Source: an uncultured Pseudomonadota bacterium (GTDB lineage Bacteria > Myxococcota_A > Polyangia > Fen-1088). From it: a stretch of DNA of 64,000 nucleotides. Of the stretch, positions 1-64,000 are shown piece by piece. Both the position numbers and the translations under genes were made by a program. The stretch lies in contig CAWKBC010000030.1 in the NCBI GenBank assembly GCA_963847705.1, forward strand, positions 192,001-256,000, read 5' to 3'. A model generated the notes under the pieces. That model saw only the letters and a list, made by a program, of their open reading frames with translations. It was not told the DNA's origin and ran no database searches. The first letter of the stretch is position 1. Every line of letters starts with the position of its first letter.

Positions 1-97
1 AGGGGGCGCCGGCGCCCGCCGATCGGCGCAAGCAGCTGGTTGGACGCCTCGAACAGATCTACCGCGACATCGCCGCGCTGGACGATCGCCAACCGGC

Positions 98-101
<4 letters not shown>
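1..101 (+). CDS. 3' end of an upstream gene (partial), probably in the ccm operon
   Basis: Open frame ...ADRRKQLVGRLEQIYRDIAALDDRQPA*; its TGA (99-101) overlaps the ccmA ATG (ATGA). Confidence 0.6.
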
Positions 102-854
<753 letters not shown>

Positions 855-862
<8 letters not shown>

Positions 863-1595
863 CGGACGATCATCGGCGCTCGCGCCGGCGCCCACGCTGC
901 GCCCGCCCGGCTTCCTCAGGCAGGCGCTCCGGATCGCCGCCAAGGATCTGGCCATCGAATGGCGCAGCCGCGAGGTGCTGGCGACGATGACGTTCCTGGC
1001 CGTCGTCGTGGTGCTGATCTTCAGCTTCGCCTTCGTCCTCGAGGGATCGCGCACACCGGCCCCGGTGGTGGCCGGCATCATCTGGATCGCGCTGGTGGTT
1101 TCGGGAACGGTCGGCCTCGGCCGGGCCTTCGATCGCGAACGGGACGGCGAGGCGATCCGCTCGTTGCTGCTGACCCCCGCGCCCCGCGCGGCGATCTACC
1201 TCGGCAAGCTGGTGGCGACCGTGGCGCTGATGGCGATCACCGAGACGGCGCTGACGGCGCTGTCGGGGCTGCTCTTCTCCGCCTCGATGGGGGCCGTGAT
1301 CGGTCGGGTGGCGCTGCTGCTGCTGCTCGGCACGATCGGCTTCGCCGCCGCCGGCTGCATCTTCTCGGCGGCGCTCCTGCGCGCGCGCGGCCGCGACGCG
1401 CTCCTCGCCACGCTGCTCTACCCGATCATCGTCCCCATCGTGATCGCCGGCGCGCGGGGCACCACCCAGCTCATCGATCCCATCGCCCCCGACTTCGACG
1501 GCGCCCGCTTCTGGACCCAGTTCCTCTTCGCCCTCGACATCCTCTTCGTGACCGCCGGCCTCTGGGCCTTCGAGCCGATCGTCAGCGGCGACTGA
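855..1595 (+). CDS. ccmB: Heme exporter permease CcmB
   Basis: About 6 TM helices; 'AKDLAIEWRSRE', 'RAFDRERDG', 'IYLGK' and 'LLYPIIVPIVI' match CcmB. Confidence 0.9.
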
Positions 1596-1637
1596 CCGTC
1601 GGGAAAAAAAGTGGCTGCCGGACCCGAGCCCTGGCAA

Positions 1638-1666
1638 TTGACCATGGTCGTTGACCATAGTAAATT
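1638..1666 (+). promoter_or_regulatory. Sigma70-type promoter with overlapping palindromic operator for the TA operon
   Basis: TTGACC(1638-43)-N17-TAAATT(1661-66); palindrome GACCATGGTC over the -35 and a second TTGACCAT at 1651. Confidence 0.7.
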
Positions 1667-1681
1667 AGGCAGGGTGAGGGG

Positions 1682-1921
1682 ATGGAGAAGGTAGCAATTT
1701 CTGTGTTCAAAGCCCGATGCCTCTCCATGCTCGAGAAGGTGCGGCGCACAGGAACCCCCATCTTGATCACCCGTCGAGGCGAGCCAATCGCCGAGGTCTC
1801 GGCGCCCTCGCCGGATCACGGCCGCGAGGATTGGCTCGGCTCGGCGGCGGCGACGGGCAAGATCCTGGGCGACGTCGTCTCGCCGATCGGCGACCAGGAC
1901 TGGGAGGCTCTCGGCGAATGA
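1682..1921 (+). CDS. Phd/YefM family antitoxin
   Basis: 79 aa; 'ISVFKARCLSMLEKVRRTGTPILITRRGEPIAEV' is the Phd pattern; ATGA overlap with a PIN gene. Confidence 0.9.
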   Translation: MEKVAISVFKARCLSMLEKVRRTGTPILITRRGEPIAEVSAPSPDHGREDWLGSAAATGKILGDVVSPIGDQDWEALGE

Positions 1922-2313
1922 GGCTCTTGCTGGACACCCATGTCTGGCTCTGGAGCCTGCTCGATCCAGCCAGGCTCCGACCCGAGGTCGCCCGGTCGTT
2001 GGCCTCCGCCGATAACGAAAAATGGCTGTCGCCCATCTCCGTCTGGGAGACCCTGCTGCTCGGCGAGCGCGGTCGCTTGCGCCTCGAGCCCGATCCGGAG
2101 GCGTGGGTGCGGGCGCAGCTCCAGCGCGCGCCGGTTCGCCAGGTTCAGGTCGATCAAGAGATCGCCATTCAGAGTCGGCGTCTCCGGACAGCTCACCAGG
2201 ATCCGGCCGATCGGTTCATCGCCGCCACGGCTCGGGTCCACGAGCTCACCCTGGTGACGGCCGACGCGCGGCTCTGGCGACGCCCGGACGGTTACGCCGT
2301 TCTGCGGGCGTAG
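1918..2313 (+). CDS. vapC: VapC/PIN-domain toxin
   Basis: MRLLLDTHVWLW, SPISVWE, HQDPADRFIAATA, LVTAD acidic PIN motifs; true ATG at 1918. Confidence 0.92.
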   Translation: MRLLLDTHVWLWSLLDPARLRPEVARSLASADNEKWLSPISVWETLLLGERGRLRLEPDPEAWVRAQLQRAPVRQVQVDQEIAIQSRRLRTAHQDPADRFIAATARVHELTLVTADARLWRRPDGYAVLRA

Positions 2314-2337
2314 GTGGTTCCCAGGATCGGCGGCCGG

Positions 2338-3597
<1,260 letters not shown>

Positions 3598-3599
3598 CG

Positions 3600-5078
3600 C
3601 TAGCGCCTGCGCACGCGCCGCGGCTGGGGCGCGCGGCGGAGAAGAAAGAGGAGCGCCAGCAGCAGGAGGCCCGCGGTCGTCGAGGGAAGGTTGTTCGGGC
3701 CGAGGTCGCAGCTGCAGCCGCCGCCGTCCTTCGCCTGGGCGCCACCGGTGCCGGTCGTGCCGCCGGTGGCCGTGCCGCTGCCACCCGTGCCAGTGCCGGT
3801 CACGCCGCCCGTCGCCGCGCCGCCGCTGCCGGTCGCAGCACCGCCGGTGCCGGTGGTCGTCTGGCCGCCGGTGCCGCGTCCGCCTGTGCCCGTCGCGCCG
3901 CCGGTGCCGGTGGCGCCGCCGGTTCCCCTGCCACCCGTGCCGGTCGTGCCGCCGGTGGCCGTGCCGCTGCCGCCTGTGCCGCTGCCACCGGTGCCGGCCA
4001 ACACACCGCCGTCGGCGGCGCACGACGCCGCGGGGGCCGTCGCCAGGTAGTCGGAGCTGCAGGTGCTGCTGCCGACCGCGATGGTGATCGCGCCGGTGGT
4101 CGGATACGTCACGGCGGTCCCGGAGGCGTCGCGCGCCAGGATGAAGTAGTTGTGACAGCCGGCGGCCAGCGTCGCCGTCCCCTTGTAGGCGGCGTTCAAC
4201 TTGTCGGTGCCGAGCTCGAGGCTCAAGGCGGTGCAGTTGCCGTCGACGACGGCGCTGATTGACGCCGGCGCCCCCAGCGAGGGATCGGCCCAGGTTGCAT
4301 AGAACGTGAACGTCCCGGCCGCGCCGCTGGCGGGGCTGACCGCGGCGGTGGGGAGCTTCGGAATGACCGCGTTCTTGAGGTTCCCGGAATCGCCGACATC
4401 GAACGTCTTGTAGCAGTTCGCCCCGCTGGCGTGCCCGTAGCCCATCGTGTTGGCGGACGTCCCCTGATCGGTGAGGATCTTGCGGTGGCCGTCGGAGCCG
4501 GCCGCTTCATCCATCCATCCGTTGACGACGGCGATCGGGTCGCCGTAGCCGGCGGCGGCGACCTCGCCGCTGGCGCTGACGCCCGAGCCGCTGGTGAAGT
4601 AGCCGATGCGGACGAAGGGGTCGGTTCCGCAGGTGGTGGTGGAGGGGACGCTGGCGCAGGAGGCGCAGGCGGTCGGAACCGGCGAGGCGCAGGCGCAGCT
4701 CGGATCGCCGGTGCAGCCGCTGGTGGCGACGTCGGTGTTCAGCGTGCACGGCGAGGGGTGCATCAGCGTCACGTCCGACGTCTCCAGGCTGATGGAGTGA
4801 AAGCGGGCCGACTGGTTGAGCACCGCGCTCCAGATCACCGGGGGGCGCGCCGGGTAGCTGGTCGACTGCGGTCCCGAGACGGTCTGCGGATCGGAGCGGG
4901 CCCGGTTGATCGCCATCAACCCCAGCCGTTCGATCGCGGAGGGGAAACCGTTGGCCGGCTCGCCGACGGCGGCGCGCCTCTCGCTGACCGGCTCGGACCC
5001 GGGCGCCAGGCAACCGCCCACGAAGAGCGGGGAGAAGAGCGCGGATGCGAAGAGAAGGGATGCGAGGTGGGGGCGCAT
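3600..5078 (-). CDS. Secreted CAP/SCP-domain protein with Gly/Thr linker and MYXO-CTERM tail
   Basis: Signal with FVGGC; INRARSDP, SARFHS, GEVAAAG, GWM...GHRKIL CAP motifs; C-terminal GGGCSC + TM + Arg cluster. Confidence 0.8.
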   Translation of the reverse strand: MRPHLASLLFASALFSPLFVGGCLAPGSEPVSERRAAVGEPANGFPSAIERLGLMAINRARSDPQTVSGPQSTSYPARPPVIWSAVLNQSARFHSISLETSDVTLMHPSPCTLNTDVATSGCTGDPSCACASPVPTACASCASVPSTTTCGTDPFVRIGYFTSGSGVSASGEVAAAGYGDPIAVVNGWMDEAAGSDGHRKILTDQGTSANTMGYGHASGANCYKTFDVGDSGNLKNAVIPKLPTAAVSPASGAAGTFTFYATWADPSLGAPASISAVVDGNCTALSLELGTDKLNAAYKGTATLAAGCHNYFILARDASGTAVTYPTTGAITIAVGSSTCSSDYLATAPAASCAADGGVLAGTGGSGTGGSGTATGGTTGTGGRGTGGATGTGGATGTGGRGTGGQTTTGTGGAATGSGGAATGGVTGTGTGGSGTATGGTTGTGGAQAKDGGGCSCDLGPNNLPSTTAGLLLLALLFLLRRAPQPRRVRRR

Positions 5079-5171
5079 CCGGCGGATTTTATCACTTCAC
5101 GGAATCGACGCCCGGAGGAGCCCCAGGAGCCCGAAGAGGCCTGCGGCGCGCTTTCAGGTTAGTATCCAGCG

Positions 5172-5852
5172 ATGCGATCCTTGGGGATCGGGTTCGTCGC
5201 CGCAGCGACGGCCGCCGCCGTCGGGTTCTTGATCGTCCCGGCGCTGATTCTGGGCGCGCCGCTCGAGCCGGTGATGGGATTCGTCCAGAAAATTTTCTAC
5301 TTCCACGTCCCCTGCGCGACGATGCTGTTCCTCTCCACGTTCGTCTGCGCCGGCGGCAGCATCGCCTACCTGTTCAAGGGGTCGGAGGCGGGCGATCGGG
5401 TGGCGGCGTCGGCCGGCGAGCTGGCGGTGCTGTTTGGCCTCTGCACGCTGGTGACCGGGCCGCTGTGGGGGCGCAAGGCCTGGGGGGTCTGGTGGCAGTG
5501 GGACGCGCGGCTGACCAGCGCCCTCCTGCTGGAGCTGATCATGATCGCCTACCTGCTGGCGCGCCGGTACGGCGGGCCGGCCGGGCGCAAGCTGTCGGCG
5601 GCGCTGGCGCTGTTCGCGGCGATCGACGTCCCGCTGGTCTACAAGAGCGTCGACATCTGGCGGACCGTGCACCCGCAGACCACCGTCGTTCCCTCGCTCG
5701 ACCCGCGCATGCGGCCGGCGTTCTGGAGCGCCTTCGGCCTCATCTTGCTGGTCTGGGCGGTGCTCTTCATGGTGCGCCTGCGCCTCGAGAGGGCGCGCGC
5801 CGAGCTGGCGTCGCTGCGCCTCGACGTCGAAGACATGCTGGAGACCGGCTGA
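5172..5852 (+). CDS. ccmC: Heme exporter/cytochrome c assembly protein CcmC
   Basis: IFYFHVP, tryptophan-rich WGRKAWGVWWQWDARLT, WRTVHP. Confidence 0.92.
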   Translation: MRSLGIGFVAAATAAAVGFLIVPALILGAPLEPVMGFVQKIFYFHVPCATMLFLSTFVCAGGSIAYLFKGSEAGDRVAASAGELAVLFGLCTLVTGPLWGRKAWGVWWQWDARLTSALLLELIMIAYLLARRYGGPAGRKLSAALALFAAIDVPLVYKSVDIWRTVHPQTTVVPSLDPRMRPAFWSAFGLILLVWAVLFMVRLRLERARAELASLRLDVEDMLETG

Positions 5853-6145
5853 TGAAGAACAGAGATCGGTGGAAGCGGGCCTTGGTGCTGGTGGGCGGCG
5901 CGCTCGCCTGGTTGGTGCTGGCGCCGTCGCTGGCCGTCGCCCAGGAGTTCCAGAAGGTGAGCGGGCCGCTGCGCGAGGAGCTTCCGGCCACCCCCTTCGT
6001 CGCCGCCGCCTACGGCTTCATCTGGATCGCGCTCCTGGCCTACGTCGTATGGCTCGCACTCGGCGTCGGGCGCGTGCGCAAGGACCTGGCCGAGCTTCGC
6101 GCGCGGATCATCGAGCAGGCCGACCGGGGCGGGCCACGCCCGTGA
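5852..6145 (+). CDS. CcmD-like small membrane protein with an N-terminal signal-like segment
   Basis: Coupled to ccmC (TGATG); FVAAAYGFIWIALLAYV followed by a charged tail resembles CcmD. Confidence 0.65.
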   Translation: MKNRDRWKRALVLVGGALAWLVLAPSLAVAQEFQKVSGPLREELPATPFVAAAYGFIWIALLAYVVWLALGVGRVRKDLAELRARIIEQADRGGPRP

Positions 6146-6360
6146 TCGGGGCGCTCTGCATCGGGGTGCCGCCCTCTTCCCACTTCATCTATATCCCCGT
6201 CATCTTCATCCTGGGGATCGTCATCGGCTTCTTGCTGGGCTCGAAGGCGACGCGCGATGCGATCGCGTTCGAGCAACGCAAGGCCGCCGAGCGTGAAGAG
6301 CGCAAGGCGCGGCGCCAGGCTTCGGCCGCCGCCTCGTCGGCAGCAGAATCGCCCAAATAG
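6142..6360 (+). CDS. Small single-TM protein (72 aa)
   Basis: GTGA overlap with previous stop; HFIYIPVIFILGIVIGFLLG helix plus charged tail. Confidence 0.6.
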   Translation: MIGALCIGVPPSSHFIYIPVIFILGIVIGFLLGSKATRDAIAFEQRKAAEREERKARRQASAAASSAAESPK

Positions 6361-6375
6361 CGATATCCTTCGGCC

Positions 6376-7518
<1,143 letters not shown>

Positions 7519-7582
7519 CACGGTTTCCCCACGGGTCTCATCCATTGACCGGTCCTCTACGCGCGTGGTACTGGCCCCAGCC

Positions 7583-8317
7583 GTGAAGCTCTCGCTGGTC
7601 ATTCCGGTCTACAACGAGCTCGCGACGCTACGAGAGATCGTCCAGCGCGTCGTCGCGGTCGACCTCGACAAGGAGCTGGTCCTGGTCGATGACGGCTCGA
7701 CCGACGGCAGCCGCGAGCTGCTCGCCGAGCTGCGCGATCAGGGCCTCGAGCGCTGGCTGCCGAACCCCGCCGCCCGGCGGAGCGCGAACGAGGTGCGCGT
7801 CCTTCTGCAGCCGCAGAACATGGGCAAAGGGGCGGCGCTGCGGGCCGGGTTCGCGGCGGCCAGCGGTGACATCGTCATCGTCCAGGACGCCGATCTGGAG
7901 TACGACCCGCGCGACATCCCCGGGCTCATCCAGCCGATCCTCGACGGCAACGCCGACGTGGTGTTCGGGTCGCGCTTCATCGGGGGCTCACACCGGGTGC
8001 TCTACTTCTGGCACATGGTCGTCAACCGCGGGCTGACGCTGCTGTCGAACATGTTCAACGACCTGAACCTGACGGACATCGAGATCTGCTACAAGGCGTT
8101 CCGCGCGGAGGTGGCCAGGGCGCTGGTGATCGAGGAGAACCGCTTCGGCGTCGAGCCCGAGCTCACCGCCAAGGTCGCCAAGATGCGCCTGCGCATCTAC
8201 GAGGTCCCCGTCAGCTATCGCGGGCGCACCTACGAAGAGGGGAAGAAGATCGGCTGGAAGGACGGCGTCCGCGCCGTCTACGCCATCGTCAAGTACGGCG
8301 TCCGCCGCGCCAAGTAG
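7583..8317 (+). CDS. GT2 glycosyltransferase (DPM1-like)
   Basis: LSLVIPVYNE, VDDGSTDG, GKGAA, QDADLEY, EGKKIGWKDG; GTG start probably 7583. Confidence 0.92.
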   Translation: MKLSLVIPVYNELATLREIVQRVVAVDLDKELVLVDDGSTDGSRELLAELRDQGLERWLPNPAARRSANEVRVLLQPQNMGKGAALRAGFAAASGDIVIVQDADLEYDPRDIPGLIQPILDGNADVVFGSRFIGGSHRVLYFWHMVVNRGLTLLSNMFNDLNLTDIEICYKAFRAEVARALVIEENRFGVEPELTAKVAKMRLRIYEVPVSYRGRTYEEGKKIGWKDGVRAVYAIVKYGVRRAK

Positions 8318-8342
8318 CCACCGAGCCGGACCAGGGCGTCGG

Positions 8343-8618
8343 CTACGGCGTCCGTTGCGCGCGGGCCCGCGCCTTCTTGCGTTTCGGCGAGCCGTGCGCG
8401 GCGACAGCCCGTGGCGGAGATGGCTGGCCGATCGGCCCCTCGGCGATCCGGAGATCGCCGCTCGACGGCTGGACCGCTCCGAAGCGGCCGGTCTCGTACA
8501 TCGATGGACCGTTCTTCATCTCGGCGGGAGAGTAGCGGTCGGCGGGCGCTCTCGCCGGCGCCGTCGCGCACCCGCCGAGCAAGAAGAGAAGCGCCCACCG
8601 GGCTGGGCTCACGCGCAT
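8343..8618 (-). CDS. Small putative lipoprotein
   Basis: MRVSPARWALLFLLGGC lipobox signal; basic C-terminus. Confidence 0.5.
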   Translation of the reverse strand: MRVSPARWALLFLLGGCATAPARAPADRYSPAEMKNGPSMYETGRFGAVQPSSGDLRIAEGPIGQPSPPRAVAAHGSPKRKKARARAQRTP

Positions 8619-8694
8619 GGTCACGATGGTCAAATGGTGCTGACCCGCAGGGAACTTCACATCTCGCGGAGGCGCCAGTCAGTGAAACCGGACG

Positions 8695-10235
<1,541 letters not shown>

Positions 10236-10273
10236 AGGTGCCATCACCGGTGGGATACTGCGGAGCCGGTTCC

Positions 10274-11341
10274 ATGAAGACCAATCCCCGACCCGAGCGG
10301 CAGCAGCGGCTTTTGACGCCGCGCCAGATCTTCACCTATCTGGATCGCTACGTGGTCGGGCAGGAGCGTGCCAAGCGCACCATCGCCATCGCCGCCTACA
10401 ATCACTTGAAGCGCTGCGCCCAGCCGACGCCGGCCGGCAAACGCCTGATCAAGAAGTCGAATGTTCTCTTGCTGGGGCCGACGGGGTCGGGCAAGACCCA
10501 CCTCGCGCGGACGCTGGCGCAGTGTCTTGACGTTCCGTTTACCGTCGCCGACGCCACCGAGTACACCGAGGCCGGTTACTACGGGAAGGACGTCGAGGTG
10601 ATGGTGGGCGAGCTCTTGCACAAGGCCGACCAGGACGTGGAACTGGCGCAGCGCGGGATCGTCTTCATCGACGAGATCGACAAGATCGCCCGCCGCAGCC
10701 AGGGGGCGCGCACCGGCGCCGGCACGCGCGACATCGGCGGCGAGGGGGTTCAGCAGGCGCTGCTGAAGGTGCTCGAGGGGCGCGAGATCTTCGCGCCGCT
10801 CAACGTGACCCAGCACTGGAACAAGCACGACTTCGTGGTCCTCGACACCCAGGACGTCCTCTTCATCGCGGCGGGGACATTTTCGGACCTCCGGCTCACC
10901 GACCTGAGCAAGCCGGTCGGCTTCGGCGCCGGTGGCGGCGCCGGCGGGGCGGAGCCGAAGAGCCGGCGCGTGACCGAAAAGGAGCTGGTCGACTACGGCC
11001 TGATGGCCGAATTTCTGGGGCGCATTCCGGTGCGGGTCGAGCTCGACCCGCTCTCCGAGAACGATCTCTTCTTGGTGATGACCGGGCCGCCCGACGCGGT
11101 GGTGCGCGAGTACCAGGCGCTGTTGAAGATCGACGGGGTCGACCTGCAGTTCACCGACGGCGCCCTGCGCCTGGTCGCCCAGCACTGCATCCAGCGCCAA
11201 ACCGGCGCCCGCAGCCTGCGGACGATCGTGGAAGGGATCTGCCACGACATCATGTTCGACGCCCCCGAGCGCAAGGGGGAGACGATCACGCTCGACGCCG
11301 ATTTCGTCGCCGAACGGCTGGAGCACGACGCCGCCATATGA
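10274..11341 (+). CDS. ClpX-like AAA+ unfoldase lacking the N-terminal Zn domain
   Basis: KSNVLLLGPTGSGKT, DATEYTEAGY, FIDEIDK, RDIGGEGVQQALLK, TGARSLR; VGFG ClpP-docking-like loop. Confidence 0.88.
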   Translation: MKTNPRPERQQRLLTPRQIFTYLDRYVVGQERAKRTIAIAAYNHLKRCAQPTPAGKRLIKKSNVLLLGPTGSGKTHLARTLAQCLDVPFTVADATEYTEAGYYGKDVEVMVGELLHKADQDVELAQRGIVFIDEIDKIARRSQGARTGAGTRDIGGEGVQQALLKVLEGREIFAPLNVTQHWNKHDFVVLDTQDVLFIAAGTFSDLRLTDLSKPVGFGAGGGAGGAEPKSRRVTEKELVDYGLMAEFLGRIPVRVELDPLSENDLFLVMTGPPDAVVREYQALLKIDGVDLQFTDGALRLVAQHCIQRQTGARSLRTIVEGICHDIMFDAPERKGETITLDADFVAERLEHDAAI

Positions 11342-12222
11342 AGATCTCCCGACTGTTCGACGACCCCGGCCGCAAGCTCTTCTCCTTCGAGCTGTTTCCG
11401 CCCAAGACTGACGCCGGCCAGCTGGCGCTGGAGCGGACCATCCGGGATCTCGCCGAGCTCTCGCCGGCTTTTGTTTCAGTGACGTACGGTGCGGGGGGGT
11501 CCACGCGCGCCAAGACGCTGGAGCTGGTGCGGTGGATCGAGCGCGAGACGCGCCTCTGCGCGATGGCCCACCTCACCTGCGTCGGCGCCACCGAACAGGA
11601 GATCGCCGGCGTGCTCGACACGCTGGTCGAGGCCGGCATCGAGAACGTGATGGCGCTGCGGGGCGATCCGCCCGCCGGGCAGGCCCGGTTCGAGCGGACG
11701 GCCGGCGGCTTCGGCTTCGCCGCCGATCTGGTCGCCTTCATCCGCAAGCGCTACGGGAGCAAGCTCTGCCTGGGCGGCGCCGGCAACCCCGAAGGGCACC
11801 TGGAGTGCCGCGACATCGATCAGGACATCCTCCACCTGAAGGCCAAGGTCGACGCCGGGCTCGACTTCGTGGTGACCCAGCTCTTCTTCGACAACCGGTT
11901 CTATTTCGATTTCGTGGCCCGCGCGCGGGCCGCCGGCATCAAGGTGCCGATCATTCCCGGCCTGATGCCGATCCGGACCTTCGCCGGGATCGAACGGATG
12001 ACCAAGCTGTCGGGCGCCAGCATCCCGCCGGCGTTGCAGGCGGAGCTCGAACGCTGCCGCAACGACGAGGCGGCGACCCTCTCGCTCGGCATCGCGCAGA
12101 CGACCGCCCAGGCCGTCGAGCTGCTCCACGGCGGCGCGCCGGGGATCCACTTCTACACGCTGAACCAGTCCCCCGCGACGCGGGTGATCCTGACCGCGCT
12201 CAAGACCGCCAGGCTGGCGTAG
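11338..12222 (+). CDS. metF: 5,10-methylenetetrahydrofolate reductase
   Basis: SFELFPPK, VSVTYGAGGS, AHLTC, LRGDPP, TQLFF, GIHFYTLN. Confidence 0.95.
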   Translation: MKISRLFDDPGRKLFSFELFPPKTDAGQLALERTIRDLAELSPAFVSVTYGAGGSTRAKTLELVRWIERETRLCAMAHLTCVGATEQEIAGVLDTLVEAGIENVMALRGDPPAGQARFERTAGGFGFAADLVAFIRKRYGSKLCLGGAGNPEGHLECRDIDQDILHLKAKVDAGLDFVVTQLFFDNRFYFDFVARARAAGIKVPIIPGLMPIRTFAGIERMTKLSGASIPPALQAELERCRNDEAATLSLGIAQTTAQAVELLHGGAPGIHFYTLNQSPATRVILTALKTARLA

Positions 12223-12272
12223 TCGTCCAGGCCGGCGGAGAACGCACGTCGTTCTGTCTCCGCGCGCGCCCC

Positions 12273-12728
12273 TCAGTCGTGGGCCAGCAGGACCAGCCAG
12301 GCGACCAGGAAGATCACCGGGACCAGGAGGGGCGCCGCCAGCCCGGCGACGCGCGCGATCGGGCCGGCGTCGAGCGCGCGCACGCGGGCCTCGGTGGCCG
12401 AGAGCAACAGGTTGCGCAGACGGGCCAGGGCAAACAGGCCGCCCACGATGGTCACCACCAGCAGGAGCAGCGAGAGCAAGCTGAGCCAGGGAATGACGGC
12501 GACGAGCAGCTGCGAACGCGTGCCGCCCCTGGGCGACGTTGCGTCGGCGTGTCCGTTGACGGCGACGGCATAGGCCGAGAAGAGAAAGGCTTGCGAGGCC
12601 ATCACCCAGGCGGTTCGCTGTCCCAGAAGGTCGGTCTCGCGATCGATCTGCATCCGGAGCTCCAGCTGAAAGGCCGGGTCGCTCGTCAGGTCCCGGACGG
12701 CCGCGAGCTCTGTGGATGACGTCGACAA
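12273..12728 (-). CDS. Hypothetical 3-TM membrane protein
   Basis: Follows the TPM genes after 13 bp; TTG start; three hydrophobic helices. Confidence 0.6.
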   Translation of the reverse strand: MSTSSTELAAVRDLTSDPAFQLELRMQIDRETDLLGQRTAWVMASQAFLFSAYAVAVNGHADATSPRGGTRSQLLVAVIPWLSLLSLLLLVVTIVGGLFALARLRNLLLSATEARVRALDAGPIARVAGLAAPLLVPVIFLVAWLVLLAHD

Positions 12729-12741
12729 CTCGGCTCCAGGG

Positions 12742-13191
12742 CTAGCGTTCGATCTCGACCCGATCGGGGAGCTCGTTGTCGCCCAGCGGATCGGGCGGAA
12801 AATGCTCTGCCAGCCTGTCGCCGATGGTGTCGACGGCGTGCAGGAGGCCGGCGGTCAGATCGCCGCCGCGGAAGTCCGCCCGCAGGGCATCCGAGATCTG
12901 GCCCCAGAACGCGTCACTCACGCGCTCGTGAATCCCGCTGTCGCCGATCACCGCGAACTGGCGCAGCCTGGGGGCGACGAACAGGAGCACGCCGTTGCGC
13001 CGGCGGGTCTCGCGCATGCGCAGGCGCGCGAACGCCGCGTCGGCGGCGCGGCGGACGCTCCCCCAGAAATAGAACCGGGCCACGGCGACCCGGATCTGCC
13101 CCGACGTGCGCCGCTCGGCCGATCGGATCGCCGCTTCGATGCGGTCGAGGTCGATGCCCTGGACGACCCTCCGCTCCGCCTCCGTCACCAC
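12742..13191 (-). CDS. TPM (DUF477) domain protein
   Basis: AERRTSGQIRV, TRRRNGVLLFV, IGDSGI, NELPD. Confidence 0.88.
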   Translation of the reverse strand: MVTEAERRVVQGIDLDRIEAAIRSAERRTSGQIRVAVARFYFWGSVRRAADAAFARLRMRETRRRNGVLLFVAPRLRQFAVIGDSGIHERVSDAFWGQISDALRADFRGGDLTAGLLHAVDTIGDRLAEHFPPDPLGDNELPDRVEIER

Positions 13192-13949
13192 GATCCCGAG
13201 GCGCCTCCGCCGCCGGAGCTGCCGCCGCCGCCCGAAAACCCACCGCCCCCGCCAAAGCCGCCGCCCCCGCCAAAGCCGCCGCCTCCCCAGCCACCGCCGC
13301 GCCTCCCGGAGCTGGCCAGCATCAGCGCCGCCAGCGCTGGATGCGTGATGATGAAGCCGCCCGCCAGCAGGATCAGAATGACGACGGCCACCGAGACCCA
13401 GGCCGGCGTCTTGTGGGCTGCCGGCTGGGCGCCGCCCGCTCCGCCGATCGTCTGGATCAGCCGGTCGACGCCGGTCCGAACGGCGCCGTCGGCGTCGCCG
13501 GCGCGGATCCGGGGCACCATGTCGTCGTTGATGATCCGGGAAGCGAGCAGGTCGGGGACGCGATCCTCGAGGCCGTAACCCACCTCCATCCGCAGGCGAT
13601 GGTCATCCTTGAAGATGAACAGCACCAGGCCGTCGTCGATCCCCTTGCGGCCGACCTTCCAGCGCTCGAACGCCTTGACTGCCCAGTCCTCGATGGGGAC
13701 GCCGCCGGTCGTGTGATCGATGTAGACGAGCAGCTGGTGGCCGCTCTCCTGGGCATAGCCGGCCAGCCGTTGGTCGAGCTCCGAGACCGCCGCGGGCGAC
13801 AAAAAGGCCGCCCGATCGGTCACCCACTCGGTGGGAGCCGCCGGGATCGGCGTCTCGGCACGCGCGGCGGCCCCGGCCAGAAGCGCCGCCAGCACGACGG
13901 CGGGCGCGACCAACCCGACGAAGCGACGACCGCTGACCGGCGCGCGCAT
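13185..13949 (-). CDS. TPM domain protein with Gly-rich tail (YgcG-like)
   Basis: Signal peptide, WKVGRKGIDDG, EVGYGLE, C-terminal FSGGGGSSGGGGASGSW. Confidence 0.9.
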   Translation of the reverse strand: MRAPVSGRRFVGLVAPAVVLAALLAGAAARAETPIPAAPTEWVTDRAAFLSPAAVSELDQRLAGYAQESGHQLLVYIDHTTGGVPIEDWAVKAFERWKVGRKGIDDGLVLFIFKDDHRLRMEVGYGLEDRVPDLLASRIINDDMVPRIRAGDADGAVRTGVDRLIQTIGGAGGAQPAAHKTPAWVSVAVVILILLAGGFIITHPALAALMLASSGRRGGGWGGGGFGGGGGFGGGGGFSGGGGSSGGGGASGSW

Positions 13950-13957
13950 GGGACGCC

Positions 13958-14557
13958 TCAGAACTGAACGTGCGGCGCCGTCGCCGCGCCGGCCTGCGCC
14001 TGGAAGTAGGCCTTCTGCGGGAACTTGCTGCCGAAGACGCTGGCGATCAGCACCGTGGGAAAGCGGTTGCGGGCCGTGTTGTAGGCCTGCGCGGTCTCGT
14101 TGAACCGCATGCGCTCGACCGCGATCCGGTTCTCGGTCCCCTCCAGCTGCACCTGAAGATCTCGGAAGGCCTGGGTCGCCTTGAGGTCCGGATACTTCTC
14201 CGAGACGACCAGCAACCGGGAGAGCGCCGACGACAGGCCGTCCTGCGCCTGCTGAAACCGCTTCAGCGCCTCGGGATCGTTCGCGATCTTCTCGGTGGCC
14301 TGCGCGGAGACCTGGCCGACCTGCGCCCGGGCCTGCGTCACCGCCGTGAAGGTGTCCTTCTCGAACTTGGCGGCGCCCTTCACCGTCTCGACGAGGTTGG
14401 GGACCAGGTCGGCGCGGCGCTGGTAGGCGTTCTCCACCTGAGCCCACTGCGCGTCGACCGCTTGATCGAGGCCGACCAGCTTGTTGTAGCCGCCCACGCA
14501 CGACAGCCCGAGGATCGCCACCAGTCCGAGGCCGGCGATGACGCCGATTTTTCCCAT
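13958..14557 (-). CDS. lemA: LemA family protein
   Basis: YQRRADLVPNLVETVKG, EKYPDLKA, LEGTENRIAVER. Confidence 0.95.
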   Translation of the reverse strand: MGKIGVIAGLGLVAILGLSCVGGYNKLVGLDQAVDAQWAQVENAYQRRADLVPNLVETVKGAAKFEKDTFTAVTQARAQVGQVSAQATEKIANDPEALKRFQQAQDGLSSALSRLLVVSEKYPDLKATQAFRDLQVQLEGTENRIAVERMRFNETAQAYNTARNRFPTVLIASVFGSKFPQKAYFQAQAGAATAPHVQF

Positions 14558-14632
14558 GGTGCCATGATGGTAGGCACCGGACCCGACCGGACAACCGGGA
14601 AAGCGCCGCCAGGCGGCGATTCCGACGCCAGA

Positions 14633-14821
14633 CTAATTCAGGCGCTGGTCGCGGCGGCGCGGGGGCTCGTCGCCCAGCTCGAAGCCGCGGTCGCCGAACA
14701 GCTCGCCGACCAGGTCGGCGTCCATGGCCCGCCGCTGGTGCCAGGAGCCGACCACGTATCCGGCCACGGCGCAGGCCCCACCTGCCACGACGAAGAGTGC
14801 GCTTACCAGGCCGTTCAACAT
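14633..14821 (-). CDS. Small single-TM protein (62 aa)
   Basis: AGGGGG RBS before ATG 14821; MLNGLVSALFVVAGGACAVAGYVVG helix plus acidic tail. Confidence 0.55.
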   Translation of the reverse strand: MLNGLVSALFVVAGGACAVAGYVVGSWHQRRAMDADLVGELFGDRGFELGDEPPRRRDQRLN

Positions 14822-15027
14822 GTATCCCCCTGTGATTGAAATCGGAGGGGCAGGGCGAATACTTGAATGAAGCGCGTCAGTTTGTCGCCCCGGCCGAGGG
14901 CCTTTGTGCAGCTTATCCACGGTCGGCGTTCGTAATTCCACAGTGGCCCCCCGGATCGGTCCAACTTCCGACGCCTCGGGCACCCCGGACACCCCCGGGG
15001 CGCGCCGGAATTGCGGCGGCTCGACCG

Positions 15028-15043
15028 TGGCACGTCGACTGCA
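15028..15043 (+). promoter_or_regulatory. Sigma54 (-24/-12) promoter
   Basis: TGGCACG-TCGA-CTGCA, exact GG-N10-GC spacing. Confidence 0.65.
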
Positions 15044-15055
15044 ATGGGGCATCGC

Positions 15056-15193
15056 ATGCGTCGTTTCTTGATGAATCTCCTTCCCTCGCTGGTCACGTTC
15101 GCCCCGTCGCTGTTCGTCGTGGCGCTCATGATCCTGGCGCTCGCCAACAACCTGTCGGGCCTGGCCCGCGTGCGGATCCCCCATGCGGGCTGA
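15056..15193 (+). CDS. Small hydrophobic protein (40-45 aa) overlapping the MMPL start
   Basis: MRRFLMNLLPSLVTFAPSLFVVALMILALANNLSG...; GC3-rich codons; 11-nt overlap with the next gene. Confidence 0.5.
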   Translation: MRRFLMNLLPSLVTFAPSLFVVALMILALANNLSGLARVRIPHAG

Positions 15194-17738
15194 AGCGCGC
15201 GGGTCGGGGACGGCGAAGGCCGGTCTGGGGCTGCGCTGGGCGCGCTGGACCACCCGCCGGCGCTGGGCGATCCTGGCCGCGGCGACGGTCGTGGCGGCCG
15301 TCGCGGGGCCGGTCGCCGCCAGGTTGCCGCTCTTCGGCGACCTGGCGTACCTGCTGCCACCGGCGACGCCATCGGTCCGCGACCTCCACGCGCTCGAGTC
15401 CCGGGCGCAGGTGTTCGGGACGATCATCGTCGCGGTCGAGTCGGACGACCCTGGGCGGCGTCTGGCCGCGGCGCAGCTGGTGCGCGAGCGCCTGCGGGCC
15501 TTGCCGTCCAGCATGCTCCTCGGCGTCGACTATGACAGCGGCACGCGGGACCGGTACGCCTGGGCGCACCGCTACCTGCTGGCGCCGACCGACGAGCTCA
15601 CCGGCGTGCGTGACGAGCTGGCGGCGCGCAAGGCGCGTCTCAATCCACTTTACGTGTCGCTCGACGACGACGCGGGCGACGCAGCGAAGGCGGAGGCGCG
15701 ACCGATCGGCGAGCGTCTGCGGGCGCTCAAGCAGCAGATGGACGCGGCCAAGGCGGGGGCCGACAATCCGGCGCCGATCCTCTCCAAGGATGCCCGCCTC
15801 CAGCTGGTGGTGGCGCGGACGCGCTTCCCGGCCGACGAGGTCTCGCGCAACGTCGCGGCGTTCCAGGCGGCCGAGCGCGCCGCTTCCGAGGCGCGCCTGC
15901 TGGGCGGTCCGACCGTCCGCATCGGGATCACCGGCGACGTCGCCAACGCCGCCCAGGAGCACCAGGCGCTGCTGGGCGGGATGGTGCGCGCGACCATCTT
16001 CACCACCGCGATCGTGGCGCTGGGCCTGCTGCTGTTCTTCGGCGCGGCGGCGCCGGTGGTGGCGCTCCTGGGCGTGCTGACGGTCGGGGCGCTGGTGACC
16101 TTCGCCTTCGCGTTCCTCAGCATCGGCCACCTCAACCTGGCGACGGCGTTCCTGGCGCCCATCGTGGTCGGCAACGGGATCAACTTCGGGATCATCCTGC
16201 TGGCGCGCTATTTCGAGGAGCGCAAGCGCCAGCAGGGCAACGGAACCGACGATCCGACGGCCGCGCTCGGAGCGGCGGTGCAGGGGAGCTTCGGCGGGAC
16301 GCTGGCCGCGGCGCTGACGGCGTCGGTCTCTTACGCCTCGCTGCTCTGCACGCAGTTCCGCGGCTTCCGGCACTTCGGGGTGATCGGCGGCGTGGGAATC
16401 CTCTGCTGCTGGGCGGCCACGTTCGTGATTCTTCCGGCCGCGCTGGCGGTCTTGGCGCGGCACGGCCTGGGCAACGGCCGATCGCCGGCACGGTTGGGGC
16501 GTCGGTTGGCGGCGTTGGTTCCGCGCCGGTGGCCGCTCGTCGTCGGGATGACGGCGCTGGTGCTGGTGGGCTCGGCCGCCGGCGCCGTGCGCTACCTGGC
16601 CAGCCGGCCGTTCGAGGGGGACTTCAACAACCTCCGCTCGAGCGGCGCGACGATGCGCGAGACGCTGCGCTGGAACGACGAGATCGATCGGGCCTTCGGC
16701 CGCGGGATCTCCGGCGGCACGGTGATCGCGCTGCCGACGCGTGAACGAGCGCGCGAGGTGGCCGAGCGGCTGCGCGCCGCCGACGCTGGCAAGCCGGACA
16801 AGCAGCGCTTGTTCTCACACGTGACCACGCTCGACGATCTGGTGCCGCCCGATCAGGACGACAAGCTGGCGGTGCTGGCCGACATTCACCGGCTGCTCAC
16901 CAAGGCGACGCTGGCGTCGATGAGCGACGCCGATCAACAGATCGCCCGCGAGCTCGATCCCCCGGCCAAGATCGCGCGCATCGCCGACGCCGACGTCCCG
17001 CTGGAGCTGGGCTGGCCCTTCACCGAGCAGGACGGCACGCACGGGCGGCTGCTGGTGGCCAAGACGGGGGCGGGCTTCGACCTGTGGCGCAGCAACGATC
17101 TCGAACGCTTCGTCACCACCTTCCGGGCGCTGGGCCTGGGCTCCGACCTGGTCGTGGGCGGAAACGCTTTCGTGCAGCACGACATCGTGGGCTCGGTCGA
17201 TCACGACGGCCCGCGGGCGACCATCGTGGCGGGGCTGGGCGCGGTGCTGGTGGTGCTGGCGATCCTGGGATTGACCCGCCAGGCGGCGGTCACCATCGGC
17301 TGCGGCGCCGTCGGCGTCTTCTTGCTGCTGACGGCCGCCGGCCTGTTCGGCATCCGGATCAACTTCCTCGATTTCGTGGCGCTGCCGATCACCATCGGCA
17401 TCGGGATCGACTACGCCGTCAACGTCGCCGCCCGCCACCGCTCGGAGGGAGCGGGCTCAGCGACGCGCATCCTGAAGGCCACCGGTCCGGCGGTGGCGCT
17501 CTGCTCGTTCACGACGGTGGTGGGCTACGCGTCGCTCCTCTTTTCCGAGAACCAGGGGATCCGATCGTTCGGCCTGTCGGCTCTGATCGGCGAGCTGACC
17601 TGCGTCTTCGCCGCGCTCATCCTGGCCCCGGCGCTGCTCGACCTACGCTTCTCCAGACTCCGCGCCACGCGCCCCGTGCCGCGGCCGAGTCTCCACGACG
17701 TGGCGACCGAATCGTCTCTGGAAACGCTGCGCGCGTAA
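15183..17738 (+). CDS. MMPL/RND family transporter
   Basis: 851 aa, two repeats of TM + periplasmic loop + TM bundle; GNGINFGI and GIGIDYAV TM4/TM10 motifs. Confidence 0.9.
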   Translation: MRAEARGSGTAKAGLGLRWARWTTRRRWAILAAATVVAAVAGPVAARLPLFGDLAYLLPPATPSVRDLHALESRAQVFGTIIVAVESDDPGRRLAAAQLVRERLRALPSSMLLGVDYDSGTRDRYAWAHRYLLAPTDELTGVRDELAARKARLNPLYVSLDDDAGDAAKAEARPIGERLRALKQQMDAAKAGADNPAPILSKDARLQLVVARTRFPADEVSRNVAAFQAAERAASEARLLGGPTVRIGITGDVANAAQEHQALLGGMVRATIFTTAIVALGLLLFFGAAAPVVALLGVLTVGALVTFAFAFLSIGHLNLATAFLAPIVVGNGINFGIILLARYFEERKRQQGNGTDDPTAALGAAVQGSFGGTLAAALTASVSYASLLCTQFRGFRHFGVIGGVGILCCWAATFVILPAALAVLARHGLGNGRSPARLGRRLAALVPRRWPLVVGMTALVLVGSAAGAVRYLASRPFEGDFNNLRSSGATMRETLRWNDEIDRAFGRGISGGTVIALPTRERAREVAERLRAADAGKPDKQRLFSHVTTLDDLVPPDQDDKLAVLADIHRLLTKATLASMSDADQQIARELDPPAKIARIADADVPLELGWPFTEQDGTHGRLLVAKTGAGFDLWRSNDLERFVTTFRALGLGSDLVVGGNAFVQHDIVGSVDHDGPRATIVAGLGAVLVVLAILGLTRQAAVTIGCGAVGVFLLLTAAGLFGIRINFLDFVALPITIGIGIDYAVNVAARHRSEGAGSATRILKATGPAVALCSFTTVVGYASLLFSENQGIRSFGLSALIGELTCVFAALILAPALLDLRFSRLRATRPVPRPSLHDVATESSLETLRA

Positions 17739-17954
17739 GTGCAACGCTCTGGTTGTGTCAGCGGGCAGTCGCTCGCCCTCGAAGTGGCGTCCAAGCTCGG
17801 CGGCATCTATCGGCCTCGTGAATGACCGTGGCGCCGGCCAACCGCGCGTGCGGCGGACCGGGTTGCGCCCGGCCGCTGAACGCGAGATCGTCGTTCGGCA
17901 GACGAAAAAGCCGATGGCCGCGGGTGCGCCGGGCTACGTCGTGATGATGGCGCC

Positions 17955-18518
17955 ATGATGACGCGGAGCCTGCAGTGCGTGGTGGTTGTGGCGATCCTGG
18001 CGGGATGCTCCTCGCCGCTGCTGACGCTCAATCGGACCGCCCTCCGGATGACGACTCCAAGGACGGTGTCGGCACCTCAGTTGGCTGGACCGACCTGTGG
18101 GGGGCTCGGACTGAATTACAGTTCGCGCGTCTGCAGTCGCGACGCTTTGCAAGCGGGGGTTCAGGATCCAGCCACCATGATCCGAGCAGCGGTGGTCGAA
18201 GCGCTTGCCAAGCGCTTCTCGCTGGAGGTGGTCGAAAAGGGTTCGCCGGACCTCGTGCTGGAGATCGAAACCACCTACTGGGGCGTCGTGTATACCGGCG
18301 GCCAGTACAGAAGGGGGACCTTCGTGCTGTACTACGATGGATCGCTGAGGTTGACCGACAAGAGAACCAACAAGGTCTTGGCCGAGGGGAATTGCGTCAG
18401 CCACCCCGTCGATGGCTCTGAGTCATACCCACACGGGGAAGCCTTCAATGAGGTGATCGCGAGCGCCGTCGAGTACTGTACCGACGATTACCGGCACCGG
18501 TTGCTCGGCCTCTTCTGA
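17955..18518 (+). CDS. Hypothetical lipoprotein
   Basis: Lipobox ILAGC; codon usage less GC-rich than neighbours. Confidence 0.65.
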   Translation: MMTRSLQCVVVVAILAGCSSPLLTLNRTALRMTTPRTVSAPQLAGPTCGGLGLNYSSRVCSRDALQAGVQDPATMIRAAVVEALAKRFSLEVVEKGSPDLVLEIETTYWGVVYTGGQYRRGTFVLYYDGSLRLTDKRTNKVLAEGNCVSHPVDGSESYPHGEAFNEVIASAVEYCTDDYRHRLLGLF

Positions 18519-18653
18519 TCCTGGCGCCGGCCGCGCACGCGTCGGCAGGATGACGAACGTGTCACGCTTCCGCTCTCTGTTCCGTTTCGGGTGGGCTGAT
18601 CCGTTACGACCCTTCACCGATCCACCCAGCTGCTGAGATACAGTGCGCTCAGG

Positions 18654-19196
18654 ATGGGCATGCGACCCGAAGCCCCGCTGATCCGACATCGCGCGATTCT
18701 GCTCCTCGCTGCGGGCATCAGCGTTGGCGCCTGCAATGGCACGCAACCGACGCCCGGGCTCCGACCCGGCGAGTCGGCGACCTGTGCCGCGACGCTCTCG
18801 GGCGCGCGGGCGGGTGGGTTCGACTGCCAGCCGGCGACGACCGAGATCGCCAACGACCGAGCCTTCTTCGACTTCGAGGCTCTCTCCCCTGCGGACGGTG
18901 GCAACGCTCTGGCGCTCACGGCGATCATCTATTTCGTCGGTGGACCCGTCCCGGCGAGCTACACGCAGGCCAGCCCGGACGGCGATCTCGGCGGTCTCGT
19001 GGTCACCGACGCCGAGGGCGGTTGGAGCACCTCGCCCGAGGGTGGCTCCTATCAGCTGACGTTCGCGAGCTTCTCCAACCCGGTCACCTATCCGGACGGA
19101 ACGCTGTACGACGCCGAGGGCACCCTCGACGCGACGTTGGTCCCCGTGGCCGGCTCGACAGTAACGGGAGTCGTGACGCTCCACGCGACATTCTGA
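18654..19196 (+). CDS. Hypothetical beta-rich lipoprotein
   Basis: Lipobox VGAC; ends VTLHATF. Confidence 0.7.
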   Translation: MGMRPEAPLIRHRAILLLAAGISVGACNGTQPTPGLRPGESATCAATLSGARAGGFDCQPATTEIANDRAFFDFEALSPADGGNALALTAIIYFVGGPVPASYTQASPDGDLGGLVVTDAEGGWSTSPEGGSYQLTFASFSNPVTYPDGTLYDAEGTLDATLVPVAGSTVTGVVTLHATF

Positions 19197-19282
19197 GCGG
19201 CATCAGAGGCACCTTCGCCTCGTTCATCACCTGTCCCTCCCGGCAGGACAGTATGCGCGAGTCCCGCGACGAGGAACCTCCC

Positions 19283-20391
19283 CTACCGATAGGCGACCAG
19301 GCGCGCGACGAACAGCAGGCCGCCGCCGATGGCGATGGCGAGGCTCAGCGCCTTGACGCCGCGGTCGCCGAACCACGCTGCGTTGCGGGCGACGAGCACC
19401 AGCGGGAGCGCGATCGAGAGGACGGCGAGCTGGCCGAGCTCGACGCCCAGATTGAAGGAGACCAGGGCGATCGGCACCTGCGCGCGCGGCAGCGCGATCT
19501 CGCGCAGCGCGCCGGCGAAGCCGAAACCGTGGATGAGGCCGAAGGGGAAGGTGATCCGCCAGCGCTTGCTGGCGTCGGTGACGAAGAGGTTCTCGATGCC
19601 GACGTAGGCGATGGAGAGGGCGATCGCCGGCTCGACCAGGCGGGGGCTGGGGGCGAAGATCGAGAACGCGGCGAGTGCCAGGGTGATCGAGTGCGCCAGC
19701 GTGAAGGCGCTCACCACGCCCACCAGCGAGCGCAGGCTGCCGCCCACCAGGATGAGGCCCAGCAAGAAGACCAGGTGATCCGCCCCGGTGAGGATGTGCT
19801 CGATGCCGAGCTTCAGCATCGACCAGGCCATGCCGAGCCCGCTCGACGTCGAGCCCCCCCGCCGAGATCCCAGGTGGCGTGCGTCCGATCGAGGACCTTG
19901 ACCTGCGCCTTGCCGGCGCGGAAGAGGCGCGCCATGTGGCGATGCCCGGGCGCCAGCGCCTCGAGCATCGGCATCGCCAGCGTGAGCCGACCGGGAGCCT
20001 GGGGGCAGACGTAGCGGACCTGGAAGACCACGCCCCCTTCACCCTCGAGCGCCCACGCGCGGTCCAGCGTTCCGGGGCAGGCCTTGCCGTCGCCCTGCAC
20101 CGTCAGGCCCGCGGTGAACGCGCGCGCGACCGCCTGGTGGCCGGCGGTCAGCTCGTCGGTGCTGATCGCGCCGTCGTGATCGGTGTCGATCGCCGGCAGC
20201 AGGCGGGCCAGCTCCCGACCGGCCATCCCGAGATCGCCGTAGACCGTCGTGCCGACCAGGCGGTACTCGCCGCTGGAGACACCGACCGCGTGGGCGAGCG
20301 CGCGGCGCTCGGGCGCGAACACCGCCAGGGCGATCGCGGCCGCCAGCAGGATCCCGGCGCCGCGGAGCGCTCTGCCTCTGAGCCTCGTCAT
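19283..20391 (-). pseudogene. HupE/UreJ family protein (periplasmic N-domain + His-containing membrane domain), frameshifted at a G7 tract
   Basis: ORF 19813-20391 (signal ending ALA-H, GHRH) and ORF 19283-19831 (GIEHILTGADH, FTLAHSITL, FGLIHGFGF, FNLGVELGQ) join in frame if C7 at 19854-19860 were C8; may be a sequencing error. Confidence 0.8.
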
Positions 20392-20406
20392 CGCGCCGCC
20401 CCCATC

Positions 20407-21765
20407 TCAGCGCACCGGAAGCTGCGCCACGGCTGCGTTCCCCGCCGCTGCCGCTGCGGCCGTCGCCACATAGGGCGCGTCGGTCAGCGTCCCCAAGAAG
20501 GCCACGATCGCGTCGATGTCGTCGTCGTTCAGCGGCGGCGCCGCCCCCTCCCGCTGGTTGTAGATGGGCGCGTAGATGTTGACGTTGGCTCGATACTTGG
20601 GCGGCACGTCGTCGAACCTCTGCCCCGGCGGGTAGATGCGGTCCGGCGCCACCGCGCGCAAGGCGTAGAAGGCCACCACGTCGCGGAGCTTCTTGTAGGT
20701 GCCGCCGTGCCCGAAGCTCTGGCGAACCGCCACGTTGCGCAGCGACGGCGTGCGGAAGCTCGAGCACCATTTTTCGTCGTTCGAGGGCGTCGTCGCGCTC
20801 TTCCGCTCGCAGAGGCCGAGATCGAAGGACGCGGGATTCCGGTTGCTGGGCAGGTCTCGGTTGCGGGGGACGGCGACCGCGTCGTACCCATAGTCGGTGA
20901 ACATCGACTCCGCCGGATTGGTCGAGGTCTCGGCCAGGCGGTGGCAGCCGGAGCAGGCGCCGCGGCGCCGGTCCTTGAAGGCCTCGAGGCCGCGCCTCTC
21001 CTGTTCCGTCAGGGTCGCCTGGCCGCGCACGTAGGCGTCGTACTTGGAGGTGGCCGGCGTCATCTCGTCGCTGGTGAGATAGGCCGCGAGCGTCAGACCG
21101 ACGCCGCGCAGGATCGTCTGCGCGTCCGACGACGGTCCCAGCGCGGCGCGAAATTCTTTGCCGTAAGGCCCGCTGGCGATCTTGTCGGCGAGATGGCGCG
21201 GGGTCCCGGCGTTCATCTCGTTGGGGTTGAAGAGCGGCTGCCGCACCAGGTCCACCAGGCTGTCGGAGCGCCCGTCCCAGAAGAAGCCGCCGCGCGGCTC
21301 CGGCGCCGGGGCCTCGTCGTCCTCGAAGTAGTGAAACTTGGGGACGTACCTCATGTAGAGGACCGACGGCGTCGAACGTCGCGCGAATCGCCCGGGGCGG
21401 CTCCCCAGCGGCACGCCGATGCTGGAGCCGTGGCCTCCCGAAAACGCGTGCGCCGGCTCGTGGCAGCTGGCGCAGCTCGTCCCGGGCGGCTCGGAGAGGC
21501 GTTCGTCGAAGAAGATCTTCTTGCCCAGCGCCACCAGCACCGGGTTGTCGGGCGGTCCCTGGCGGGGCGGCACCGGAAGGACATTCGTACGGTGGGCCGG
21601 GATCACCTGGGCGCGGGGCAGCTTGGGGAGCTTCGCCGCCGCGAAGGCCTGGTCGATGGTCGGTTTCGGCGCGGGCGGAGGTGAGCTCCTCTCGCAGGCA
21701 CCGAGGGCCAATACGAAGGCGGCACCCGTTGCCAGATGCCGCCAGGATGCTGCCTCTCTTTTCAG
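20407..21765 (-). CDS. Diheme cytochrome c peroxidase-superfamily lipoprotein (MauG/BthA-like)
   Basis: CASCH and CSGCH, FFWDGR, PLFNPNEM, FRTPSLRNVA, VVAFY; lipobox LGAC; start uncertain (CTG 21765 gives a full signal, TTG 21711 does not). Confidence 0.88.
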   Translation of the reverse strand: MKREAASWRHLATGAAFVLALGACERSSPPPAPKPTIDQAFAAAKLPKLPRAQVIPAHRTNVLPVPPRQGPPDNPVLVALGKKIFFDERLSEPPGTSCASCHEPAHAFSGGHGSSIGVPLGSRPGRFARRSTPSVLYMRYVPKFHYFEDDEAPAPEPRGGFFWDGRSDSLVDLVRQPLFNPNEMNAGTPRHLADKIASGPYGKEFRAALGPSSDAQTILRGVGLTLAAYLTSDEMTPATSKYDAYVRGQATLTEQERRGLEAFKDRRRGACSGCHRLAETSTNPAESMFTDYGYDAVAVPRNRDLPSNRNPASFDLGLCERKSATTPSNDEKWCSSFRTPSLRNVAVRQSFGHGGTYKKLRDVVAFYALRAVAPDRIYPPGQRFDDVPPKYRANVNIYAPIYNQREGAAPPLNDDDIDAIVAFLGTLTDAPYVATAAAAAAGNAAVAQLPVR

Positions 21766-21870
21766 GTTGCCCTCTGCCGACGAGCCTCGGAGATAGCCGT
21801 TGTTAACATGTGCCGACCTGTGCCGAGGTCGAAAATCTCCCTCGGCACAGACCCGCTCACCGGTCTCCCA

Positions 21871-23988
21871 CTACGGGATGTTGTCGTAGGTCCCGACCAC
21901 GGTGCCGCCGCCGTCCGTGCAGGTGATCTGACTGCCCGGGGTGGAGTCGCAGGTGCCGCTGCAGGCGATCGGCGGCGCCATCGTGCAAACCGCGATGATC
22001 GTGCCGTTGGTGCGGTACGAGGTAAACTTCCAGTTCTTCTGGCCCACGGAGCCCACCCGGTCCATGACCATGAAGCCAAACTCCTGCGAATAGGCGAAGG
22101 CGTTGATCACGGTGTTCGGCGCCGGCAGGTCGGCGTTGGGGTTGAAGTTCGCGGGGAGCGCGGAGTCCAGGTTGTCGCCGCCGTTGCCCGCCACGAAGGT
22201 GGCCGGATGGTTGCTGGAGAAGTTGAACGCCTGGAAGTCGTGCACGTGGCCGTGCATGGCGAGCCCGATGTTCGGCGGGTAGTAGTTGTTCGGGTAGGCG
22301 GCGTTCATGACCGACTGGAGCCCCGGGCTGCCGATGGTGGGCGGGTTGGCCGCGGTGTAGCCGAGCACCGGGTGGTGAACGGTCCAGATGTTGAGCAGGC
22401 TGGCCGGCGCAAGCGCGGCCGCCTCCGCCAGCTCGGTGGTGTAGGGCTGGAACGCCGCGGGCGAGTAGGCGCTCTTCGAGACGTTCGACGAGTCGAACAC
22501 GACGAACTGGGTATCCCCGAAGGAGACGGCCCAGGGGTCGTTGAAGTTGCCGCCCGTCGGGGTGGCGTCGAAGGCCGGATTGTCGCAGGTCTTGACGTCC
22601 GTGGTGTCGAACGGATTCGGGTCGAGGTACCGGAACCAGCCCTGGCCGGCGCGGTTGCAGACCTCGTGATTGCCCCGGACCATGACCCAGGGAGCCGCCG
22701 CCAGCAGCGGCGCCGCCGGCGCGAAGAAGTCCGCCGCCCAGGCGTCGGACCCGTAGCCCCAGGGTTGCCCGGCGCAGGCGGTGTTGCCGGGGGGGCAGGG
22801 ATTGTCGCGGTACTCGTAGTCACCGACGTGAAGGACGAGATCCGGCTGCATGCTGGCGGCCAGCGTCGAGATGGTGGGGAAGGGCCACTGCGTCGGATCG
22901 CCGCAGGCCTGGTAGACGTTTCCGATCGAGATGCGGCAGCCGGTGTCGCCGAGGATCACCACCCGGTTCACGACCGGCTTCGGCAGCGGCAGCTTGATCC
23001 CCGCCGCGGTGGCCGAGACCGCCCCCGCGGGGACGGAGAACTCGCAGGTGGTCGAGGTGAAGACGGAGGGCTTCGAGTTGCCAGAGGTCATCGCGGCGGC
23101 CAGGGTCGTGTCCGTGCTGGTCGGACGAAGCGGCAGCGTGACCGGCAGCGCGCGCACGCTCATGGCGCTGGTGACGCCGTCGACGGTGATCGCGGGGCAG
23201 GTGGTGTACGGCGTGATGAGTCGGGCGAGCGCCTGGTTGTTTGCCCCGATCTCGACCCAGGAGCTCTGGACGACGGCTGAATCGGGCGGGCAGGTGACCT
23301 GGAGGCTGAAGGTGGCGTTGCACCCGGCGTCCCCGTCGGAGACCGTCAGGGTCAGCGAGGCGGTGCCCGGCGCCGTGCAGGTCAGCGTCGGGTTCTGGGC
23401 GGTGGCGCTGCTCAGCGTGCCGGAGCTCGTGGTCCAGCTGTACGTGAGCGGCTGCGGGCCGTTGTCCTGATCGTCGGCCGTGCTCGAGATCGCGACGACG
23501 TTCCCCACCGGCGGGTTCGCGCTGACGGAGTCGACCCGCGGGCAGATGTTGATCGTGCCGTTCACCAGGACGCTCCCGGTCGTCGGGGCCAGGTGGCAGT
23601 CGATCGCCACCGACACGGCGGTCGTGGCGCCGGCGGCGATGTTGAACGGCGCCGAGGTGCCCGTGCAGCTGGTTTTCCCGTCGACCGACGTTCCAGTCAG
23701 CGCCAACACATAGCCCGTGCCCACCGCGATGTTGCCGATGACCGCGGAGACCGTCGATGAGCTGGCGACGTTGATCGACCCCGAATAGGAGCTGGGGCCG
23801 CTGATCGAATAGGCGAAGGTGTTCAAGCTGCTTCCCGGCGAGAGGACCAGCGCCACGGAGCCCGCGGCGTCCGTCGACCCGCCGCCGGAGCTGGCCGTCG
23901 TCGGGGCGCCGTTGCAGCCCATCAGCGTCGAGAGCCCGACGGTCAACATGAGATTCAACGCAAGGTTCGTTCGATCGAATTTCAGCAC
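21871..23988 (-). CDS. Exported calcineurin-like metallophosphoesterase with N-terminal Ig/PKD-like domains
   Basis: Lipobox LMGC; motifs GDTG, HVGDY, RGNHE, VHHP, GHVH; GGAGG RBS before GTG. Confidence 0.88.
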   Translation of the reverse strand: MLKFDRTNLALNLMLTVGLSTLMGCNGAPTTASSGGGSTDAAGSVALVLSPGSSLNTFAYSISGPSSYSGSINVASSSTVSAVIGNIAVGTGYVLALTGTSVDGKTSCTGTSAPFNIAAGATTAVSVAIDCHLAPTTGSVLVNGTINICPRVDSVSANPPVGNVVAISSTADDQDNGPQPLTYSWTTSSGTLSSATAQNPTLTCTAPGTASLTLTVSDGDAGCNATFSLQVTCPPDSAVVQSSWVEIGANNQALARLITPYTTCPAITVDGVTSAMSVRALPVTLPLRPTSTDTTLAAAMTSGNSKPSVFTSTTCEFSVPAGAVSATAAGIKLPLPKPVVNRVVILGDTGCRISIGNVYQACGDPTQWPFPTISTLAASMQPDLVLHVGDYEYRDNPCPPGNTACAGQPWGYGSDAWAADFFAPAAPLLAAAPWVMVRGNHEVCNRAGQGWFRYLDPNPFDTTDVKTCDNPAFDATPTGGNFNDPWAVSFGDTQFVVFDSSNVSKSAYSPAAFQPYTTELAEAAALAPASLLNIWTVHHPVLGYTAANPPTIGSPGLQSVMNAAYPNNYYPPNIGLAMHGHVHDFQAFNFSSNHPATFVAGNGGDNLDSALPANFNPNADLPAPNTVINAFAYSQEFGFMVMDRVGSVGQKNWKFTSYRTNGTIIAVCTMAPPIACSGTCDSTPGSQITCTDGGGTVVGTYDNIP

Positions 23989-24292
23989 GCGCGCCTCCGA
24001 GTCCTAAGGTTCAGCCAACAGGGGACGCCGGGCTGGCATTCAGGAGTCGTGCCACACACGCGGAGCGCGGAATGCTCGCTGATCGTCGAGGTTTTTCGTC
24101 TTTGTCCTGACGTCCCCTCGACCGAACTCTCCGAAAATCGAATGGGTCATTCCGATTTTCGGTCACCACCGATCGCCTCGCTGGACACTGGAGCGACGGC
24201 CAACGCGCCGCAGTGGCCGCCGGGCTCAGAACCGGCCGTCCGACGCGCCCCCTCCCGGAAAGCTCCGGTGAGGGCGCGCCGCACGGCTCATC

Positions 24293-25971
<1,679 letters not shown>

Positions 25972-25986
25972 GACGTCGGCGACGCC

Positions 25987-26739
25987 GTGACCAGGCTGTC
26001 CGTCAACGTCAACAAGATCGCCACGCTCCGCAACACGCGCTCCAACGCGATCCCCGATTTGTCGCAGCTCGCGGCGCTGGCCCTGGCCTGCGGCGCCAAC
26101 GGCATCACGGTGCACCCCCGCCCCGACGAGAGGCACATTCGGGCGGGCGACGTCCCCGAATTGGCGGCCCTCGTCGCCCGATATCCGGGCGCAGAATTCA
26201 ACATCGAGGGAAATCCATTCCACGGCCTGGTCGAGCACTGCGCCCGGTCACGGCCGTCTCAGGCCACGCTGGTGCCCGACGCACGCGAAGCCCTCACCAG
26301 CAACCACGGGTGGAATCTGGTCGAGATGCCGCGTGCGCAGCGGACCGCGCTGGCGACCTGCATCGCGCAGCTTCGCGCCCTCGGGTGCCGGGTGAGCCTG
26401 TTCGTCGATCCCGTTCCCCAGCTGATGCCGCTGGCCAGGGAGCTGGGCGCCGACCGCGTCGAGCTCTTCACCGAGCCGTACGCCACGCTGGCGGCCGACG
26501 GTCGTGTGGAGGAGGCGCTCTCGCCCTACGTCGCCGCGGCCGCCGCGGCCCGAAACCACGGCCTGGGCGTCAACGCGGGACACGACCTCAATCTGGAAAA
26601 TCTGGGCCCGTTCCTGGATGGAGCCCGGCCGATCGATGAGGTCTCCATCGGGCACGCGCTCATCGCCGATGCGCTGGTGTTCGGCCTGGGGGACGCGGTT
26701 CGCCGGTATCTGGCGATCTGCGCGAAGCCGCGTCCCTGA
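25987..26739 (+). CDS. pdxJ: Pyridoxine 5'-phosphate synthase
   Basis: LSVNVNKIATLRN, GITVHPRPDERHI, NIEG, NAGHDL, EVSIGHALI. Confidence 0.96.
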   Translation: MTRLSVNVNKIATLRNTRSNAIPDLSQLAALALACGANGITVHPRPDERHIRAGDVPELAALVARYPGAEFNIEGNPFHGLVEHCARSRPSQATLVPDAREALTSNHGWNLVEMPRAQRTALATCIAQLRALGCRVSLFVDPVPQLMPLARELGADRVELFTEPYATLAADGRVEEALSPYVAAAAAARNHGLGVNAGHDLNLENLGPFLDGARPIDEVSIGHALIADALVFGLGDAVRRYLAICAKPRP

Positions 26740-26742
26740 CCT

Positions 26743-27189
26743 TCAGGCCGCCAGACGAACCTGTGCCGGCGAAGCGTCGGCCGTCCTGTGGGGCAGCGGC
26801 GTCCGCAGGTGCAGCATCGGCGCGAAGACGCTCCGGTAGCTCCAGGCGAGGTACAGCTCCGCCGCCAGGAGGGCGAGCGGGATCGGCAACCCGGAGGGCT
26901 CGAGGAACAGGTGGAAGCCGACGATGTTGATGATGATCGGCGCCAGGACCGCGAGCGAAAGCGGGACCAGCAGGCCGCTCAGGAGCAGCAGGCCGGCGGC
27001 GACCTCGGTCGCCTTCAAGAGCGGGAACAGGTAGCCGCTGGCGAAGAGGGCGCCCGCGAAGGCGGCGGCGCGGGGCGGTGCCGGTGGCATCGGCAGGAAG
27101 TGCAGGAAGAAGTTCAACCCGAAGACGGTGAAGACCAGGCCCAGAAACAGACGCGCGGCGGTGGGGAGGTGCTTGCTGATGGTGTGCAT
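26743..27189 (-). CDS. DoxX family membrane protein
   Basis: ARLFLGLVF, GLNFF, SGYLFP..K..E, LAPIIINI..FH; divergent from a LysR gene. Confidence 0.85.
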   Translation of the reverse strand: MHTISKHLPTAARLFLGLVFTVFGLNFFLHFLPMPPAPPRAAAFAGALFASGYLFPLLKATEVAAGLLLLSGLLVPLSLAVLAPIIINIVGFHLFLEPSGLPIPLALLAAELYLAWSYRSVFAPMLHLRTPLPHRTADASPAQVRLAA

Positions 27190-27267
27190 GGCGATGTTCC
27201 TTTCGCTGCCCAGTGTGGTCGTTTCTCGCCGGACAACTAGCCATCAGTGTGACAACATGTCGTTGCT

Positions 27268-28344
27268 ATGACAGCAACGGATGGCCTCGATCTGAACCAG
27301 GTGACGGCGTTCGTGCGGGTGATGGAGAGCGGCAGCTTCACCGCTGCGGCCCGCGAGCTGGGGCTGCCAAAGTCTTCGGTCAGCCGCCGGGTGAGCGCGC
27401 TCGGGACGGCGCTGCGGGTGCGGCTGCTCCAGCGCAGCACGCGCCAGCTGGTGCTGACGGAGGCCGGGCGCCTCTACTTCGAGCGCGCGCGGGCGGCTCT
27501 CCGTGGGCTGGCGGAGGCCAACGTCGCGGTGACCGACCTCAGCCACGAGATCGCCGGTCCGATCCGCTTCACCGCCGGCGGCGACAACACCGGCCTCATC
27601 GCCAACCTGCTCGCCGAGTTCCTCACCCGCCACCCGAAGATCCAGATCGACGTGGTGCTGACCCCGCGTCGGGTCGACCTGGTCGCGGAGGGGTTCGATC
27701 TGGCGCTGCGCGCCGGGCCGCTGGTCGATTCGGCGCTGATCGCGCGGCGCCTCGGGCGGACCGAGCTGGGGCTGTTCGCCTCGCCGGCCTACCTGCGCAA
27801 GGCGGGCCGACCCAAGACCGTCGCCGATCTGGCCAAGCACCGTTTCGTGCTCTTCGGCCCGCCGCACGAGCGCGAGCAGCTTCGCCTCACCGGTCCCGAC
27901 GGCGAGGAGAGCGTGAAGGTGCAGGGGCCCCTGGTGGTGCACGACATGTCGTTCGCGGTCGACGCGATCAGCACCGGCCTCGGCATCGGCCTGGTCCCCG
28001 ACATGTACCTCGGGTGGCTGGTCAAAGGCGGCATGCGATCGGGAGGGCGCGATCTGGTGCGCGTGCTCCCCGATCACGGCGTGGTCGGCTCGGAGCTGAG
28101 CCTGGTGTCGCCCAGCACCGCCTACGAGCCGACGCGCGTCGGCTTGCTGCGCGACTTTCTCGCCGAGCGGCTCCGCCCGATGATCCAGGCCTGCACGCTG
28201 GCGCTGGAGGCGGAGAAGGCCGCCCGGCGAAAGGCCGAAGCGCGGGCGAGCAAACAAGCGACTGAACGGGCCGCCAAACGCGGGGCGCCCAGGACCTCGC
28301 GCGCAGCCGGACCGCGACCCGCTCAGGCCTTGGCCACCACCTGA
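27268..28344 (+). CDS. LysR family regulator (CrgA-like)
   Basis: GSFTAAARELG...SVSRRV, LLQRSTR, RVDLVAEGFDLALR. Confidence 0.95.
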   Translation: MTATDGLDLNQVTAFVRVMESGSFTAAARELGLPKSSVSRRVSALGTALRVRLLQRSTRQLVLTEAGRLYFERARAALRGLAEANVAVTDLSHEIAGPIRFTAGGDNTGLIANLLAEFLTRHPKIQIDVVLTPRRVDLVAEGFDLALRAGPLVDSALIARRLGRTELGLFASPAYLRKAGRPKTVADLAKHRFVLFGPPHEREQLRLTGPDGEESVKVQGPLVVHDMSFAVDAISTGLGIGLVPDMYLGWLVKGGMRSGGRDLVRVLPDHGVVGSELSLVSPSTAYEPTRVGLLRDFLAERLRPMIQACTLALEAEKAARRKAEARASKQATERAAKRGAPRTSRAAGPRPAQALATT

Positions 28345-30572
28345 AGCGTCCGGCGCACGACGCCTTCGAAGACCTCCAGCTGCGCGCCGCGCGGCGGCTC
28401 GCCCGCCTGGGGGACGCGGCGGGTGTAGACGCCGTCCGCGTTCATGTCGAAGGCGAAGGCGTTGTCCACCGTCGCCGGCCCGAGGACCTCCTGCCGGATC
28501 TGCTCGCGCAGCGCCGGGGACTCGACCGGGAACATGATCTCGACGCGGCGGTGCAGGTTGCGCGGCATCCAGTCGGCCGACGAGAGGAAGAACTCCTCTT
28601 CGCCGGGAGGCCCGAACACCAGCACCCGCTCGTGCTCGAGGAAGCGCCCCAGGATCGACATCACCCGGATGTTGTCCGAAACGCCGGGGATGCCCGGGCG
28701 CAGGCAGCAGACGCCGCGCACGCACAGCGTGATCGGCACGCCGGCCTGCGAGGCGCGGTAGAGCGCCTGGATGACCGGCACGTCGACGAGCGCGTTCAGC
28801 TTGGCGAAGATGGCGGCCGGCTTGCCGGCGCTGGCCCGTTCGGTCTGGGCTTCGATCTTGGCGAGGATCGCGTCGGACAGCGCGGTCGGCGCCACGGCCA
28901 GCTTGCGGTGGCGCGCCTTCTTGGAAAACCCGGAGAGCCCGTTGAAGAACTCCGACAGGTCCTCGCCGAACTCCGGATCGCAGGTGAAGAGGCCGAGGTC
29001 GGTGTAGAGCCGCGAGGTCGACTCGTTGTAGTTGCCGGTCCCCAGGTGGACGTAGCGGCGCAGCCCCTCGCCTTCGCGCCGCACCACCAGCGCCGCCTTG
29101 GCGTGCGTCTTCAGCTCGGCGTGACCGAACCAGACGTGCGCGCCCGCCCGCTCCAGCGCGCGGGCCCAGGCGATGTTGTTCTCCTCGTCGAAGCGCGCCT
29201 TGATCTCCACCGACACGGCGACCTGCTTGTGGTTCTCGGCGGCGCGGATGAGGAGGCGCACCACCTCGGCGTGGGAGCCGGTCCGGTAGAGCGTCATCTT
29301 GATCGCCAGCACGTCGGGATCCTCGGCCGCCTGGCGCAGGAACGACAGCACCGGCCCGAACGAGTCGTAGGGGTGATGCAACAAGAGGTCGCCCTTGCGG
29401 ATGAGGGCGAACATGTCGGCCTTCTCGCCGAGCTCGCCGGGGAGGCGAGCGACGAACGGCGGATCGCGCAGATCGCCCCGGGCCAGGCCGGTGATCGACA
29501 TGAGCGCCCGCAGCCCGAGCGGCCCGGTCGCCGTGTAGACGTCGTCCTCGTCGATCGAGAGCTTCTCCATCAGCAGCTTGCGCACCCGATCGGGGATCCC
29601 GGCGGCGACCTCCAGCCGCACGCAGGCGCCGAAGCGCCGGCGCCGGATCTCCCGGTCGACGATCGACAGCAGATCGTGCGCCTCGTCCTCGAGGATGTCG
29701 TAGTCCATGTCGCGGGTGACGCGAAACGGATAGGTCCCCAGGATCTCCATCCCCGGGAAGAGCTCGTCGAGGTTGGCGGCCAGGAGCTGCTCGAGCGGCA
29801 GGAAGTCGTGCGCGCCGTCGGCGGCCGCGGCGGCCGAGCGGCCGGCGTCGAAGTTCTCGAAGGGGACGAAGCGGGGAAGGATCTCGGGGACCTTGATGCG
29901 CGCGAACTTCCGTTCCTTGGTCTCCGGGTCGCGCGCCTCGACCGCCAGCGACAGCGAGAGGTTGGAGAGGAAGGGGAAGGGGTGCCCGGGGTCGACCGCC
30001 AGCGGCGTCACCACCGGAAACACCGAGCGGCGGAAGTACTTGCGCGCCTGCTTCTTGGTCTCGGCGTCGAGCGCGCTCCAGTCGTGGATCCGGATCCCGC
30101 GCCCGGCCAGCGCCGGGAGGAGATCCTCGGCCAGCAGCGTCGCCGCGGTCTCCAGCTGACCGCGGATGATCTGGCCGATGCGGGCCAGCTGCTCCCGCGC
30201 CGAGAGGCCGTCGGGGCTGGCCTCGACCAGGGCGGCTGCCTCGAGCTGCTCGTGCAGCCCCGAGACGCGGATCATGAAAAATTCGTCCAGGTTCGAGGAG
30301 TAGATGGCCAGGAACTTCAGCCGCTCGAGCAGCGGCCAGCGGACGTCGAGCGCCTGGTCCAGCACCCGGGCGTTGAAGGCCAGCCAGGAGGTCTCGCGGT
30401 TGATGTAGAGCGCCGGGCTGGCCAGATCGGCGGCAGATGACTCCGCGAGCGCGACCACCGACCCGCCGTCGTCCTTCGCTTTGCCTTTGGCCTCGGCCTT
30501 GGCGTCGATCTTGGCGTCGATGATGGCCTCTTCTCTCGCGTCGTCTTTGGTCTTGGCTTGAGCTGGTTGCAT
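28323..30572 (-). CDS. ppk1: Polyphosphate kinase 1
   Basis: NRETSWLAFN, NLDEFFMIRV, HHPYDSF, KARFDEENN, KTHAK, SADWMPRNL. Confidence 0.97.
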   Translation of the reverse strand: MQPAQAKTKDDAREEAIIDAKIDAKAEAKGKAKDDGGSVVALAESSAADLASPALYINRETSWLAFNARVLDQALDVRWPLLERLKFLAIYSSNLDEFFMIRVSGLHEQLEAAALVEASPDGLSAREQLARIGQIIRGQLETAATLLAEDLLPALAGRGIRIHDWSALDAETKKQARKYFRRSVFPVVTPLAVDPGHPFPFLSNLSLSLAVEARDPETKERKFARIKVPEILPRFVPFENFDAGRSAAAAADGAHDFLPLEQLLAANLDELFPGMEILGTYPFRVTRDMDYDILEDEAHDLLSIVDREIRRRRFGACVRLEVAAGIPDRVRKLLMEKLSIDEDDVYTATGPLGLRALMSITGLARGDLRDPPFVARLPGELGEKADMFALIRKGDLLLHHPYDSFGPVLSFLRQAAEDPDVLAIKMTLYRTGSHAEVVRLLIRAAENHKQVAVSVEIKARFDEENNIAWARALERAGAHVWFGHAELKTHAKAALVVRREGEGLRRYVHLGTGNYNESTSRLYTDLGLFTCDPEFGEDLSEFFNGLSGFSKKARHRKLAVAPTALSDAILAKIEAQTERASAGKPAAIFAKLNALVDVPVIQALYRASQAGVPITLCVRGVCCLRPGIPGVSDNIRVMSILGRFLEHERVLVFGPPGEEEFFLSSADWMPRNLHRRVEIMFPVESPALREQIRQEVLGPATVDNAFAFDMNADGVYTRRVPQAGEPPRGAQLEVFEGVVRRTLQVVAKA

Positions 30573-30736
30573 GATCGCCTCGGGGCTGGCGAGCCTACGC
30601 CCAGTGGATCCCCATCATGTCTCAATCACGTGACATTTGAGGGGTCTTCACCGGCCATGCGGCTTGCCGGAGCGCAGCCGATCGCCTACCGTTCATGGAA
30701 AGCTGGAACGCTGGAACCGCCGAGGTGACCCGACCG

Positions 30737-31213
30737 ATGTCGCTGCACGAACTTACCGCCGAGACAATCGACCACAAACCTCAGCCGCTCCAGGACTACA
30801 AAGGACAGGTCCTGCTGGTGGTGAATACGGCCTCCGAGTGTGGCGCAACGCCCCAGTACGCCGGCCTCGAGAAGCTCTGGCAGGAATACAAGGGACGCGG
30901 CCTGGCGGTCCTGGGGTTCCCCTCCAACGATTTCGGCAGGCAGGAGCCGGGCACGGAGGCGGAGATCAAGACCTTCTGCAGCGCCAACTACAAGGTGACC
31001 TTCCCGCTCTACGCCAAGGTCGGAACCAAGGGGGCCGGACAGTCGCCGGTCTACAAGTTCCTGACCGCCAAGCATGGCGAGCCGAAGTGGAACTTTCACA
31101 AGTATCTGGTCGGCAAGAACGGCGAAGTGATCCGCGCCTTCGCCACCAGCGTCGAGCCCAACGACGCTGAGCTGCGCGGGGCCATCGAGGCGGCGCTGGC
31201 CGCCCCGGCTTAA
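30737..31213 (+). CDS. Glutathione peroxidase (Cys type)
   Basis: VVNTASECG, LGFPSNDF, PKWNFHKYL; ATG at 30737. Confidence 0.95.
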   Translation: MSLHELTAETIDHKPQPLQDYKGQVLLVVNTASECGATPQYAGLEKLWQEYKGRGLAVLGFPSNDFGRQEPGTEAEIKTFCSANYKVTFPLYAKVGTKGAGQSPVYKFLTAKHGEPKWNFHKYLVGKNGEVIRAFATSVEPNDAELRGAIEAALAAPA

Positions 31214-31224
31214 CTGACCTAAGG

Positions 31225-33423
31225 GTGAAACACATGCAGGCAGTGGCCAGGAACGGGGCCGCCCTGTTGGGGCTGGCCCTCGTCGGAATGATCTCGATCG
31301 GGTGCAGCAGCGGCGCAGCCACGCATCTCGACGGGGGGAGCGGCGGTGGTGGCGGCAGCGCCGGAATGGGCGGCAGCGGAGGCGCGCCGGTGACGGTGAC
31401 CCCGGTCACCATCCAGGCGGCGACCGCCACGCGCACGCCGCGCACCACCACCTGGTCGGTGAACTACTGGACCTGGACGCCGAGCTTCGGCAACGACCTG
31501 CCGGGGACGGAGGCGCTGGTCGCGGCGATCACGCCGGCCTATTTGCGCGTCGGTGGGTACAACAACGACGCCAACACGCCCGACACCTTCGACGACGCGC
31601 AGCTCGACGCGATGGTCACCTATGCGCGCGCCATCGGCGCCGAGCCGATCCTCCAGGTGCCGCACCTGGCCGCCGACTCCACCGGCACGCCGGCGACCGC
31701 CGCCAACGCCGCCGCGATGGTGCAATACGCCAACGTCACCAAGGGCTACGGCATCAAGTACTTCTCGATCGGCAACGAGCCCGACCTCTACGACTCGGCC
31801 GGGTTGCCGTCCGACTCGACGATGCCGGCGATCCCCAACTACACCACCGACCAGTACTGCGCCTCGGTGACTGAGTACGTCACCGCGATGAAGGCCGTCG
31901 ATCCCACCATCAAGATCGTCGGGCCCGACCTGGCCTACAAGTACCAGGCTGGCAGCGCCGCCAATGACTGGCTGACGCCGATCCTCCAGACGTGCGGCGC
32001 CGAGTTCGACGTCATCTCGATCCACCGCTATCCGTTCGAGGCGAAGATGGCGACGCTGCCCGCCGCCGAGAACGACGCCCGCACCAGCTTCCGTCAGGCG
32101 ATGACGTCGGTGCAGGGGATCCTGCAGGCGACGGGGCAGGGGGCGAAGCCGCTCGCGCTCACCGAGATGAACGTCGCCTACGACAACACCGGCTGCGTCC
32201 TCGAGGCGACGCCCGGGACGGTCGGTTCGGCGCTCTGGATGGCCGACGTCCTCGGCGCCGCCATCGAGCTCAACCTCTGGACCTCGGCGGTCTGGGACAT
32301 CAGCGACGACGACGACTATTCGCTGGGGCTCATCGGCCTGCCGCCGGGGCACGTGCCCCGTCCCGAGTACTACGCCTATGCGCTCTACGCCAGCCACTTC
32401 GGGCCGACCGTGCTGCCGGCGCCGACGGGGTTGCCGGCCGGCGTCTCCGCCTACGCCAGCCGCGATCAGGCCGACGACGCGACCGAGGTCATCGTGGTCA
32501 ACTGGAACGAGACGCCGGTGGCGCTGAGCTTCCAGATCTCCGGGCTGGCCTCGGCGCCCGCAGCGCCGACCTATCTGGTGCCGGCGGTGGCGATGGCGGC
32601 GGTCGAGGTCAAGGACAGCGGCAGCGCGACGGCTTGGCTCTACGGCGACGCCGAGCGGCGCGCGTCGGTCGGCCCGCAGGTCATCGCCGCGGGGACCGCG
32701 CCCGCTGCGGGCGTCGACGGCGGCGCGGGGAGCGCCCCGGCGGGACGGACGGTCGGGACCAACTGCCCGACCACCACCGACGGCGGCGCGGTTTGCCCGG
32801 CGTTCGCCGCCACCAGTCCGGTCATCACCAGCAATGGGATGAACCACACGACGGCGCCGCTCTTCACCTTCGGCTCCGGTCAGGACGCCTGGGGCTCGTA
32901 CAGCTACGCGGCGACCGGGCAGACCGCGCCGGCGGCGATGGCCACCAGCGACGGGAACGGTATCCAGGTGAGCGGCGGCTTCGTCCCGCCGGTCACCTCG
33001 AGCAACAACTACATGGGGGTCGGGCTCTACTACGACAGCACCAGCTGCCTCGACGCCACGGCCTACACCGGGGTCCAGTTCGACTTCTCGGGGTCGCTGG
33101 GCGGCTGCGCCATCCAGCTCGGCGCGTCGTTCAGCGGTGACGCCTCCAGCCAGGGCAATCCCGGGCGGGGCACCTGCGCGGGGACCAGCTCCACCTGCTA
33201 CGGCTCCTCCTACGACGTGACGACCGCGGCGCTGGCGGCCACGCCGTCGTCGCCCACCATCCAGGTGCCGTTCACCGTCCTCGGCGGCGGGATGCCGATC
33301 TCGTCGATCGATCCGCACACGCTGCTGACCGTCCAGTGGCAGCTCTCGTCACCCGCCGGCGCGACCGACGGTGGCGCCTGCTCGGCCAATTTCACCGTCG
33401 AGAACGTGAGGTTCTACAAGTAA
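31225..33423 (+). CDS. Secreted clan GH-A glycoside hydrolase lipoprotein with C-terminal CBM11-like domain
   Basis: Lipobox SIGC; IGNEP acid/base and LTE nucleophile; C-terminal 'LDATAYTGVQF' CBM-like region; family (GH44/51/79-like) unresolved. Confidence 0.75.
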   Translation: MKHMQAVARNGAALLGLALVGMISIGCSSGAATHLDGGSGGGGGSAGMGGSGGAPVTVTPVTIQAATATRTPRTTTWSVNYWTWTPSFGNDLPGTEALVAAITPAYLRVGGYNNDANTPDTFDDAQLDAMVTYARAIGAEPILQVPHLAADSTGTPATAANAAAMVQYANVTKGYGIKYFSIGNEPDLYDSAGLPSDSTMPAIPNYTTDQYCASVTEYVTAMKAVDPTIKIVGPDLAYKYQAGSAANDWLTPILQTCGAEFDVISIHRYPFEAKMATLPAAENDARTSFRQAMTSVQGILQATGQGAKPLALTEMNVAYDNTGCVLEATPGTVGSALWMADVLGAAIELNLWTSAVWDISDDDDYSLGLIGLPPGHVPRPEYYAYALYASHFGPTVLPAPTGLPAGVSAYASRDQADDATEVIVVNWNETPVALSFQISGLASAPAAPTYLVPAVAMAAVEVKDSGSATAWLYGDAERRASVGPQVIAAGTAPAAGVDGGAGSAPAGRTVGTNCPTTTDGGAVCPAFAATSPVITSNGMNHTTAPLFTFGSGQDAWGSYSYAATGQTAPAAMATSDGNGIQVSGGFVPPVTSSNNYMGVGLYYDSTSCLDATAYTGVQFDFSGSLGGCAIQLGASFSGDASSQGNPGRGTCAGTSSTCYGSSYDVTTAALAATPSSPTIQVPFTVLGGGMPISSIDPHTLLTVQWQLSSPAGATDGGACSANFTVENVRFYK

Positions 33424-33445
33424 AGGACCCTCGGAGGGTGCTTTA
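33421..33445 (+). terminator. Stem-loop directly after the GH gene (terminator or stabiliser)
   Basis: TAAAG-G-ACCCT-CGG-AGGGT-G-CTTTA. Confidence 0.4.
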
Positions 33446-33557
33446 GATCCCCCGCGGGCAAGCATCGCCGGGCCGAGCCCCTCGACGCTCACGCGACGAC
33501 CAAGGCGCCTTCGGGCGACAGGTGATCATTAGTCCCGGGACCGGGAATTCTGCTGGG

Positions 33558-35201
33558 ATGCCCCTTTCTCTCCGTCGTGGCTGCTGTCTGGTCGTTGGAT
33601 TTACCAGCGCGCTCGCGCTGTCGGGCTGCGGCTCGGGAGGCACCGGGGCCGGGACCGGCACCGGTGGAAACCCGGGCAGCGGCGGCGCGGCCGGGCGCGG
33701 CGGCACGGTGGGGACCGGCGGCACAGGCACGGGCGGCGGCGCGGGTGGCAGCACTGGTGGGTCGGCCGGCACGGGCGGCGGGCCCGGCACGGGCGGCGGC
33801 GCCGGAGGCTCGGGCGGTCAGGCGAGCGGCGGACCCACAGGCGGCGCGGGCGGAACGGGCACCGCCGGCGCGGGCGGCGGCGCCGCCGGCGGTCGCGGCG
33901 GCGGGTCGGGTGCCGCGGGCACGGCCGGAGCCTCCGGGACAAACGGGAGCGGCGGCGGCGGCGGGGCCACCTCGATCTGCGGCGGCGGGACCGCGGCGGG
34001 CACCGACGTCACCGTCCAGCTCGGTTCGTTCGCTCAAACGATGGACGGCTTCGGCGTCTCCAACACCTACCAGAGCACCGCGATCTCGGACGCGACGGCG
34101 GACCAGTTCTTCGATCAAACCAAGGGGATCGGCCTGTCGATCTTCCGTCTGGGCATCAAGTCCGACGGCACCAGCTGGGGACCCATCGGCGACGCCAAGA
34201 AGGCCGCCGATCGCGGCGCCATCGTCTGGGCGGCGCCCTGGACGCCCCCCTCCAACTGCAAGTCCAACAACAGCCCCGACAACGGCGGCACCCTCAACAC
34301 CAGCTGCTACGACTCCTGGTCGAGCACGCTGGCGGCCTTTCCAGCGCTGGCCAAGCAGAGCGGCGTGACCGTCATGGGGATCTCGGCGCAAAACGAGCCC
34401 GACAACTCGACGCGGTACGAATCGACCCTCTACAGCGGGGCGCAGATGGTGGCGTTCGTGAAGGTGCTCGGACCGAAGCTCAAGGCGCTGAACCCGCCGG
34501 TCAAGCTGCTGGCGCCCGAGTCGACGCGCTGGGAGCGCCTCTGGGGGGCCGATGAAGACTACGGCGACGCGATCCTCGCCGACCCGCAGGCCTCCGCCCA
34601 GGTCGACATCTTCGCGACGCACATGTACGAGACGCAGGACGCGGTGGCGCCCCCCGCGGGCTTCACGAAGCCGCTCTGGGTGACCGAGATGTCCGGAGTG
34701 CAGGGCTATCCGGAGGCCGGTCCCAGCTCGGACATCGCCGACGGTCTGGTCTGGGCCGACTGGATCTACCAGGCGTTCGTCGTCGGCAGCGCCAGCGCCT
34801 GGCACGCCTGGTGGATGACCTCGCTGAACAACGACAACGAGGGGCTCCTGCTCATGGGCGGCGGCACGACGAAGCGCCTCTACACCGTCGGGAACTACAG
34901 CAAGTTCATTCGGCCCGGCTACCGCCGCGTGACCCTCTCCGGCACGCCCCCGACCGGCGTGGAGCTGACGGCCTACCTGAACCCGACCGACGGAACGGTG
35001 GTCATCGTGGCCCTCAACAGCGGCGCGTCGGCGGTCTCGCTCCCGCTTTATCTCTCGGGGCGGGCGCCCTGCACGATGACGCCCTGGGTGACCTCGGCCA
35101 GCGACAACCTCGCCGCCAAGACGGCCGTCAGCGTCAGCGGCTCGCGCCTGGCGCCGATGCTCGCCGCGATGAGCGTGACGACGTTCGTCGGAAAACCGTA
35201 G
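33558..35201 (+). CDS. GH30 lipoprotein with long Gly/Thr linker
   Basis: Lipobox LSGC; DGFG, PWTPP, QNEPD, WVTE, YSKFIRPG and GH30 C-terminal beta domain. Confidence 0.88.
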   Translation: MPLSLRRGCCLVVGFTSALALSGCGSGGTGAGTGTGGNPGSGGAAGRGGTVGTGGTGTGGGAGGSTGGSAGTGGGPGTGGGAGGSGGQASGGPTGGAGGTGTAGAGGGAAGGRGGGSGAAGTAGASGTNGSGGGGGATSICGGGTAAGTDVTVQLGSFAQTMDGFGVSNTYQSTAISDATADQFFDQTKGIGLSIFRLGIKSDGTSWGPIGDAKKAADRGAIVWAAPWTPPSNCKSNNSPDNGGTLNTSCYDSWSSTLAAFPALAKQSGVTVMGISAQNEPDNSTRYESTLYSGAQMVAFVKVLGPKLKALNPPVKLLAPESTRWERLWGADEDYGDAILADPQASAQVDIFATHMYETQDAVAPPAGFTKPLWVTEMSGVQGYPEAGPSSDIADGLVWADWIYQAFVVGSASAWHAWWMTSLNNDNEGLLLMGGGTTKRLYTVGNYSKFIRPGYRRVTLSGTPPTGVELTAYLNPTDGTVVIVALNSGASAVSLPLYLSGRAPCTMTPWVTSASDNLAAKTAVSVSGSRLAPMLAAMSVTTFVGKP

Positions 35202-35212
35202 TCACCCACGCG

Positions 35213-35608
35213 TCATCCCAGGAGCGCTGGTGGGCGCGGCGGGATCGCCTCGGCCAGCGCCCGGTCGATCGTCGAGGTGAGCTTCTCCAGCGGGAACGGC
35301 TTGGTCAGGTAGTAGGGGGTGCCGAGCGCCTTGGCGATCTGGCAGAGGTCGGGCGCGCCGCTGGCGACGATGATGGGGACGTTCTCGCGCCCCAGATTCT
35401 CCACGAACATCCGGTAGACCATGGCGCAGCCGTCGAGGACCGGCATCTCCACGTCGGTCAGGACCAGCTGTGGGATGCGATCGTCGAGCGCCTGCAGACC
35501 CTCGACGCCGTTGCGGGCGGTGCGAACCTCGTGCCCTTCGATCTCGAGCAGGTCCGCCATCGTGTCGCGCATGTCGTCGTCGTCGTCGATGAGGATGATG
35601 CTTGCCAT
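35213..35608 (-). CDS. Single-domain response regulator (CheY-like)
   Basis: IDDD, TDVEMPVLDG, SG, KPF. Confidence 0.92.
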   Translation of the reverse strand: MASIILIDDDDDMRDTMADLLEIEGHEVRTARNGVEGLQALDDRIPQLVLTDVEMPVLDGCAMVYRMFVENLGRENVPIIVASGAPDLCQIAKALGTPYYLTKPFPLEKLTSTIDRALAEAIPPRPPALLG

Positions 35609-35614
35609 GGCGAC

Positions 35615-37039
35615 CTACGGGGACGACCACTGCTCGCCGGAGGCGGAATGCACCGTCGCCGAGTGCGGCTCCGAATCGGCCTCGGCCTGGGTCAGCCCGC
35701 GGGGCAGCGTCGCCTGAAAGGTCGCACCCTGACCGTCGGAGGAGGTGACCTCGATTGAGCCGCCGTGGGCTTCGAGTATCCGCTTGGAGACGTAGAGGCC
35801 GAGCCCGATCCCCTCGACCTCTTCGTGCTCGCTCGGGCCGCGGACAAACGGGCGGAAGATCTGGTTCTGGAGCGCCGAGGAGATGCCCTGCCCCTCGTCG
35901 CTGACGGCGATGGACAGCCAGTCGTCCTCACCGATGACGGTGACGCGCACCAGGCTCCCGTGCGGCGAGTACTTGACGGCGTTGCCGACCAGATTGTTGA
36001 GCACCTGCTCGAGTCGCGTCGCGTCGGCCCGAAGGGTGGTCGACCCGGCGCAGGAGAGCTCGAGGCGATGGTAGGGGGACATCGATTGAAACAGCGCCAC
36101 CGCCTCCTCCGCCAGCTGCCGGAGATCGCAGACCGTCTTGCGAAGGACGATCTGGCCGGCGTCGATCTGAACCGCGTTGAGCACGTCGCCGACCAGCGAG
36201 TTGAGGCGGCGGAGCTGGCGGCCGATCATCTCGAAGATCTCGCGGATCCGCCCCTCGGCCGGCAGCGGGCGCTTGGGCGTCACGTACCCGACCGCCAGCT
36301 GCACGGCGGCCAGCGGGTTGCGCAGGTCGTGGACCACGGTCGCGACGTAGCGGAGCTGGTCCTCGCGGGTCCGCGCCAGCGCGTCGGCCATGGTGTTCTG
36401 CGCGATGGCGATGCGGCGGATCTCCTCGGCCCCCACCACCTCGGCCCGGGCGGTGGTGTCACCGGCGGCGAATCGATCGACGCTTCTCGACAGCAGCTTG
36501 ACGGGACGGAACACGAACTGATTGATGGTCCAGAGGAAAAACAGCACGCCCGCCGCGAGCAGCACCGCGATCGCGACGCCCAGGATGTTCGCCGTCATGT
36601 CGATCGTGCCGGCGCGACGGCTCTCGGCGTCGGCCTTGGCCGCGAACAGCTCGTCCAGACGGACGAGCGCGCTCACCAGCTCCGGGTGGAGGCTCACGTC
36701 TCCCTTCGCCCCCGAGCGCCAGTGCCTTTCCAGCTGCGGGGCGAGGTTGTCGAGCGCCTGTCGCTCGTCCGATGAGCGGGTCATCGCGGTCGCGCGGGCC
36801 AGGAGCACCCGCCCCTGCGCCTCCGAAAGGGCGCGGCCGAGGGGCGAGCTCTCGAGCTCATAGCGGATCGACTGGTGGGCCAGGTTCGAGGCGAGCCGGG
36901 AGACCTGGTGCGCGCGGTCGAGCTCGTTCACCGTTCGCCGCAAGAGCGTCGTGGAGAGCACCAGGGCGACGCAAGCGGTGAGCGTGATCAGGCCAAGCCC
37001 GACCGCGGTCCAGGTCAGAGTCCGGCGAAGCTGCATCAT
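35615..37039 (-). CDS. Sensor histidine kinase (2 TM, HAMP)
   Basis: HDLRNPL, NAVKY, DEGQG, GIGLGL. Confidence 0.93.
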   Translation of the reverse strand: MMQLRRTLTWTAVGLGLITLTACVALVLSTTLLRRTVNELDRAHQVSRLASNLAHQSIRYELESSPLGRALSEAQGRVLLARATAMTRSSDERQALDNLAPQLERHWRSGAKGDVSLHPELVSALVRLDELFAAKADAESRRAGTIDMTANILGVAIAVLLAAGVLFFLWTINQFVFRPVKLLSRSVDRFAAGDTTARAEVVGAEEIRRIAIAQNTMADALARTREDQLRYVATVVHDLRNPLAAVQLAVGYVTPKRPLPAEGRIREIFEMIGRQLRRLNSLVGDVLNAVQIDAGQIVLRKTVCDLRQLAEEAVALFQSMSPYHRLELSCAGSTTLRADATRLEQVLNNLVGNAVKYSPHGSLVRVTVIGEDDWLSIAVSDEGQGISSALQNQIFRPFVRGPSEHEEVEGIGLGLYVSKRILEAHGGSIEVTSSDGQGATFQATLPRGLTQAEADSEPHSATVHSASGEQWSSP

Positions 37040-37100
37040 TCCTAGATGGCGACCGGAACCCGCTGCGGCAAGCGCGAATCGCCCAGGCCCAGGCCCAGGC

Positions 37101-39521
37101 TCAGGCCGGTCCGGGGGCGGGCGCGTCCAAGCCGCCGGTTTCCAGGTGATCGCGGTGAGGCGTCATCGGCAACGTGAAGTGAAAGCTGGTCGATTCGCCC
37201 GGCACGCTCTCCGCCCAGATGCGGCCGCCGTGCGCCTCGACCAGGCCGCGGGCGATGTAGAGGCCGAGGCCGATCCCCGGCGTGCGGTGGGCGCGCGCTC
37301 CGCGCGTTCGACCGAAGCGGCTGAACAGCTGGGGCATCTCCTCGGGCGGGATGCCGGCCCCCTGGTTGGTGACCACCACCTCCAGGCGCTCGCCCCGGTC
37401 GAGCCATTCGATCTGGATCTCGGCGTCCGGCCGCCCGTATTTGACGGCGTTCGAGAGCAGGTTGTCGAGCACCTGGTGAACCCGGTCGGGATCGACCGAG
37501 ACGCGCAGGTCCGGGTCACCCTCCAGGCGAATCGCGTTGGTTCCGCGCTGGCTCTCGACGACCGCATCGATGATCGCGCCGAAGTCGACGTCGCGCGGTC
37601 GAACCGACAACCGCTTGGCCTCGATGCGTGAGAAGTCGAGCAGATCCTCGATCATCCGGGCCAGCCGCTTCGAGGCGGAACCGATCCGTTCGATGGCCCG
37701 CCGTTCCTGGCTGGAGAGCCCGTCGCTGCGCGGTCCCAGCAATGACTCGGCGGTCAGGCTGATCGCTCCGACGGGCTGGCGCAGATCGTGCGCGATGACG
37801 GAGGCCCACTCTTCGCGCAGGCGGTCGAGCTCCTTGAGCGCGGTGATGTCCCGAACGACCGCCACCGCGCCCGTGATCCGCCCGGCGCCGTCCCGGACCG
37901 GCGCGGCGCTGGCCAGGATGGGAACCAATCGCCCATCCTTGAACCGGACCTGGAGCTCCTGGTCGGTGGTGATCTCGCCGTCGGTGAGCGCCAGGACCAC
38001 GGGAAATTCGTCGGATGAAAGCAGTCCTCCGTCGGGCTTGCGGACCTCGAACATGGCGGCCAGCCCGTCGGCATCGACGGCGTTGGCGTTGGTGGGCGAC
38101 AGCGAGAGCACAGCCCGATTCATCGCTTCGATCCCGCCGTGCTCGTTCAGCAGGATGACGCCTTCGGGCATCTGGTCGATGATGCTCATCAGCCAGGCGC
38201 GCCGGGCCGCCTCGTCGGTGTAGCGGCGGTGATCGGCTTCGAGCGCACGCTCCAGCTCCGTCTGGTTGTGCCGGCGCTCGGTGATATCCCTGACGAAGGC
38301 GAGCCAGCGGCCGTCGGGGAGAATCTTCATGCTCAGCTCGACGGCGATCCGGACCCCGTCCCCGCGCTGGATCGTCCACTCGGAGACCTGGGTTTGGCCG
38401 GCCCGCAGAGCCTGCCGCGCCCGGGAGAGCCGCTCGAGCTCCTCGGGCGCGACGAAGCTCTGGACCAGTCGCCCCACAATCCGCTCGCGTGGGAGGCACA
38501 GCAGGCGACAGGCCGCTCCATTGACGTCGGTGTAGCGGCCGTCGACGTCGGCGATCATGATCCCCTCGGCGGCCTGCTCGAACATCTCGCGGGCGTGCGC
38601 CTCGCTGGCGCGCAGTCTCTCCTCGGCGCGCCCGCGCTCCCGGTCGTCCAGGTCGAGGCGGGCGCAGGTGAGGAAAATGACGGCCACCCCTTCGACCAGG
38701 GCAAAAAATGCCAGGAGCGCAGAGACGCCTCCCTCGTCATAGAAGCCGATGCGCTCGCCGAGGACGATCAAGAAGGCCACCGGCAAGAACGCGAGCAGGC
38801 CAAGCAGCAGGCGCCGCGCGGTGATCCCGCCTGCGTGCCTCGAGGTGAGCAGCGCCATCGGGCCGACGTCGGGGCGCGCGGCCAGAATTCCCGCGCTCAG
38901 GATCAGGATGCCGGTCGCGGTCAAGATCGCCAGGCCGTTCGACGGTTGACGGGGGGCCCGGTAGAGCTCGGGGATGTCGAACGCGAAGCCCAGGAGGCTG
39001 ACCGTGGGGATCGATCCGGCGACCAGCGCCAGGACCTGAGCCTGGCTGGCGTGGCCATTGGCTCTCCGTTCGAGGACCAGCAGCGCGACGGCGGCCAGCA
39101 GCGCCGAGGTGGCGACCTGGGGGGAGGCGCGCCCACCGAACCGACCGGCCGGCAGCGGACCGCCCTGGACCGAGACGTACGCGAGCATCGTCGCTCCGGC
39201 CAGGACCAGGGCCGACATCGCGCAGAGCCGCGCCGCCCAGATCGCCCAGCGGGGAGGGGCCAGGGGTGCGGAGAGAACGAGCGAGGCGCCGCAGAGCACC
39301 AGGAGCCACCCCGGAAGGGGCGTCGATACCTCGACGTCCCGCCAACAGGCGCCGAGGGTCGCGAGGCCGATGAGCACCACCAGCGCGCCCGCAACCGGGG
39401 CCGCGTCGCGGACGGCGGCGCGGACCTCGGTCGCGTCGGGGCGTGAGCGCGGAGGGCGCATCGGTCGTGGAATAAGGCCCGGAGTCCGCTTCCGCCAGAG
39501 CAGTGCGTCGACGGAGAGCAT
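37101..39521 (-). CDS. Multi-TM, two-PAS sensor histidine kinase
   Basis: About 7 N-terminal TMs; two PAS domains ending RDIT; HDLRQP, NAVKY, GIGLGL; start uncertain. Confidence 0.9.
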   Translation of the reverse strand: MLSVDALLWRKRTPGLIPRPMRPPRSRPDATEVRAAVRDAAPVAGALVVLIGLATLGACWRDVEVSTPLPGWLLVLCGASLVLSAPLAPPRWAIWAARLCAMSALVLAGATMLAYVSVQGGPLPAGRFGGRASPQVATSALLAAVALLVLERRANGHASQAQVLALVAGSIPTVSLLGFAFDIPELYRAPRQPSNGLAILTATGILILSAGILAARPDVGPMALLTSRHAGGITARRLLLGLLAFLPVAFLIVLGERIGFYDEGGVSALLAFFALVEGVAVIFLTCARLDLDDRERGRAEERLRASEAHAREMFEQAAEGIMIADVDGRYTDVNGAACRLLCLPRERIVGRLVQSFVAPEELERLSRARQALRAGQTQVSEWTIQRGDGVRIAVELSMKILPDGRWLAFVRDITERRHNQTELERALEADHRRYTDEAARRAWLMSIIDQMPEGVILLNEHGGIEAMNRAVLSLSPTNANAVDADGLAAMFEVRKPDGGLLSSDEFPVVLALTDGEITTDQELQVRFKDGRLVPILASAAPVRDGAGRITGAVAVVRDITALKELDRLREEWASVIAHDLRQPVGAISLTAESLLGPRSDGLSSQERRAIERIGSASKRLARMIEDLLDFSRIEAKRLSVRPRDVDFGAIIDAVVESQRGTNAIRLEGDPDLRVSVDPDRVHQVLDNLLSNAVKYGRPDAEIQIEWLDRGERLEVVVTNQGAGIPPEEMPQLFSRFGRTRGARAHRTPGIGLGLYIARGLVEAHGGRIWAESVPGESTSFHFTLPMTPHRDHLETGGLDAPAPGPA

Positions 39522-39551
39522 TTTGCGGTCAACGGCCTGCCCGATCCCCCG

Positions 39552-40745
39552 TCAGGACCCGTAGATCGACTTGCGATGCAGCGGCCGCGACACGGCGGTC
39601 GCCGTGGCGGTGGCGATGAAGAGCGGCAGCACGATCGCGTAGTCGCCGGAGAGCTCGAAGCCGAGGACGCTGGCCATGATCGGCGCGCGCGTCGTCGCGG
39701 CGATCGCGCCGGCCATCCCGCACAGGACGTAGCCGCCGGGAAATCCGGACCGGTGCCAGACCACGCCCGCGGCCGCGCCGACGATGCCCCCCATCGCGGC
39801 TCCCAGAAACAGCGACGGGGTGAAGACGCCGCCCGGGCTGCCCGACGAGACGGTGGCGGTCGTTCCCAGGGCCTTCACCAGCAGCAGGAGCGCCATCAGC
39901 GCCAGGCCGACGCGCGCGTCGAGCATGAGCTGGATCGTCTCGTAGCCGTTGCCCGTCACCTCCGGGAAGCGAAGCGCGCAAAGACCGACCAGCAGACCGC
40001 CGAGCGCGCCGCGTGCGGCGGGGGGCGCGGTGAGCCGGGCGAACCAGCGGCGTCCGACGTCGAGCAGCGCCATGAACCCGGCGCCCCCGATCCCCGTGAC
40101 GATCCCGAGGACGGCGTACCCCACGAGCTCGCTGCGGGCCTCGAGGGTGAACGTTCGCAGCCCGTAGAGGGGCCCCGCGCCCAGCGCCCAGCGGGTGAGG
40201 AGCGTGGCGATCGTCGTCGACGTCAGCGCCGGCAGCGTGAGCCCGAGCGCCGGCGTCTCGGCGACGATCTCGACCACGAACAGCACGGCGGCGATCGGTG
40301 TGTTGTAGGCGGCGGCGAACCCGGCCGCGGTGCCGGCGGCGATGAGGGTCCGGGTGCGGCGCGGATCGAGGCGCGCGCGCCGGCCCACCGCCGAGGCGAT
40401 CGCCGCCCCGAAATGCACCAGAGGGCCTTCGCGGCCCAGCGAGCCTCCGGTCGAGATGGCGGCGAACGAAGCGCCGGCCTTCACCACCGCTCCAGGCACC
40501 GAGATCCGGCGCCCGGCCACGGCGACCGCTTCCATGATCTCGGTCATGCTGCGCCCGCCGCCGCCCCAGGCCGCCACGGTCGCCGCCACCGCGCCGCCCG
40601 CCGCGGGGAGCAACAGGCGCAGCGCCGGCGGCAGCGCCCCGAACGCCCGCAGGACATCGGGCGCGCGGTAGAGATGCACGAAGACCGCCGTCTGGGCGGC
40701 GCGAAAACTGATGGCGAACCCGCTCGCCAGCACGCCGACGATCAC
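39552..40745 (-). CDS. CLC chloride channel/antiporter without CBS domains
   Basis: GSLGREGP, AAAYNTPI, GGVFTPSL, terminal SIY; no in-frame ATG, first GTG at 40745. Confidence 0.85.
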   Translation of the reverse strand: MIVGVLASGFAISFRAAQTAVFVHLYRAPDVLRAFGALPPALRLLLPAAGGAVAATVAAWGGGGRSMTEIMEAVAVAGRRISVPGAVVKAGASFAAISTGGSLGREGPLVHFGAAIASAVGRRARLDPRRTRTLIAAGTAAGFAAAYNTPIAAVLFVVEIVAETPALGLTLPALTSTTIATLLTRWALGAGPLYGLRTFTLEARSELVGYAVLGIVTGIGGAGFMALLDVGRRWFARLTAPPAARGALGGLLVGLCALRFPEVTGNGYETIQLMLDARVGLALMALLLLVKALGTTATVSSGSPGGVFTPSLFLGAAMGGIVGAAAGVVWHRSGFPGGYVLCGMAGAIAATTRAPIMASVLGFELSGDYAIVLPLFIATATATAVSRPLHRKSIYGS

Positions 40746-40891
40746 CGCCGCCGCCCCGACGTGGAGCGGAACCCGCAGGGAACGGAGAACGGCTCGGAGC
40801 TGCGCGCGCGTGTCCGGAATCTGCGCTCCCTGGGCGCACCGGTCAATCCATGGGCGCGGTTTTTGCGCTTCGCGGGGCTGCTTTCGCCCTG

Positions 40892-41779
40892 TCAGCGGGC
40901 GGCGACGCTCTTGCTGCCCCAGCTGGCCAGCGCTTTGCGGATATCCGCCTCGGGGAACAGCGGATCGCCCGCCTTCAGTCCCAGCTCCAGCGCATGCTCG
41001 GCGCTGGTGCCGGCGTCCTTGTAGTTGGCCTTCGCCGCCAGCAGCAGCGCCTTGATCCAGACGTTGTACCAGTCGTCCTTCAACGCCAGCGACTGGTCGA
41101 CGTAGCGCAGGCCGAGATCGTAGTTCTTCTTGGTCTCCAGCATGTAGCGGGCGGCGTTGGCGTAGGCGCGCCAGGTGTTGTCGAGCGAGCTGATGTTGGT
41201 CAACACCTCCTCGGTGGTGTTGACGCGGATGGGGACGGAGACCTTCAGGTTGTCCCAGGCGATCTCCAGCGTCGCGCCGTCGTCGCTGAAGTCGGGGATG
41301 GCGAACGCCAGCCGCTCCCGGTGCGGTGCCGGCTTGGGGTGAACCTCGACGCGCGCGACGTCGAGCTCGCTGCGGTAGTCGTGCCCGCTGCCCAGCTGGT
41401 CGGCGTTCTTGTTGAGGATCAGCGTCCAGCTGGCCTTGCCCGGGATGGCAAACAGGGCGTAGCTGCCAGCAGGGACCTTGGCGTCGCCGAAGCTGACGTC
41501 GCGGCTGAAACGAATCTTCGTGGCCTGGTAGGCGCCCAGCGACCAGAGCTTGTCGAAGGGGACGAGCGCGCCCCAGATTCTGCGCCCGGCGACCGCCGGG
41601 CTGCCGTATTCGACGGCAATCTCGGTCAGGCCGACCTGCTGGGAGAGCTTGCCGACCGGGCTCTCGCGCGGCAGCTCGAGATTTGCGACGGCGAGCCCGC
41701 TGGCGGCCCGCACCTCTGCGGGAGCCAGAGCAAGCGCGACGATCGCCGCTGACAGGGCGAGGGCGGGTGCGGTGCGCAT
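40892..41779 (-). CDS. DUF2911 domain exported protein with TPR-like tail
   Basis: LPRESP, QQVGLTEI.VEY.SP, IWGALVPF, GSYALFAIP. Confidence 0.85.
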   Translation of the reverse strand: MRTAPALALSAAIVALALAPAEVRAASGLAVANLELPRESPVGKLSQQVGLTEIAVEYGSPAVAGRRIWGALVPFDKLWSLGAYQATKIRFSRDVSFGDAKVPAGSYALFAIPGKASWTLILNKNADQLGSGHDYRSELDVARVEVHPKPAPHRERLAFAIPDFSDDGATLEIAWDNLKVSVPIRVNTTEEVLTNISSLDNTWRAYANAARYMLETKKNYDLGLRYVDQSLALKDDWYNVWIKALLLAAKANYKDAGTSAEHALELGLKAGDPLFPEADIRKALASWGSKSVAAR

Positions 41780-41865
41780 GACGGGCGAGCCTACGGCCCA
41801 CCCGGGTGAGCGACACGTTTCAGTTGCGTGACGAACTGATGACAGCGGCAAAACCCGCTGCGAAT

Positions 41866-43116
41866 TCAGCGAACGCAGCGGACCAGCGCGGCGGTCTGGT
41901 TGTACTCCGTGAAGCCGTCTTCATAGTTGATGACCCATGGATCGTGGGCCGTCGCGCTCATCCCGCCGTACAGCGAGGACGACCAGTAGGGGGTCGTCGC
42001 CGCGGTTCCGGCGAACGTCGCGGTGTCGATTGCCGGCGAGACCTTGCTGATCGGCGGGACCTCGTCGACCAGCGTGGAGAGCTCCTTGATGCTGGGCGTC
42101 CGCCAGGTGTGGCCGTTGAGGCCGAGGCCGCTGCAGGTGGTCTGCGCGGTCGCGAAGTCGGTCGTCGTCGTGGTGGCGGTCGTCGCCCAGATGAGCTTGG
42201 TGTCGACGTCCTGCACCTCGCCGGTGGCGACCGAGACGTAGCGGGGGCTCGGCAAGGCCCCTTCGTCTGGTGCGGAGACGCAGCGCGCGTACTCGGCGGC
42301 GGTGCGGTCGCCCGCGTTGCTGGTCAGCCCCTCGGAGAAGTTCACGATCCAGGTGTCCTGAGGCTTGGTGGCGATCTGCGACACGACCCAGGGGGACGAG
42401 GTCCAGTGGTACTTGCCGCCGGGGACGCCGGGGAACGCCGTCGTGTCGATCGCCGGCCCGGTGCGCGTGAAGTCGACCAGCGACAGGAGCTCGATGCGCG
42501 TCGGGAGGCGCCAGGTCCGTCCGGCCAGCGTCAAGGTCGCACAGTGGGTGATCGCGTCGCACCAGGCGTACGCCTGCGACGAGGTGACCGCCTTTTGCCA
42601 GACCAGCTTGGTGACGTTGTCGGTGACGGTGCCGTCGCCGTTGTCGGTGTAGCTGGCTGGGTTGGGGAGCCCCGAGCTCGCCGGGTTGGGCATCGGCCAG
42701 CGCGCATAGATGTACGCACTCGGCGGCTGGTAGCTGCAGGTGGCGCCCCCATCCGTGGTGGTGCCGCCGCCGGTGCCGGTGGCGCCGCCCGTTCCCGTCG
42801 TCCCTCCCGAGGCTTTCGCGCCGGCCGCTCCCGCGGCGCCACCGGTCCCGATCGCGCCGCCTGCACCGGTCGCCCCACCGGTGGACGTTCCACCGCCTGT
42901 GCCAGTCGCCCCGCCGGTGGACGTTCCGCCGCCTGTGCCTGTCGCCCCACCGGTGGACGTTCCGCCGCCTGTGCCTGTCGCCCCGCCGGTGCCCGACGCC
43001 GACGATCCGCCCGTGGCGCCGCTCCCGCCGGCGCCGGGACCACCACCTGAGCCGCCACAGGCGCCGAGCACGACCAGGGACGCGAGCGCGACGAAACGAA
43101 CGTGGGGCGTTGCCAT
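41866..43116 (-). CDS. Lipoprotein with two DUF1566 (Lcl C-terminal) domains
   Basis: Lipobox LGAC; DNGDGTVTDNVTKLVWQ, WRLPTRIEL, WRTPSIKEL, RCV endings. Confidence 0.88.
   Translation of the reverse strand: MATPHVRFVALASLVVLGACGGSGGGPGAGGSGATGGSSASGTGGATGTGGGTSTGGATGTGGGTSTGGATGTGGGTSTGGATGAGGAIGTGGAAGAAGAKASGGTTGTGGATGTGGGTTTDGGATCSYQPPSAYIYARWPMPNPASSGLPNPASYTDNGDGTVTDNVTKLVWQKAVTSSQAYAWCDAITHCATLTLAGRTWRLPTRIELLSLVDFTRTGPAIDTTAFPGVPGGKYHWTSSPWVVSQIATKPQDTWIVNFSEGLTSNAGDRTAAEYARCVSAPDEGALPSPRYVSVATGEVQDVDTKLIWATTATTTTTDFATAQTTCSGLGLNGHTWRTPSIKELSTLVDEVPPISKVSPAIDTATFAGTAATTPYWSSSLYGGMSATAHDPWVINYEDGFTEYNQTAALVRCVR
42869..42991. repeat. 36-bp tandem repeat (about 3.4 copies) encoding TGGATGTGGGTS
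   Basis: GTCGCCCC.CCGGTG at 42869, 42905, 42941 and 42977. Confidence 0.9.
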
Positions 43117-43183
43117 CGGGCCTCCAGGCAGGGCACGGCCCAGCGCCGCGCGTGGGGCGAGTATATATCTGGAGCACCGAATA

Positions 43184-44260
43184 TTACGGAGGTTCGGTTC
43201 CTGTGACTTTCCCGGCGATCGTGGAGGCCGAAAGGGACGCGGGCGCGGGCAAAACCACCGGCTTCGCGTCGGCGGTCGCTGCGCGTTCGTTGCAGACACA
43301 GGCCGGGCAGGTCGGCGCCGGTCGTGCGGCGAGCTCCCTGACCGAACCGGCCAGGGTCGCCAAGGCGGCGCTGGTCTCGATCAGCCTGTTGTCGGCGGCG
43401 GCGAGCTTCTCGTTCGTGGTCGCCACCCGTCCGTCCACCTCGCCGAGTACGCCAGCGAGGGCATGCACGTCGGCGGGGAGCTCCTTCATGCTCCCGACCG
43501 CGGTCTCGAGCCCGCTGAGCCCACGGGAGATCGACTGGGCTTCGGTGCTGAGCGCCAGCGTGGTCTCCTCCGAGCGCTGGAGACGCCCCGTGATCACCCG
43601 CCGCTCACGTCCGACGGCGTCGTCCATGTGGTTGATGATGTCCGAGGCCTTGGCCTGTTCGGCCGGCGGCAGCTTGTCGATGAGCTGCCGGATGGCGCCG
43701 GCGGTGTCGTGGATCGACGACAGGTTCTGGCGCTGGTCGTCGAGCGCCTGCTTCTCCTCGGCTGTCCGCAGCGCCAGGTGACAGAACTGCAGCGCGCCGA
43801 GGGCCCGCTCGCTGGAGCGCTTGTCGGCGTCGCAATAGATATAGAAGCTGCCGGCGGCGATCAGCATCCCGACGCTGCCGGCGAGGAGCGCGAAGTAACG
43901 CACCGGATGCGAGCGATAGCGATCGACGACGCCATGCAACCGTTCGCCCATCCCGCGCGCGTCGCGCCTCGCGGAGAAGAGCATGATGAGCCGCTCGACG
44001 TAGCCGATCCCCCCCAGCGAGACGATGGCCACCGTGATCGCCACCAGCCAGGGCTGGCGATGCGCGATGCGGTGCTGAACCGCGGCCTCCCGCGCCTCGA
44101 CGCGTGGCAGATCGGCGGCCTGTCCGTCGAGCGTGCATCCCCCCTGGTTGAACCTCACCTCGCCGGGGCCGCCGCAGCCCGATGTGATGGCGATCAACGC
44201 GCCGCCGAGGAGGAGCCTGAGCGCGGCGTTCGTTCCGGATCTGCTCGGAGGGCAGCTCAT
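43184..44260 (-). CDS. Hypothetical membrane protein with long coiled coil
   Basis: Signal/lipobox TSGC, two further TMs, heptad-rich region, CPACVC near the C-terminus. Confidence 0.7.
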   Translation of the reverse strand: MSCPPSRSGTNAALRLLLGGALIAITSGCGGPGEVRFNQGGCTLDGQAADLPRVEAREAAVQHRIAHRQPWLVAITVAIVSLGGIGYVERLIMLFSARRDARGMGERLHGVVDRYRSHPVRYFALLAGSVGMLIAAGSFYIYCDADKRSSERALGALQFCHLALRTAEEKQALDDQRQNLSSIHDTAGAIRQLIDKLPPAEQAKASDIINHMDDAVGRERRVITGRLQRSEETTLALSTEAQSISRGLSGLETAVGSMKELPADVHALAGVLGEVDGRVATTNEKLAAADNRLIETSAALATLAGSVRELAARPAPTCPACVCNERAATADAKPVVLPAPASLSASTIAGKVTGTEPP

Positions 44261-44455
44261 GAGTCTCTTGGAGACCCATCTTGCAGGGAACGTTCCGGCG
44301 GAAGCAGCCCGCGCGCGCCGGTGGCGGGGGGGCCCGCCGTTCGCAAAATCACCGCCCGGCGCAGCGCACGATCAGATTTTGTTCGGGCGCCGAGACCGGT
44401 TGCGCGCCGCCGCCCGGGCGCCAGCCCGGCACGCCGATTGCGTTTGCGGCCTCAC

Positions 44456-44956
44456 ATGTCGACCTGTCGAACGATCCGAAGCCATGCGCCGCTCGTCGTT
44501 GTCGGGGCGCTGCTCGCTGCGGGGTGCGCGCCCGAGGTGCTGGCGATGCGCGTCGGGAACCCTGCGCGCGGCGGGGACGTCGCCGGCGCGATGCAATCGT
44601 ACGAGCTCCCGCCGTACCGGCAAGATCACAGCTACGAGGCGACGCTGGAGACCTGGTCGCCTTCGTCGTTGATGTTCCGGATCCATCTGGTCAACGCGGA
44701 CCGCTGCGGCCTGCCCTCGAGCTACTCCTTCGAGCTGGTCGACGATTGCGGGCGCCGTTACCCGTTCCAGCCTGCCGGCGGGGTCCAGGAGACCACCAAG
44801 CGGGGGCACCTGGGCGCCACGCTGCACGACGACTCGGTCGAGGGGGCTTTCGCCGTTCCGGTCGCTGCCGACACCCGGTTCGTGGTGCTGCAGATCCGTC
44901 CGGTCGCCGATCGTGGCTGCACGGCCGTCGACTTCCGCTGGGATTTCCAGGCTTAG
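44456..44956 (+). CDS. Hypothetical lipoprotein
   Basis: Lipobox AAGC; beta-rich mature part; ATG at 44456. Confidence 0.65.
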   Translation: MSTCRTIRSHAPLVVVGALLAAGCAPEVLAMRVGNPARGGDVAGAMQSYELPPYRQDHSYEATLETWSPSSLMFRIHLVNADRCGLPSSYSFELVDDCGRRYPFQPAGGVQETTKRGHLGATLHDDSVEGAFAVPVAADTRFVVLQIRPVADRGCTAVDFRWDFQA

Positions 44957-44970
44957 TTGACGATGACCAG

Positions 44971-45645
44971 CTACGCGCGGGGGGATCCCAGGAATGCGAC
45001 CCCGCGCTCCGTCCGGGTCGGAGCCTCGGGGAAGTGGGCGCGCGCGGCTCCAGCGTAGAGCTCGAGCATGGCGGGGCTGGAGAGCACGAAGCGCACCGCC
45101 AGCGGGGCCGCGTGCGCGCGAAGCTCGGCCACGACGGCTCCGACGGCGATCTTGGCCGCCAGCGCCGGGGGATAGCGATGGATGCCGGTCGCGATTGCCG
45201 GAAACGAAATCGAGGCCAGGCGGTGCTCTCGCGCCAGCCGGAGCGCCTCGGTGTGGGCCGACGCCAGGTTCTTGGCCGCTGCAACCGCGTCGTCGGCGTA
45301 GACGGGCGGGTCGACGTGGATCACCCGGCCCGCGGCCAGGTCGAACCCGGGTGTCGAGATCGCGTGTCCCGGGGAGAGCTTGCCGGTCGGAAGCTTCGAC
45401 GCGCTCTGGTGAAATGCCTCCAGCAGCTCCGGTCCGGCGGCGCGCCGGATGGAGAGATCGACCAGGCCCGCACCGGCCGGGTTGACGATCGCGTCCGACT
45501 GTTCACGCGTCAGGTCTCCCACCACGAACTCCAGCACCGGACCGCGTCCCGCACGGGTGCGGGCGCCCTCGATGAAAGCGCCCGAGCGGACGGTCGTCTG
45601 GAGGAAGGGCGGAAGATAGTCCGAGCTGAAGGCGGTTGCGCTCAC
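44971..45645 (-). CDS. Divergent macrodomain protein
   Basis: GDLT...DAIVN, RAAGPEL, VIH, SISFPAIATGI; AAGGAG RBS before GTG 45645. Confidence 0.85.
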   Translation of the reverse strand: MSATAFSSDYLPPFLQTTVRSGAFIEGARTRAGRGPVLEFVVGDLTREQSDAIVNPAGAGLVDLSIRRAAGPELLEAFHQSASKLPTGKLSPGHAISTPGFDLAAGRVIHVDPPVYADDAVAAAKNLASAHTEALRLAREHRLASISFPAIATGIHRYPPALAAKIAVGAVVAELRAHAAPLAVRFVLSSPAMLELYAGAARAHFPEAPTRTERGVAFLGSPRA

Positions 45646-45749
45646 GTTGGTCTCCTTGTGTAGTTTTCTACTATAATAGACACGTCGATGCAATAGCGAA
45701 TATCGGCCGCAGGCCCGTTTGGGTCCGATGAGTGCGGCATTTCACCGCC

Positions 45750-45890
45750 TCACCCTCTATGTGTGCTCCGGGGCCGCGGCCACGGGCCGGGGGTGCGCCC
45801 GGTCGTCAGCACTCGGACGGGTGTCTTGAGTGAAAGACAGATGATCTCTCGGGCGGGCCCGGACCAGGGCTGGCCGGGCGCGGGTGGGGT
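45750..45890 (+). ncRNA. Candidate structured RNA (long hairpin with nested pseudoknot)
   Basis: Pairings GGTCGTC/GATGATC, CACTCGG/TTGAGTG, TGTC/GACA, CGCCCG/CGGGCG, CCGGG/CCCGG; G-U pairs favour the + strand. Confidence 0.3.
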
Positions 45891-45898
45891 CGACGCCG

Positions 45899-45915
45899 CT
45901 TCACACTTCTTCACA
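45899..45915 (+). promoter_or_regulatory. Tandem direct repeat, likely OmpR-family binding site
   Basis: CTTCACA-CTT-CTTCACA (10-bp period) upstream of the CpxP-like/regulator/kinase operon. Confidence 0.55.
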
Positions 45916-45998
45916 GAGGCCCGTGAACGTTCTTAACGGGCGGTGCGTACGGTTGTCTCCGCGGGGCAACGAAGCCCCGCACCAACAAGGAGACGACA

Positions 45999-46622
45999 AT
46001 GATTGGATGCTTGATTTTCGGGAGCCTGGCGGCCATGGGCATTGCCCGGGCGATTCATTTCCGGCGCTTTTACGGGGGCTGCCATGGGGGTGGCTACGGG
46101 GGCGGCTGGCACGGACACCGGCACTGGCATGGCTGGCACGGCGGCGGGCCCGAACCGCGCGAAGGATGGGGCGGGTTCGACCACGAGGACCACGGCGATT
46201 TCCGTTCGCCCTTCGCCGACGCCGACTTTCGCGGCCTGGGCGGCTTCGGGCCGGGGCGCTCCGGGGGCGGTAAGCGGTTCATCGTTCGCCGGATCCTGGA
46301 GCACGTCCGGGCCACCCCGGCGCAGGAGCGGGTCATCAGCGCGGCGGCCGAGGAGTTCCGCGAGGAGCTGAAGAAGAACGTGGGCGGCGAGGGGCGTCGC
46401 ACCCGCAAGGAGATCGTGGAGGCGCTGCGCCGCAGCACCTTCGACGGCGTGCTGCTCGGCGAGCAGTTCGCGCGCCACGACACGATCTTGGAGAACGGCC
46501 GCAAGTCCTTCGTCGGCCTGATCGCCAAGATTCACGACGCGCTCGAGCCGGAGCAGCGCGAGCGGCTGGCCGACCTCGTCGAGAGGGGCCCGCGCCTCGG
46601 TTGGATGCGCGGGGGCTGGTAA
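45999..46622 (+). CDS. Spy/CpxP-like (heavy-metal sensor type) protein with Gly/His-rich region
   Basis: AAGGAG RBS; ATPAQ and LEPEQR LTxxQ-like motifs; precedes a two-component pair. Confidence 0.75.
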   Translation: MIGCLIFGSLAAMGIARAIHFRRFYGGCHGGGYGGGWHGHRHWHGWHGGGPEPREGWGGFDHEDHGDFRSPFADADFRGLGGFGPGRSGGGKRFIVRRILEHVRATPAQERVISAAAEEFREELKKNVGGEGRRTRKEIVEALRRSTFDGVLLGEQFARHDTILENGRKSFVGLIAKIHDALEPEQRERLADLVERGPRLGWMRGGW

Positions 46623-46650
46623 TCCCGCAACACTGGTAAGATCGACGGCT

Positions 46651-47358
46651 GTGGCGTTGCGGGTCCTTTGCATCGACGACGACGTCCGCCTGTACGAGCT
46701 GCTGGCGGCCTACCTCGAGCCGAATGGCGTGACGCTGGTGCACGCCGCCGACGGCGCGAAGGGGCTGGCGGCGCTCGGGGCGGACGTCTTCGATGCGGTG
46801 CTGCTCGACGTGATGATGCCGGGGATGGACGGCCTGGCGGTCTGCCGGCGGATCCGCGAGACCAGCCGAGTGCCGATCATCATGCTGACCGCGCGCGGCG
46901 ACGAGGCGGATCGGGTGGTGGGGCTCGAGCTCGGGGCTGACGATTACGTCCCCAAGCCGTTCTCCCCGCGCGAGCTCCTGGCCCGTCTGCGGGCGGTGAT
47001 GCGGCGAGCGCAACCGGCGGCCAGCGGCGCCGAGATCGTCGTCGGCCGCGTGGCGATCGACGTCGCCGCCCGGCAGGTGCGCGTCGGCGCGCAACTGGCC
47101 GACCTGACCGGGCTCGAGTTCGACATCCTGGTGGCGCTGGCGCGGCGCCCGGGGCGGGTGGTCCCGCGCGAGACGCTGCTCGGCGAGGCGGGGCGCCAGG
47201 ACGTCACGGTGAACGATCGCACCGTCGACGTTCACGTCTCGCACCTGCGGCGAAAGCTGGGCGACGACCCGAAGACGCCACGCCTCATCAAGACGGTGCG
47301 CGGCGTCGGCTACGTCCTGTCGCCCGAGGCGGCGCGCGACGCGGGCGGTGGCGCATGA
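46651..47358 (+). CDS. OmpR-family response regulator
   Basis: LDVMMPGMDG, GADDYVPKPF, RTVDVHVSHLRRK, TVRGVGY. Confidence 0.96.
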   Translation: MALRVLCIDDDVRLYELLAAYLEPNGVTLVHAADGAKGLAALGADVFDAVLLDVMMPGMDGLAVCRRIRETSRVPIIMLTARGDEADRVVGLELGADDYVPKPFSPRELLARLRAVMRRAQPAASGAEIVVGRVAIDVAARQVRVGAQLADLTGLEFDILVALARRPGRVVPRETLLGEAGRQDVTVNDRTVDVHVSHLRRKLGDDPKTPRLIKTVRGVGYVLSPEAARDAGGGA

Positions 47359-48617
47359 GGCACCGGGGCCGTCCCCCTGGCGCTGGCGGCGGCCCAGGCT
47401 GGCCCCCTTGGCGCGGTCCCTGGGGCTTCTGGGCCGGGCTCGATCCCGCGGCGCGCGAGCGGATCGTGGGCGAGATCCGGAACGCCTACGGCCAGCGTTT
47501 CGGCCGCCGGCATCCCTGGGACCGGGTTTTTCACGAAGCGGTCGGGCGCCGCCCGGGCTGGCACCACCGCATCCGCTGGGAGCTGCGGCTGCACTACGGC
47601 GCGCACCTGCACCGGCGGCTCTTCCTCTGGTTCGGGGCCACGATCTTTCTCGCCGTGGTGGCGACCGCGGTGGCGGCGCACGTGGGACACGGCTGGCTGG
47701 CGGCCCACCCGCTGCGCGCAGTCCTGCTGTTCGGGGTGCCGGCGGTGACGCTCTGGACCGCGACCGGGCGGGTGGCCCGGCGGATCGCGCAACCGCTCTA
47801 CGAGCTGACCCGCGCGGCGCAGGAGCTGGGGGGCGGCAACCTCAAGGCGCGCGTCTCCGCGGCGGGGTTCGGGTTCGACGAGACGGCGGTCTTGTCTTCC
47901 GCCTTCAACGACATGGCGGCCCGGCTCGAGCGCCAGCTGGCCGAGGAGCGCGAGCTCCTGGCCTCGGTCTCGCACGAGCTCCGCACGCCGCTGGCGCGGA
48001 TCCGGCTGCTGGTGGAGATCGGCCGGCAGGCGCGCGACGGCCAGGGGGGAGGGCCAGGGCAGGGAGGCGATCCGCGGACCCTCGACGAGATCGAGCGCGA
48101 GGCGATCGAGATCGACGCGCTCGTGGGTGAGCTCCTGGCCAGCGCGCGGATCGAATTCCAGGCGGTGACGCCAAAGCCGCTCGACGCGGTCGAGGTCGCG
48201 CGCCGGGCGCTCGAGCGCGCCGGCGAGGACGCCGCCAAGCTGGTCTCGGCGCCGCCGCCGATCCCCTTCGCCGCCGATCCGACGCTGATCGGGCGCGCGC
48301 TCGCCAACCTGATCGACAACGCGCGCAAGCACGGCAGCGGGCTCGTCCGGCTGGCGGTGCACGCCGACGCCGCCGGCGTCACGTTCGAGGTCGTCGATCG
48401 GGGACGTGGCTTCGCGCCCGGCGATGAGAGCCGTGTGTTCGAACGCTTTTACCGCGGGGCCGATCCCGACGCTGGCTCGCACGGATCGCTCGGTCTGGGG
48501 TTGGCCCTGGTCAAACGCATCGCCGACGCCCACGGCGGCCGCGTTCACGCGGCCAACGAGCCGGGGGGCGGCGCCCGCGTGGTCCTCCAGCTCCCGCTCT
48601 CGCCGGCGCGGGCTTAG
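47355..48617 (+). CDS. HAMP sensor histidine kinase
   Basis: SHELRTPL, NARKH, DRGRG, GLGLALV; ATGA overlap with the regulator. Confidence 0.95.
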   Translation: MRHRGRPPGAGGGPGWPPWRGPWGFWAGLDPAARERIVGEIRNAYGQRFGRRHPWDRVFHEAVGRRPGWHHRIRWELRLHYGAHLHRRLFLWFGATIFLAVVATAVAAHVGHGWLAAHPLRAVLLFGVPAVTLWTATGRVARRIAQPLYELTRAAQELGGGNLKARVSAAGFGFDETAVLSSAFNDMAARLERQLAEERELLASVSHELRTPLARIRLLVEIGRQARDGQGGGPGQGGDPRTLDEIEREAIEIDALVGELLASARIEFQAVTPKPLDAVEVARRALERAGEDAAKLVSAPPPIPFAADPTLIGRALANLIDNARKHGSGLVRLAVHADAAGVTFEVVDRGRGFAPGDESRVFERFYRGADPDAGSHGSLGLGLALVKRIADAHGGRVHAANEPGGGARVVLQLPLSPARA

Positions 48618-48732
48618 CCCCGGCTCAGCCCGCGACCGGGTGCGGATTCAAGCCGGCTGAGCCCGTTGGTCTCGGCTCGGGCGGCGCGACCGCCGACGGC
48701 GGGGGCTCGGCGGCAGCAGCGCGACTCGACTG

Positions 48733-48758
48733 AGATCCGCTTCGCCGTTTCGGGCGTA
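48733..48758 (+). promoter_or_regulatory. ECF11 (RpoE-ChrR type) autoregulatory promoter
   Basis: AGATCC-N15-GCGTA, close to the Rhodobacter sigmaE consensus TGATCC...GCGTA. Confidence 0.65.
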
Positions 48759-48781
48759 TCAAGGGCGAGGGGATCTCGCCC

Positions 48782-49426
48782 GTGGAAGCCGCACCGTCGC
48801 CGTCATGCCCCGCGCGCCCGCGCCGTTTCGACCGTGCTAGCGTCCACTGGTTGCAGCAGGGCCGTACAGACGAGGTGGACGACGTGGAGTGCATGGCGGC
48901 GATCGCCACGCGCGCCGATCGCGCCGCCTTCGCGCAGCTGTTCCGCCGCTACGCGCCGAAGGTCAAGGCGCACCTGCTGGCGCGCGGCGCCGCAACGGGT
49001 ACCGCCGACGAGCTGACGCAGGAGGTGATGCTGATCGTCTGGCGAAAGGCGGGGCTCTACGACGCCTCGCGCGGGAGCCTGGCGGCCTGGCTCTACACGA
49101 TCAGCCGGAACGCTCTCTTCAACACGACGCGCGGCGAGCGCCGCCGCAAAGAGGAATCGGTGATGGAGACGGCGTTTCCCGAGGCGGCGCCGGCCCCGAC
49201 CAGCGAGCAGGCGCTGCTGGCGGCCGAGCAGGGTCGGGCGCTCTCCGCCTCGCTGGCGCAGCTGCCGCCGGAGCAGCGCGAGATCCTGGAGGGGACCTAC
49301 TGGCGCGGACAGACACTGCAGGAGTGCGCCGAGGAGCGCCAGCTCCCGCTCGGCACGGTGAAGACGCGCGTGCGGCTGGCGCTCGAGCGGCTGCGCGGGC
49401 TCATGAAGATCAGGAGCACAGAATGA
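48782..49426 (+). CDS. rpoE: ECF sigma factor (RpoE, ECF11 group)
   Basis: AFAQLFRRYAPKVK, QEVMLIVWRKA, WLYTISRN, PLGTVKTRVRLA; followed by ChrR. Confidence 0.9.
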   Translation: MEAAPSPSCPARPRRFDRASVHWLQQGRTDEVDDVECMAAIATRADRAAFAQLFRRYAPKVKAHLLARGAATGTADELTQEVMLIVWRKAGLYDASRGSLAAWLYTISRNALFNTTRGERRRKEESVMETAFPEAAPAPTSEQALLAAEQGRALSASLAQLPPEQREILEGTYWRGQTLQECAEERQLPLGTVKTRVRLALERLRGLMKIRSTE

Positions 49427-50115
49427 CGCCGCCCGCCACCGGTCAGCTCTCTCTGCCGACCCACCACGTGCCGGAGCACGGTCTCGTCGAGTACGTGGCT
49501 GGCGCCGCCAGCGACGGCGCGGCGCTCGCCTTCGCCTGCCACGTTTCGCTCTGTGGAGCGTGCGCGGCCGAGGTGGCGGCGCTGGAAAACGTGGGCGGCT
49601 CCCTCTTGGAGGCGAGCCCGGGGCAGGAGCTCGCTCCGGGTGCGCTGGAGTCGGTCCTGGCCCGTCTGGAGACGACGCCGCAGCTCGCGGCGCCGGCAGC
49701 CGAGACCCTCGCCGTTCCGGCTTTTCTGGCCGGTTGCGATCTGCCGGCGCCGCTCTTGCGCGCGTTGCCGAGCACGCAGGGGTGGCGCACGGTCGTCCCG
49801 GGGATGCGGGTGGTCGATCTTCCCTTCGCCGTGCCGGGCGGCGCCGTCCGGCTGGTTCGCTTCAAGGGTGGGGTGACGATTCCGTTCCACGATCATGGAG
49901 GCCCCGAGTACATCGTGGTGTTCAGCGGGGCGCTCGAAGAGAAGAGCGACGGACTGCGGTTCGGGCGGGGCGACGTCTCGATCCGACTGCCCGGCGAGCG
50001 CCACGAGCAGCGCGCGACCCCCGGTGAGCCCTGCGTCGCCCTGGTGGTGAACGAGGGGGCCCTGCGACCCCTCACCCTGCGCGGGCGTCTGCTCCTGGCG
50101 ATTGCCCGCGATTGA
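49423..50115 (+). CDS. chrR: ChrR anti-sigma factor (Zn domain + cupin)
   Basis: HH...HVSLCGAC zinc motif; cupin HDHGGPE...H; ATG at 49423. Confidence 0.9.
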   Translation: MTPPATGQLSLPTHHVPEHGLVEYVAGAASDGAALAFACHVSLCGACAAEVAALENVGGSLLEASPGQELAPGALESVLARLETTPQLAAPAAETLAVPAFLAGCDLPAPLLRALPSTQGWRTVVPGMRVVDLPFAVPGGAVRLVRFKGGVTIPFHDHGGPEYIVVFSGALEEKSDGLRFGRGDVSIRLPGERHEQRATPGEPCVALVVNEGALRPLTLRGRLLLAIARD

Positions 50116-50144
50116 GGGTTTTCCCCAAGATTCGGAGCACCGAC

Positions 50145-50170
50145 AGATCCAATTGGCCATTCCGCACCTA
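50145..50170 (+). promoter_or_regulatory. Second ECF11-type promoter
   Basis: AGATCC-N15-ACCTA, same -35 and spacing as the rpoE promoter. Confidence 0.45.
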
Positions 50171-50213
50171 CCTTCGGGGTCATCTGTATTCCAAACAAAG
50201 CCTGGAGGGTGTG

Positions 50214-50831
50214 ATGAAGAGATCGATGGGATTCAACGGCGGCTGGTTGGTGGGCGCGCTGGCGGTGTCGCTGTTCGGCGCTTGTAGCTCGAGCTCGAAC
50301 AGCTCCGGAACTGGAGGTTCCGGGGGCGGCGCGACAGGCGGGACGGGCGGCGGGGGCGGGCTGGCTGCCGGTGGGGCGGGCGGTGCCGCCGGCGAGGGGG
50401 CGCTCTACGTGAAGTACGGCGCAGCGATCCCGAAGGTCGTCGACGACGCGGTGGCCGGCCTCACGGCCGACTGCGAGCTGGCGCCCTACTTCGCCGTGGT
50501 GGGGACGACCGGTCACGACTCGGTGGCGCGTCTCAAGAGCTGCCTGCGGCTCCAATTCACCGCGCTCTTTGGCGGCCCGGCCACCTATCCGGGCGTGAAC
50601 GACGAAGGGGACACCTGCGTCTCCATGACCGTCATTCACACGGGGCTGGAGATCCCGGCCGACAAGTTCGATCGCTTCGTGACCGACTTCGGCGCGGTGC
50701 TCAAGGCGGACGGCGTCGCGGACGCGGATATCACGACCATCGCCACCGCGGTCACGGGCCTGCAGCCGCAGATCGTCTCCAGCGCGCCGGTCGAGAAGAG
50801 CTCCTGCACCGACGCCGCGGTGGGGCAGTAA
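50214..50831 (+). CDS. Lipoprotein group I truncated hemoglobin
   Basis: Lipobox FGAC and Gly linker; LYVKYG, LAPYF, FGGPATY, proximal His in IHTGLEI. Confidence 0.8.
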   Translation: MKRSMGFNGGWLVGALAVSLFGACSSSSNSSGTGGSGGGATGGTGGGGGLAAGGAGGAAGEGALYVKYGAAIPKVVDDAVAGLTADCELAPYFAVVGTTGHDSVARLKSCLRLQFTALFGGPATYPGVNDEGDTCVSMTVIHTGLEIPADKFDRFVTDFGAVLKADGVADADITTIATAVTGLQPQIVSSAPVEKSSCTDAAVGQ

Positions 50832-50832
50832 C

Positions 50833-51561
50833 ATGACCGCCGCCGTCGGAGAAGCGCGGGTTCCGCCGCCCCCTCTCGGGCGGCGGCGTGTGGTGCGCGC
50901 GGTCGCCACGCTGGCCGGCCTGGCCGGCGCGTTCGTGGCCGTGATGGGATTTCTGCACACGCCCTACGGTCGCCCGCTGATGCGGCGCCTCGGAATGTCC
51001 TGTCCGGCGATGAAGGTTTCGCCGGCGGCGGCCGAGGCGGTGCGTCTGCGCGCCGTGGCTTCGTTGCGGACGGCGGTGTCGTCGCCCGCGCGTCCGGCGC
51101 TGGGGCAGGCGCTCGACGTCAGCCGCGCGATCGACGTGAACGCCTGGACCCACGCGCGCGGTCTCGCCTGCGTCGAGGAGATGCGCCCCTCGCACGCGAT
51201 CCGATGCGCTGGGTTGGTGGGGCAGCCGGCGCCTGACCCAAAGGCGCCGCCGGCCGAGCAGATCGTCTTCTCCTTCGCGCCGGACGGTCGGTTGGTCAGC
51301 GTCGATCGGTTGCGCAGCACGCTGACCGCGTCGGAGGCCTCGCGCCTTTTCTCGCTGGCCGCCGGCGAATTGACCGCCGCCCTCGGTCCCGGTGGTCAGA
51401 TGATCGGCGACGCAGACCCGGCCTATCTCGCCGGCGGCTCGATGCACACCGCGCGGCTGCAGTACCGCTACTCAGACTACCTGGCGACGATCACGGCCAT
51501 GAACATCTCCGGCCGCGTGGTGATGCACGAGCAGTACGAATCGGCGCGCGGGCCTATCTAA
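50833..51561 (+). CDS. Hypothetical membrane-anchored protein
   Basis: 1 bp after the globin stop; N-terminal TM. Confidence 0.7.
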   Translation: MTAAVGEARVPPPPLGRRRVVRAVATLAGLAGAFVAVMGFLHTPYGRPLMRRLGMSCPAMKVSPAAAEAVRLRAVASLRTAVSSPARPALGQALDVSRAIDVNAWTHARGLACVEEMRPSHAIRCAGLVGQPAPDPKAPPAEQIVFSFAPDGRLVSVDRLRSTLTASEASRLFSLAAGELTAALGPGGQMIGDADPAYLAGGSMHTARLQYRYSDYLATITAMNISGRVVMHEQYESARGPI

Positions 51562-52606
51562 ACGACTTCTGGAGCTCGTCGAGGGCGGCGCTGCCGGGGC
51601 AGAGCTTTTCGTAGGGGACCTGCGACAGCGGGACCTCGGTGGTGCCGCTGATGTCGTGCATGTCGCGCGAGTTGGTGTCGACGAAGAAGAGGCCGGTCGG
51701 GACCTCACCCTTGGAACGGTGACGCACGACCTCGTCGGCGGCCGACTGCCGATTGCCCGTGTCGTAGTCCTCCGCCAGCTTGCGCAGCCGGACGGTGCTG
51801 CCGTCGTGCAGCTTCACGCTGACCGCCGAGCCGGGGGCGTACTCGGTGGTGATCTCGGCGGCCGGCGGCACGAAGTCGGCGCTGATGATGGGCAACATCT
51901 TCTTGCGCGTGTTGAGGTAGCTCTTGGTCGACCCCTCGTGATCGTTGAAGGTCACGCAGGGGGAGATGACGTCGATGATGGCGAACCCCTTGTGTGAGAG
52001 GCCCGCCTTGAGGATGGGGACCAGCTGACCCTTGTCACCGGAGAAGGCGCGCGCCACGAAGCTGGCCCCCAGCTCCAGCGCCAGCGAGACGGGGTCGATG
52101 GGGCTGTACTGGTTGGCCTCGCCGCGCTTGCTCTTGGTGCCGATGTCGGCCGAGGCGGAGAACTGCCCCTTGGTGAGGCCGTAGACGCCGTTGTTCTCGA
52201 TCACGTAGAGCATGTCGAGGTTGCGGCGGATGGCGTGCACCAGCTGGCCGACGCCGATCGACAGCGAATCGCCGTCGCCCGAGATGCCGAGGTAGGTGAG
52301 CTCGCGGTTGGCGGCGTTGGCGCCTGTTGCGATGGAAGGCATGCGGCCATGGGCGGAGTTGAAGCCGTGCGCCCCCCCCACGAAGTAGGTGGGCGTCTTC
52401 GAGGAGCAGCCGATGCCGGAGAGCTTGGCGATCATGTGGGGCGGCGTCTCCAGCTCGTAGAACGCGCGGACGATGGCGGCGGTGACCGAGTCGTGGCCGC
52501 AGCCGGCGCAGAGGGTCGAGGGCGCCCCCTCGTAGTCACGGATGGTGAGCCCCAGCTTGTTGGGGCGCAGGTGGGGATGGATGACGGCTGGCTTCAACGA
52601 CGGCAT
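51554..52606 (-). CDS. 2-oxoacid:ferredoxin oxidoreductase beta subunit
   Basis: CAGCGH, SGIGCS, HGR, TPP motif GDGD...NGVYGLTKGQ, SPCVTFN. Confidence 0.95.
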   Translation of the reverse strand: MPSLKPAVIHPHLRPNKLGLTIRDYEGAPSTLCAGCGHDSVTAAIVRAFYELETPPHMIAKLSGIGCSSKTPTYFVGGAHGFNSAHGRMPSIATGANAANRELTYLGISGDGDSLSIGVGQLVHAIRRNLDMLYVIENNGVYGLTKGQFSASADIGTKSKRGEANQYSPIDPVSLALELGASFVARAFSGDKGQLVPILKAGLSHKGFAIIDVISPCVTFNDHEGSTKSYLNTRKKMLPIISADFVPPAAEITTEYAPGSAVSVKLHDGSTVRLRKLAEDYDTGNRQSAADEVVRHRSKGEVPTGLFFVDTNSRDMHDISGTTEVPLSQVPYEKLCPGSAALDELQKSFR

Positions 52607-52608
52607 GG

Positions 52609-54453
52609 CTAGATGTTTCCTTGCTCCCGCTGGGTCCGCTCCCGCTGGGTCCGTTCGAGCTGGGCGGTGATTCCGTCGATCACGTGGCGGGCCGACAGTG
52701 GAAACCCGCCGTAGATCAGCACCGACGAGAACTTCTCCTTCGGCGCGCTGGTCTCCATCGTCAAGAGCGTGCGCAGCTGGGCGTCGCGGTTCTGCTCGAT
52801 GACGAAGACGCGCTCGTGGGCGGCCAGGAAGGACTCCACCTCGGCGCCGAACGGGAAGCCGCGCACGCGCAGGTAGTCGGCGATGATCCCCCGCTCGGCC
52901 AGCGCCTCGACCGCCTCGCGCACCGCCGGGTCACAACCGCCCAGCGAGATGATCCCGAACGCCGCGTCGACCTGCTTGTGCAGGATCGGCGCCGGGACGG
53001 CCGCCGCGGCCGCCTTGTGCTTCTTGGCCAGGCGGTCCATCACCTCCTGGTACTCGTCGGGGACCTCGGTGTAGCCGCCCAGCTTGTTGTGCCCCGAGCC
53101 GCGCGTGAAGAAGGCGCCCTTGCTGTGGACGCCCGGCAGCGTGCGGGCGGCGACGTGGTCGGCGTTCTCCGGCGAGTAGCGGAAGAACTTGGTCATCTTC
53201 TCCAGCTCCGCCGCGGCCAGGACGCGCCCGCGGTTCGGGCGGTAGCTGTCGTCCCACTTGAGCCGCGGGCAGACCCAGTCGTTCATCCCGATGTCGAGAT
53301 CGGAGAGGAGAAACACCGGCGTCTGGAAGCGCTCGGCCAGGTCGAAGGATTCGACCGCCATGGTGAAGCACTCGGCCGGGCTCGAGGGGAAGAGCAGGAT
53401 GTGCTTGGTGTCGCCGTGCGAGGCGTAGGCGCAGGCCAGGATGTCCCCCTGCTGCGTGCGGGTCGGCATCCCGGTGGAAGGTCCGGTGCGCTGGACGTCG
53501 ACGATCACCGCGGGGATCTCGGCGTAGTAGGCCAGGCCGATCAGCTCGCCCATGAGCGAGATGCCGGGGCCGGCCGTGGAGGTGAAGGCGCGGGCGCCGT
53601 TCCAGGAGGCGCCGATCACCATCCCGATCGCGGCCAGCTCGTCCTCGGCCTGGACGATGCAGTAGTTGTTCTTGCCCGTCTCGGGATCCTTGCGGTACTC
53701 CGCGCAGAGCTCCTTGAACGAATCCATCACGCTGGTGGCCGGGGTGATCGGGTACCAGGCGGCCACGGTGGCGCCGGCGTAGACGCAGCCGAGCGCCGTC
53801 GCGGTGTTGCCGTCGATCAGGATTCGATCGTCGGTGGCGTGCATCTTCTCCAGGCGAATCGGCAGCGGGCACTCGAAGTTCTCGATGGCGAAGTCGTAGC
53901 CCGCGCGCAGCGCCTTGTGGTTCGAATCCCTCAGCGCCTTCTTTTTAGAGAACTTCTCCTCGAGCAGCTCGTCGATGACACCCATGTCGATGTCGAGCAG
54001 CGCCACCAACGTCCCGAGGTAAGCGATGTTCTTCATCAGGATCCGCTCGCGCGAATCGGTGAAGATCTCGTTGCACATCCGGGCCAGCGGCACGCCCAGG
54101 AAGGTGACGTCGGGGCGTGCCAGCGCGGCCTCGAGCGGCCAGCTCGAATCGTAGAGCAGCGCGCCGCCCGAGCGGACCTCCTTGACGTCGCGGGCGTAGG
54201 TCTCGACGTTCATGGCGATGACCAGGTCGTAGTCGAGCGCGCGCGCCGTGTGGCCGGCCTTGCTGACCCGCACCTCGTACCAGGTCGGCAGCCCCTGAAT
54301 GTTGGAGGGGAACAGGTTCTTCCCCGAGACGGGGATCCCCATCCGGAAGATCGCCTGCATCAGCAATCCGTTGGCGCTCGCCGACCCGGTCCCGTTGACG
54401 TTGGCCAGCTTGAGCGCGAAGTCGTTGGTTCTGATCACCTGCCGCTGATGCAC
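52609..54453 (-). CDS. 2-oxoacid:ferredoxin oxidoreductase alpha subunit
   Basis: WYPITP, QAEDE, TAGPGISLM, QRTGPSTGMPT, EQN. Confidence 0.95.
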   Translation of the reverse strand: MHQRQVIRTNDFALKLANVNGTGSASANGLLMQAIFRMGIPVSGKNLFPSNIQGLPTWYEVRVSKAGHTARALDYDLVIAMNVETYARDVKEVRSGGALLYDSSWPLEAALARPDVTFLGVPLARMCNEIFTDSRERILMKNIAYLGTLVALLDIDMGVIDELLEEKFSKKKALRDSNHKALRAGYDFAIENFECPLPIRLEKMHATDDRILIDGNTATALGCVYAGATVAAWYPITPATSVMDSFKELCAEYRKDPETGKNNYCIVQAEDELAAIGMVIGASWNGARAFTSTAGPGISLMGELIGLAYYAEIPAVIVDVQRTGPSTGMPTRTQQGDILACAYASHGDTKHILLFPSSPAECFTMAVESFDLAERFQTPVFLLSDLDIGMNDWVCPRLKWDDSYRPNRGRVLAAAELEKMTKFFRYSPENADHVAARTLPGVHSKGAFFTRGSGHNKLGGYTEVPDEYQEVMDRLAKKHKAAAAAVPAPILHKQVDAAFGIISLGGCDPAVREAVEALAERGIIADYLRVRGFPFGAEVESFLAAHERVFVIEQNRDAQLRTLLTMETSAPKEKFSSVLIYGGFPLSARHVIDGITAQLERTQRERTQREQGNI

Positions 54454-54486
54454 GTTTTTGTCCCTGCTTTGCCTTGCCTGCTTGGC

Positions 54487-56328
54487 CTATTGTCCGGAGG
54501 CGGGGACGTGGGGCGGGTGTTCGCCCCCTTTGGCGAGAGACGCAGCCGGGATGACCCCGGTTCCGTTCGGACGTTGCCCGGCCTTGGGAAGAATGAGCTC
54601 GACCCGCGCCATGTCCCAGGCCGCCGTGGGGCAGCGCTCGGCGCAGAGGCCGCAGTGGACGCAGACGTCCTCGTCCTTGACCATCACCCGGCCGGTCTGG
54701 GGCAGCCCGCCCGACACGAAGATCGCCTGGGTGGTGTTGGTCGCCGGCACGGTCAGTCGCTGGCGCAGCTCCGGCTCCTCGCCGTTGGCGGTGATGGTCA
54801 GGCAGCTGGTCGGGCAGACGTCGACGCAGGCGTCACACTCGATGCAGCGCTTGTCGGTGAACGCCGTCTGCACGTCGCAGTTGAGGCAGCGCTCGACCTC
54901 GCGCGCGGTCTGCTCGTGGTCGAAGCCCATCTCCACCTCGATCGAGAGCTGCTTGAAGCGCTCCTTGAGGTCGACGTGCTTCATCTTCGCCCGGTGGGCG
55001 GTGTTGTAGTCGTTGCTGTACGACCACTCGGTGAGCCCCATCTTCTGCGTGACCAGGTTCATGTGCGCGGCCGGCCGCTCGGTGAGCGCGAGCCCCTGGC
55101 AGTGGTTGTGGATCGAGATCGCCGCTTCGTGCCCGTGCGCGACGGCCCAGATGATGTTCTTGGGGCCCCAGGCCGCGTCGCCGCCGAAGAAGACCCCCGG
55201 CCGCGTCGACGACATCGTCTTCTCGTCGACCTTGGGCATGTCCCACTTGCCGAACTCGATGCCGATGTCGCGCTCGATATAGGGGAAGGCGTTCTCCTGG
55301 CCGATGGCCACGATGACGTCGTCGGCCGGGAGAATCACCTTCTCCGTTCCCGAACCGCTGGCGGCCGGCCGCTCGAACTCCATGCCGACCAGCTTCCCCT
55401 TCTCCAGGACGAACCGGGTCGGGACGTGATTGACCAGGATGTCGACCTGCTCTTCTTCCGCGTCCTCCAGCTCCCAGGGCGAGGCCTTGAAGTGCTGGCG
55501 GTCGCGGCGGGCCATCACCTTGACGTCCTTGCCGCCCAGGCGCCGCGCCGTGCGGCAGCAGTCCATCGCGGTGTTGCCGACGCCGATGATGAGGACGTGC
55601 TCGCCGATCGAGCCGATGTGGTCGAAGGCGACGCTCTCCAGCCAGTCGATGCCGATGTGGATCCGCTCGGCCGCTTCCTTGCGTCCGGGCAGATCGAGAT
55701 CCTTGCCGCGCGGCGCGCCGGAGCCGATGAAGACCGCATCGAAGCGTTCGGAGTTCCCTGGCCCGAGCAGCGCCTTCAGGCTCTGCACGGGTGTGCCGTA
55801 GCGGACGTCGACGCCCTGGTCGACGATCATGGCGATCTCTTCGTCGAGCACGTGGGCCGGTAACCGGAAGCTGGGGACGTTCGTCCGCATCAGGCCACCC
55901 GGTCGCGTGTTCTTCTCGAACACCACGACCTCGTAGCCGAGCGGCATCAGATCGTTGGCCACCGTGAGCGAGGCTGGACCGGCGCCGATGCAGGCGACGC
56001 GCTTTCCGTTCTTCGTCGCCGGCGCCTTGGGGAGCCGCGCGCTGATGTCACCCTTGAGGTCGGCGGCCACCCGCTTGATGCGGCAGATGGCCACCGGCTT
56101 CTCCTCGACGCGCACCCGGCGGCAGGCCGGCTCGCACGGGCAATCGCAGGTGCGCCCGAGAATCCCCGGGAAGACGTTGGAGTCGCGGTTGAGCAGATAG
56201 GCGTCGTCGTAGCGCCCCTGCGCGACCATGCGGATGTACTCCGGCACGTTGGTGTGCGCGGGACAGGCCCACTGGCAGTCGACCACCTTGTGAAAGTAGT
56301 CGGGGTTGCGAACGTCTGTAGGCTTCAC
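54487..56328 (-). CDS. GltD-like FAD/NAD(P) oxidoreductase with C-terminal 2x[4Fe-4S] domain
   Basis: CQWACP, GAGPA, GVGNTAMD, CIECDACVDVCP, CVHCGLCAERCP. Confidence 0.92.
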   Translation of the reverse strand: MKPTDVRNPDYFHKVVDCQWACPAHTNVPEYIRMVAQGRYDDAYLLNRDSNVFPGILGRTCDCPCEPACRRVRVEEKPVAICRIKRVAADLKGDISARLPKAPATKNGKRVACIGAGPASLTVANDLMPLGYEVVVFEKNTRPGGLMRTNVPSFRLPAHVLDEEIAMIVDQGVDVRYGTPVQSLKALLGPGNSERFDAVFIGSGAPRGKDLDLPGRKEAAERIHIGIDWLESVAFDHIGSIGEHVLIIGVGNTAMDCCRTARRLGGKDVKVMARRDRQHFKASPWELEDAEEEQVDILVNHVPTRFVLEKGKLVGMEFERPAASGSGTEKVILPADDVIVAIGQENAFPYIERDIGIEFGKWDMPKVDEKTMSSTRPGVFFGGDAAWGPKNIIWAVAHGHEAAISIHNHCQGLALTERPAAHMNLVTQKMGLTEWSYSNDYNTAHRAKMKHVDLKERFKQLSIEVEMGFDHEQTAREVERCLNCDVQTAFTDKRCIECDACVDVCPTSCLTITANGEEPELRQRLTVPATNTTQAIFVSGGLPQTGRVMVKDEDVCVHCGLCAERCPTAAWDMARVELILPKAGQRPNGTGVIPAASLAKGGEHPPHVPASGQ

Positions 56329-56602
56329 TCGGACGAGCTCACGAGCAAAAAACAGAGAAGAAATGACCAGGCATGCGACCAGCGTTCATGGGGAGCGGGG
56401 CCGGATCTACGCCTATGGAGGCGCGAACGCAAGCGGGCGGCAATTCGTTGCAAGGGTACCACGACGGTCATCCAGAGCCATTCTTGGAGGTCCGACGTCC
56501 GCTCCCCGGCGGCTCGACCGTGGCCGCTGGCGCGCCGGCCGATTCCCGCGCAAGCTTCGCCCCGAAAACAGGAAGTTCAACGGTACGGAAAAGGAGAACG
56601 TC

Positions 56603-57241
56603 ATGGCGCTTCACATTGGCAGCTTGGCCCCCGACTTCGAGCAAGACTCGACCGAGGGGAAGATCAACTTTCATCAGTACCTGGGCGACAAGTGGGGGGT
56701 GCTGTTCTCGCACCCGGCCGACTTCACGCCGGTCTGCACGACCGAGCTCGGCCGCGTCGCCAAGCTCAAGCCTGAGTTCGACAAGCGCAACGTGAAGGTG
56801 ATCGCGCTCTCGGTCGATCCGCTCGCCTCCCACAAGGGCTGGGTGGGGGACATCGAGGAGACGCAGGGCACCAAGGTGAACTTCCCGATCCTGGCCGACG
56901 GCGACAAGAAGGTCGCGACGCTCTACGACATGATCCACCCCGAGGTGAGCGACACGTCCACCGTCCGCTCGGTCTTCGTGATCGACCCCAAGAAGAAGAT
57001 CCGCCTCATCATCACCTACCCGGCCAGCGCGGGCCGCAACTTCGACGAGATCCTGCGGGTCATCGACTCGCTTCAGCTGACCGACAGCCATTCGGTCGCC
57101 ACGCCGGTCGACTGGAAGGACGGCCAGGACGTGGTGATCGTCCCGTCGCTGAAGGACCCGGAGATCATGAAGCAGAAGTTCCCCAAGGGCTGGAAGGAGA
57201 TCAAGCCCTACCTCCGGATGACCCCGCAGCCCAACAAGTAA
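56603..57241 (+). CDS. 1-Cys peroxiredoxin (Prx6)
   Basis: FSHPADFTPVCTTE, YPASAGRNFDE; AAGGAG RBS. Confidence 0.96.
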   Translation: MALHIGSLAPDFEQDSTEGKINFHQYLGDKWGVLFSHPADFTPVCTTELGRVAKLKPEFDKRNVKVIALSVDPLASHKGWVGDIEETQGTKVNFPILADGDKKVATLYDMIHPEVSDTSTVRSVFVIDPKKKIRLIITYPASAGRNFDEILRVIDSLQLTDSHSVATPVDWKDGQDVVIVPSLKDPEIMKQKFPKGWKEIKPYLRMTPQPNK

Positions 57242-57328
57242 GCCTCTCCGGCTCAGGGAGGCGGCCGCTGCCACGAGCGCACGGCCGCCGCGGGGCGCAG
57301 GCCCTCGTCGTCCCGGAGGCGCGCGCGG

Positions 57329-59113
57329 TTACTTGCAGACGAACGACGTGACCGTCGTCGCGGCGAGGGCAGCGCTGAAGCTCCCGCCGTTCACCGTGAC
57401 TGCAGTCCCGGAGGTGAGGTTGGCGCTGGCCGACGTCACCCAGGGGGTGCACGACGCCGGCGCCGTGCCGCCCGCGATGGCGATCGGCACGGTCTGCGAC
57501 CCGGTGCCGTTGTTGATGGCCACGACGACCACCGTGCCGTCCGACCCCTTGTAGGCCGAGAGCAGGACGCCCGATGGCGCGCTGCCCGTCACGTCCACCC
57601 GGGTGTAGCCCGGGCGGACGAACTTGCTGTAGTTGCCGAGCGTGTAGTGGCGCTTGGTGTCGGTTCCGCTCTTGAGGTACAGGCCCTCGTTGTCGTCGGT
57701 TCCGCTCGCCTGATACCACCACCAGAGCCAAGCCGACGCATTGCCGTCCACCAGCGCCGAGTGAATCCAACCGGCGACCGCGACCCCGTTGTTGATGTCG
57801 CTGCTCGGCCCTTGCTCCGGCCACCACTTCACGCCGGACATCTCGGTCTGCCAGACCTCTTTGTTGGGCTTGCCGCCGTTGACGTCGCTCGGCCAGGGCA
57901 TCGCCACCTGAGAGTCGTACTCGTGCACGCCGAGAATGTCGAAAGCCGCCCAGGCCGTCGCGTCCTTGGCCAGGTAGTGGCCATAGTCGTATCCCATGCC
58001 GGAGGTGCACGTGGAGGCGCAACTGTTGGTGTTCTTGTCCGGGAAGCAGCCGCACTTCAAAGGATCCGAGCTCTCGTGGCCGGCGACATCGGGTCCGGCG
58101 GAGACGTTGGACCAGGTGTGGAGCCACTCCGAGGCCTCGGGCGCGATGACCTTGACGCCCTTCGCTTGCAACTTCGGCCCGGCCACCTTCACCCAGGCCA
58201 CCGTCTCGGTGGCGGTGAACAGCGTCGTGTCGTAGTCGCCGTTGCAGGGATCGGAGGTTCCACACGAAGCGAAATCGGGCTCGTTGCCGATCGACATGGC
58301 GTAGAAGCCGTTGCTGCCCGCGAAGTTGGCGATCGTCGTCGACCAGGAGTCATAACAACTCGACAACAAGTGTCCGCCGTCGTCGATGCTGTTGTTGGTC
58401 TTGCAGTTCGCGGGCGGGCTCCAGACCGACCCGATGAGCTTTGCGCTCGAGCCGGCGTTGGTCTTCAGGGCGGAGATGTTGCTCGACTCGAAGCTGTTGT
58501 AGAAGGCGCCCGAGGGGTTCATGCCGGTGCGCAGGATGGTCAAGCCCAGGCCGCTGCCCGACGTGCTGAAGAGCCCGCTCGCCTGCGAGCTGGTAAATTG
58601 CGTACCCCAGTTGTCGTTGATGCCGAAGCCCTCGATCGTCTGCTCCGTCTGAGCAAGCTGCACCGTCACGCTGGACGACGAGCCCCCACCGACGCCGCCG
58701 GTCGCGCTGCCGCCGGTCCCCGTGGTGCCGCCCGTTGCGGAGGAGCCGCCGCTGCCTTGTCCCGCCGCACCGCCGGTGCTGGTCGCGCCGCCTGTTCCGG
58801 TCGCGCCGCCCGTCGCTGCGTTCCCACCCGTTCCGTTGGAGCCGCCGGTCCCGGTCGTTCCGCCGGTGGCGTGTCCGCCTGTTCCCGTGGAGCCGCCCGT
58901 CGCCACGTTTCCACCCGTTCCGTTGGAGCCGCCGGTCCCGGTCGTTCCGCCGGTGGCATGTCCGCCTGTTCCCGTGGAGCCACCTGTCGCCGAGTTACCG
59001 CCCGTTCCAGTTCCGGTGGAGCCGCCCGTTCCCGCTCCGCCGCTGCTTGTGCCGCAGCCGCAGGCAAAGATTGCGCTCGCCAAAATTACGCTGCCAAGTC
59101 TGGTCTTGCCCAC
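57329..59113 (-). CDS. GH30 lipoprotein with Gly/Thr linker (paralogue of 33558-35201)
   Basis: EGFG, WSPP, GNEPD, WQTE, YSKFVRPG; GGAGG before GTG 59113. Confidence 0.88.
   Translation of the reverse strand: MGKTRLGSVILASAIFACGCGTSSGGAGTGGSTGTGTGGNSATGGSTGTGGHATGGTTGTGGSNGTGGNVATGGSTGTGGHATGGTTGTGGSNGTGGNAATGGATGTGGATSTGGAAGQGSGGSSATGGTTGTGGSATGGVGGGSSSSVTVQLAQTEQTIEGFGINDNWGTQFTSSQASGLFSTSGSGLGLTILRTGMNPSGAFYNSFESSNISALKTNAGSSAKLIGSVWSPPANCKTNNSIDDGGHLLSSCYDSWSTTIANFAGSNGFYAMSIGNEPDFASCGTSDPCNGDYDTTLFTATETVAWVKVAGPKLQAKGVKVIAPEASEWLHTWSNVSAGPDVAGHESSDPLKCGCFPDKNTNSCASTCTSGMGYDYGHYLAKDATAWAAFDILGVHEYDSQVAMPWPSDVNGGKPNKEVWQTEMSGVKWWPEQGPSSDINNGVAVAGWIHSALVDGNASAWLWWWYQASGTDDNEGLYLKSGTDTKRHYTLGNYSKFVRPGYTRVDVTGSAPSGVLLSAYKGSDGTVVVVAINNGTGSQTVPIAIAGGTAPASCTPWVTSASANLTSGTAVTVNGGSFSAALAATTVTSFVCK
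58805..59008. repeat. 87-bp tandem repeat (about 2.3 copies) in the linker
   Basis: CCACCCGTTCCGTTGGAGCC at 58824 and 58911; 29-aa unit. Confidence 0.85.
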
Positions 59114-59188
59114 GTCGGCCTCCGGTCGGTGCCTGGTTTGGTTTCTCTCTAACGACCTAATCAATTCCCTCAATCACACCCGCGGATC

Positions 59189-59217
59189 GCCGCGACCGCG
59201 CTGTTCGCGGTCGCGGC
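59189..59217. other. Perfect 12-bp intercistronic stem-loop
   Basis: GCCGCGACCGCG-CTGTT-CGCGGTCGCGGC, no U-tract on the coding strand. Confidence 0.7.
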
Positions 59218-59228
59218 CTGGTTCGCTC

Positions 59229-61205
59229 TCACGGCGCGACGACGGTCGCCCATCCGTTGCTCGGCATCGAGAACGAGAGCTTCTGGCCCTTGATCTGGAC
59301 GACGTAGGTCGACGCGCTGCCGGAGTTGTACATGACCGCGACCTCGCTGCCGTCCGGGTTCTTGAAGGCGATGGCGTCGCCGCCGCTGGTCGTCACCACC
59401 TTCGCGCCGATCTGGACGTACTGCGCGCAGTGCCGGAACACGTAGTAAGCCGGCGTGATGATCAGCGCCTTCGAGGAGGTGTTCACCGTCAGCAGCGCGT
59501 CCTGCGCCCACGACCGGGTCGTGTCGTTCCCCTTGCCGACCGTGTCGAGCACCATGTTCCAGGCGTTGTAGGCGGTCACGCCCGCCTTGGTGATCGCGTT
59601 GCGGATGTAGTCCCAGGACTCGACGCCGTAGGCCTGATCGTTGGGCGCCGGCTCCACGTACTTCGCGAAGGGCAGGCCGGTCCCCGAGTTGGTCCCGGTC
59701 GGGTTCCACGGGTAGTTGCCGCACTTGTGCTCGGTCGCCCAGACCGGGAGGCCGCTGGTCATGAAGTTCGACTGACCGACGCCGCTGCTGAGACCCTCAT
59801 AGAGGTCCAGCATGCCCCACTGCAGGCCCATCACCTTGGGGATCGCCTTGGCGGCCGAGTCGGCCTCCACGGCCTGGACCACCTTCAGATCGAAGCTGGT
59901 GGCGCCATTGTCGCCGTTGGACATCGTGCCGAGCATGATCTTGGTGCTGCCGGAGCTGGGGAACGCCGTCGCCAGCGGGCCCTTGAAGAAGGAGACGTAG
60001 TCCGCGGTGTTCCACAGGCAAGACGGATAGCCCTGCGCGTAGTTGGGCTCGTTCTGCGGCGCGAGCGTGTCGATGGTGATCCCCTGCCCGCCGTAAGCCG
60101 TCACCCACTTGGAGAGATAGGTGGCGAGGGCCGTCAGGTTCGCGCTGGTGGCGTTCATGCAGCCGCCATCGAAGTTCGTGCTGCCCACCTTGGCGCACGA
60201 GGTGCCGTTGGAGTTGCTGCCGCTGAACGTCTTCATCCAGGTCGGCGGGGTCCACGGGCTGGCCCAGAACCGGAGGCTGGGATTCACCTTCATCGCCGCC
60301 TTGACGTACGGGATGAGGTACTTCTGGTCCTGGGTGATGGAGAAGCTGCTCAGGCTGGTGTCGCCCGAGGTCTCGTCGTCGGTGTAACGCGCGAGCGCGT
60401 AGTCGCTGGCGCCGATCGGGATGCGCCCGATGCCGAAGTGGGCGGCGTCCGTACCGAACAGCAGGTCGAGCGCCTTGGCCTGATCGCTCGCGCTGAGCTC
60501 CAGCAGGTAGTTCCAGCCCATCTCATTGAAGGCCCCGCCGAAGCCCTCCCAGGTCTGCATCGTCGACGAGTCATTGACGGTCACGGTCGCGCTGCCGGTC
60601 GAGGTGGTCAACGTTCCGGTCTGCCAGTAGGTGCTGGCGCCGGTCGCGCCGTAGGAGGTGATCACAAGAGGCTGGGCCGGTGCCGTGCCGCCCGTTCCCG
60701 GCGCCGATCCACCGGTTCCGGTGCTGCTGCCACCCGTACCGGGGGCGCCGCCAGTGGCGCCGCCACCGGAGCCGCCAGTGGCGCCGCCGGTTCCCGGCGA
60801 TGATCCGCCGGTTCCGCTGCCACCCGTACCATGGGAGCCGCCGGTGGAGCCGCCGCTGCCGGGCGTGCCCCCGGTTCCGCTGATGGCGCCGCCGGTCCCG
60901 GTCGTCCCGCCGGTGGAGCCGCCACAGCTCTGGCCGCTCGGACACTGGCACTGGCTGTTCTGACAGGTTTCTCCGTTCGAACAGGGGCTGCCGCAGCCGC
61001 CGCAGTTCGCCGAGTCCGACGCGGTGTCGACACAGGTCGAGCCACAGAGCGTCTGGGTGGCGGAACAGGCGTTCCCGCTGTTTCCACCCGTGTTGCCCGG
61101 GCTTCCCCCGGTGCTGGAGTTACCGCCCTGCGAGCTGCTGCAAGCGGCGGTGAGGATTGCCAAGCCAAGACCCAAGAGCGATACGCGTGCGTTAGTCATC
61201 ACCAC
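59229..61205 (-). CDS. GH30 (glucosylceramidase/beta-1,6-glucanase-like) lipoprotein with Cys-rich module
   Basis: GFGGAFNE, RIPIGASDY, ASPWTPPTWMK, QNEP, ATE, WNMVLD; N-terminal CVD...NCGGCG.C module. Confidence 0.88.
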   Translation of the reverse strand: MVMTNARVSLLGLGLAILTAACSSSQGGNSSTGGSPGNTGGNSGNACSATQTLCGSTCVDTASDSANCGGCGSPCSNGETCQNSQCQCPSGQSCGGSTGGTTGTGGAISGTGGTPGSGGSTGGSHGTGGSGTGGSSPGTGGATGGSGGGATGGAPGTGGSSTGTGGSAPGTGGTAPAQPLVITSYGATGASTYWQTGTLTTSTGSATVTVNDSSTMQTWEGFGGAFNEMGWNYLLELSASDQAKALDLLFGTDAAHFGIGRIPIGASDYALARYTDDETSGDTSLSSFSITQDQKYLIPYVKAAMKVNPSLRFWASPWTPPTWMKTFSGSNSNGTSCAKVGSTNFDGGCMNATSANLTALATYLSKWVTAYGGQGITIDTLAPQNEPNYAQGYPSCLWNTADYVSFFKGPLATAFPSSGSTKIMLGTMSNGDNGATSFDLKVVQAVEADSAAKAIPKVMGLQWGMLDLYEGLSSGVGQSNFMTSGLPVWATEHKCGNYPWNPTGTNSGTGLPFAKYVEPAPNDQAYGVESWDYIRNAITKAGVTAYNAWNMVLDTVGKGNDTTRSWAQDALLTVNTSSKALIITPAYYVFRHCAQYVQIGAKVVTTSGGDAIAFKNPDGSEVAVMYNSGSASTYVVQIKGQKLSFSMPSNGWATVVAP

Positions 61206-61677
61206 CCTATATTCCCGGGCAGACCGAAACGGCCGCTCCGTGTTGCGAACTCTAGTGCGATCTGGCCGGGCGCGAACAGCACGAAGTCGTCTCGAAAGTG
61301 GCGCATCCTCTCATTATTGGCTGACGCGACCGTTACACCCCAATCGCGTTTGCACAGCAATTATCTACGCTTCCATTAATTGGAACGAGCGTTCCCACGA
61401 CTTGCAATCACGCGATAACGCGATCACGCGCGCGGTTCATCGCGGAGGATCGGCGGTGAGGACATCGGCGAAAACGGCGCCGCCGAGCGACCGGGCGCCT
61501 GGCCTCGCTGCCGCTGGTTGCGCGATCGGGCGTCGCTCAGGCAGGCAAACAGGCGGAAGTGATTCGGACCACGATCGGGGCCGCCGGGCAAGCTACCAGC
61601 GACGCAGGAACGAGAGCACGCACGGCTGAGCCGCGACCAGCGCGGCGAGCGCAAGGGGAGAGCGACCTCGGGAGGTT

Positions 61678-61824
61678 TTAGACGTGCGTCATATCGCCGG
61701 GCGACGAATCCTTCTGCGTCGCGCCGTCGTTATTGATGTTGTCGCTGCTGCTGCAGGCGATCGGAACAATCACGACCGCCAGGCCCAGAAGAATCCAGAA
61801 CGCGAAACCAGAAATTTTCCGCAT
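61678..61824 (-). CDS. Unannotated 48-aa lipoprotein
   Basis: GAGGGG RBS; MRKISGFAFWILLGLAVVIVPIACSSSDNINNDGATQKDSSPGDMTHV*. Confidence 0.6.
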   Translation of the reverse strand: MRKISGFAFWILLGLAVVIVPIACSSSDNINNDGATQKDSSPGDMTHV

Positions 61825-61903
61825 GTTTCCCCTCACTTGCTTACCGGGGAGTATAGCGTCGCGAAAATGACCGTCTAGAGCAATCGTTTGCCGAATGCTG
61901 GGC

Positions 61904-63406
61904 TCAAACTCTGCGCGCGCTCAGAGCTCGTGGAAAAAGCCGGGCCTGGCCGGCAAGCCAGATCGGCAGCTCGGCGAGCCCCCCGAGCGCCTGAAGCCCT
62001 GCGGCCATCGTCGTTCGACCGTCGGTCAGCGGCCCGGCGGCCATCGCTCGGAGCGCCCTCAGCGCGCGCCGCGACCGGAACTCGGCGTGCACGGTGCGCG
62101 ACAGCGTCCGGTAAAAGGCGCGCGAGAAAGGGCCGGGGAACAGCGGATCCAGGTCGTCGCTCTCGCGCCAATTGCGCTTTTCTCCCAGCTGCGCCCGCAC
62201 CCGTTCGTGGAAACGGGTTCCGGGCAGCGGATAGCTGACGGAGATCCCGATCTCGTCGGGGGCGAGCTCGCGGATGAGCTGCCGGGTCATCTCGATCTCG
62301 CGCCAGCCCTCTTCGGGATAGCCAAACTGCAGGAAGAAGCCGACGCGAACTTCGGCGGCGCGCAGGCGGGCCACGGCGCCGCGCACGTGGGCGATGGTGA
62401 TCCCTTTGTCCATCGCGTCGAGCACCGCCTGCGAGCCCGACTCGACGCCCATCCAGGCCTCGGCGCAGCCGGCGCGGCGGAGGGCAGCGACGTTCTCCTC
62501 GGTCATCAGATCGGCCCGCGTCTGGCAGAGAAACGGCGTGGTCAGGCCGGCCGCCGAGATCTTCTCGGCGAACGGGAGCAGCCAGCGGGCCTTGAGGCCG
62601 AAGATGTCGTCACAGAACCAGAGGTGATCGGGCGCGTAGCGCTCGCGCAGGAGTCGGATCTCGGCGACGACGCTCTCGGGCGTTCGCGTGTGGTACGTGT
62701 TCCCGTAGACCGGCTTCGCGCACCAGTTGCAGAGATAGGGGCAGCCGCGCGTGGTGACGACGTTGAGCGAGAAGTAGCCGTGGCGGCGCCGCCAGAAGGC
62801 GCGGTAGCGCTCGACCTCGACCAGATCCCAGGCGGGGAGCGGCAGCTCATCGAGGTTCTTCAGGAGCGCGCGCGGGCCGGACTTGCGCTTCATCCCGAGC
62901 TGCTTCCAGACGAGACCCGGGATGTCGTCGACCTTGGCGGGCGCGGCGTGAGGAGCCGCGCCGGGCGCGGCGTCGAGGCGCGCCGCCAGCTCGCCCAGGG
63001 TCAGCTCCCCCTCGCCGACGATGATGTAGTCGGCGCCGGCGGCCAAATAAACGTCCGGGGCGTCGGCAGCATCATGCCCGGCGACGATCACCCGGGCTCC
63101 CGCGGCGCGCGCCTGGCGGGTCATCGCCAGCGCCGCCTCGCGCATGCGGCCCAGGCACATCTTGGTGAACCAGTTGAAGACGTCGTCGTAGATGACCACC
63201 AGCGTCGGCGAAAAACGCCTCAAGGCAGCCTCAAAACCGCTGATGTCGTCGTCGAGCATCGGATCGAAGAGCGCCACGTCGTGGCCGGCGGCGCGCAGAT
63301 GCGCCGCGGCGGTGATGGTCCCGAGCGGTGGATACGGCTTGCCGATCGCGTGCTGCTTGCGATCGAACCGCAAGAGGTGACCGTGCGTGAAGAGGACGCG
63401 CGCCAT
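61904..63406 (-). CDS. B12-binding-domain radical SAM protein
   Basis: PPLG, GEGE, TRGCPYLCNWC, DDIF, GVESGS, PLPGT. Confidence 0.93.
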   Translation of the reverse strand: MARVLFTHGHLLRFDRKQHAIGKPYPPLGTITAAAHLRAAGHDVALFDPMLDDDISGFEAALRRFSPTLVVIYDDVFNWFTKMCLGRMREAALAMTRQARAAGARVIVAGHDAADAPDVYLAAGADYIIVGEGELTLGELAARLDAAPGAAPHAAPAKVDDIPGLVWKQLGMKRKSGPRALLKNLDELPLPAWDLVEVERYRAFWRRRHGYFSLNVVTTRGCPYLCNWCAKPVYGNTYHTRTPESVVAEIRLLRERYAPDHLWFCDDIFGLKARWLLPFAEKISAAGLTTPFLCQTRADLMTEENVAALRRAGCAEAWMGVESGSQAVLDAMDKGITIAHVRGAVARLRAAEVRVGFFLQFGYPEEGWREIEMTRQLIRELAPDEIGISVSYPLPGTRFHERVRAQLGEKRNWRESDDLDPLFPGPFSRAFYRTLSRTVHAEFRSRRALRALRAMAAGPLTDGRTTMAAGLQALGGLAELPIWLAGQARLFPRALSARRV

Positions 63407-63443
63407 GATGTTTGTGTGTCCGCCTCACCTGGCGGGCGGGGCG

Positions 63444-64000
63444 ATGAGTATACTCCGCGACGTGACGGTACCCGGCGGCGGCGCGGACGCGTTCGACGCG
63501 CTCGCCTCTCGTTACGACGCGCTGTTTTCCCCGGCCGCGAATCCGCTGATTGCGCTCGCGCGCGCACGGGTGCACGCGGCGCTGGCGCGGCACTTCGCTC
63601 CCGGCAGCGCGCTCCTGGAGGTGGGCTGCGGCACCGGGGAGGATACCCATGCGCTGGCCGAGCGCGGTCACACGTTGGTGGCGTGCGATCCCGCACCCCA
63701 GATGCTCTCCCGGGCCGAGGCCAAGCTGACCGCGGCCGGCCGCGGCGCTGCGGTGCGCTTCGTGCGTGGCAGCGCCGCCACGCTGGCCGCAGACTGGCCG
63801 ACGCTGGGCGTGCGCGTCGACGGCGTTTTTTCGAACTTCGCGCCGCTCAACTGCGAGCTCTCGCTGGCTCCGGTCCGCCGGCTCCTGGAACAGGCGCTCT
63901 TGCCGGGGGGACGTTTCGTCGGCGTCGTGCTGCCCAGGATCTGCCCGCTCGAGATCGCGCTCTTTCTTGCGCGCGGCGAGCCGCGCACGGCGTTCCGGCG
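63444..64000 (+). CDS. Class I SAM methyltransferase (runs off the window end)
   Basis: AFDALASRYD, LEVGCGTGED, DGVFSNFAPLNC, LLPGG. Confidence 0.9.
   Translation, partial: MSILRDVTVPGGGADAFDALASRYDALFSPAANPLIALARARVHAALARHFAPGSALLEVGCGTGEDTHALAERGHTLVACDPAPQMLSRAEAKLTAAGRGAAVRFVRGSAATLAADWPTLGVRVDGVFSNFAPLNCELSLAPVRRLLEQALLPGGRFVGVVLPRICPLEIALFLARGEPRTAFR

Follow-up and report, generated by a model that had tools for sequence, protein, structure and literature searches.

The window (the whole stretch of 64,000 nucleotides analysed here), from a soil myxobacterium, carries on its minus strand three co-oriented genes, encoding an exported phosphatase (23988-21871), a diheme enzyme (21711-20407) and a HupE/UreJ-type membrane protein (20391-19283). 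The initial annotation had described these genes, the 15-bp gap between the diheme and HupE genes and the WDGR and VVAFY motifs of the diheme protein. The coordinates agree (gap at 20392-20406) and both motifs are present; the HupE gene, however, had been taken as whole and is split here. The frame split, the distal Gln-to-Leu replacement of the diheme and the periplasmic His1 domain are absent from that annotation. The features of the locus are the following.

21871..23988, minus strand: PhosA-type purple acid phosphatase (PAP), predicted lipoprotein, 705 aa (PF00149)
20407..21765, minus strand: BthA-type diheme enzyme with two CXXCH motifs (PF03150, match to 6NX0)
19864..20391, minus strand: predicted anglerase-like His1 metal-binding domain (AF2 model of a homologue, Foldseek)
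19283..19831, minus strand: predicted metal permease, the HupE/UreJ-2 membrane domain, whose membrane histidines are conserved (PF13795, E 4e-47)
19854..19860, no strand: seven-C run at the frame change of the HupE gene (ORF frames)
24039..24054, minus strand: predicted sigma-54-like -24/-12 element with a degenerate -12 (pattern)
24133..24160, no strand: inverted repeat, candidate enhancer-protein site, about 105 bp upstream of the sigma-54-like element (pattern)

The phosphatase, whose predicted lipobox was identified by eye, consists of an N-terminal Ig/PKD-like module (about residues 40 to 235) followed by a PAP domain in which all seven metal ligands are present (D348, D390, Y393, N440, H538, H581, and H583). 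The five PAP motifs that hold these ligands, including the Fe(III) tyrosine, are each at least 90% conserved among 113 sequences, and Y393, H538, H581, and H583 occur in 42 of 42 PAP sequences. All 13 PDB sequence matches of the family profile are PAPs, and the AF2 model (pLDDT 93.5) has wheat purple acid phytase (6GIT) and lupin PPD1 (3ZK4) as its top Foldseek matches. By modeled fold and ligands, the protein belongs to the PAP family, and its enzyme activity is predicted. It is 46 to 48% identical to the product of the gene that immediately precedes bthA in records from Burkholderia and Cupriavidus; PhosA orthology here means synteny in other Burkholderia and in Cupriavidus, BTH_II1093 itself lying outside the comparison.

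The listed reading frame of the diheme enzyme opens on a TTG at 21711 and encodes 434 aa; from the sequence, we infer an alternative CTG start at 21765, which would add a lipoprotein signal. The closest solved relative is BthA (6NX0, E 3.5e-112), followed by MauG (~1e-38) and canonical bCcP (1e-18 or weaker). The protein groups with Burkholderia orthologues with a support of 99 in a quick tree; six rows (five duplicates and one partial) were removed from this tree, 13 of the 31 trio-clade rows were retained, and the Burkholderia orthologues in it do not include the B. thailandensis protein itself. Tyr349 aligns with the BthA heme ligand Tyr463 and is a Tyr in all 31 trio rows, the ligand position of the six-coordinate heme being occupied by Tyr and not by the Met of canonical bCcP. 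Judged from these alignments, the diheme is a BthA orthologue, predicted to be Tyr-ligated, and not a canonical Met-ligated peroxidase, as the initial annotation had anticipated. Cys301 and Cys316 are the counterparts of the BthA disulfide Cys415-Cys430 (bond predicted), and Arg330 stands where BthA has Lys444, which replaces Ca2+; a K444R variant of BthA behaves like the wild type (PMC6405878). All 82 rows of the phosphatase-linked clades have the two cysteines and Tyr360, versus 5 to 7 of the 29 rows outside. The distal residues Pro159 and Glu165 (BthA Pro271 and Glu277) are kept. The inter-heme residue, Ser257 in BthA, is Trp145 (Trp in 49/49 myxobacterial rows), and an S257W variant of BthA retained activity (PMC6405878). 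The distal Gln267 of BthA is Leu155, with Leu in 49/49 myxobacterial BthA-clade rows and Gln in the 62/62 others; this change could wholly abolish peroxide chemistry. With the MauG and MbnH models, the diheme scores far under the cut-off (78 versus 444 bits and 101 versus 363 bits, respectively), and no mau or mbn genes are present at the trio loci.

The third gene is divided by a one-base shift into frames of 192 and 182 aa, whereas in relatives the His1 domain is fused to PF13795. Length exceeds 330 aa in 118 of 120 HupE homologues, contigs of two of four sequencing runs have one extra base at the seven-C run, and this assembly has frameshifts in 5 of 121 orthologous genes, 3 of those 5 at G/C runs. 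Since the source reads are not among these runs (best share 0.16), a long-read assembly error is what we infer, not what we observe, as the probable cause of the HupE frameshift. A programmed or genuine split is disfavoured by the extra base, the long homologues and the background frameshifts. The membrane His motifs occur in 120 of 120 homologues, a His following AxA in 110, and GHxH in 112. For P0121, an intact homologue whose His1 domain is 78% identical, the AF2 model has Ang-1 (9GCE) as its top Foldseek match (E 1.6e-5, target TM 0.64, rmsd 4.8) and then ZrgA/PA4063 zinc-binding proteins; at the sequence level, the family profile found no match to 9GCE in the PDB, and the Atlas matches are unnamed clusters. 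The model thus predicts an anglerase-like His1 metal-capture domain fused to HupE/UreJ-2, with metal binding likewise predicted and a signal-peptide cleavage site assigned by pattern. This predicted architecture fits the metal-supply role previously proposed for the HupE-like protein; the choice of Ni and Co was too narrow, as Cu and Ni are the metals bound by the most similar domain of known structure. PAPs are not known to use Cu or Ni. According to the available part of PMC12537917, solved anglerases prefer Cu and Ni and show only weak oxidase activity, and metallophosphatases often adjoin Ang-2 anglerases. The His1 domain was considered as an H2O2 source for the diheme.

All three genes occur in the same order at 33 of 35 near-orthologous loci in Polyangia genomes; since a tested flanking gene of the window recurs at only 5 of these 35 loci, the trio order reflects more than chance. 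In a family sample of 73 genomes, the phosphatase is present in 33, with an adjoining diheme in 31, and strong His1-domain matches are present in 28, with an adjoining diheme in 27, the non-adjacent exceptions lying at contig breaks. Conservation across Myxococcota, which had been raised as a prospect, thus extends to these close loci and no further: the trio is limited to one clade inside one family. In a phylum-wide sample, 5 of 301 genomes matched at 1e-30, and in a class sample centred on a Myxococcales genome, 31 of 301 genomes (many of them the same as in the family sample) matched at 1e-60. In this genome, 4 of 4 such dihemes adjoin an exported phosphatase-family gene. We rejected a read-through fusion of phosphatase and diheme, which in the window share a frame with a single TAG between them; the two are in frame in only 9 of 26 relatives, and the stop codons differ.

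The HupE gene is an add-on, because neither the Burkholderiales pairs nor the remoter Polyangia pairs have it. Its association with the pair arose by a single gain on the tree (one change), and together with the absence from Burkholderiales and the frameshift in the window, this would suit an unrelated passenger fixed once beside the pair, or a true pseudogene in this strain. We consider such an origin improbable: the gene adjoins the diheme in 27 of the 28 genomes that have it while the flanks vary, nearly all homologues are intact, and the assembly has a background of frameshifts.

Phosphatase neighbours are a property of the wider diheme clade. The BthA clade comprises 38 rows (SH-aLRT 99), and a phosphatase adjoins the diheme in 37 of them, the neighbours being a PAP (25), a PF04185 acid phosphatase (6) or an unnamed alkaline-phosphatase-superfamily protein (6), with none in 1 row. 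Outside this clade and the BthB-like clade (a working label set without comparison to BthB), a phosphatase neighbour was found in 1 of 29 rows. A survey of MbnH neighbourhoods reportedly covers gene neighbourhoods of the superfamily and may already mention phosphatase neighbours. Within one clade, dihemes 52 to 60% identical to that of the window are partnered by three phosphatase families with two unrelated folds; PAP-paired and AP-paired rows are sisters on the tree, and the pairs occur in tandem, divergent and convergent layouts. No adjacent diheme is present at 26 of 30 Burkholderiales PhosA-family loci, and in 24 of 35 genomes a PhosA-family protein with the same metal ligands is encoded in the absence of any BthA-like gene. 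PhosA-family enzymes evidently get iron without BthA in many genomes.

The three partner families and the genomes with PhosA but no BthA-like gene weaken the central proposal of the initial annotation, that the diheme modifies the phosphoesterase. The idea is not new, oxidation of PhosA by BthA having already been hypothesised (Rizzolo 2019, PMC6405878). In a MauG/MbnH-like maturation, one particular residue of the phosphatase or the His1 domain would be oxidised by the diheme to yield a protein-derived cofactor or cross-link. The dihemes of this superfamily branch with a known job (MauG and MbnH) all modify a neighbour, which argues for such a reaction, as do the tight gene linkage and the retained inter-heme Trp. 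Moreover, Tyr569 (15/15 diheme-paired PAPs versus 2/27 unpaired) and Asn606 (14/15 versus 0/27) mark the paired PAPs, and maturation is one of two explanations given, in the available part of the source, for the inactivity of Flavobacterium PhoX without its MauG-like neighbour. However, common descent may account for these markers, unpaired PAPs mostly conserve the invariant Trp and Cys of paired ones equally well, and the alignment places no Trp of the diheme at the MauG surface-relay position. Because the partners belong to three families and PhosA-family genes mostly stand without an adjacent diheme, residue-specific maturation of PhosA is unlikely, and we give the MauG/MbnH-like reading little credence. 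The likelier reading is an operon for phosphate scavenging whose oxidant acts independently of the partner's fold. The Ig/PKD module was rejected as a diheme docking site because it is missing from Burkholderiales PhosA and from several paired acid phosphatases and is present in unpaired proteins.

A link to phosphate is also suggested by the upstream regions. A pho-box-like repeat (11-bp direct repeat criterion) is exact in 13 of 28 upstream regions of relatives, the same regions from which it was derived and in which it was first counted; 1 of 580 shuffled controls reaches 11/12, and the window region scores only 9/12. In this genome, the exact repeat lies at 5 of 4206 genes, 2 of the 5 being a PhoB-like regulator and pstC, and five relatives have 28 exact matches (4 in the reversed control), 7 of them before phoB-like, pstS or pstC and 2 before the trio operon. 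As a general mark of diheme-phosphatase pairs, the pho box was rejected: most other pairs, judged with roughly called starts, lack the repeat, and among phosA homologues of Burkholderiales it is no more frequent than in shuffles (2/34 versus 80/1700). In the window, the inverted repeat occupies the place that the pho-box-like repeat has in other relatives. Pattern searches find the sigma-54-like element in 4 of 28 relatives besides the window and, when mismatches are relaxed, the inverted repeat in 6 of the 28 besides the window, with one more match that looks like chance; a sigma-70 scan found no promoter. As far as the available parts of the sources go, phosphate depletion in Flavobacterium co-induces a MauG-like gene with phoX (PMC8812569, PMC8115612), and AcpA and a calcineurin-like phosphoesterase, which may or may not be PhosA, rise in Burkholderia under phosphate limitation. 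The bthA and phosA genes of B. thailandensis are reported to be induced by anaerobiosis (PMC6405878).

Two further roles would be compatible with partners of any fold. The diheme could merely keep H2O2 low around exported, iron-containing phosphatases under phosphate starvation. With an artificial donor, BthA does turn over H2O2 (PMC6405878), and a review describes Pho-dependent catalase induction in several bacteria. However, BthA-type enzymes are described as poor dye-linked peroxidases; the distal Gln, variants of which are reported by a secondary citation to be inactive in canonical bCcP, is the residue replaced by Leu in the myxobacterial rows; the conserved trio includes no electron-donor cytochrome gene; and a general scavenger need not adjoin phosphatases in so many layouts. 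Simple peroxide removal thus seems to us rather unlikely. Alternatively, the diheme could work in parallel with the phosphatase on a small molecule, for example a phosphorus compound that is reduced or has C-P or S-P bonds, or a phosphate-trapping phenolic or metal chelate. The pho-box-like repeat is in line with this, and Leu155 would make the distal pocket more hydrophobic, which could admit an organic substrate. Yet no nearby conserved transporter or pathway gene for such a substrate was found, and no result here points to any substrate, so small-molecule oxidation appears doubtful.

We return to the phosphate-scavenging reading, and judge the chances about even that the trio is an exported kit freeing phosphate from organic phosphorus, made up of the PAP, the BthA-type diheme and the anglerase-like HupE/UreJ-2 protein. 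An Fe(III)-Tyr/M(II) centre in the phosphatase would cleave phosphate esters, an activity suggested by the observed fold and ligands. The His1 domain may take up a divalent metal and the membrane domain transport it, supplying the phosphatase centre. In the least certain step, the diheme would react with H2O2 to form a long-lived bis-Fe(IV) oxidant, which may leave via the disulfide/Tyr surface near the six-coordinate heme toward a target independent of the phosphatase fold. The single most likely target, proposed here tentatively, would be metal redox, with Fe(II) oxidised to Fe(III) for the ferric site of the phosphatase. The motif suggests that a PhoB-type regulator turns the operon on under phosphate starvation in many relatives, and in this genome a sigma-54-type promoter seems to be used instead. 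More broadly, and with the odds against it, one may speculate that dihemes of the BthA/BthB type serve bacterial phosphate scavenging as specialised oxidative partners of exported phosphatases, that they have been transferred widely and have joined three or more phosphatase families in turn, and that the myxobacterial form, with Leu where all other rows keep the distal Gln and with its His1 partner, performs an undescribed heme chemistry, either phosphatase metal loading and redox setting or organophosphorus oxidation.

The core of the locus, a BthA orthologue beside a PhosA-type PAP, is already known; added here are the anglerase-like third gene, the Gln-to-Leu replacement, the swap among three partner families, the pho-box-like repeat and PhosA without a diheme. 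BthA forms an unusually stable bis-Fe(IV) oxidant, and its activity is still termed cryptic in a 2025 paper; the locus and its relatives narrow this question and suggest phosphate starvation as a condition, and a testable setting, for the enzyme. Since members of any of the three phosphatase families can serve as partner, the focus moves from modification of one specific residue towards something that all these phosphatases require, for instance a metal state or a substrate. For mechanistic comparison, the myxobacterial enzymes offer a natural counterpart of BthA with Gln-to-Leu and Ser-to-Trp changes, and an anglerase-like protein is placed beside a defined metalloenzyme, a possible client. 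If the proposal is true, a haem oxidant is an overlooked component of organic-phosphorus mobilisation by soil bacteria.

Among known systems, the plant high-molecular-weight PAPs (6GIT, 3ZK4) have the fold, with its N-terminal beta domain, and the seven metal ligands in common with the window phosphatase, which is a bacterial lipoprotein only 13 to 16% identical to them, likened by fold and ligands and not by phytase activity. In Flavobacterium, according to the available parts of PMC8812569 and PMC8115612, the MauG-like fjoh_2477, comparable by PF03150 only, is likewise in an operon with an exported phosphatase, phoX, that is induced by phosphate depletion and represents a fourth phosphatase family. 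MauG of Paracoccus denitrificans and MbnH share with the diheme the PF03150 superfamily, the Tyr ligand and the inter-heme Trp, whereas the MauG Ca ligands and surface relay Trp are not kept. The third gene is reminiscent of Ang-1/Ang-2-HupE/UreJ-2 (PMC12537917, 9GCE) in its layout of signal peptide, His1, beta-sandwich with a helical insert after strand 2, linker and HupE/UreJ-2; unlike Ang-1, to which it is only 18% identical, it has an EF-hand-like loop and a GHxH motif, and it comes from Myxococcota, whereas the anglerases are from Pseudomonadota or Actinomycetota, and the available part of PMC12537917 names no diheme neighbour for them. The closest system is BthA/PhosA (BTH_II1092/BTH_II1093) of Burkholderia thailandensis (PMC6405878, 6NX0), in which, as here, the phosphatase is followed by the diheme. 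The two dihemes share the Tyr/His six-coordinate heme, the distal Glu and Pro, the surface disulfide residues and a basic residue replacing Ca, and differ in the inter-heme Trp for Ser and the distal Leu for Gln267. Unlike BthA/PhosA, the window locus has the extra Ig/PKD module on its phosphatase, the third anglerase-HupE gene and, in relatives, the pho-box-like repeat. The BthA class was termed obligately Burkholderia in PMC6405878; the pair in the window sits in Myxococcota.

Three adjacent genes of the window encode a metallophosphoesterase, a diheme protein and a HupE/UreJ-2 protein, and the identities of these products, their ligands, the gene linkage, the swapping of phosphatase partners and an upstream repeat are established by our analysis. 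As the initial annotation had stated, the genes are co-oriented, the diheme and HupE genes lie 15 bp apart, and the diheme protein carries the motifs WDGR and VVAFY:

23988-21871, minus strand, metallophosphoesterase (705 aa)
21711-20407, minus strand, diheme protein
20391-19283, minus strand, HupE/UreJ-2 gene

The catalytic part of the phosphatase is 46 to 48% identical to the product of the gene immediately 5' of bthA in records from Burkholderia and Cupriavidus, and by this synteny it is a PhosA orthologue. Across 113 sequences, each of the seven purple acid phosphatase (PAP) ligands reaches at least 90% conservation, all 13 PDB sequence matches are PAPs, and the best structural matches of the model (pLDDT 93.5) are wheat purple acid phytase and lupin PPD1. 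Its N-terminal lipoprotein Ig/PKD module (roughly 200 aa; window 23284-23871) is also found on several other exported proteins of the source genome, including acid phosphatases, a phytase-like/lamin-tail protein and uncharacterized proteins (C30:468295, C40:165282, C27:461409, C17:25323, C47:160109 and C47:129359-131485). In four small Burkholderiales genomes (L139, L140, L141 and L144), PhosA homologues occupy open frames of 724 to 752 aa, which continue for some 300 aa as a C-terminal extension and contain no CXXCH.

The diheme protein matches BthA (PDB ID 6NX0) with an E value of 3.5e-112, MauG with about 1e-38 and canonical peroxidases with 1e-18 or weaker, and it scores far below the cutoffs of the MauG and MbnH models. 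It is a BthA orthologue, in keeping with the Tyr-ligated type proposed initially. A role in peroxide removal seems unlikely.

In the window, the HupE gene is split where the reading frame shifts by one base at seven consecutive C. This is likely an assembly error, since contigs of related organisms from two of four sequencing runs have one base more here, nearly all homologues (118 of 120) are full length, and frameshifts affect 5 of 121 orthologous genes of the assembly, in 3 cases at G/C runs. Also frameshifted is another diheme gene of the genome, which lies downstream of a PF04185 gene (L002:6325-7600, contig C47). An intact HupE homologue is modeled as a signal helix, a β-sandwich and a helical membrane domain. 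Structurally it comes closest to Ang-1, a Cu-bound domain from a HupE/UreJ-2 protein, with the zinc-binding ZrgA next; a His follows an AxA site in 110/120 homologues. Because the Ang-1 match has 18% identity and is invisible to sequence searches, we name the gene product anglerase-like, without assigning a subtype. Anglerase domains use His1 to bind Cu and Ni, have little activity as oxidases and were proposed to pass metal to the permease, and metallophosphatases often adjoin Ang-2 (PMC12537917). The genome holds two further HupE/UreJ-2 genes (L008:4380-5564 and L009), one with a His after AxA and a different N-terminal sequence, the other adjoining a PPIase-domain gene.

Among 73 compared loci, 35 are near-orthologues, and 33 of these hold the whole trio, while a tested flank gene is shared with the window in only 5. 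The relatives are metagenome bins named Polyangia or Myxococcales; of 73 family genomes, which are kin rather than independent cases, 35 have a diheme match, 33 a phosphatase and 28 a strong His1-domain match, adjacent except at contig breaks. The tree places a single gain of the HupE gene, which is missing from more distant diheme-phosphatase pairs. That this gene is a passenger, weighed separately from the other alternatives, appears improbable. Upstream of the conserved unit, and not belonging to it, lie genes for argininosuccinate synthase, PdxJ, a DoxX protein and a LysR regulator (window 24610-28344). A terminator-like hairpin (21718-21743) in the diheme gene's predicted signal region may be a chance occurrence, as the window scan found 5 such sites versus 2.1 expected.

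All four such dihemes of the source genome adjoin an exported phosphatase-family gene. In a quick tree (94 rows, 6 dropped, the trio clade thinned to 13), the neighbor within the BthA clade is a PAP in 25 rows, PF04185 in 6, an unnamed alkaline-phosphatase-superfamily protein in 6 and absent in 1. The sister clade has a PF04185 neighbor in 19/27 rows, 6 of the 8 blanks having short flanks only, and a phosphatase adjoins 1 of the remaining 29. Cys301, Cys316 and Tyr360 are present in 82/82 rows of the two phosphatase-linked clades together. The exported alkaline-phosphatase-superfamily protein, divergent to a second BthA-clade diheme (L001:5714-8914 on contig C27, L042, L046, L055, L100 and L101), has a weak PF01663 match and mostly hypothetical Atlas clusters. 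At L103 (G361:C848), three PF03150 dihemes cluster within 10 kb, and a single PF04185 gene is flanked by two of them. Of 401 Burkholderiales genomes, 35 encode PhosA homologues; a diheme gene adjoins the homologue, no more than 1.5 kb away, at 4 of 30 loci, and a search at 1e-25 gave no diheme match in 24 of the 35 genomes, whose completeness is not stated. The ligands are identical in paired and unpaired PAPs, as are most of the Trp and Cys residues, and Tyr569 and Asn606, which distinguish the paired ones, may reflect ancestry. Modification of a specific residue of the partner is a doubtful reading.

A direct repeat with an 11-bp period lies 75 to 125 bases upstream of the operon in 13/28 relatives, and 1 of 580 shuffles comes close. 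Since the pattern was derived from the trio upstream regions themselves, the independent test is its occurrence elsewhere in the genomes. The exact repeat precedes 5 of 4206 crudely called genes of the source genome, among them pstC and a PhoB-like regulator (best model PhoB, below cutoff). In five relatives, 7 of 28 exact matches precede phoB-like, pstS or pstC genes (pstC and phoB-like read by eye) and 2 the trio operon, versus 4 matches in the reversed control; pho boxes are by definition 11-nt repeats, according to a review. In the window, the region upstream of the operon scores 9 of 12, with a predicted sigma-54-like element and inverted repeat instead. The pho-box-like repeat is absent from most other diheme-phosphatase pairs examined and shows no excess in Burkholderiales. 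In Flavobacterium, a MauG-like gene is induced together with phoX on phosphate depletion (PMC8812569, PMC8115612), and a 2026 Burkholderia proteome reports induction of AcpA and a calcineurin-like phosphoesterase, its main text naming no peroxidase.

Two uncharacterized genes recurrently found behind the pho-box-like repeat in several genomes, for one soluble and one membrane protein (L178, L180, L182 and C34:284052; L185 and C11:16556-17422), are candidate new Pho regulon members. The operon's inverted repeat also lies 5' of a gene for a 726-aa exported protein (C47:128921, L007) with no Pfam match, its start resembling a phosphate-binding protein by eye. In Rhizobium, divergent acid phosphatase and diheme genes share an exact match to the pho-box-like repeat (L087:5784-5979). 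The pst/phoU locus occurs as two near-duplicates, both on small contigs (C36 and C37), which fits with 6% contamination of the bin.

Overall, we find it about evenly balanced whether the trio works outside the cytoplasm as a kit for scavenging phosphorus: the PAP would hydrolyze esters, the His1-HupE protein would handle metal, and the diheme would supply a strong oxidant to a target that does not depend on its partner's fold. Taken alone, the proposal that this target is a metal centre, set from Fe(II) to Fe(III), is less likely than not; oxidation of a small molecule has a slim chance.

A literature search, mostly of papers outside subscription, returned no account of the myxobacterial form, of its Leu variant or its anglerase-like partner, of the exchange of phosphatase partners or of a link to pho boxes. 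The diheme-phosphatase pair and the modification idea are already in print: bthA was described downstream of the putative PAP gene phosA, BthA was suggested to oxidize PhosA, and its class was termed obligately Burkholderia (PMC6405878); BthA was still called cryptic in 2025. Like BthA, the window diheme has the Tyr ligand, Glu and Pro on the distal side, the two cysteines of the disulfide and, at Lys444, a basic residue, whereas Ser257 is replaced by Trp and Gln267 by Leu. Variants at this Gln of a canonical peroxidase were inactive, according to earlier work cited in PMC10094543. Among 111 aligned dihemes, Leu occupies this position in 49/49 myxobacterial BthA-clade rows and Gln in the 62/62 others.
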